A DNA stretch of 32,000 nucleotides from an uncultured archaeon (GTDB lineage Archaea > Asgardarchaeota > Jordiarchaeia > Jordiarchaeales > Jordiarchaeaceae): contig CAZECW010000193.1 of NCBI GenBank assembly GCA_964510585.1, forward strand, positions 30,001 to 62,000. Direction: 5' to 3'. Both the position numbers and the translations under genes were made by a program. Below are positions 1-32,000 of this stretch, piece by piece. The stretch's first letter is position 1; every line of letters begins with the position of its first letter. The notes beneath the pieces are model-generated. The model was not told where the DNA came from and made no database searches. It worked only from the letters and a program-made list of their open reading frames with translations.

Positions 1-1
1 G

Positions 2-493
2 GTAATTCACTGTGCAGGTTGCTACAGAACAATTGCCAAGGATTATGCGGAATTATTTGGAGAGCTTCCCTTCAAAGTGGTTAACGCAGTGGAGCTTATC
101 AGAGACTTCATGAAGGAGGGCAAGTTGAAACTCAAAAAACTGGACACCAAAGTAACCTACCATGACCCCTGCCACCTTGGAAGACATATGAAAATATATG
201 ACGCTCCTCGAGAGATACTTGAAATGATGCCTGGAGTGCAACTTGTTGAGATGAAAAGGATAAAGGAAGCTTCCTGGTGCTGCGGAGCGGGTGGGGGCGT
301 TAAAAGCGGCTTTCCAGAACTGGCAGTAGACATAGCTAAGGACAGAATAAAGGAAGCTGAGGAGACTGGAGCAGATTACTTGGTGACTGCTTGTCCCTTC
401 TGCGTGAAGAATCTCCAAGACGCGGCAGAGGCTTTGAACAGCAAAATTAAGGTTTTAGACATTGTGGAACTAGTAGCCGAAAACTTGGCATAA
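2..493 (+). CDS. (Fe-S)-binding protein, HdrD/GlpC family with CCG domains; 5'-partial
   Basis: The frame is open from position 2 (VIHCAGCYRTIAKDY...). It carries the CCG-domain motifs YHDPCHLGR, CCGAGGG and TACPFC. The gene starts before the window. Confidence 0.85.
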   Translation, partial: VIHCAGCYRTIAKDYAELFGELPFKVVNAVELIRDFMKEGKLKLKKLDTKVTYHDPCHLGRHMKIYDAPREILEMMPGVQLVEMKRIKEASWCCGAGGGVKSGFPELAVDIAKDRIKEAEETGADYLVTACPFCVKNLQDAAEALNSKIKVLDIVELVAENLA

Positions 494-807
494 AAAAGCG
501 ACATCATTCCCCTCCTTTTCCGAACACATCTTTTATTTTTTGATGATTCGTCGGTCAATGTGGGGGTCGCCTGAGTTTTCTATAACTCGGGGTCAAATTT
601 GATTTTTTTAATTTTGAATAATTGGATGCTTCCATCTTAGCCTGTTCTCGTTAAACTTAAAAAGGTTGTAGAATTCCTAAAGCGTAAAAACAAATTCAAT
701 TGAGATTAAAATTCAAGTTAATTATGAGCCTGTTTAGGGATAGATGTTACCTTTATGATGGGATAATCTAAATAAGGCTACCATTCTCAGTTACTAGATA
801 GTAACTG

Positions 808-1686
808 GTGATGATGTTAGAGATGGCAAACAAGGTTGGTTTCGTGGTTAGGACTGGTTCCCAGGCGGCATTATCCTCCACCGAAGATATTTCAAAATTT
901 TTGAAGAGAAGGGGATTCGCCACTTATACCATTAGTGGTGTGGATGATGTGCAGGATGGCACCTTTTTCATAATTTCTAATGGGGGGGATGGTACAGTTC
1001 TGAAAACCGCCAGGATGGTTGTGGAGCGTGGGGGAGGTATTCCCATTTTTCCAGTGAATTCTGGCACCGTTGGTTTTCTAACTGAGGTGGATGCTCACAA
1101 CGCGATACCAGAACTGGAAAAGATTTTGGGAGGGCATTACAAGGAGGAAGATCACCACGTATTAGACGTTTACCTGAAAGAAAAGTATGTGGGATTCGCG
1201 GTAAATGATGTTGTCATCACTTGTGAGCATGGAAGGATACTTAATGGAAAATTGTTTCTGGATAATGTTCTAATATCATCAATTCGCGGTGACCGGGTAG
1301 TAATAGCTCCACCCTTGGGTTCGACTGCCTACAATTTATCCGCAGGAGGATCAATAATACATCCAAAACTTGAGGCGATGTCGATTACCTGCGTTGCGCA
1401 ATTTTACACAAGTAGGTTTTTCCCACTTATTGTGCCCATTAACACTAATGTAAAATTTGTTTTGTCTGATACACCTTACGACAACTATGTTGTTCTAGAC
1501 GGACAGATAGCTGAGGTAAATGGGAAGAAAATTAGAGGTGGACAAACCATCGAGGTGAGGGTGTCTCAGAAAACATTCAAACTAATTTACACTGAAAGAT
1601 CCTTCTATGAAAGGATAAACAAGGTTATCCTAACCCAACAAGAGAAAGCCCCATGGATAGAACCCCTTCCCGGAGACATCTACTGA
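808..1686 (+). CDS. nadK: NAD(+) kinase
   Basis: GGDGT motif, GTVGFL, NDVVI, GSTAYNLSAGG and a C-terminal LDGQ. The exact start among GTG808 and the following ATGs is uncertain. Confidence 0.9.
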   Translation: MMMLEMANKVGFVVRTGSQAALSSTEDISKFLKRRGFATYTISGVDDVQDGTFFIISNGGDGTVLKTARMVVERGGGIPIFPVNSGTVGFLTEVDAHNAIPELEKILGGHYKEEDHHVLDVYLKEKYVGFAVNDVVITCEHGRILNGKLFLDNVLISSIRGDRVVIAPPLGSTAYNLSAGGSIIHPKLEAMSITCVAQFYTSRFFPLIVPINTNVKFVLSDTPYDNYVVLDGQIAEVNGKKIRGGQTIEVRVSQKTFKLIYTERSFYERINKVILTQQEKAPWIEPLPGDIY

Positions 1687-1864
1687 AAAGTGAACCCTGC
1701 CTATTATTCTGAAACAACCTAATGTTTATGCTAAAGTGTATGAATCAAGTCGTAGGAATCATCGTCAATTATTGAATAGAAACAGAACCATTAAATATGA
1801 AGTTTGCATAACTATTGATTCACTTAAAATTTTTGCCTATTTTTCAAGAATTGGAGTTGGTGCT

Positions 1865-2275
1865 ATGCCGATTAAGGTAGGAGATATGGTGAAAATTGAG
1901 TATACTTTAACCCTTAACGATGGAACTATTCTCGACACATCGGAGGGTAAAAGACCCCTAGAATTTGAGGCGGGTTCGGGACGCGTAATAAAGGGTTTGA
2001 GTCAAGCAGTGATAGGGATGGAAAAAGGGGAAGAAAAACTGGTCAAAATAGAACCCAAAGACGCTTACGGATACCGCAAGCCTGAATGGATAAAAAGGAT
2101 TCCCAGAGACAAGCTTCCCCCCAATTTGGAGGAGAATATGACCCTGACGTTTACTATGTTTGATGGGACACAGATATCGGGACGAATAATAGGAATAACA
2201 GAGGAGGTAGTCACTGTGGATTTCAACCATCCATTAGCCGGGCTGGTTCTAAACTTTAAGATAAAAATTGTGTAA
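1865..2275 (+). CDS. FKBP-type peptidyl-prolyl isomerase (SlyD/SlpA-like, no His-rich tail)
   Basis: MPIKVGDMVKIEYTLTLNDG..., G..VIKGL, AYG and DFNHPLAG motifs. ATG1865 fits the family N-terminus better than the ORF-track start at 1736. Confidence 0.9.
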   Translation: MPIKVGDMVKIEYTLTLNDGTILDTSEGKRPLEFEAGSGRVIKGLSQAVIGMEKGEEKLVKIEPKDAYGYRKPEWIKRIPRDKLPPNLEENMTLTFTMFDGTQISGRIIGITEEVVTVDFNHPLAGLVLNFKIKIV

Positions 2276-2287
2276 CTGTCTCAAACA

Positions 2288-2464
2288 TTATTCCAGCCTG
2301 ATGGCTCCCGCTGTGCATACAGAAACGCACTTTCCGCATCCTTTACACTCATCCTTGACCCTTGCTTTTGCCTTGACTATTTTGACTCCTTTCTCGGGCA
2401 GTGGGCACTCAAATAAGCAAAATGCGCAACCTGTACACTTATCCTCATCAATGATTATTTTCAT
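2288..2464 (-). CDS. 2[4Fe-4S] ferredoxin, 58 aa (below the ORF-track cutoff)
   Basis: Hand translation gives MKIIIDEDKCTGCAFCLFECPLPEKGVKIVKAKARVKDECKGCGKCVSVCTAGAIRLE*. It has two CxxCxxCxxxC motifs and a GGAGGA Shine-Dalgarno just upstream. Confidence 0.93.
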   Translation of the reverse strand: MKIIIDEDKCTGCAFCLFECPLPEKGVKIVKAKARVKDECKGCGKCVSVCTAGAIRLE

Positions 2465-2500
2465 TGATCCTCCTCTTTACATGTCATAAAATTAACTAGT

Positions 2501-3649
2501 TTAGGACTTCAGAAGCTGCCCAGCAATTACCATTCTTTGAACCTCGCTTGTTCCCTCATATATCTCAAGTACTTTGGCGTCTCGATAGTATCTCTCAATG
2601 GGATAGTCTTTCATGTATCCATAGCCTCCATGAATTTGAAGTGCTTTTGAAACCACTTCGGTGCAAATCCTTGAGGAGTACAGTTTTGCCATTGCTACTT
2701 CTTTGGTGAATCTTGCCCCTTTATCTTTTAGGTATGCGGCTCTGTAGGTAAGGAGGCTAGCTGCTTCTATTTGGGTAGCCATCTCGGCCAGCATGAATTG
2801 TACCGCTTGGAACTGGGCGATAGGTCTTCCGAACTGCTGCCTTTGCTGGGAGTATTTGAGTGCTTCTTCGAATGCTGCTCTGGCTAGTCCCACTGCTTGA
2901 GCTGATGCTCCAATTCTAGCCGAGTCAAGAATGGTCATAGCTATTCTGAAGCCTTCCCCTTCCTTTCCCAAAAGATTAGCTTTAGGTATTCTACAATCAT
3001 CAAAAATTAGTTCGGAATTGACGGCGGCACGCATGCCCATCTTGTCTTCTTTGGGACCGGCACTAAATCTTGGGGTTCCCTTCTCAACTAGGAAGGCACT
3101 TATGGGTTTTTTCTTGGCATCACCGGTTGAGGGTGTTGTGGCAAATACTAGGGCTACCCCCGCTACTGGGCCGCTTGTTATAAATATTTTACTACCCTTT
3201 AGTATGTACTCATCTCCATCTGGAGTAGCAGTGGTTCTGAGGGCTTGAGCGTCGCTTCCAGCGCCTGGTTCTGTTAGCGCGAAGGCTCCTATGAGTTCGC
3301 CTTTGGCGAGTCTGGGAAGGAATCTTTTCTTCTGTTCTTCGGTGCCGAACTGCGCTATGGGTTGGGCGCAGGCAGAGTTGTGAATCTGTAGAGTTAAACC
3401 AATTCCACATACCACTCGGGATATTTCTTCTATCATTATGGCGTAGCTCACGGTGTCCAGTTCCGAGCCGCCGTACTCTTTGGGAATCTGTGCGCCTAAA
3501 TAGCCCTGCTCTGCCATTTTCTTAATCTCTTCCCAGGGGAACTCCGCCTTCTCATCCATTTCTCGGGCTCTGGGGGCTAATACGGTTTCAGCGAATTCTC
3601 TAACCGTACTTCTGATTAATTGCTGCTCCTCGGTAAAGTCAAAATTCAT
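2501..3649 (-). CDS. Acyl-CoA dehydrogenase (short-chain/butyryl-CoA type)
   Basis: FALTEPGAGSDA, GSKIFIT, R.QFG.PI, QIHGGYGY and IYEGTSEVQR (catalytic Glu) motifs. Confidence 0.95.
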   Translation of the reverse strand: MNFDFTEEQQLIRSTVREFAETVLAPRAREMDEKAEFPWEEIKKMAEQGYLGAQIPKEYGGSELDTVSYAIMIEEISRVVCGIGLTLQIHNSACAQPIAQFGTEEQKKRFLPRLAKGELIGAFALTEPGAGSDAQALRTTATPDGDEYILKGSKIFITSGPVAGVALVFATTPSTGDAKKKPISAFLVEKGTPRFSAGPKEDKMGMRAAVNSELIFDDCRIPKANLLGKEGEGFRIAMTILDSARIGASAQAVGLARAAFEEALKYSQQRQQFGRPIAQFQAVQFMLAEMATQIEAASLLTYRAAYLKDKGARFTKEVAMAKLYSSRICTEVVSKALQIHGGYGYMKDYPIERYYRDAKVLEIYEGTSEVQRMVIAGQLLKS

Positions 3650-3869
3650 AACAACACCTCACATACTGAATTTGTTCTTCAAACAGTTGTTAATGTTATA
3701 AACTAATGAATTTTTGTGTTCTATAAACTTATATAATTAATGATTCCCCGCCCGAAAAATATGTGTCAAACAACCAGTTTACTTTGAAAAAGCTCTTGCT
3801 TTGAAAAAATTTTTAGAATGTACCAAAGTGTGGGTGGATTTAACCCCTAATAATTTGTAGAAGTAGGGC

Positions 3870-4502
3870 TTAGAGGGATGGCTGTGGAGATGGCTGCATA
3901 AGTGTAATTGTTATTAGTCCGGTGTGTATTCTGTATTTGTCTTGATCCGCCTCTAGTATTTCTGCTTTTACTAGTTTTTCTAGTGATTCCTCAATAGTTG
4001 CTTCCTCCAATCCCAACTTTAGTAAATCCTCTTTGGCAGCCTCCCCTTTTTCAACTATGAATTCAAGGATTTTACCTATGGCAGTTGTGGAATCGCATCC
4101 CAAGAGGTCGCAGATTTTTCTATTCTCAGGATAGTTTACTTTTAATGAGTTGATGTTGTAGTTTTTTTCGTCTATACTATCAAACCAGCCTGCGAAGGCT
4201 GCGACTCGACCGACTAGTGAGAGTTGAGCTAGGGCTACCTTTTGTTCGCTTGCAAATTTTAGGATGACTGTGATGCCGCTTGACACGCGTAGAATGAGGT
4301 AGTTTCCCGTGGAGAGAAAATCGCCCACCTTTAATTGGGGGAAAAGGTTGATTAAATCCCTTAATACTTCGTTGTCATCGAAATTATATTGGTAAAGAAT
4401 TTTTCCCGAGTTGGCGACAACCACTCCTCCCACCGGCCTGCCACTTCCACACTGCGCAAAAACATTTTTGAAAGCCAGTTCGGGGTTTATCTCCAAAGAC
4501 AC
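3870..4502 (-). CDS. Hypothetical protein; possible roadblock/profilin-like N-domain and C-terminal winged-helix
   Basis: 210-aa ORF co-oriented 52 bp downstream of the Rab gene. The N-terminus has G(V)VVV..SG.IL strands and the C-terminus has the pattern ILEFIVEKG...TIEESLEKLVKAEIL...YRI. Domain calls are from pattern only. Confidence 0.55.
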   Translation of the reverse strand: MSLEINPELAFKNVFAQCGSGRPVGGVVVANSGKILYQYNFDDNEVLRDLINLFPQLKVGDFLSTGNYLILRVSSGITVILKFASEQKVALAQLSLVGRVAAFAGWFDSIDEKNYNINSLKVNYPENRKICDLLGCDSTTAIGKILEFIVEKGEAAKEDLLKLGLEEATIEESLEKLVKAEILEADQDKYRIHTGLITITLMQPSPQPSL

Positions 4503-4554
4503 CGACCTCTAGAAATACTATTTTGGGAGCTTAAGGGTCAAACATCTATTTTCT

Positions 4555-5115
4555 CTAGGATGTTTCCTCACTCAAGTTCAGGTACTTGGTTGCAATCATT
4601 TTTACCAGTTCTTTGAGCAGTTCTTTTGTGCCGTCGCCGCGTAGGGCTGAAGTTTCAAAGTAGTCTATTCCCAGTTTTTCACAAAACTTTTTTGCTTGCT
4701 CTGTGGATACATGTCCCTTATCTATTTTCCTTATGTCGATTTTATTTCCAACTATTATTTTGGGAATACCGTCAACGTTTTCCTGCTTCATTATTTTTAA
4801 CCATTCCTTGATGCCCTCAAGAGTCTTAGGCTGGGTAACATCAAACATTAATACAGCGGCCTTTGCTCCCTTATAAAAAGAGCCGGAAATTTCGCGAAAC
4901 TGGTCTTGGCCCCCGATGTCCCAGAAATGCAGCCAGATTTCCTGTTTTGAATGTTTTACGTCAATGAGTCCAAAATCAACCCCTATAGTTGTACGGTATA
5001 TGGGATCAACCAATCCCTCAGTGTATCTTTGCTTAATGGTGGTTTTTCCCACCCCACCGTTACCCAGTAAAAGCACCTTAAATATGTACTTTTCTTTCAA
5101 GAGAGTTAACCTCAC
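4555..5115 (-). CDS. Rab-like small GTPase
   Basis: G1 GNGGVGKT, G2/RabF1 YRTTIGVDF, G3 WDIGGQ, RabF4-like FYKGA, RabF5-like LMFDVT, G4 NKID, G5 ETSA. No C-terminal Cys prenylation motif. Confidence 0.93.
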   Translation of the reverse strand: MRLTLLKEKYIFKVLLLGNGGVGKTTIKQRYTEGLVDPIYRTTIGVDFGLIDVKHSKQEIWLHFWDIGGQDQFREISGSFYKGAKAAVLMFDVTQPKTLEGIKEWLKIMKQENVDGIPKIIVGNKIDIRKIDKGHVSTEQAKKFCEKLGIDYFETSALRGDGTKELLKELVKMIATKYLNLSEETS

Positions 5116-5219
5116 TCACAGTGCCTGTTGCTACAATTTTATTTTTCCGCTAAAAATAAATAGCTTTTGGCTCTTAAGATTTTTCATATTACAACTTTTA
5201 GTTTTGTGGGGTTTCTCCT

Positions 5220-6224
5220 TTGATTCACGCTCTACTTATTATCACGCAAGACGGAATGGGGCACGTAGCATTTGATGATGGCTTGGGTATTAATTTCACT
5301 CTTTTTTCGGGCATGCTGATGGCCTTAAACAAGTTTCTATCCCAGATTTTTGGTGGGGAACAAATTAACCGTGAAATTGAACTTGAACTGTACTCGCTTC
5401 TACTTAGGGAAACAGGTAAGGGTCTATGGGTTTGTATTCACGATGCGTCTGATAATATGGAACTTATGTATTCAAAATTGGACCAACTAATCAGTTTGAT
5501 TGAGAAGGAGGTAGACTTCGAAAATGACTTGAAAGGTACTTTAGATCTGGATGCCAAATTAAAGAAGAAAATAGAAAAAATTGTTAAAATTAAAACCGTA
5601 CCCAGATCACTTCAATCATTCATAAGTAAAGAGATTAACTGGCTATCCGAGGGACGAATGATAAATATTATTCTCCAGAATGTCTACCTTATTTCTCTGG
5701 AGGGAGGAATAGCTTCCAGCTGGGAAAAAGAAGCCAAACCGGACATCGGCACCCGCTACGCATGTTTAAAGATGCTAAAAAGCCTACCCAACACTGTGAA
5801 TCTCAAACTGGAGCTTTCCATCAAACACGAGGCTGGAACTGAGGAGTGGCGGTTCAGAAGAATAGGGGATAGCGAATTTTTCCTATTTCTGAGAGCGATT
5901 ATGAACGAGGGCTCAAGAGCTCTCTTCGGGATTCTAGTCGACAAGATAGTGGAAGGTCTAGTTGATGTACTAAAAGAGAAAGCCTCCATCGAACCAATAG
6001 TAGAACCCAGCGCCATTCTCCCCCCACAGAAGCCACTAGCAACCCTAAAGCAGAAAAAACAGGTCACCCTTATGAAGGAGGAGAAAATTCCCAAGGACGA
6101 GGAATTATTAACCAGTTTAGAAACCCTTGTTCAGAAGGTAGCAAAAAGAATCAAAACACTCTCAACGATAGAAGTCAAAGAAGAGAATATTAAACCAACC
6201 AAAAGGGCCGAGGTGGATGATTAG
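5220..6224 (+). CDS. Longin-like N-terminal domain protein, possibly with a second longin/roadblock-like module and a charged tail
   Basis: The N-terminus MIHALLIITQDG...LFSGMLMALNKFLSQI...I.EIELE matches the pattern of Asgard longin domains. It is transcribed divergently from the Rab gene. Confidence 0.6.
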   Translation: MIHALLIITQDGMGHVAFDDGLGINFTLFSGMLMALNKFLSQIFGGEQINREIELELYSLLLRETGKGLWVCIHDASDNMELMYSKLDQLISLIEKEVDFENDLKGTLDLDAKLKKKIEKIVKIKTVPRSLQSFISKEINWLSEGRMINIILQNVYLISLEGGIASSWEKEAKPDIGTRYACLKMLKSLPNTVNLKLELSIKHEAGTEEWRFRRIGDSEFFLFLRAIMNEGSRALFGILVDKIVEGLVDVLKEKASIEPIVEPSAILPPQKPLATLKQKKQVTLMKEEKIPKDEELLTSLETLVQKVAKRIKTLSTIEVKEENIKPTKRAEVDD

Positions 6225-6292
6225 CATAACTATCCAAAATATAGCCCAAAATTTTATGGATTACTGGGTAAAGTTTTAAATGTCCATTTTGT

Positions 6293-7387
6293 GTGGATTT
6301 TTTTACAAAGAAATATGGTGAGGGAGCAGATATTAAAGATGGAAAACTGGAGTTCTACTCTCCCCTAATGAATAGTCTAATAAAACCTCTCATCGAGAAA
6401 AAGAGGAAGGAACACGAAACACTGTTCAACGAAGTTGGAGTTCTAGTTCAGGCGAATTTTTCTCAGAGAACCATCGAGCTATACATGGAAATTTTGAAAA
6501 ATAAACAAACCATTGAATATCTTTTGGAGCAGGGTTACAATTTACTTTCAATATCCGGGTTACTGACAAACATTGCTCAAATAAACGTTTTAAGGGCCAA
6601 AATTGAAGGCCGCGTTAAAAAGAACTTGGAGAGCAAGATTGAAGAGGCTGAGGAGAAACTAAACTCGGCTAAAAGGCAACTAAACCAAACCTATGAGAAT
6701 ATAAAGTCCTATCAAGGATTCGAATGGTTAATATTCGCATACACATATCTTAAAGATGCTGAAACCAGTGTCAACACCCTAAAAGCCAGAGAGGAGGTAG
6801 ACTCAGAATTATTCTATCAAGCATGCCTAGCAATAGAGCTATGCAATATTTTCACAGACTTCACCAAAATTGTAGAAGACATCGACGAGAAGGGGAAAAA
6901 AGCCGAAGATTTAAAAAAATCCATGAAAGACTTCGCCTTTAGAATGATCCAAACCGCAGAATACACTCTCAAAACTGTGCAACCAGAACACGTCAACAAT
7001 CCCGAAGAGGAATTCTTACTCCTAAAAACAACAAACTACTACGTCCCAGTAATGGAGAAGGCATTTAAAGAAGGAGATTACCTCAAAACAATCGACACCG
7101 CCCAACAAGTAATATACAATGCAGAAATAATAAAAGCAGCATTCCTTCAAGCACCCCAATCCTATATTAGAAACATGATAACACAAAAATTCTTAGAGTT
7201 CAACCAACTAATACTCCTAACCAGACAAAAAGGCAAATTCGACGCGATACTACCCCTATTCTACTATGAAAAAGCAGCGGGGCCCCTGGGTGAACCTTCA
7301 AAAATGATAGCAAGCGCAAACCTCTCCATGACCCTAATAGGAGTAATGGAACAAGAACTAAGACCATCAGCAATATTCACCACTTAA
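6293..7387 (+). CDS. Hypothetical all-helical protein; resembles the C-terminal region of archaeal S16/Lon-like proteases
   Basis: 364-aa ORF with a GTG start and an in-frame TAA at 6269. It is helical throughout and has a C-terminal AILPLFYYEKA. The family resemblance is from memory and is weak. Confidence 0.45.
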   Translation: MDFFTKKYGEGADIKDGKLEFYSPLMNSLIKPLIEKKRKEHETLFNEVGVLVQANFSQRTIELYMEILKNKQTIEYLLEQGYNLLSISGLLTNIAQINVLRAKIEGRVKKNLESKIEEAEEKLNSAKRQLNQTYENIKSYQGFEWLIFAYTYLKDAETSVNTLKAREEVDSELFYQACLAIELCNIFTDFTKIVEDIDEKGKKAEDLKKSMKDFAFRMIQTAEYTLKTVQPEHVNNPEEEFLLLKTTNYYVPVMEKAFKEGDYLKTIDTAQQVIYNAEIIKAAFLQAPQSYIRNMITQKFLEFNQLILLTRQKGKFDAILPLFYYEKAAGPLGEPSKMIASANLSMTLIGVMEQELRPSAIFTT

Positions 7388-8096
7388 AAAATATCTAAAA
7401 AATGTTGCTTTGACGAAAATGCATCATCCAAGCTCACATGACAAAAAAGGGGACACTATTCACAAGGCGGAAACTATAAAGTTACCAATGTGCATTATAG
7501 AGCCCAGAAATTTGAATTATTATAAATCCATTGAAATTGTTTTAATATCATCAGCTTAAAGACAAAATTCATAACCTAACGTACTCCACGGTTAAAGTGG
7601 TTGGAGAAGTACCATTTTTCGTCGAAAAAGTAAAATGTTTCAAGAATGGAAACATCAAAAAGTAGAAACGAAAACAAATTTTTCGCAAGCCAATATGGTG
7701 ATTAAGAATTAATTGAGTTCATCCCTTATTTTGTGTTCTAAACTGTGAGAAAACGCATAAGCCATATGTCATAACATTGACTCCTAACTTTTTATTTTAC
7801 TATTGATTTTGCTAACTGCTTGTTTCCACCCCTACTCAACCGTGGTTTTCACGGAGTAGCGCTAAAACTTGTTAATTTAGGCTAAGCAAGTGGAATGTGG
7901 GGCTTTTCTAGCCTCCTCCACAAGGCTTCCATGCACCAACAGTTTTTATTGAATATACGGGTGTGTGCCTTTTTGAAATCAAGGCGAACTTCTCTACTTC
8001 ACCAGACAAAATTATCCAAATACTTAAATAATTTAATAGCGCTAAATTATAAAAACCATCTGAATGCAGTGTATGAATGTATGGGAGGTAAGATTT

Positions 8097-9182
8097 TTGG
8101 TCGAGGAATGGAGACTAATTTACAATCCAGAAGGAGATATGGCGGACACCGTAGCTTATCCCGCCGCATTAATAACTGGAAAAATGGTGGGAGCACCAAA
8201 CACCATATTCATAGGAGGATTCAAAAAACTCGGAATCAGCCTAGGATACTTCCAAGACATAGACAGTGAAGTCGACGTAGCCAAGGCACAAGACCTAGAC
8301 GTGGAAATTGTGCGCAGGCTAGGAGTAGGAGGAGGAACAATACTAATAGACCCAAAAGGATCAATGGCAATGCTAATGACCTTCAACGCAGACCGATACC
8401 CCAACATGGACAAAGCATTCTGCCAAATCGGCGGTGCACTAGCGCAAGCCTACTGGAGACTAGGAGTAAAACGAGCATATTATGACCATATCGGAGATAT
8501 CAAGGTGGGTTTTGAGAAGATTACTGGTTTTGGATTTGCAACTATCGGTAACATAACTGTTCAGAACACTATTTTCAGTTTGGGGCCCCCAGACGTTGAA
8601 ACATTTTTGAAGGTTGCCAAGATTCCTCCGGAGAAGTGGAAGGACAAGAAGATTAGTGATGTGAAAAAATATATCGCCAGTGTTGAAACAGAAACCGGGA
8701 GGTTGCCCTCCAAGGAGGAGTTCAGGGATGCTGTGGTAGAAGCCTTCGAGGATATGTTGGAGGTTAAGTTTGTTGAAGGAGAACTGTTGCCGGAGGAGAA
8801 GAAGGCCTACGATGGGAATAGGGCCGTGGCGCTGTCTGACGAGCACAACTTTAGGGTTTCGAGTGCTAGGAGATTCGCGAAAATTCCCGAGGATTGCAAG
8901 TTAAATATGGCGAGGTACAAGTCGCGGAAACTTATAGTGGCTCATGTTTTGAGCGATAAGAATGATGTGATAAAGGACGTTATGATTTCAGGAGACTTCT
9001 ACTGTTCTCCGCTGCCCTATCTGGGAGAGATGGAAAAGTCTCTCGTGGGATTGAAGGCTACGGATAAGAATGCTCTAGTTAACAAGATTAAGGAGACCTA
9101 TGCTAAGCCGAATTGGCAGATTCCCATGGTTGACGCAGAAGATATCGCATCCGCTATATACATGACTACTGGAAAAATTTGA
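8097..9182 (+). CDS. Lipoate-protein ligase family protein with fused C-terminal LplB-like domain (divergent paralog)
   Basis: VRR..GGGT..ID, GDIKVG.EKITGFG and a C-terminal DVMISGDF. TTG8097 follows a GGAGGT SD and gives MVEEWRL, matching the paralog's MNLEEWRL. Confidence 0.85.
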   Translation: MVEEWRLIYNPEGDMADTVAYPAALITGKMVGAPNTIFIGGFKKLGISLGYFQDIDSEVDVAKAQDLDVEIVRRLGVGGGTILIDPKGSMAMLMTFNADRYPNMDKAFCQIGGALAQAYWRLGVKRAYYDHIGDIKVGFEKITGFGFATIGNITVQNTIFSLGPPDVETFLKVAKIPPEKWKDKKISDVKKYIASVETETGRLPSKEEFRDAVVEAFEDMLEVKFVEGELLPEEKKAYDGNRAVALSDEHNFRVSSARRFAKIPEDCKLNMARYKSRKLIVAHVLSDKNDVIKDVMISGDFYCSPLPYLGEMEKSLVGLKATDKNALVNKIKETYAKPNWQIPMVDAEDIASAIYMTTGKI

Positions 9183-9236
9183 ACCGCACAAAACACATTC
9201 ACTTTTAGGCTTGGTTTAACCTTCCTCTATTTTTTG

Positions 9237-10353
9237 TTAGGCTAATTCCATTAGGTTGAGATAATATTCGCTTTCTCCATTCTGTACTATTTCTTGGATT
9301 ATTTTTCCTATTTTTTCTCCTACTCCGGGGATTTTGGTTATTTTTTCTTCTTTTGTGAGTTTGACTATGTCTTGCGTGGTTTTGAAAATTTGATTTGCGG
9401 CTTTTCGATAGGCGCTTCCCCTTTTTCCGGTTATGTCTAGGAAGTATGCTATTTGTTGGAGTAAGTGTGAGCATTCGTCTTTGATTGGGATTTTTCCATG
9501 GAAAAGTTTATGGGGAATTCTTAGTGGGATTTCATACTTTCTGCATGCTTCAAGAACGGTGCTGTTTATTTTTTGGTTGTATTCTTCGTTTGCGTGGTAT
9601 CCTTGTTCACTGCATATCTGGCTGTACTTTGGGATTAGTTCCGGATGTTTTTCTTGCAGTTTTTGGTAGTAGTATTTTTTCTGGCGATCCCTGAGCATCA
9701 AGCCTCCTGCAATGATGAAGCTGGCTCCCTCCATTTTGGCCCTGGAAACAAGTTTTTCGATGGATTCTGTGCTATCTGAAATAAAGGGTAAGATGGGCAT
9801 TATCACCACTCCTGTTGGAACTCCCATTTTTGAAAATTTTCCAATTACTCTGAGTCTTTCTTCTGGTGGGGAGGCTTGGGGCTCCCAGGTTTTCCAAACT
9901 TCGTCCTCAAGGCTGGTGATGGAGAAGGCTACTATGGCTAGGTTTTGCCCGTTTATTTCTCCTATTAGGTCGATGTCCCTCTCCACTAGGCTGGACTTGG
10001 TTAGAATGAAAATGGGGAAATTTAATTCTTTTATTGCCTCAAGCACCCTGCGGGTTACCTCATACTTTTTTCCAGGGGCTGGTATGAATCACCTATCCCT
10101 CCACCCACAGCCACGATTCCTTTTTCCCTGTTTCTCAGTTCTTTTTTCACAAGTTGGGGGGCGTTGACCTTTATGTAAATCTTGCTTCCAATGTCCAAAT
10201 CCAAATAGTACCTTTCAGACCTTCCATCGCAATATTCACAGGCATGCTGACATCCCCGGTAAATATTCATAGCATATTTTCCAGAAACCAACCATCGGCA
10301 TAATTCCTCTCAAGAAGAATACTCCTAGGCTCAGTTAAAACTTCTATAGGCAT
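9237..10353 (-). pseudogene. SplB/Rv2578c-like radical SAM protein with C-terminal PolX-type helix-hairpin-helix domain; broken by two 1-nt frameshifts
   Basis: ATG10353 gives MPIEVLTEPRSILLERNYADGWFL, then a frameshift near 10278 leads to KYAMNIYRGCQHACEYC...DSYQPLEK, then a frameshift in an A6 run near 10066-10071 leads to YEVTRRVLEAIKEL...LTKS. The C-terminus reads AYRKAA...IPGVGEKIGKII. It may be a pseudogene or a read error. Confidence 0.8.
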
Positions 10354-10467
10354 AACTTACTTGGCTCCCAAACAACTTTAGAAAACCATTTTTAGCCACA
10401 ATGAAGCAAATTCAAACGTGAAAAATATTTGAAAAAGAAGGTTATATGTTCTAAGTGTTTTCTGGGG

Positions 10468-10992
10468 CTAGTAGGTTTCCCAATGTATCATTTCTTCCAG
10501 GGGTCTTCTTCTGGGCGGGGTTTCGGGTCTCTTTGAGGGGTAGCCTAGTGCCAAGATGCTGAATGGCTCCACATGTTCGGGGATTTTTAATAATTCTCTT
10601 ATCGCTTTTTTGTCAAGCACAGAGTCCCAGCAGGTTCCTAAACCTAATCCGTGGGCTGCGAGCATCATGTTCATTATGGCTGCGGAGGCGTCCATAGGGG
10701 TATAGAATTGGCGGGCGTTCTCGTATCCCTTAGTGTACTTGTTCTGGTTAACGCAAACCACTAATGCTACTGGGGAATCCTTTAGGTAGGGGGCGTAGCC
10801 GGATAAGGAAGCCAGTTTCTCCCTCATTTCCTGACTGGAAACTACTATCACCTCTATGGGTTGACGGTTACCCGCTGTGGGTGCCCATCTGGCTGCGTTA
10901 ACAATTTTTTCTATGATTTCTTTGGAGACAGGTTTGCTTCGGTCATAGTCCCTTATACTTCTCCTATTTTCTATGGCTTCAAAAATATCCAT
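10468..10992 (-). CDS. Nitroreductase family protein
   Basis: RRSIRDY, APTAGNRQP, MMLAAHGLGLGTCW and LALGYP motifs. Confidence 0.93.
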   Translation of the reverse strand: MDIFEAIENRRSIRDYDRSKPVSKEIIEKIVNAARWAPTAGNRQPIEVIVVSSQEMREKLASLSGYAPYLKDSPVALVVCVNQNKYTKGYENARQFYTPMDASAAIMNMMLAAHGLGLGTCWDSVLDKKAIRELLKIPEHVEPFSILALGYPSKRPETPPRRRPLEEMIHWETY

Positions 10993-11027
10993 TTCTTTTT
11001 CCCTTCTTTAGAATAATATTTTAACAT

Positions 11028-12518
11028 TTATCTCATGTAGGGGGTTATATCTTTTTTTGCAGCTAAAACAACCATGTTGGCTAGTTCTTGAAGGTTTTTA
11101 ACTGGGTAGCATTCAGCCCCTGCCTGAATATAATAGTCTACTACGGAGTCGCCGGTGTTCCAGAACTTGGGATCTTCAGGGTTTAGAATCATGAGTCTTT
11201 TTGAAATTTTGGCAAGTTTAGCTATTTTTTGGGCCGAGAGAGGGTATCCTCTTAGGCTGCCGTAGAGTTCTCTTCTTCCGAGGTAGTCTCTGCAATCGCT
11301 TAGAATGATTACCGTGGTTTTCTTGGTTATGGTTCCCTCCGTTTTTTTGAGAAAGTCCTCGAAGGCTGTTTCCATGTTGCTGCTTCCTCCTCCCCGGTAA
11401 ACATCCCACCAGTGGCTAATCTCTTGGAACAGCCTCTCAACCATACCCGTATCCAGTGCCTTGGTCACAGCCCAGCAGTGATCTGTGAAAATGTAGCCCC
11501 TAACTTCACTGAAGGCCTTTTTGATTCCCAACATTAAAGTTATAAAAAAGTCGGATATCCATTCGCAGCTCCCAGAAACATCACAGAGCAGTACAATTTC
11601 TGGCCTTTGAATCTTTCTCATCTTGTAATCCAGCTTGACCATTACTCCCCCATACTCAAGGGACTTGCGAATTGACTTGCGAATATTTATCTTACCTCTA
11701 TCCGCAAGTTTCTCTCTTCTTGAAAGCCTGGATGCCAGCTGCTTTGCCAGTTTCTTTATGGTTCTCTCAATTTTTTCCACATTACTCACAAGAAAAACCA
11801 AGTCTCCCACATACTTGTTAAATTCCAGCTCCTCAATGTTTTGATAATCCAGTTTCACGAGTTTAGAAATGAGTTCCTCCAGAGGATACTCTCCCCTAAA
11901 CAATTCAAGAAATTTCCTCTGCGCAAAAGTTAGAACTTTCTCAATTCTCTCCAAATAGTCCTTAAAATCGGTGGGTTCATCCAGAGCCCATCCAGAGTAA
12001 AGCTTCATATACTCTATAAAATTTTTAAGCATCTTAGCAAAGGTGTCAGGGTCCTTGGTTTTGCTGAGGATTCGCTCCACAAGTTGGTCGGCGGCTCCCT
12101 CCAAATCATTTTCATCAATTGCCATACCTATCCCTCGGATACCACCAAACCTTGCCAAAACCTCCCGTCTTTGTCCTTGCTGGTCTCGCTGCTGAGGCTC
12201 AGTCTGCTGGTCTCCCTCCTGCGATGGTCTCTCTGTTCTCCGCTCCTGTCTCTCACCTTCGGAAAACAAGTCTCTTAATTGAGAGGGTGCTTTAGGTGTT
12301 CTTTTATTTTCCTCCATTATGTTGCAGAAATAGAGGTCGAAGATGCGGTCAAAATCTGGCCTGTCTGCTTCATCCTTTATGAGGCAGGCGGCTAAACCTT
12401 CCCTCATCACTTCCTTATCTATGTCTAGTAGTGTGAAGGCTCTGCAGGCGTCTATGGTCTCCGCTAAACCTACCCGAATGTTCCTTTCGCGAAGAAGCCT
12501 TACAAAGCCCTCAATCAT
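11028..12518 (-). CDS. VWA-domain CoxE-like protein
   Basis: N-terminal LR...I.VGLAE.IDA, GKINIRKSIRKSL.YGG, MIDAS motif DVSGS and ILSD. It lies directly downstream of the MoxR gene. Confidence 0.88.
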   Translation of the reverse strand: MIEGFVRLLRERNIRVGLAETIDACRAFTLLDIDKEVMREGLAACLIKDEADRPDFDRIFDLYFCNIMEENKRTPKAPSQLRDLFSEGERQERRTERPSQEGDQQTEPQQRDQQGQRREVLARFGGIRGIGMAIDENDLEGAADQLVERILSKTKDPDTFAKMLKNFIEYMKLYSGWALDEPTDFKDYLERIEKVLTFAQRKFLELFRGEYPLEELISKLVKLDYQNIEELEFNKYVGDLVFLVSNVEKIERTIKKLAKQLASRLSRREKLADRGKINIRKSIRKSLEYGGVMVKLDYKMRKIQRPEIVLLCDVSGSCEWISDFFITLMLGIKKAFSEVRGYIFTDHCWAVTKALDTGMVERLFQEISHWWDVYRGGGSSNMETAFEDFLKKTEGTITKKTTVIILSDCRDYLGRRELYGSLRGYPLSAQKIAKLAKISKRLMILNPEDPKFWNTGDSVVDYYIQAGAECYPVKNLQELANMVVLAAKKDITPYMR

Positions 12519-12530
12519 GTCTGGTAACCT

Positions 12531-13451
12531 TTACCCTTTTTCGCCGTTCAAGTCGAGAAGGTTCTCAATACCTTTACGGGCCACCAGGTCTATGTCACTC
12601 TTAACCTTAAGAAGAGTCGAAAGGAGAGAGTTAACAGTATCCGGATCCAACTCACTTTTACCGATAGCTATGAGAGATCTGGCGAAGTCAATGGACTCCG
12701 CAATGGAGGGAACCTTTTGCAGCCTCATGCTTCGCAGATTCTCCACAAAACTCAATATATTATCCACAAATTCATCATACAGCTGGGGACAGTTGAGAAG
12801 TATAATCCTTTTTTCCAAATCCCTTGGGGGATAGTCCAAGTAGAGGTGTAAGCACCGCCTTTTCAAAGGCTCAGACAATTCCCTCGAACTATTAGAAGTC
12901 AGCACAGTAATAAGTTTCTGGTTCGGAGGAGCCCTCACGGTTCCCAATTCCGGAATCGTGATTTGCCGCTCGCCAAGGAGTTCAAGAAGGAAGGCTTCGA
13001 ATTGCTCGTCGGCCTTATCAATCTCATCTATGAGAAGCACCGCTTCAGGAGACTTTAAAGCGGTTAACAAGGGGCGTTCCAAGAGGTACTCCTCAGAAAA
13101 AATTGATTTTTCACCCCCATCATTACCTTTAAGATGGTTCATCTGAATCCTGAGAAGCTGCTTATGATAGTTCCACTCATAAATTGATTGTTCAGGAAGA
13201 ATCCCCTCATAGCACTGAAGCCTAATCAGCGGAAAGCCAAACAGCTTCGCGGTGCAAACACCCAGATAGGTTTTACCGCAACCCGCAGGACCCTCCACCA
13301 GAATCGGCTTATCAAGCTGGAAAGCCAGAAAAAGAGTGGTAACTACCTTCCGATTAGGCAAATAACCGACACTCACAAGTCCATCTTCAATATCCTTAGG
13401 CTTAAGCCTCACTGGATTTTCCAAAAGTTCTCTCGGAAGCAAACCCGCCAT
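12531..13451 (-). CDS. MoxR-family AAA+ ATPase (CoxD-like)
   Basis: Walker A GPAGCGKT, RLQCYEG, YEWNY.KQLL, Walker B LLIDEIDK, TSN..RELSE.LKRRC and K.PSIAES. ATG13451 is preferred over the ORF-track start at 13472. Confidence 0.92.
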   Translation of the reverse strand: MAGLLPRELLENPVRLKPKDIEDGLVSVGYLPNRKVVTTLFLAFQLDKPILVEGPAGCGKTYLGVCTAKLFGFPLIRLQCYEGILPEQSIYEWNYHKQLLRIQMNHLKGNDGGEKSIFSEEYLLERPLLTALKSPEAVLLIDEIDKADEQFEAFLLELLGERQITIPELGTVRAPPNQKLITVLTSNSSRELSEPLKRRCLHLYLDYPPRDLEKRIILLNCPQLYDEFVDNILSFVENLRSMRLQKVPSIAESIDFARSLIAIGKSELDPDTVNSLLSTLLKVKSDIDLVARKGIENLLDLNGEKG

Positions 13452-13939
13452 AAATCCCACCAACAGAACCAAATATAAGACTAAACGGAACAGTATTTTT
13501 AAACAAGCTATAAATCTATCTACAACATTAAAAAACTACAAGAAACACAGGAAAACATTGAGTCAGAAACACAACACCAAACACAGCAAATAAAAAATCT
13601 TTGCAAACACAATTAAGAAACACAAGCAAATTTATAGCCACACTTGCTCCAGCTTTCATGGAAGGCACTTTCTCTTCCATATTCGAGAGGGCCAATTACA
13701 CCTGCGACGTTTTTCACCCATAGACACAGATCTGTCCCCTTTTTTGAGGGCTGAAAAATCAGATATCTGGTTATCAACGCTTTACCTAAAAAAAGAAGCC
13801 GCACTCTGCTCATTGGGAAGGTCTCTGGGTGGTTCCAGACGTACACCTTTCTTGTGTTTGTGTTTGTTTGGCTTCACTGAGGACTCGTTTAAAAGGATTT
13901 TAGAAAAAGGGGGAAGGGAAGACTTAATTCTTGTGGTTC

Positions 13940-14500
13940 TTATTTTTTCAGGAGTTCTTTCCTCCTTTCTTCTAGTTTCAGGAGTTCTTTCCTCCTTTCT
14001 TCTAGAAGTTGAAGGATTTTGTCTCTGTCTTTGGGAAATGTTTTGTAAGGTATGAACCATATTAGAAAGCAGATTGTCCATGGAATTACTGTTGTCCAAA
14101 GCATAGCTGTTGTCAGTGATTGTCCAGAAAGCGTGAATAATACAAGCAGGAAAGGTAGCGGGAGGATACCAAGCCAGTAACCCATGTAAGGCGTTATGGT
14201 CTGCATTGTTAAGCCGGCTATTCCCCCGTTGAGAGTATCTGCAAGCCATCCTACAAACACAGCTGCGACAGCTGCAAATCCCCCCTCAAACATTTGTTCT
14301 ATGGAGAAGGCGGTGCTTCTTATTTCTGGTTTGGTTACCATAGCAACCAAGGGTTGAACTGCGGCAGGGCCAGACCAACTACTCAGAATCGCTGCGATGA
14401 AGGCCAAAATTGTGTATTCTGTTATTGACAGGGGCAAAACTAGAATCAAGAATATTAAAGGAATACCGGAGAAAACAGAAATCTGAGTTACAAAACCTTG
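13940..14500 (-). pseudogene. C-terminal fragment of an MFS transporter; 5' half missing at the mobile-element junction
   Basis: The frame stays open from about 14500 (..VTQISVFSGIPLIFLIL..) through P.IRSTAFSIEQMFEGG to IPW..CF..W...YKTFPKDR. No N-terminal half was found in the window. Confidence 0.75.
13946..14005. repeat. Perfect 2 x 30-bp tandem duplication
   Basis: tttcaggagttctttcctcctttcttctag occurs at 13946-13975 and again at 13976-14005. It encodes LEERRKELLK twice on the - strand. Confidence 0.97.
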
Positions 14501-14502
14501 GT

Positions 14503-14767
14503 GAGAAAGCCCCCGACTTCAAGTCGTGGGGATGAATCGCCAGAAAGTTTATTTGAAAGTAGGGTATATAAATAGTTGTTGGTAGCTGAAGGGTTTGGCT
14601 TGGGCTTAAGAGGCTAAACAAGATGCAGCCCCCATGAGGGTGCCAACATAGACGCCGTTCCCCTGAGGGAAGGGCGTGTTAACTGGGTGATGGCACACCC
14701 ATTGCTTCGAAGGCTCCCGATGAGCCAGAAGCAAGAATCTCCCGACTTTAGTCACGGAGAGTGTCAA
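14503..14767 (+). mobile_element. Non-autonomous IS200/IS605-type mini-element (PATE-like); no tnpA or tnpB
   Basis: Left subterminal hairpin CCCCGACTT-C-AAGTCGTGGGG at 14511-14531. Related right hairpin TCTCCCGAC-TTTA-GTCACGGAGA at 14738-14760, ending in ...GTGTCAA. No terminal inverted repeats or target duplication. The left boundary is approximate. Confidence 0.75.
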
Positions 14768-14787
14768 TTTTTGCATCGCCTGAAATA
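14595..14787 (+). ncRNA. Candidate TnpB omegaRNA (reRNA) scaffold plus flanking guide
   Basis: A TATATAAA box at 14565-14572 is followed by stacked hairpins (CCC-ATGA-GGG; ACGCC..TTCCC-CTGA-GGGAA..GGCGT; GGGTG..CACCC; GGCTC..GAGCC) and then the right-end hairpin. The boundaries are inferred. Confidence 0.45.
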
Positions 14788-14800
14788 GTTATATGTCGGA

Positions 14801-16005
14801 GGCCTGTACCCTACCACTACGCTTTCAGGCTACTCAATGTACAGAGTTTTACCCTCTACAGCTTTGGGAACACTCCCTATGCTCTTGATTTCGGCGCCCA
14901 TTCCACTAGTGGACGAAATCTGCACCAACGTCAAAAGCGTAGTTCTTCGAGCGGCGATTAGTGAAGAGCAGAAGGGTACAGCACAAACAGCCACTTGCCG
15001 GAGAGGAAGAGACCTCGGTCAGCGACGAGGACCGAGGCTCATTGTGGAACCGCGTGATCAGGGAAACAAGAAGTCAGCACCTCAGAGGGCACTATCTCCT
15101 CGCCGACAAAATCGCCACAATCCTGGGACTCCATAGAGGCCTTTAAAAAGAGGAGTAGAAACACTGCTATAAAACCCCTTGAGAAGCTTGCTGCGATGCT
15201 CATTGTGAAGGAGACGGCGAACCTGAGCTTCGAGAAGCTTCACATGGAGGCGAGAGCCACAAAGCTACGATGCCCAAAACAGACCAGGCGGAGGAAAAGG
15301 ATTACAAAGGCCACGGAGTCTCCTGCCAGTACCAACAGAACTGGGCAAAGACCAAAATCCCAGAGGAGTGCCTCCAAAAGACCCTTATGCTTCTAGATCA
15401 GATGGTTGCCCAGATGTACGCGGAGCGCTCTTAGGAGATGAAAATCTTGAAGAATACAGCATGTCCTCAAAAATGGTACACCTGCATCCTCCTTAGAGAA
15501 GTCCGGGTTGCCATGAGGATTATTCTTCGACACCAAATAGTCAGATACAATATTTTGACTAGGCTAGCAACGAACACTGTAGGGACTATAGACGCCCCAC
15601 TGCTGAAGAATACGAGGGGTGCAAGAACCCTTCTGGAACAGGTACCACCAGGCTCAACCGTCTATATGGACTGTGAGTAAGGTGTCGAGTACAAATATCT
15701 GCATTCTCACAGGGGAGAGTACTCCTCATTTTGTGTCTTAAAGCAGTACCGGGAATGCCCTATAAGGGATACTCCGTTGCCAAGCTCAGAAGAACTTTGA
15801 CTGGGAGAGATACCGCCGCTGTGAGCTTGCTTGGGAGACCCATGGGAGATAGGTGTGGCGAGGGACGGTGGCACGCTGAAGTACCGGAGGCTAGACAAGG
15901 TATGAAGTTGTCTTACTCTCAGGTACATAGCTCACAATGTTAATGTGTGGTTCACGCAACGAGCAATACTCTTCAGCAGATACAAACTTGGTAGGTGTAC
16001 AGGAC
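14801..16005 (+). mobile_element. Degenerate IS5-like DDE insertion sequence (about 1.2 kb) with a fragmented transposase
   Basis: Imperfect terminal inverted repeats ggcctgtaccctacca (14801-14816) and tggtaggtgtacaggac (15989-16005). Transposase-like pieces occur in shifting frames: LAAMLIVKETANLSFEKL, KIPEECLQKTL, LLEQVPPGSTVYMD, FDWERYRR and YIAHN. Confidence 0.65.
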
Positions 16006-16339
16006 AGTACGTATAGGAGCCCAGAGCAGTTGTCACTGTCTGACCGCTCGGCTCAGTCGTCACGACAGCATAGCATCCGAATGGGAAGTGAATGAGGGGA
16101 AACAGAAACACTGTATGGGCTCAAGCAAAACTAATAAGCGTATAAGTACATCAATCTTTTTACATGTTTTCACGGAAGAAAAAAAGACAAAAATATCTTC
16201 CTCTTTGGGAAAAGGTAGGCAGAAAAGCTAGATCTACTTCCTGAGCTGGACAACAAAATACTGCAACTAACTCCAAAAAACCAAAAAGGAAACAAACAAC
16301 CAACAAACAAAAAATAAATTAAAAATTAGGGAAGGAGAC

Positions 16340-16729
16340 TCACTCAGTCTCCATGTCAACGATCCATTCCATAGCCTTCCGATCCGAAGTAGCCAGCTCA
16401 TACTCTGTAGTCATCGTAAGGGCATCTCTAGGGCAGCTCTCGACACACTGTTCGCAAAACAAGCAGCGACCTAGGTCTACTCGTGGTAGTTTGCCCGCCT
16501 TATTCTTCAATTCTTCTGGATACTCTTTTGGCCAGTCTATCATTTCGATGGCTGCGGATGGACAGTCCTTAGCGCATGTGCCACAACCGACGCATCTTTT
16601 GAGGTATAATATGTGTCTTCCTCTGAGGCGTTCGAATGGTGGTAGTTTCTCGAATGGGTAGAATATTGTGAATGGTTTTTTTGGAAGGTTTTTTAGTAGT
16701 TCGGGTTCCATTGCTCCTGGTATGGGCAT
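16340..16729 (-). CDS. NuoI/MbhN-like 2[4Fe-4S] subunit of membrane-bound hydrogenase
   Basis: T..YPFEK...R.RGR, CVGCGTCAKDCP, CLFCEQCVESCP and T.EYELA motifs. Confidence 0.92.
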   Translation of the reverse strand: MPIPGAMEPELLKNLPKKPFTIFYPFEKLPPFERLRGRHILYLKRCVGCGTCAKDCPSAAIEMIDWPKEYPEELKNKAGKLPRVDLGRCLFCEQCVESCPRDALTMTTEYELATSDRKAMEWIVDMETE

Positions 16730-16742
16730 TTTTTCACGCTCC

Positions 16743-17993
16743 TTATATGAGTAGTGTTATCCATATTAGTAGGTTGTAGGTTGCTTGCCACTTGAATAGG
16801 TCGAAGTAGAATACAAGTTGAAGTATGAGTATGTTTAGGAATGCTAGTGGAATCAGATATTTCCAAGAGCCTCGGACTACTTGGTCTATTCTGAATCTTG
16901 CGAAGAGTGTTCTTAGGTTGGCTATTAAGAATATGATTGCGAATACTTTTATTAGGAACCATATGGTGCCGATTATGTATCCCAGTGGGAAGGCTCCCAT
17001 TATTCTTTCTATTGTGGTTAGTCCTATTTCGCTTCCCGGGCCCCAGGGGCCTCCTAGGAATAGGGCTGCTGCTAGTCCCGCTGCCCATAGGTATTCGAGG
17101 TCGTTGGCTAGTCGGAATAGGGCTAGTTTTCTGCCTGATATTTCGGTTTGCCACCCCGCTACTATTTCTGTGTGTGCTTCTGGAATGTCGAAGGGTACTT
17201 TTTCAAGTTCTGCCATTTGGGAGATTATGAGTACTGCGAATGATATTGGTGCTACCAGTATGAAGGGTATGCCTATGGTTTGTTGGGCTTGGGTTATGTT
17301 TGCTATAGTTAGGACTGAGAATATTGTGGGTGTAGTTATAGGGGCTATTCCGAGGACTGTGTTTAGGAGGTTGTTGACTTGTACTGGTACTGAGTAGTAG
17401 TAGGCCACGATTATTGCTGGTGTTAGAGTTGATAGTACTAGTGGGATTTCGTAGGCGATGAGTTGCATTCCTGCTCTGGCTGTTCCTACTTCACTGAATC
17501 TGTCGATTGAGAACCAGCCGGTTAATATGATTGCTAGGACGTAGATTGTGGAGAGGAATAGTAGTACTATGAGGTCTCCTTCAAAGCTTATGATGCCTGC
17601 GCTTCTGTAAACGGGGATGAACATGAGCATTACCAGTGATAACGTTAGGGCAAAGATTGGTGTTGCCGCAAGGCTGCGGGCTTCTGCGCCTTTGTGCACT
17701 ATATCTTCTTTGGCTAGAAGTTTTATTATGTCCGCTAATGGCTGCAGAATCCCGTGGTACCCGGTGTGGAATGGTCCTACCCGGTTTTGTAATCTGGCGT
17801 ATATTTTTCGGTCGTACCATTCTGCAAAGAGTGAGACGACGCTTACGAATAGTATGCCTGGGAATATGAGTATTTTGAATAGGTCCAGTGGAAGGTTTAC
17901 TTGTTGCTGGAGTAAGTATTGGATCAGTGTGATGAGGTTGCTATATTGTGGGAATAGGTATAGTATTATGTACCAGAATAGGTCAACTGCCAT
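16743..17993 (-). CDS. NuoH/MbhM-like membrane subunit with loop insertions
   Basis: DRKIYARLQNRVGP, GILQPLADIIKLL.KE, RAGMQLIAYE, KVPFDIPEA..EIVAG..TE.SG and R.RIDQ motifs. ATG17993 or GTG18002 could be the start. Confidence 0.92.
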   Translation of the reverse strand: MAVDLFWYIILYLFPQYSNLITLIQYLLQQQVNLPLDLFKILIFPGILFVSVVSLFAEWYDRKIYARLQNRVGPFHTGYHGILQPLADIIKLLAKEDIVHKGAEARSLAATPIFALTLSLVMLMFIPVYRSAGIISFEGDLIVLLFLSTIYVLAIILTGWFSIDRFSEVGTARAGMQLIAYEIPLVLSTLTPAIIVAYYYSVPVQVNNLLNTVLGIAPITTPTIFSVLTIANITQAQQTIGIPFILVAPISFAVLIISQMAELEKVPFDIPEAHTEIVAGWQTEISGRKLALFRLANDLEYLWAAGLAAALFLGGPWGPGSEIGLTTIERIMGAFPLGYIIGTIWFLIKVFAIIFLIANLRTLFARFRIDQVVRGSWKYLIPLAFLNILILQLVFYFDLFKWQATYNLLIWITLLI

Positions 17994-18014
17994 TTTTACC
18001 ACCCTTTACTCTTT

Positions 18015-19193
18015 TTACCTCCCGTTCTTTTTGTAGAATTCGATGCCGTATCTTCGTAGGCTTTCTAAGTCCATTGTCCACGTTTTTTCTTTTTCGGTGT
18101 TTACGAATGTGATTCTGTCGGTGCAGCTAAGGCAGGGGTCTATTGATGCGATGGTTATTGGTACGTCTGCGATGTAGCCTCCCTTGAGCATATATTCTAC
18201 TGAGGGCCAGTTTGCGAGTGTGGGTGTTCGGATTTTTACTCTTTCAGGTTTGTCGGATCCGTTGCTTTTGATGTAATGTATGAGTTCACCTCTGGGTGCT
18301 TCGTATCTGCTTAGTACTTCTCCTTCGGGTACGCGTCTTTTGAGTTTGAGTCTTATTTCGTCTTTGGGGAGATGGTCTAGTAGCCATTGTATCATGTTGC
18401 AGGATTGAACCATTTCTAGGATGCGTACTGCCACTCTTCCGAATACGTCGCAGGTGTCCCAGGTGACTACGTCGAAGGGTACTTCGTCGTAGGCTGCGTT
18501 GGGGTCGTCTTTGCGGCAGTCCATGTTGATTCCTGAGGCTCTCAGGGTTGGTCCGACGGCTCCTAGTTTGCGGGCGATGTCTGGTGGGAGCACTCCTATA
18601 CCTTGGGTTCTTTTTAGGACGGTAGGTTCATTTATGCATAGTTTGAGGTAGTAGTTTAATCTTTCTCTAAAAATGTCCATTCCCTTTTTTATTTTTGGGA
18701 TGTTTTCTTTGCTTATGTCTCTTCGGACTCCGCCTATGGTGTTCATTGCGTAGTTTACTCTGTTTCCGGAAATCATTTCGAGGAAGTCCATGACTAGTTC
18801 TCGGTCCCTCCAGGTGTAGTGGAGTAGGGTGTCGAATCCAATTTCGTGTCCTGCCACTCCGAGCCACAGCATGTGGGAGTGGAGTCTCTCCAACTCGCAT
18901 ACGATGGTTCTTATGTAGAGTCCTCTTCGGGGGACTTCTTCGTCAAGTAGTTCTTCAACTCCTTGGACAAATGTAGTTGTGTGTGAGTGGGAGCAGATTC
19001 CACATACTCTTTCTAGTAGGTATATGTCTCGGACGTATGTTCTTAGTTCGGCTGCTTTTTCTATTCCTCGATGGTTGTATCCTATTCTAACCTTTGCGTC
19101 AACAACTTGTTCTCCATCAACTTCAACTGTGAAATTTACTGGTTCTTTTAATGCGGGGTGTTGGGGTCCTATTGGTATTTTTACAGTCGACAT
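18015..19193 (-). CDS. Group 4 [NiFe]-hydrogenase large subunit (NuoD homolog retaining the Ni ligands)
   Basis: IGPQHPAL.EP, GY.HRGIEK, L1 motif ERVCGICSHSH, EAPRGE, L2 motif DPCLSCTDR and a 32-aa C-terminal extension. Confidence 0.93.
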   Translation of the reverse strand: MSTVKIPIGPQHPALKEPVNFTVEVDGEQVVDAKVRIGYNHRGIEKAAELRTYVRDIYLLERVCGICSHSHTTTFVQGVEELLDEEVPRRGLYIRTIVCELERLHSHMLWLGVAGHEIGFDTLLHYTWRDRELVMDFLEMISGNRVNYAMNTIGGVRRDISKENIPKIKKGMDIFRERLNYYLKLCINEPTVLKRTQGIGVLPPDIARKLGAVGPTLRASGINMDCRKDDPNAAYDEVPFDVVTWDTCDVFGRVAVRILEMVQSCNMIQWLLDHLPKDEIRLKLKRRVPEGEVLSRYEAPRGELIHYIKSNGSDKPERVKIRTPTLANWPSVEYMLKGGYIADVPITIASIDPCLSCTDRITFVNTEKEKTWTMDLESLRRYGIEFYKKNGR

Positions 19194-19195
19194 TT

Positions 19196-19702
19196 TTACT
19201 CAACTCCTTCTGGTAGCCAATCTTTTCGGAGAGGATATACCCCCTCGGGCCAATCGTCTGGCAGTATTAAACGCTTCAGGTTGGGATGGTTCTCAAAAAC
19301 TATTCCAAGAAGGTCGTGCGCTTCCCTCTCATAAAAATTGGCTGACGGTAATATATCAACTATAGTTTCAATCTTAGGGTTATTCTTAGGAATCTCTGTT
19401 TTAATGTTGGGATATGTGCGGTAACCCTGATACTTATAGAGGTGATAAACGATTTCGAAGGTTTCGCCCTTGTCAACTCCAGATATGGTGGTTACATGTT
19501 GTACGTCCCAGTTATCCTTCATCCATTGGATAACTTTGCGGTGGTCTCCCGGCTTTACTTTGATAAATATTCTTTTTGCCCTGGGAATCCACACTTCAAC
19601 GGCTGCTCCAAACGCCTTCTCTATTTCTGCTTTTAGTTTTTCGTCCTCCTTTGAGGATGGCTTGGGTTTGGGCTTTGCTTTCTCAGCTTCTGGTTCTGAC
19701 AT
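19196..19702 (-). CDS. NuoC/MbhK-like subunit
   Basis: TISGVD...FEIVYHL, SANFYEREAHDLLGI.F..HP.L.RLILPDDWP...YPLRKD. Confidence 0.93.
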   Translation of the reverse strand: MSEPEAEKAKPKPKPSSKEDEKLKAEIEKAFGAAVEVWIPRAKRIFIKVKPGDHRKVIQWMKDNWDVQHVTTISGVDKGETFEIVYHLYKYQGYRTYPNIKTEIPKNNPKIETIVDILPSANFYEREAHDLLGIVFENHPNLKRLILPDDWPEGVYPLRKDWLPEGVE

Positions 19703-19706
19703 TGCA

Positions 19707-20141
19707 TTATCCTCCTTGCAATTTTCCTATGAGTTTTGCGACGGCGTCGATTATGGCTTCTGGTTTGGGTGGACATCCGGGCACGTACATGTCAACTGGA
19801 ATTATCCTGTCGTATCCTCCCTCGATGTTATAACATCCTTTAAAGACGCCTCCAGAGATGGCGCAGTTTCCAACTGCAATCACAAATTTTGGTTCTGGCA
19901 TCTGTTCGTATAGGCGTTTAAATCTGGGTGTCATCTGTTTGGTTATGGAGCCTGTACCAATCATGACGTCTGCGTGTCTCGGAGAACCTACCAGTATTAT
20001 GCCGAAGCGTTCAATGTCATATCTGGGCATTAGGGCGGCGATAACTTCTATGTCACAGGCGTTACATGCTCCTGTGTTCATGTGAAAAACCCAGGGAGAT
20101 TTTACTCTCGCCCAAGTTACAAGCTTATCCTTAAGTCCCAA
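19707..20141 (-). CDS. Hydrogenase small subunit (NuoB/MbhJ-like)
   Basis: TGACNACDIE is CxxC-type, unlike the tandem CC of NuoB. Also SPRHAD, PKFVIAVGNCA.SGG and VPGCPP.P. TTG start. Confidence 0.93.
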   Translation of the reverse strand: MGLKDKLVTWARVKSPWVFHMNTGACNACDIEVIAALMPRYDIERFGIILVGSPRHADVMIGTGSITKQMTPRFKRLYEQMPEPKFVIAVGNCAISGGVFKGCYNIEGGYDRIIPVDMYVPGCPPKPEAIIDAVAKLIGKLQGG

Positions 20142-20158
20142 ATTTACACCACCTTCTC

Positions 20159-20476
20159 CTATCTCCTGTATAAGACTAACACTGCGGCTATCGTTGCAAA
20201 TATTACGAATATTCCACCGTAGAGTGGATTTGCAAAGGCAGAGGTGAATATTATGAAGCCTGCTGTTTCAAGTATTGTGAAGAAAACAGCGTAGTAGAAC
20301 AGTTGCAGTCTGAACTGGAATTTCTCGGCGGGATAGTTTTCTCCACAGGCGTATACCATGAGTTTTTCTTTGCTCTTCTTTCCTTTTGGCGCTAGGAACT
20401 TTGCAGAAACATATAATCCGCAGGCGCTGAGTAGGCTGATTAACAGTGCTAGTCCAAAAGTTAGTATTCCTGCCAA
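20159..20476 (-). CDS. NuoA-like three-helix membrane subunit
   Basis: LAPK..KS..K...YACGE followed by YYAVFFTILE. It is the first gene of the - strand operon and has a GGAGGTG SD at 20487-20493. Confidence 0.85.
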   Translation of the reverse strand: MAGILTFGLALLISLLSACGLYVSAKFLAPKGKKSKEKLMVYACGENYPAEKFQFRLQLFYYAVFFTILETAGFIIFTSAFANPLYGGIFVIFATIAAVLVLYRR

Positions 20477-20528
20477 AGTGCTTTTGCACCTCCAACTCTG
20501 AGAATAATAGCGTTTAGATACATTCTCC

Positions 20529-20544
20529 TATTTAAGGTTTCACA
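20529..20544 (-). promoter_or_regulatory. Putative BRE/TATA promoter of the nuoA-I-like operon
   Basis: The - strand reads tgtgaaaccTTAAATA about 55 bp upstream of the nuoA-like start. Confidence 0.35.
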
Positions 20545-21156
20545 ATAACAGAGATTTGTATCGAATTAAAAGTTTTTCCATTGACGATTTTCCTATTTTT
20601 CCTCAGATTCTATTCCCCAAACCAACAACACTGCCCAGTATTGTGGACAAATTTGGTAACTTCCAAAAGCTACATTCACAACAACACTAGGAACACATGG
20701 CTCTCTGTTTACTCTATTTAAAATCATACTTGTATTCATATAGCCCACATTCCGCATCCTTTGTGATTTTTTGGTATTTTTTGTTTTTACCAGTTTCTGC
20801 TCACGTTTCTTGCGTGGATTTGGAGGTTTCCAAAAATTTTTTGATAAAGTCCAGCATTCCTCCTATAAGACTTATTCTGCAAAAATAGAAAAATAAACCG
20901 AGGGTGCGGAAAGTGGGATATAAACTTAAATAGTTAAACTCACATGAAAAATTGGACTTCAGGTTTCTACGCACACCTCGGTAAATCCCCAAGAAGGGTG
21001 GAGGGCTTCTCGTAAAGTAGCTATATAAAGACTCAAGGGGGATGGTCTGGGCTTCACAGCCTCTCCCATAAATAATCTATTGTTTCGTTTGATTCTCAAG
21101 CACATTTTACACAACGGTTTCCACAGTTTGGGCTCGTTTTTGTAAAATTTCTTGTC

Positions 21157-21240
21157 CTTTTCCGGCTCTAAACAGGCATTTTTACACCTCTAAAAAGCCG
21201 ATTTGCGCCCTTGAAACTTTTTGAAATTTGTCCACAGTAG
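21157..21240 (+). repeat. Dispersed intergenic repeat, copy 1
   Basis: cctttccggctctaaacaggcattttt..aaaagccgatttgcg..tt.aaac..aattt.tccaca.ta is shared with 24574-24672. Confidence 0.75.
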
Positions 21241-21481
21241 AATGAGCTGGGTTAAAAATGGCAATCTGTAAGAGGGGGTTTAGGACAATTTATATCTCCT
21301 TTCTCACAATTTTAAAAGGGACAAAAAAAGGGCTCCTGCCAGGAAGTTTAACAAAAAGTTATTTATCTTCTAATGACACGAAGAAAAGTTTAGTTTCAAA
21401 AATTGAAATCATATACTGCTAACCAAAACTGTTAATAAAATGGTTAGACTATGCTATACTATATTTAGTGAGGTGTGAAAT

Positions 21482-21928
21482 ATGGAAGTAACGTTTGATT
21501 TGGAAGGTGAGAAGGTAACTGTTAAACTTCCCGAAGACCTATATTACCACAATGATCACTGTTGGGTCAAGGTGGAGAATGAAAAAGCCAGAATTGGATT
21601 CGACGACTTCGGACAGGCAACTGCGGGAAAAATCCTATTTGTGAGGCTCAAACCCGAGGGAAAAACCATAGAGTTTGATAAAAGTTTTGGCTCCATAGAA
21701 ACAGGAAAGTGGGTGGGTCCACTTAAGGCTCCCATTAGCGGCACCATATTGGAGGTCAACCCCGAACTTAAAAAGAAACCCACCATCATCAATGAGGATC
21801 CTTACGGAAAAGGATGGCTACTAGTCGTTAAACCGACAGATAACCTGAAGGCGGAATTATCTAAACTCGTCACTGGAAGTGCAATAAAGGACTGGATAAA
21901 TAAAGAGATAAAAGAGCGTCTAAAATAA
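21482..21928 (+). CDS. GcvH-family lipoyl-carrier protein, LbpA-like
   Basis: DLYY...HCWVK, RIGFDDFGQ..AG.I, lipoyl-Lys motif GSIETGKWVGP, N.DPYG.GWL. The GKWVGP variant differs from the canonical GcvH ESVKA. Confidence 0.9.
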   Translation: MEVTFDLEGEKVTVKLPEDLYYHNDHCWVKVENEKARIGFDDFGQATAGKILFVRLKPEGKTIEFDKSFGSIETGKWVGPLKAPISGTILEVNPELKKKPTIINEDPYGKGWLLVVKPTDNLKAELSKLVTGSAIKDWINKEIKERLK

Positions 21929-21969
21929 ATAGAAAATCTGATCTTCCTTTTTTAGTCCCCAGGGGGTGC

Positions 21970-23064
21970 TTGAACTTGGAGGAGTGGAGGCTTTTAGACT
22001 TAGGTGCTCTACCTCCAATTGACACTCAAATTATTTACGAGGCAGTAGCGGTAGCCAGAAGCAAGGCTTTAGTTCCTGACACTCTGATACTCTGCTATCC
22101 CAAAAGTCCACTGGTCTGCATTGGATACCACCAAGAGCTGGAAAAAGAAGTAGATCATGCCTATTGCAAGTCTCAAGGAATACCCGTAGTTCGAAGAATC
22201 CTGGGGGGAGGAGCAGTTTACTTAGACCAAGGACAGCTCTTCTACCAGGTGATTGTGGATAAAAAAAGCCCCAAAGTTCCGGTTTCCATAAAGGACTTTT
22301 TCAGGAAGCTTTTGGAGGCGCCCACAAAAACCTATCAGGATTTAGGCATACCTGCCCAGTACAAGCCCATAAACGACATTGAGGTAAATGGCAGAAAAAT
22401 CAGTGGAAACGGGGCTGGAACAGTGGATAATGTTGTGAACATTTTGACTGGAAACATCATTATGGACTTTAACTATGAAATGATGGTGAAGGTTCTAAAG
22501 GTTCCCAGCGAAAAGTTCCGAGACAAGGTGGCCAAAAGCCTTGAGGAGAGAATGACCACCATAAAGAGAGAACTTGGACACATAGTCCCCCTAGAAAAAA
22601 TAAAATCCCTACTCATAAAAAACTATGAAGAAACCCTAAACATAAAATTTAGAAGGGGAGCATTAACCAGCAACGAGCAGGAAATCATGAGGGATCTTAG
22701 GAAGAAATATGAATCCCAGGAATGGCTGAACCTCTCATATATGCGGCACCCCGACTTGGTTAGGCGGGTCAAAATTTCGGGTGCCACCTCTGTTTCTGAG
22801 TCTGCCTATAAAGCTCCTGGAGGACTAATAAGAGTCACCATGATAATCGAGGAAAACCGCATAAAGGAAATAATGTTTAGCGGAGACTTCTGGATATACC
22901 CTCAAGACAAGCTAGCTGAATTAGAGAAAAGCCTCACCATGGCCCCAACCAACAGGGAGGAAATAACCAAAATAATTCGCTCCTTCTATGAAAAAGAAGG
23001 AATAGAAACCCCAGGAGTAACCCCAGAAGACTTCGCAACAGTAATAAACCAAGCACTAGAATAA
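21970..23064 (+). CDS. Lipoate-protein ligase with fused LplB-like domain (sLpl(AB)-like)
   Basis: VRRILGGGAVYLD, NDIEVNGRKISGNGAG, KVPSEKFRDK and a C-terminal KAPGGLIRV..FSGDF. TTG start. Confidence 0.92.
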   Translation: MNLEEWRLLDLGALPPIDTQIIYEAVAVARSKALVPDTLILCYPKSPLVCIGYHQELEKEVDHAYCKSQGIPVVRRILGGGAVYLDQGQLFYQVIVDKKSPKVPVSIKDFFRKLLEAPTKTYQDLGIPAQYKPINDIEVNGRKISGNGAGTVDNVVNILTGNIIMDFNYEMMVKVLKVPSEKFRDKVAKSLEERMTTIKRELGHIVPLEKIKSLLIKNYEETLNIKFRRGALTSNEQEIMRDLRKKYESQEWLNLSYMRHPDLVRRVKISGATSVSESAYKAPGGLIRVTMIIEENRIKEIMFSGDFWIYPQDKLAELEKSLTMAPTNREEITKIIRSFYEKEGIETPGVTPEDFATVINQALE

Positions 23065-23355
23065 ACATCTCCTGCCAAAACGTCTAAAACCTATCCTACA
23101 AATACGGTCGCCCTTTCTCTATTATGCCAAACTAGATTAGGATTTCTGTTTCCAAGATAAAAACTGGCAAAAGCTACCTTCCCTTAAAAAAAGGCGAGAG
23201 GAAGGAAGCAATAGGAGCAATGAAGCCAAACCAAAGCTAAGCGCTCCCACGTTTTTCCAAAATTGTTTTTTGCTTTTCAATATTTTTTTAAGTTTTGATG
23301 ACACTTGCTTAACTAGCGTAGTTTAATTACGCTAAAATAATGGAGGTGTAAAGGC

Positions 23356-24411
23356 CTGGAAGACTATAGGTTAACGAAGGCAGTAACTCTTTATGGATGA
23401 TCCTGTAAATTGCCTCAAACCAAGCTTCTGAATCTCTTGGAAAAAGTGGGCGTTAAAAAGGATCCCTCAGGCAGAGTTGTAGGAGGAATCGGAGAAGACG
23501 CAGCGGTCATAAAAATTCAAAAAGATTTGGTGCTCATAGAAACTGTGGACTTCATAACCCCCAACGTTGACGACCCCTACATTCAAGGCAAAATAGCTGC
23601 TGTAAACGTTACCAATGATGTGTACAATGTAAATCATAATGATTTACATGCATAAGCCATAGGTGGAACCGACGTGGTGAGCTTTCTTGCAATACTGGGA
23701 ATTCCTGAGAACATGCCCCTCAAGATGGCTGAGGAGATGTTACGGGGGATAAACGACTTGATAAGTGAGTTGGGCACCACAACCATTACTGGGGGACACA
23801 CCATAATAAACCCTTGGCCCCTAGTGGGAGGCGTAGCCTCAGGAATAGCCCACCCAGACCAGATAGTAACTCACAAAGATGCGCAGCCCGGCGACATACT
23901 CATACTCACCAAACCCTTAGGCACACAACCCGCAATGGCTGTCTACAGAGGATTACGAGACCCCGCCGTGGCAGAACAAATCCTGAAGTTGGTTTCTCGA
24001 AAGGAAGCAGAAGAAATGGTTGAAAAAGGAATTAAATTGATGACCACCTCAAATAAACCCGTGGCTGAGGTCATGAGGGTGGTTAAACCCCACGCTTCCA
24101 CCGATGTCACAGGCTTCGGCTTACTCGGCCACACCCAGGGAATAGCGGAAAGCAGCAAAGTAGACATCACCATTCATACCCTACCCATCATTAAAGGCAC
24201 CTTACAAATTTCGGATCTCTTTGGCTACGGCCTGCAATCTGGAGAATCAGCAGAGACCGCTGGCGGCATGATTCTCTTTGTCCCAAGTGATTTAAAGGAA
24301 AATTTGGAACACGAACTTGACAGGAGATCTGTAACCCATTACGAGATAGGAAAAACTAGTAAAGGGTCAGGAAAAGTAGACTTCAGCAAGGCAGAAATAC
24401 TTGAAGTTTAA
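23356..24411 (+). CDS. selD: Selenide, water dikinase (selenoprotein): CTG start, UGA read as Sec at codon 15, 30-nt insertion at 23626-23655; 341 aa if spliced
   Basis: CTG GAA GAC TAT AGG TTA ACG...GGA TGA TCC TGT AAA gives (M)EDYRLTKAVTLYG-U-SCK. Then GEDAAV, TVDF, NVTNDVY|AIGG, GGHT, LTKPLGT, TDVTGFGLLGH and ETAGG all follow in one frame. Confidence 0.92.
23398..23400 (+). other. In-frame UGA recoded as selenocysteine
   Basis: It occupies the catalytic Cys/Sec position of the SelD G-(C/U)-x-C-K motif, and a SECIS lies 3' of the gene. Confidence 0.93.
23626..23655 (+). other. Candidate archaeal bulge-helix-bulge-type pre-mRNA intron (30 nt) in selD
   Basis: Inverted repeat ATGTAAATCAT/ATGATTTACAT, 4-bp helix GUGU(23620-23623):GCAU(23650-23653), and bulges AC^A and AA^G. 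Excision restores NDVY-AIGG and removes the TAA. Confidence 0.7.
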
Positions 24412-24412
24412 A

Positions 24413-24470
24413 GCGGCAGTAATGACCTGCAGACAAAACCCTTCATGGAGGTCTGCGGGGAACATTCCGC
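24413..24470 (+). promoter_or_regulatory. Eukaryote-like SECIS element in the selD 3' UTR
   Basis: Helix I is GCGG/CCGC. The core is AUGA(24422-24425)...GA(24460-24461). Helix II is CCUGCAGAC/GUCUGCGGG. There is an apical AAAA and a CC..GG mini-stem (type II-like). Confidence 0.9.
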
Positions 24471-24573
24471 CTAGCAAGGTTGGTGCCGCCCCTACAAACT
24501 AATTAGTTTCCACACTGGTAGAAGCTTGAAGGAGCATTCCCCCTTCGTGGGTGTTGTTTTCAAATTTTTTATT

Positions 24574-24672
24574 CCTTTTCCGGGTCCAAACAGGCATTTT
24601 TCTGTGCTTCAAAAGCCGATTTGCGGCTTAAAACAACATTTTTCCTGCTTCCCGAAAATTTTCCACAATAGG
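24574..24672 (+). repeat. Dispersed intergenic repeat, copy 2
   Basis: ccttttccgggtccaaacaggcattttt..aaaagccgatttgcgg.ttaaaac..aattttccacaata matches 21157-21240 in direct orientation. Confidence 0.75.
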
Positions 24673-24905
24673 TAGCTAGGCTGGCTGTGTCACACTTTTT
24701 TTGGGTTTTAACTTTAAAATTTTTGTTATAATAATATGCGGTTTCTGAATTTTAACGATTTTTCCAGTCACTAATCTCTTTCTGGGACCATTTTCGGCGG
24801 TCTTGGGCACGTAAGAGTTAAATATAACATTAAATCCAAACTAAAACGTTTTAAAAACAACAAATTACGTGAGTGACGGATAATTCGATTTGAGAGGCGA
24901 CTTGA

Positions 24906-25160
24906 ATGGTTGACCCTACAATTATTCACGTGGCTCTCATAGCTCTAGCAATAATTTTTGGAATAATCGCTGTGGAACTAAAAAGACTAGACCATGCAGT
25001 AATTTCATTCGCCGCGATGAATGTAGTCTTAGGGGCCCTATTCTACCTACTCTACGCTCCCTGGGTAGCAGTGTTCCAGTGGCTAATCTACGCCGGAGCC
25101 ATAGTAGTTCTCTTACTAGTCACCGTAAGCCTCACCAGAGAAGCACGCGAGAGTGAGTAA
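24906..25160 (+). CDS. NuoJ N-terminal half (MbhD-like)
   Basis: Three transmembrane helices and the NuoJ signature APWVAVFQWLIYAGAIVVLLL. Confidence 0.85.
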   Translation: MVDPTIIHVALIALAIIFGIIAVELKRLDHAVISFAAMNVVLGALFYLLYAPWVAVFQWLIYAGAIVVLLLVTVSLTREARESE

Positions 25161-25162
25161 AA

Positions 25163-25486
25163 ATGGTTAGTGAAACCATAATAAAAGTCACAAGAATTCT
25201 GGCAAGCATAATCCTAGCAGCATTCGTCATAGCAACAGTAATAAAAGTGTTCTGGCTAACCCCCGGAGTCTTCTACCCCTTCTACCTATCACTATTCCCA
25301 CCAATGGCAAACGCCACAACGCCAACCGCCGCAGTTTGGCAAATAGCATTCTTTGAAGGACAATACCTTTGGTCAAACAGAATCATCGACACCATGACAC
25401 TAGCCATAGTGCTAGTCGCCACAGGAATTGGAGCAGCAATCATGCTCCGAGAAGAACCCGAAGAAGAGAAGGGAGTTGAAAAATAA
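25163..25486 (+). CDS. NuoJ C-terminal half (MbhE/MnhB-like)
   Basis: Two transmembrane segments and GQYLWSNRIIDT..LAIVL..TGIGAAIML. It lies between the J-N-terminal and K-like genes. Confidence 0.7.
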   Translation: MVSETIIKVTRILASIILAAFVIATVIKVFWLTPGVFYPFYLSLFPPMANATTPTAAVWQIAFFEGQYLWSNRIIDTMTLAIVLVATGIGAAIMLREEPEEEKGVEK

Positions 25487-25920
25487 TGGCGTTACCCGTA
25501 TCACCTACAGTTTATTTGGTAGGCGCAGCCATACTCTACGGAGTTGGACTATACTGCGTCACAACCAAAAGAAACGTCATAAAACTGGTAATCGGCATTG
25601 AAATACTGGTCGCAGCAGCCCACCTAAACTTCATAGCCTTTTCAGCATACAGATGGTTCACCCAATGGGCCCTAGGCATATTCTCAGTCTTCAGCAGCAT
25701 GGGAATAACCGACAACCTCACCCTGACACTACTTGGATCCTACTTCATCACAGCCAACCTCTACACACCGCTCTACGTTGACCCCCTAGCACACGCCATA
25801 GTGATAATATCCATTGTTCTTGGAGGCTGTGTAGTAGCAATCGCCCTGTCCTTCATAGTGAACCTCTACAAGCACTACGGAACTCTAGACTCAGAAAAAA
25901 TGAGAAAACTAAAATGGTAG
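25486..25920 (+). CDS. NuoK/MrpC-like subunit with a long loop insertion
   Basis: TKRNVIKLVIGIEIL..AAHLNF, DPLAHAIVIISIV and Y...GTLD...MRKLKW. Confidence 0.88.
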   Translation: MALPVSPTVYLVGAAILYGVGLYCVTTKRNVIKLVIGIEILVAAAHLNFIAFSAYRWFTQWALGIFSVFSSMGITDNLTLTLLGSYFITANLYTPLYVDPLAHAIVIISIVLGGCVVAIALSFIVNLYKHYGTLDSEKMRKLKW

Positions 25921-25929
25921 GGATGAAAA

Positions 25930-28332
25930 ATGATGATACCATATGCACCTTGGCTTGTTTGGATAATTCCCATGTTAGGAGCAGTCCTAACACCCCTATT
26001 TAGCAAAATCCACCACAAATTCAGAGACCTATGCGCCATACTATTCGCAGGCGCAGCAGCAGTAATAGCCATAAGCATGATACCAGACATATGGGCCGGA
26101 TACATAACCCTACCCCAACCACAAATACTACTGGGACTAACAGCATTCCCCACATACCCCTGGGACATAACAATACCCCTAACCACAGACTGGCACATAA
26201 TCATCAAGTGGATGGCACTCATACCCTACGACTGGACCTACCTCTGGATACCCAACATCCCCATAAACCCACCATCACAAATAGGAGTCTACCTACCCCA
26301 AGGACTATACGCAGGAGTACTAGTAGACCCACTAAGCATATTCATGGCCAACGTAACCGCATGCATAGGATTCCTAATAATGGTCTTCTCCCTAGGCTAC
26401 ATGCACGGAGAACCAGACCTAACACGCTACTGGTTCTTCATGAACTTCTTCATCGGCGGCATGATATTCCTAGTAATATCCGACAACCTCATCCAAATGT
26501 TCATAGGCTGGGAAATAGTTGGGCTCTGCAGCTGGGGCCTAATAGGCTTCTGGCACAAAGCCCGAGAACCAAGCCCAGTCCCCGACTACGTAACAGAGGG
26601 AGAGTACAACGCCTACTGCGGCATGAAAGCATTCATAACCACAAAAGTCGGCGACATAGCCCTACTAATAGCAATAGTAATCATATTCTTCGCCTCCGGA
26701 ACCTTCAACTACGCCCAACTACAGCAAAACGCAGCAATACAACTCCTCAACCCACTAATAGGCCTCACAAGTAATGGTCTGGGTTGGGTGAGCAGCCTAG
26801 CCATAAGAGGACTACTCCCCGCAGTAGCCATACTATTCTTCGGCGGCCCAGTAGCAAAATCCGCACAGTTCCCACTAGACGTATGGTTACCAGAAGCCAT
26901 GGCTGGTCCCACAACAGTCTCAGCACTCATACACGCTGCCACCATGGTAAAGGCAGGTGTATACCTAGTAGCCAGAATGCTACCCATATTCTTCGGAGTA
27001 CCACACCTACTACAAACCCTAATAGTAGACCCCACACTATATACACTCTATGGCCTAACCCTCAACGCCCAACAATGGCTCCTACTCTACATAAACGTCC
27101 AAATGGGAATACAAATCTTCTTCACAACCGTTGCCATCATAGGAGGATTCACAGCCTTCCTCACAGCCAGCATGGGCCTAGTAGCAAGCGAAATCAAAAA
27201 AGTCCTAGCCTACTCCACCATGTCACAAATTGGATACATGATGCTTGCCCTGGGAATCGCTGGAATCTCTGGAGTCACAGCCATGGGATTTCTCGCTGGT
27301 ACATTCCACCTCATGGCCCACGCCATCTTCAAGGCCCTATTGTTCCTTAGCGCCGGAGCGGTTCTCCACGCTGTGGAAACTAAGAACATGTTTGAGATGG
27401 GTGGCCTAAAAACAAGGATGCCCATCACATACGCCTGCTTCCTTGTGGGTGCTCTATCCCTAGCGGGCTTTCCAGGATTTGCCGGCTTCTTCAGCAAGGA
27501 GGCAATACTCGGCGCAACACTACAAGCAAACCAACTAATTCTCTTCGCATTGGCAGGAATTGTGGTAGCAATGACCACCTTCTACACATTCCGTATGTTG
27601 GGATTAACCTTCCACGGACCAGAAAGCAAACATGTCAAAAGCTACGAGAAGGAAAAAGGGCCAGTTCACGAGGCCCCACCAGTCATGTGGACACCACTAG
27701 TAGTACTGGCTGGCGGCACAATACTAGCTGGATGGTTTGAGCCAGTTTTCAGAAAATACTTCCTAGGACCATTCACCAACTACCTGCACAGTTTCCAGGA
27801 GCTTTTCCACGTACAGCCATACCTTCTAGGCGGGCTGATTTTCAGTGAAGTCCCCTATGGCCTGTCCGAAGAGGCAACTCTACTCTTGGAGTACTGGCAC
27901 TACTTTGAGATGACCAGTTACAGCGGATGGCTGGCAGAACTGGCAAGCGCTTGGCCATCAATCCTGCTTTCACTGGGACTATTCGCTCTGGGCTTCATAC
28001 CTGCTTGGTACTACTACATATCCCGAAGGGGCGCCGCAGAAAGAATAACCAGCAGCCGTTTGGGTGGAGCTATCTGGAAATTCTTGGTAAACAGGTGGTA
28101 TATCAACCAGCTCTACCACATAGTTTTCGTCAAGGGATTCCTGGCGGGAATCGCTTGGCTCTACAGAAACCTGGAAGTCAAGGTTCTTGACGGATTCAAC
28201 TACGCTACTGCAAAGTTGACCATAGTGGTAAGCGACAAGTTCAGAAGGACACAGACTGGAATAGCGTTCATCAATGCACTAATGATAGTTTTGGGAGTGA
28301 CAATACTGGCAATAATATTTGTACTATGGTAG
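25930..28332 (+). CDS. NuoL-like antiporter subunit with lateral helix
   Basis: GWEIVGLCSW.LIGFW, KAFITTKVGD, AKSAQFPL..WLPEAMAGPTTVSALIHAATMV.AGVYL, LAYSTMSQIGYM, HA.FKALLFL.AG and a C-terminal D...DG...QTG. Confidence 0.93.
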   Translation: MMIPYAPWLVWIIPMLGAVLTPLFSKIHHKFRDLCAILFAGAAAVIAISMIPDIWAGYITLPQPQILLGLTAFPTYPWDITIPLTTDWHIIIKWMALIPYDWTYLWIPNIPINPPSQIGVYLPQGLYAGVLVDPLSIFMANVTACIGFLIMVFSLGYMHGEPDLTRYWFFMNFFIGGMIFLVISDNLIQMFIGWEIVGLCSWGLIGFWHKAREPSPVPDYVTEGEYNAYCGMKAFITTKVGDIALLIAIVIIFFASGTFNYAQLQQNAAIQLLNPLIGLTSNGLGWVSSLAIRGLLPAVAILFFGGPVAKSAQFPLDVWLPEAMAGPTTVSALIHAATMVKAGVYLVARMLPIFFGVPHLLQTLIVDPTLYTLYGLTLNAQQWLLLYINVQMGIQIFFTTVAIIGGFTAFLTASMGLVASEIKKVLAYSTMSQIGYMMLALGIAGISGVTAMGFLAGTFHLMAHAIFKALLFLSAGAVLHAVETKNMFEMGGLKTRMPITYACFLVGALSLAGFPGFAGFFSKEAILGATLQANQLILFALAGIVVAMTTFYTFRMLGLTFHGPESKHVKSYEKEKGPVHEAPPVMWTPLVVLAGGTILAGWFEPVFRKYFLGPFTNYLHSFQELFHVQPYLLGGLIFSEVPYGLSEEATLLLEYWHYFEMTSYSGWLAELASAWPSILLSLGLFALGFIPAWYYYISRRGAAERITSSRLGGAIWKFLVNRWYINQLYHIVFVKGFLAGIAWLYRNLEVKVLDGFNYATAKLTIVVSDKFRRTQTGIAFINALMIVLGVTILAIIFVLW

Positions 28333-28344
28333 GAGGAATAAGAA

Positions 28345-30165
28345 ATGATAAACAACATTTTAGCAAGCTACGAACTACTTGCATCAATAGCAGTACTACT
28401 AATAATGGGACCCATAGTTTACCTTATAGGAAAAAAGTCCGGCAAAGCTGCAAGATGGCTAGCCTTCCTAACCGCAGCAACATCAGCAGCACTCCTAGCA
28501 CACATAGGAATAATTTTACTCGACCCCTACGCAGTATCCCTAACAGTAACAATTGACTCCACGACATGGACTTACAGCTTCATATACTCAAGCCAAATAG
28601 TGCCAACCGCCGCATTACAGTTCAATGTGCAACTCTACCCCTTCACCACTTCCCTCAACCAAATCCCATGGATATGGAACAACTTCGACCGAGCAATAGC
28701 AGTCCCCATGTATCAGGCATACAGTGTAATACCCGACTACCCATACCTTGTACTGCTCTCCATGGATCCCCTAAGCAACATTCCAAGACTTCCTTCGCTT
28801 ACCGCTGGCCTACTCGCCGACGGTTTAAGCTATCCCATAGCCATACTCATCTCGGGATTGGGCGCCGCTGTAATGTTCTTCTCCGCCTACTACATGAAGG
28901 ACGTAGAGAGTCCAGGAAGCTTCTTTGGAAACATGCTATTCTTCATCGGTGGCATGATTGGAGTAGTACTGGCAACCACAGTAATAGAGTTCTTCATCTT
29001 CTGGGAAGTAATGCTAATACCATCGTACATACTGGTGAACCAGTTCGGACTGACCGAGAATAAGAGCAGAACCGCCCTCAAATACTTCCTGTGGACCACA
29101 TTCGGCAGCGTAATAATGTTTGTAGGAATATTCATGATGGGCGTAACCCTAAACACCTTCGACTTCCAACAAATGACCCTCAACCTAGCAGCAGCACAAA
29201 CCGCATACGCAACCTACCTTGGCACACTCATACCCTTCGGAGCAACATTCAACCAGTGGCTAAGCCTATTCCTAACCGGACTGGTACTCGTCATACCCGC
29301 AATACTAATCTTCATCGGCTTCGCAGTCAAAATGGCAATATTCCCACTCCACACCTGGCTACCAGACACATATATGGAAGCACCAATGCCCGTCGTCCTA
29401 CTATTAAGTGCGGCCATGACCAAAACCGCAGCCTACGGTATCGCCAGATTCCTAGTAATCTACATGGGCCCATCACTACAAATGCTCCAAGTAAGCCTAG
29501 CAATAATCGGACTAGTAACCGCAGCTTACGGCGGAATCATGGCATTAACACAAAACAACCTAAAGAAAATGCTAGCCTACTCATCTATGAGTCAAATGGG
29601 ATATATTTTGTTCGGCTTTGCTATGGTTTCGGTGCTGGGTGTGAACGGTTCGCTTCTACATATTTTGAACCATGGTATTTGCATGGGCGTATGGTTTATG
29701 GTTGCAGCAATCATATCGAAGGCTACTGGCACCTTGGACTTCGATAAACTTGGAGGTTTGTCTGAGAGGATGCCCGCAGTGGCCGCAATTGCTGTTATCG
29801 CTGGTTTATCAGTAGCTGGTGTTCCGCCCCTACTGGGCTTCTCCAGTGAGTGGATGATCTTTGCGGGTGGCGTGATGGCCACTCAGTACCTGCTTACAGC
29901 ATTGTTAATAGTGGCTACCGCAATCACACTGGGCTACTATCTATGGGCGGTTCGTCGGATTTTCTTCGGACCACTAAAAGAGGGACTTGAGAAAGTGACT
30001 ACTCCTCGAAGCCTACTGGCTCCAATTGTAGTTCTAGCAGCCTTCATAATCGTGTTGGGCATAGCGCCAGCAATTGCCACACAGTACTTTACGCCGATAA
30101 TCAACCAGATACTTGCGCCATGGTATGGATACCAACAAATACTGTATTTATTAGGAGGCCTGTAA
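28345..30165 (+). CDS. NuoM-like antiporter subunit
   Basis: FFIFWEVMLIP, KYFLWT..GS, FAVKMAIFPLHTWLPD...EAP, LAYSSMSQMGY, NHG and G.PPL.GF.SE. Confidence 0.92.
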   Translation: MINNILASYELLASIAVLLIMGPIVYLIGKKSGKAARWLAFLTAATSAALLAHIGIILLDPYAVSLTVTIDSTTWTYSFIYSSQIVPTAALQFNVQLYPFTTSLNQIPWIWNNFDRAIAVPMYQAYSVIPDYPYLVLLSMDPLSNIPRLPSLTAGLLADGLSYPIAILISGLGAAVMFFSAYYMKDVESPGSFFGNMLFFIGGMIGVVLATTVIEFFIFWEVMLIPSYILVNQFGLTENKSRTALKYFLWTTFGSVIMFVGIFMMGVTLNTFDFQQMTLNLAAAQTAYATYLGTLIPFGATFNQWLSLFLTGLVLVIPAILIFIGFAVKMAIFPLHTWLPDTYMEAPMPVVLLLSAAMTKTAAYGIARFLVIYMGPSLQMLQVSLAIIGLVTAAYGGIMALTQNNLKKMLAYSSMSQMGYILFGFAMVSVLGVNGSLLHILNHGICMGVWFMVAAIISKATGTLDFDKLGGLSERMPAVAAIAVIAGLSVAGVPPLLGFSSEWMIFAGGVMATQYLLTALLIVATAITLGYYLWAVRRIFFGPLKEGLEKVTTPRSLLAPIVVLAAFIIVLGIAPAIATQYFTPIINQILAPWYGYQQILYLLGGL

Positions 30166-30166
30166 A

Positions 30167-31921
30167 ATGATAAGCGACATTAACTTACTGTATCCCATAA
30201 TAATCCCAATTGGGACCGCGTTACTGGTACTAGGAGCTGGCTCCCTATTCGAAAAAGTGGCGGGAGGCAGACTCCAGAGAATTAGAGAAGCACTGGCAAC
30301 TTTAGGCTTCGCGGCTACGGCAGTGGTTATTTATCAGCTGTACTGGGATCTTACTGTTCTGAAACTAGTATCTGACTTCTCACTCCTAGTTTGGGGCGTC
30401 TATATTACGCCCACGTTCTACTTTGAGTACATGCCTGGCGGCTTTGCATTAAATATGTTCATAAATCTGTTGTTGGGCGGCGCGGGTCCGTTGTCACTGG
30501 TCACAGCACCGCCTACGGGCTCTGTGTTCGCAGTAGACTTTCTAAGCATGCTTATGGCGGCGGCCTTCACCGGTCTGGGGCTACTGGTATGCATCTACTC
30601 CATAAACTATATGGAGCACGATACAGGAAAGACCAAGTATTATGCAGCGCTACTAGTGCTGGTGGGTTCTCTTAACGGAATAGTTTTTGCAGGTGACCTG
30701 TTCACACTATTCGTGTTCTTTGAAATGATGAGCATCACCGCCTTTGTCTTGGTGGGATTCAGAAAAGAAAAGTGGGAACCGGTAGAGGCGGGTTTCAAGT
30801 ATCTAGTAATGGTGGCAGTTGGGAGCACTTTGATTCTCTACGCTAGCTCATTCATATATGGATACACTGGCACGCTAAACTTCGCCTACGTTGGAACCCT
30901 TATGAACGCTTTGGATCAGCTTCAATTGTACACTGGCAGACCTCTATTCTACCTGATAGTTGCATTTTTGATTGCGGGTTTCGGTGTTGAGTCTGCTATT
31001 GTGCCGTTCCACTTCTGGCTTCCTGACGCGCATCCGGCGGCTCCTAGCGGCATGAGTGCTATGCTGTCGGGTGTGGTGATCGCTTCTGGTGTGTATGCTT
31101 TGATTCGAAGCTTGACTGTGATGTTCCCAATTCAGTCCACACCATTCCCATATCTATGGTTCACGTTCTCCACAACTCCCTATAGTTACCCGTATGGTTT
31201 CCCATCCTTCCCCTATCCTTTTGACTGGAACTACGCACTAGTTGTACTGTCTATAATTACTATGGTTGTAGCTAACATCATGGCTCTCCTACAAAAGGAC
31301 ATTAAGCGTCTGTTAGCTTATAGCAGTATTCTAAACATCGGCTACATATTAATCGGCTTATCCACTGGGACCCTTCTGGGATTCACCGCTTCGTGGTTCC
31401 ACGTAGTTAACCATGCTATGATGAAGGGACTCCTGTTCTTGTGCGCGGGAGCTTACCTGCATGCTACGGGGTCTCGAATGCTAGATGACCTGTCTGGTAT
31501 TGGACGGAAGATGCCCGCTACAAGCATTGCTTTAGCTATTGGCTCTTTGGGGCTTATTGGTTTACCACCGTTCAATGGCTTCTGGTCTAAGCTGTTGTTG
31601 ATTCTTGCACCGGTTCAGCTTGCCCCCTTCACCCTGAATGGTGCGGTCTGGATTACTCTGGCTCTGGTGGCAGTATTGGCTAGTGGCTTCTCAGCCATAT
31701 ATTACTTGAGGCTGATTCAGATTATATGGTTTGGTAAGGAGTCTGCAAAGGTCAAGGAGCTGGAGAAGTCGAGAACTCCACTTTGGATGCTTGTGGCTAT
31801 TGTGCTACTGGCTGTGGGCTGCGTGGTTTTCGGCTTATTCCCAGGTGTGCTTTATGCTATATCAAATAGGGCGGCTGAGGCTCTATTCTACTTGCCAGCG
31901 TACTTTGGCGGAATCCTCTAA
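30167..31921 (+). CDS. NuoN/MrpD-like antiporter subunit
   Basis: GDLFTLFVFFEMMS, EAGFKYL, PFHFWLPDAHPAAPS..SAMLSG, KRLLAYSSI..IGY and GLPPFNGFWSK. Confidence 0.9.
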   Translation: MISDINLLYPIIIPIGTALLVLGAGSLFEKVAGGRLQRIREALATLGFAATAVVIYQLYWDLTVLKLVSDFSLLVWGVYITPTFYFEYMPGGFALNMFINLLLGGAGPLSLVTAPPTGSVFAVDFLSMLMAAAFTGLGLLVCIYSINYMEHDTGKTKYYAALLVLVGSLNGIVFAGDLFTLFVFFEMMSITAFVLVGFRKEKWEPVEAGFKYLVMVAVGSTLILYASSFIYGYTGTLNFAYVGTLMNALDQLQLYTGRPLFYLIVAFLIAGFGVESAIVPFHFWLPDAHPAAPSGMSAMLSGVVIASGVYALIRSLTVMFPIQSTPFPYLWFTFSTTPYSYPYGFPSFPYPFDWNYALVVLSIITMVVANIMALLQKDIKRLLAYSSILNIGYILIGLSTGTLLGFTASWFHVVNHAMMKGLLFLCAGAYLHATGSRMLDDLSGIGRKMPATSIALAIGSLGLIGLPPFNGFWSKLLLILAPVQLAPFTLNGAVWITLALVAVLASGFSAIYYLRLIQIIWFGKESAKVKELEKSRTPLWMLVAIVLLAVGCVVFGLFPGVLYAISNRAAEALFYLPAYFGGIL

Positions 31922-32000
31922 ATCTAATTCAATACCTTTTTTATTTTTTTTGGGAAAAATTGTCCTCGTCTTCTAGCCCTTTTTTGAGTTTTTGCTTCTT

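What the first reader, a model, noticed from the sequence alone, without database searches (positions are those of the whole stretch)
23611..23670. Candidate bulge-helix-bulge pre-mRNA intron inside the selD active-site motif
Seen in the sequence: between TAC(Y) at 23623-23625 and GCC(A) at 23656-23658 there is a 30-nt insert, AATGTAAATCATAATGATTTACATGCATAA, which ends in an in-frame TAA. It folds into a 10-bp stem with a UAA loop (arms 23627-23637 and 23639-23649). Exon GUGU (23620-23623) pairs with GCAU (23650-23653) through G-U, U-A, G-C and U-G, and 3-nt bulges ACA and AAG follow each strand of this helix. Established knowledge: the archaeal tRNA splicing endonuclease (EndA) cuts after the second nucleotide of each bulge. 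Applying that rule gives AC^A and AA^G, which are exactly the boundaries that restore the conserved SelD motif NDVY-AIGG and a 341-aa protein. The outer exon-exon helix is offset by a small internal loop, as in the relaxed HBh'/BHL class. The only well-established archaeal protein-gene intron of this type that I know is in crenarchaeal cbf5. Inference: this is an EndA-spliced mRNA intron in a probable Asgard genome, which would tie selenophosphate synthesis, and hence selenoprotein synthesis, to RNA splicing. The intact Sec codon, catalytic Asp residues and SECIS argue against a dead gene.
Basis: partly seen in the sequence, partly recalled or inferred. Interest (0 to 1): 0.95.

Follow-up and report, generated by a model that had tools for sequence, protein, structure and literature searches.

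The report
tRNA-type mini-intron inside archaeal selD
The only selenophosphate synthetase gene of this Asgard archaeon (class Jordarchaeia/Freyarchaeia) is not broken: it carries a 30-base intron of the kind normally cut out of archaeal tRNAs. Every sequenced species of the class has it, although such introns have so far been proven in only one archaeal protein gene (cbf5).

Summary

**The insert.** A 30-nt insert (23626-23655) with an in-frame TAA splits the Sec-containing selD gene between NDVY and AIGG. Its geometry matches a bulge-helix-bulge (BHB) intron:
- a 4-bp helix (GUGU/GCAU);
- a 3-nt bulge (ACA);
- a 10-bp intron hairpin;
- a second 3-nt bulge (AAG).

Cutting after the second bulge nucleotide joins SelD profile positions 90|91 exactly.

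**Conservation.** The same insert sits at the same site in all 10 species genomes of the class that cover it, across two families. Lengths are 30, 31 and 34 nt. Seven of nine hairpin pairs show compensatory changes, and the central helix is paired in every sequence. Other Asgard classes and Bathyarchaeia lack the insert.

**Evidence the gene is live.**
- dN/dS is 0.03-0.12 in both exons.
- No second selD exists in the genome.
- The genome encodes two EndA paralogues (the alpha-beta type), RtcB and SepSecS.

**Not specific to selD.** I verified similar mini-introns in cbf5, gatE, pcm, ppsA, kae1 and rtcB itself.

**Earlier scan notes.** This scan had already reported such introns on other contigs of the same genome, in tyrS, ahcY and a radical-SAM gene.

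**Verdict.** This is a relaxed (HBh') BHB pre-mRNA intron, a new member of a known but very rare kind. Splicing itself remains untested.

The parts
23356..23625 (+). selD exon 1, counted from the putative CTG start 7 nt after the GGAGGTG Shine-Dalgarno-like site. The open frame begins at 23341.
   Evidence: matches SelD models NF010705 positions 4-90 and TIGR00476 positions 1-89. There is no ATG/GTG/TTG in frame between the stop at 23338-40 and the Sec codon.
23398..23400 (+). In-frame TGA read as selenocysteine, in the motif G-U-S-C-K.
   Evidence: The same TGA is present in all relatives.
23620..23623 (+). 5' strand (GUGU, exon 1) of the central 4-bp BHB helix H.
   Evidence: paired in 10 of 10 species, with one G-U to G-C change.
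23624..23626 (+). 5' bulge ACA. The predicted cut lies between 23625 and 23626.
   Evidence: The bulge is A-C/U-A in all 10 species, and the first intron base A is invariant.
23626..23655 (+). The 30-nt BHB (HBh') intron, ending in an in-frame TAA.
   Evidence: found at the same site in 10 species, with lengths of 30, 31 and 34 nt.
23627..23649 (+). Intron hairpin h': stem 23627-23636 with 23640-23649, loop 23637-23639.
   Evidence: One search gives the fold. Searches show 95.6% of cells paired and 7 of 9 pairs with compensatory double changes. The strain in run X5 differs only in the loop.
23650..23653 (+). 3' strand (GCAU, intron) of the central helix H.
23654..23656 (+). 3' bulge AAG. The predicted cut lies between 23655 and 23656.
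   Evidence: AAG is invariant in 10 species. It lies in an internal loop rather than a clean bulge, because the outer helix is not conserved.
23656..24411 (+). selD exon 2, including the TAA stop.
   Evidence: NF010705 positions 91-341 and TIGR00476 positions 90-283; dN/dS 0.05-0.12.
24413..24489 (+). 3'-UTR hairpin with an AUGA...GA core and an AAAA apex. It resembles the eukaryote-like SECIS described for Asgard selD.
   Evidence: fold of -31.3 kcal/mol, z-score only -1.8. There is no Rfam match. It is consistent with PMC11227280 but was not tested further.

Best explanation
The 30 nt at 23626-23655 are a pre-mRNA intron of the archaeal bulge-helix-bulge type, in the relaxed HBh' form.

**Structure (shown).** In the selD transcript the last exon-1 bases GUGU pair with GCAU near the intron's 3' end, forming the 4-bp central helix. 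The intron's own 10-bp hairpin stacks on one side of that helix. The two splice sites lie in the 3-nt bulges ACA and AAG.

**Mechanism (inferred).**
- RtcB joins the exons into ...GAUGUGUAC|GCCAUAGGU, restoring the motif NDVY-AIGG and a 341-residue Sec-containing selenophosphate synthetase.
- The intron is released, probably as a 30-nt circle.

**Also shown.**
- Unspliced mRNA cannot give full-length SelD in any species, because of an in-frame stop or a frameshift.
- The cut sites restore the protein exactly.
- The element is conserved with covariation, both exons are under purifying selection, and the enzymes are encoded.

**Evolution.** The intron arose in the stem of class Jordarchaeia/Freyarchaeia and has been kept since. 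It is one of several such mini-introns in protein genes of this genome. It is therefore best seen as part of a lineage-wide spread of tRNA-type introns into mRNAs, not as a selD-specific regulator.
For: 1. **Geometry.** The minimum-free-energy and centroid folds give helix, 3-nt bulge, 10-bp hairpin and helix. RNAalifold on 10 orthologues independently predicts H (4 bp), a 3-nt bulge and h' (8 bp).
2. **Exact restoration.** Exon 1 ends at SelD model position 90 and exon 2 starts at 91 (NF010705), or 89|90 in TIGR00476.
3. **Conservation.**
   - The insert is at the same site in all 10 species genomes of the class that cover it, across two families.
   - It is absent from other Asgard classes and from Bathyarchaeia.
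   - Lengths of 30, 31 and 34 nt rule out read-through as protein.
4. **Covariation.** H is 100% paired. h' is 95.6% paired, with 7 of 9 pairs changed on both sides. The covariation score is 0.357 against 0.193 in shuffles (0 of 500 reach it) and at most 0.147 for slid partners.
5. **The gene is under selection.** dN/dS is 0.03-0.12 in each exon while dS is saturated between the families. There is a single selD in the genome, and SepSecS is present.
6. **Machinery.** There are two full-length EndA paralogues of 192 and 198 aa, each with both Pfam domains. [quoted passage not shown] RtcB is present.
7. **Precedent in the same genome.**
   - Strict-BHB inserts of 29-32 nt restore cbf5, gatE and pcm by contiguous Pfam coordinates.
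   - Similar inserts restore rtcB, ppsA and kae1.
   - 92-95% of tRNA genes carry introns in the Freyarchaeia and Atabeyarchaeia genomes of PMC11291895.
8. **The DNA is real.** Contigs of three runs and of a divergent strain span the insert without gaps.
Against: - No transcript evidence exists: no RNA run was listed for this organism.
- The 3' splice site is not in a clean 3-nt bulge. The outer exon-exon helix is not conserved (60% of cells paired). In the genus of the window an alternative fifth base pair (U23619-A23654) would shift the bulge by one and give a non-productive cut.
- The single-sequence fold is only moderately better than shuffles (z-score -1.76).
- EndA cleavage of relaxed motifs has been shown for crenarchaeal enzymes, not for an Asgard enzyme.
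Confidence: 0.85

Rival explanations
1. The insert stays in the mRNA and the ribosome skips it by translational bypassing, as in phage T4 gene 60. The hairpin would act as the bypass signal.
For: - A stable hairpin sits directly after the last exon-1 codon.
- Lengths that are not multiples of three (30, 31, 34 nt) are compatible with hopping.
- Covariation of a hairpin would also be expected for a bypass signal.
Against: - Bypassing needs matching take-off and landing codons. The take-off codon is UAC/UAU (Tyr), but the codon before exon 2 is UAA, or CAA in one species, so tRNA-Tyr has no landing site.
- It does not explain the invariant 4-bp helix plus two 3-nt bulges placed exactly at the boundaries.
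- It does not explain why other genes of the genome carry inserts with the same BHB geometry but unrelated sequence.
Confidence: 0.04
2. selD is a split gene. An N-terminal product of about 100 residues, ending at the TAA, and a separately initiated C-terminal product of about 245 residues would assemble into the enzyme. The hairpin would be an intercistronic regulatory or stability element.
For: - ORF listing finds a 245-aa ORF from the GTG at 23674.
- Purifying selection on both halves fits this as well as it fits splicing.
Against: - No conserved start codon or ribosome-binding site opens exon 2. The first possible start differs between species or is missing.
- The break lies inside the conserved NDVY-AIGG motif, and the GTG-initiated product would lack AIGGTD.
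- In the 31- and 34-nt species exon 1 would run on in a wrong frame.
- The BHB core is invariant for no reason under this model.
Confidence: 0.05
3. selD is a dead gene (pseudogene), or the insert is an assembly or template-switch artefact.
For: There is an in-frame stop in a conserved motif.
Against: - The insert is present in 10 independently assembled species genomes, and in contigs of four separate runs without gaps.
- dN/dS is 0.03-0.12 in both exons.
- There is no other selD in this genome, although SepSecS and Sec-containing genes are present. In the related genomes the same query found no second strong match.
- Compensatory changes maintain the hairpin.
Confidence: 0.01

Closest known systems
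cbf5 pre-mRNA intron of Crenarchaeota (Desulfurococcales and Sulfolobales; Watanabe 2002, Yoshinari 2006, Yokobori 2009 = PMC2738675)
   Same: - A short intron inside a protein-coding gene.
- An unconventional, relaxed BHB structure.
- Predicted cuts between the second and third bulge residues.
- A host with a hetero-oligomeric EndA.
- Lineage-wide inheritance from a common ancestor.
   Different: - A different gene: selD, itself a selenoprotein and the sole source of selenophosphate.
- A different phylum: Asgard, class Jordarchaeia/Freyarchaeia.
- Splicing is not yet shown experimentally.
- It is one of several interrupted protein genes in the same genome, which also has its own 31-nt intron in cbf5. 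Whether that cbf5 site matches the crenarchaeal one was not tested.
Non-canonical tRNA introns of Atabeyarchaeia and Freyarchaeia (PMC11291895; bioRxiv 10.64898/2026.10.13.758758)
   Same: - The same lineage and the same presumed machinery: two-subunit EndA and RtcB.
- The same BHB logic, with half the motif built from exon sequence.
- 92-95% of tRNA genes are interrupted.
   Different: - The host RNA is an mRNA, so the exon half of the motif must also encode protein.
- Removal must restore a reading frame.
- Neither paper mentions introns in protein genes.
Non-conventional HAC1/XBP1 mRNA splicing in eukaryotes (knowledge; RtcB role noted in PMC8718801 abstract)
   Same: A short intron is cut out of an mRNA by a protein endonuclease at stem-loop sites, and the exons are joined by the tRNA ligase (RtcB in metazoa).
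   Different: - The endonuclease there is IRE1, not EndA/TSEN.
- The structure is twin stem-loops, not a BHB.
- That system is stress-regulated. No regulation is shown here.

Membership tests
Archaeal BHB intron (EndA substrate) | A central helix of exactly 4 bp between the two splice sites, formed by 5'-exon bases and 3'-intron bases. | tested here: met
   GUGU 23620-23623 pairs with GCAU 23650-23653. It is paired in 100% of cells across 10 species.
Archaeal BHB intron (EndA substrate) | Two 3-nt bulges on opposite strands flanking the central helix. | tested here: inconclusive
   The 5' bulge ACA/AUA is clean and is closed by H and h'. The 3' AAG is invariant, but it lies in an internal loop because no conserved outer helix closes it. 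This makes it a relaxed HBh' motif, not a strict hBHBh' one.
Archaeal BHB intron (EndA substrate) | Flanking helices h' (intron) and h (exon-exon). | tested here: inconclusive
   h' is met, with 8-10 bp and 7 of 9 pairs covarying. h as drawn is only 60% paired, and its register differs between the two families.
Archaeal BHB intron (EndA substrate) | Cutting after the second nucleotide of each bulge yields a functional mature RNA. | tested here: met
   The junction joins SelD profile positions 90|91 (NF010705) and 89|90 (TIGR00476). The rule itself is quoted from PMC2738675.
Archaeal BHB intron (EndA substrate) | The host encodes a splicing endonuclease able to cut relaxed motifs, and an RtcB ligase. 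| tested here: met
   There are two full-length EndA paralogues with both Pfam domains. One keeps a Y...H...K set and the other lacks the His (by eye). RtcB scores 578 bits.
Archaeal BHB intron (EndA substrate) | The intron is actually removed from the RNA: a spliced junction or a circular intron is observed. | not testable with these tools
   No RNA run was listed for this DNA.
Selenophosphate synthetase SelD (TIGR00476 / NF010705) | A full-length match to the equivalog model, with the N-terminal Sec/Cys-x-x-K motif. | tested here: met
   Exon 1 scores 96.6 bits and exon 2 scores 251.1 bits on contiguous positions of NF010705, whose cut-off is 291 for the whole protein. The G-U-S-C-K motif has TGA at 23398.
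Translational bypass element (T4 gene 60 type) | Matching take-off and landing codons flanking the skipped segment. | tested here: not met
   The take-off codon is UAC/UAU. The codon before exon 2 is UAA or CAA.

The most novel reading that the evidence does not exclude
In Jordarchaeia/Freyarchaeia the tRNA-splicing machinery (EndA plus RtcB) routinely splices messenger RNAs. Many housekeeping genes, including selD, cbf5, gatE, pcm, ppsA, kae1 and the ligase gene rtcB itself, would depend on it. That would make this Asgard class the first prokaryotic lineage with pervasive, obligatory, protein-enzyme-catalysed pre-mRNA splicing. Feedback would be built in, because rtcB needs RtcB, and selD needs both splicing and its own product for its Sec residue.
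Probability: 0.55. Interest if true: 0.92.

Novelty: new member of a known kind. Interest (0 to 1): 0.8.

Why it matters
**Rarity.** Endonuclease-dependent introns in archaeal protein genes have been experimentally confirmed for one gene only, cbf5 in Crenarchaeota (PMC2738675). Here a second, unrelated gene carries one. It is in the archaeal phylum closest to eukaryotes, and it has been kept across a whole class with textbook covariation.

**Annotation.** Gene callers will report selD as split or as a pseudogene. That could lead to wrong conclusions about selenium use. None of the selenoproteome papers read here mentions an intron.

**Biology.**
- All selenoprotein synthesis in these organisms should depend on EndA and RtcB.
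- rtcB, cbf5 and several other genes show the same feature.
- mRNA splicing therefore appears to be a regular part of gene expression in this lineage.
- This bears on how transcription-translation coupling is handled, and on ideas about the origin of split genes before eukaryotes.

Tried and rejected
- **RNA evidence.** Both run searches listed no RNA holder, so expression and splicing could not be examined. Read laying could be used only on DNA contigs.
- **Rfam.** No family matched 23300-24700, so the SECIS-like hairpin has no database support.
- **Genome-wide count of mRNA introns.**
  - A first pure-Python scan timed out.
  - The vectorised scan gave 168,050 loose BHB candidates. Of these, 822 join ORFs, no more than the 854 found for random positions.
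  - Frame-shift controls on the 13,516 strong candidates gave only a small excess (67 against about 40-55).
  - An 'A...AA' consensus scan gave none (434 against 373-466).
  - No total number can therefore be given. Only individually verified cases are reported.
- **False positives.** Two scan hits are adjacent genes, not introns: aroE/shikimate kinase on C132, and ferredoxin/AOR on C24. The C99 and C180 candidates got no Pfam support.
- **More intron variants.** The metagenome scan found only intron-less Bathyarchaeia-like selD genes.
- **Literature.** No paper combines BHB, intron and selenophosphate synthetase. The Asgard selenoproteome and Freyarchaeia papers do not mention it.
- **tRNA introns.** ARAGORN found 0 tRNAs in the window and only 6 in the genome, so tRNA intron motifs could not be compared directly.

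Full report
**1. What is in the sequence**

The + strand of window 23341-24411 reads as a selenophosphate synthetase (SelD). It has an in-frame TGA at 23398-23400 in the motif G-U-S-C-K. After ...VNVTNDVY (TAC at 23623-23625) come 30 nt that end in an in-frame TAA. The frame then resumes at GCC (23656) with AIGGTDVV....

The 30 nt hold a near-perfect palindrome. The fold of 23596-23685 has these parts, in both the minimum-free-energy and the centroid structure:
- a helix of exon GUGU (23620-23623) with intron GCAU (23650-23653);
- a 3-nt bulge, ACA;
- a 10-bp hairpin (23627-23636 with 23640-23649) with a UAA loop;
- after the helix on the 3' strand, AAG.

The palindrome is unique in the window (0 expected in shuffles) and in the 3.78-Mb genome.

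**2. The predicted cuts restore the protein exactly**

Cutting after the second nucleotide of each bulge is the rule quoted for cbf5 introns in PMC2738675. Applied here, it removes 23626-23655.
- Exon 1 matches the SelD equivalog NF010705 at positions 4-90, and exon 2 matches positions 91-341.
- In TIGR00476 the join is 89|90.

No residue is missing or added.

**3. Comparative evidence**

The window is contig C193 of a 217-contig MAG. Its nearest named relatives are Candidatus Jordarchaeia and Freyarchaeota MAGs. The class holds 11 species genomes in two families. In 10 of them the region is assembled, and all 10 carry an insert at exactly this codon boundary; the eleventh contig is truncated.

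The lengths are 30 nt in eight species, 31 nt in one and 34 nt in one, so the insert cannot be translated through. The boundaries GUGUAY|A ... GCAYAA|GC are conserved. The hairpin sequence differs completely between the families: AUGUAAAUC/GAUUUACAU against GCGUAGCC/GGCUACGC or ACACAGCC/GGCUGUGU.

On alignment A1:
- the central helix is paired in 100% of cells;
- the hairpin is paired in 95.6% of cells, with 7 of 9 pairs changed on both sides;
- the covariation score is 0.357, against 0.193 for shuffles (0 of 500 reach it) and at most 0.147 when partners are slid.

RNAalifold, given no structure, returns the same H (4 bp), bulge (3 nt) and h' (8 bp). The motif is therefore the relaxed HBh' type.

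Other Asgard classes (L014-L021) and Bathyarchaeia SelD genes read ...D(L/V/I)(Y/F)|(A/T)... without interruption. The intron was therefore gained on the stem of this class.

**4. The gene is alive**

- dN/dS is 0.03-0.12 in exon 1 and 0.05-0.12 in exon 2, while synonymous sites are saturated between the families.
- The genome has no second selD. The only other hit is a distant AIR-synthase-fold protein (E 6e-6). In the relatives the same query likewise gave one strong match per genome.
- SepSecS is present (E 2e-130), so the Sec pathway needs this gene.
- Contigs from three hot-spring runs carry the insert unchanged. A strain about 6% divergent carries it with changes only in the hairpin loop and at two exon positions, 23616 and 23658. 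No contig lacks it.

**5. Machinery and context**

- The genome encodes two full-length EndA paralogues of 192 and 198 aa, each with the N-terminal and catalytic Pfam domains.
- This fits the (alpha-beta)2 architecture. Together with epsilon2, this is the type able to cut non-canonical motifs (PMC5829648 abstract). The same architecture was inferred for most Asgard genomes in a 2026 preprint.
- RtcB is present.
- Valentin-Alvarado et al. reported introns in 92-95% of tRNA genes of Freyarchaeia and Atabeyarchaeia (PMC11291895).
- In line with that, ARAGORN recognises only 6 tRNA genes in this 96%-complete genome.

**6. selD is not alone**

A strict BHB scan combined with an ORF-joining filter recovered the selD intron (second by stem length) and several others. 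Pfam coordinates show that three of them interrupt single genes:

| Gene | Place | Length | Pfam evidence |
|---|---|---|---|
| cbf5 | C18:27688-27718, minus strand | 31 nt | DKCLD and the start of TruB_N before the insert; TruB_N 17-149 after it |
| gatE | C18:16244-16273 | 30 nt | GatB_N 2-40, then 47-276 |
| pcm | C187:67020-67051 | 32 nt | PCMT 3-59, then 61-208 |

The 'TGA inside RtcB' flagged is also a 30-nt insert. It has helix CCCG/CGGG and the same ACA and AAG bulges, and it splits LPD|AHQGYG.

Two cases from earlier notes of this scan, ppsA and kae1, were found again and read correctly. Earlier follow-ups of this scan had reported such introns in tyrS, ahcY and a radical-SAM gene on other contigs of this genome. 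I did not re-test those three.

Looser scans gave no enrichment over controls, so no genome-wide count is offered.

**7. Rivals**

- **Translational bypassing** lacks a landing codon: UAC/UAU against UAA/CAA.
- **A split gene** lacks a conserved start for the second half and would lose part of the conserved motif.
- **A pseudogene or an artefact** is excluded by selection and by independent assemblies.

None of these explains the invariant BHB core.

**8. What is not shown**

No RNA run was listed, so splicing, circular intron formation and any regulation are all inferred. The 3' site is relaxed. In the genus of the window a fifth pair (U23619-A23654) could compete with the productive fold.

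**9. Literature and verdict**

No paper in the searchable library links a BHB intron to selD. The Asgard selenoproteome and Jordarchaeia/Freyarchaeia genome papers do not mention one.

This is a new member of a known but very rare kind. Confidence is 0.85.

Noticed in passing
L026:1561-1590 (= G000:C58:3762-3791, + strand): The RNA ligase gene rtcB carries its own 30-nt BHB-type insert, containing a TGA. It has helix CCCG/CGGG and bulges ACA and AAG, the same bulges as in selD, and it splits LPD|AHQGYG. The ligase needed for splicing would therefore itself depend on splicing.
   Followed up: partly
G000:C18:27688-27718 (minus strand; L027): cbf5, the one gene known to carry a BHB intron in Crenarchaeota, has a 31-nt strict-BHB intron here, between GHAGTL and DPKVTG. 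Pfam coordinates are contiguous across it. Whether the site matches the crenarchaeal one was not checked.
   Followed up: partly
G000:C18:16244-16273 (-), C187:67020-67051 (+), C56:9205-9233 (+), C187 about 84663-84699 (-): Further mini-introns of 29-32 nt occur in gatE, pcm, ppsA and kae1. Most begin with A and end with AA. gatE and pcm were verified by Pfam continuity, and ppsA and kae1 by restored motifs.
   Followed up: partly
window 23338-23400: selD has no ATG, GTG or TTG in frame between the upstream stop (23338-40) and the Sec codon. In all six genomes of the genus a CTG lies 6-8 nt after a perfect GGAGGTG. The sister family has TTA there and an ATG four codons later. This may be a non-canonical start codon.
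   Followed up: partly
whole genome G000: ARAGORN finds only 6 tRNA genes in a 96%-complete 3.78-Mb genome, and none in the window. This fits tRNA genes that are heavily interrupted at non-canonical positions.
   Followed up: no
G000:C180:1146-1173 (+; L029): A 28-nt strict-BHB candidate (ACGG/CCGT, bulges AAA and AAA) joins two long ORFs at ...DPAYG|KYHFDGHR. Neither half has a Pfam match, so it remains unverified.
   Followed up: partly
window 24413-24489: A 3'-UTR hairpin with an AUGA...GA core and an AAAA apex lies directly after the selD stop. It looks like the eukaryote-like SECIS described for Asgard selD. It has no Rfam hit and only a modest fold z-score.
   Followed up: partly
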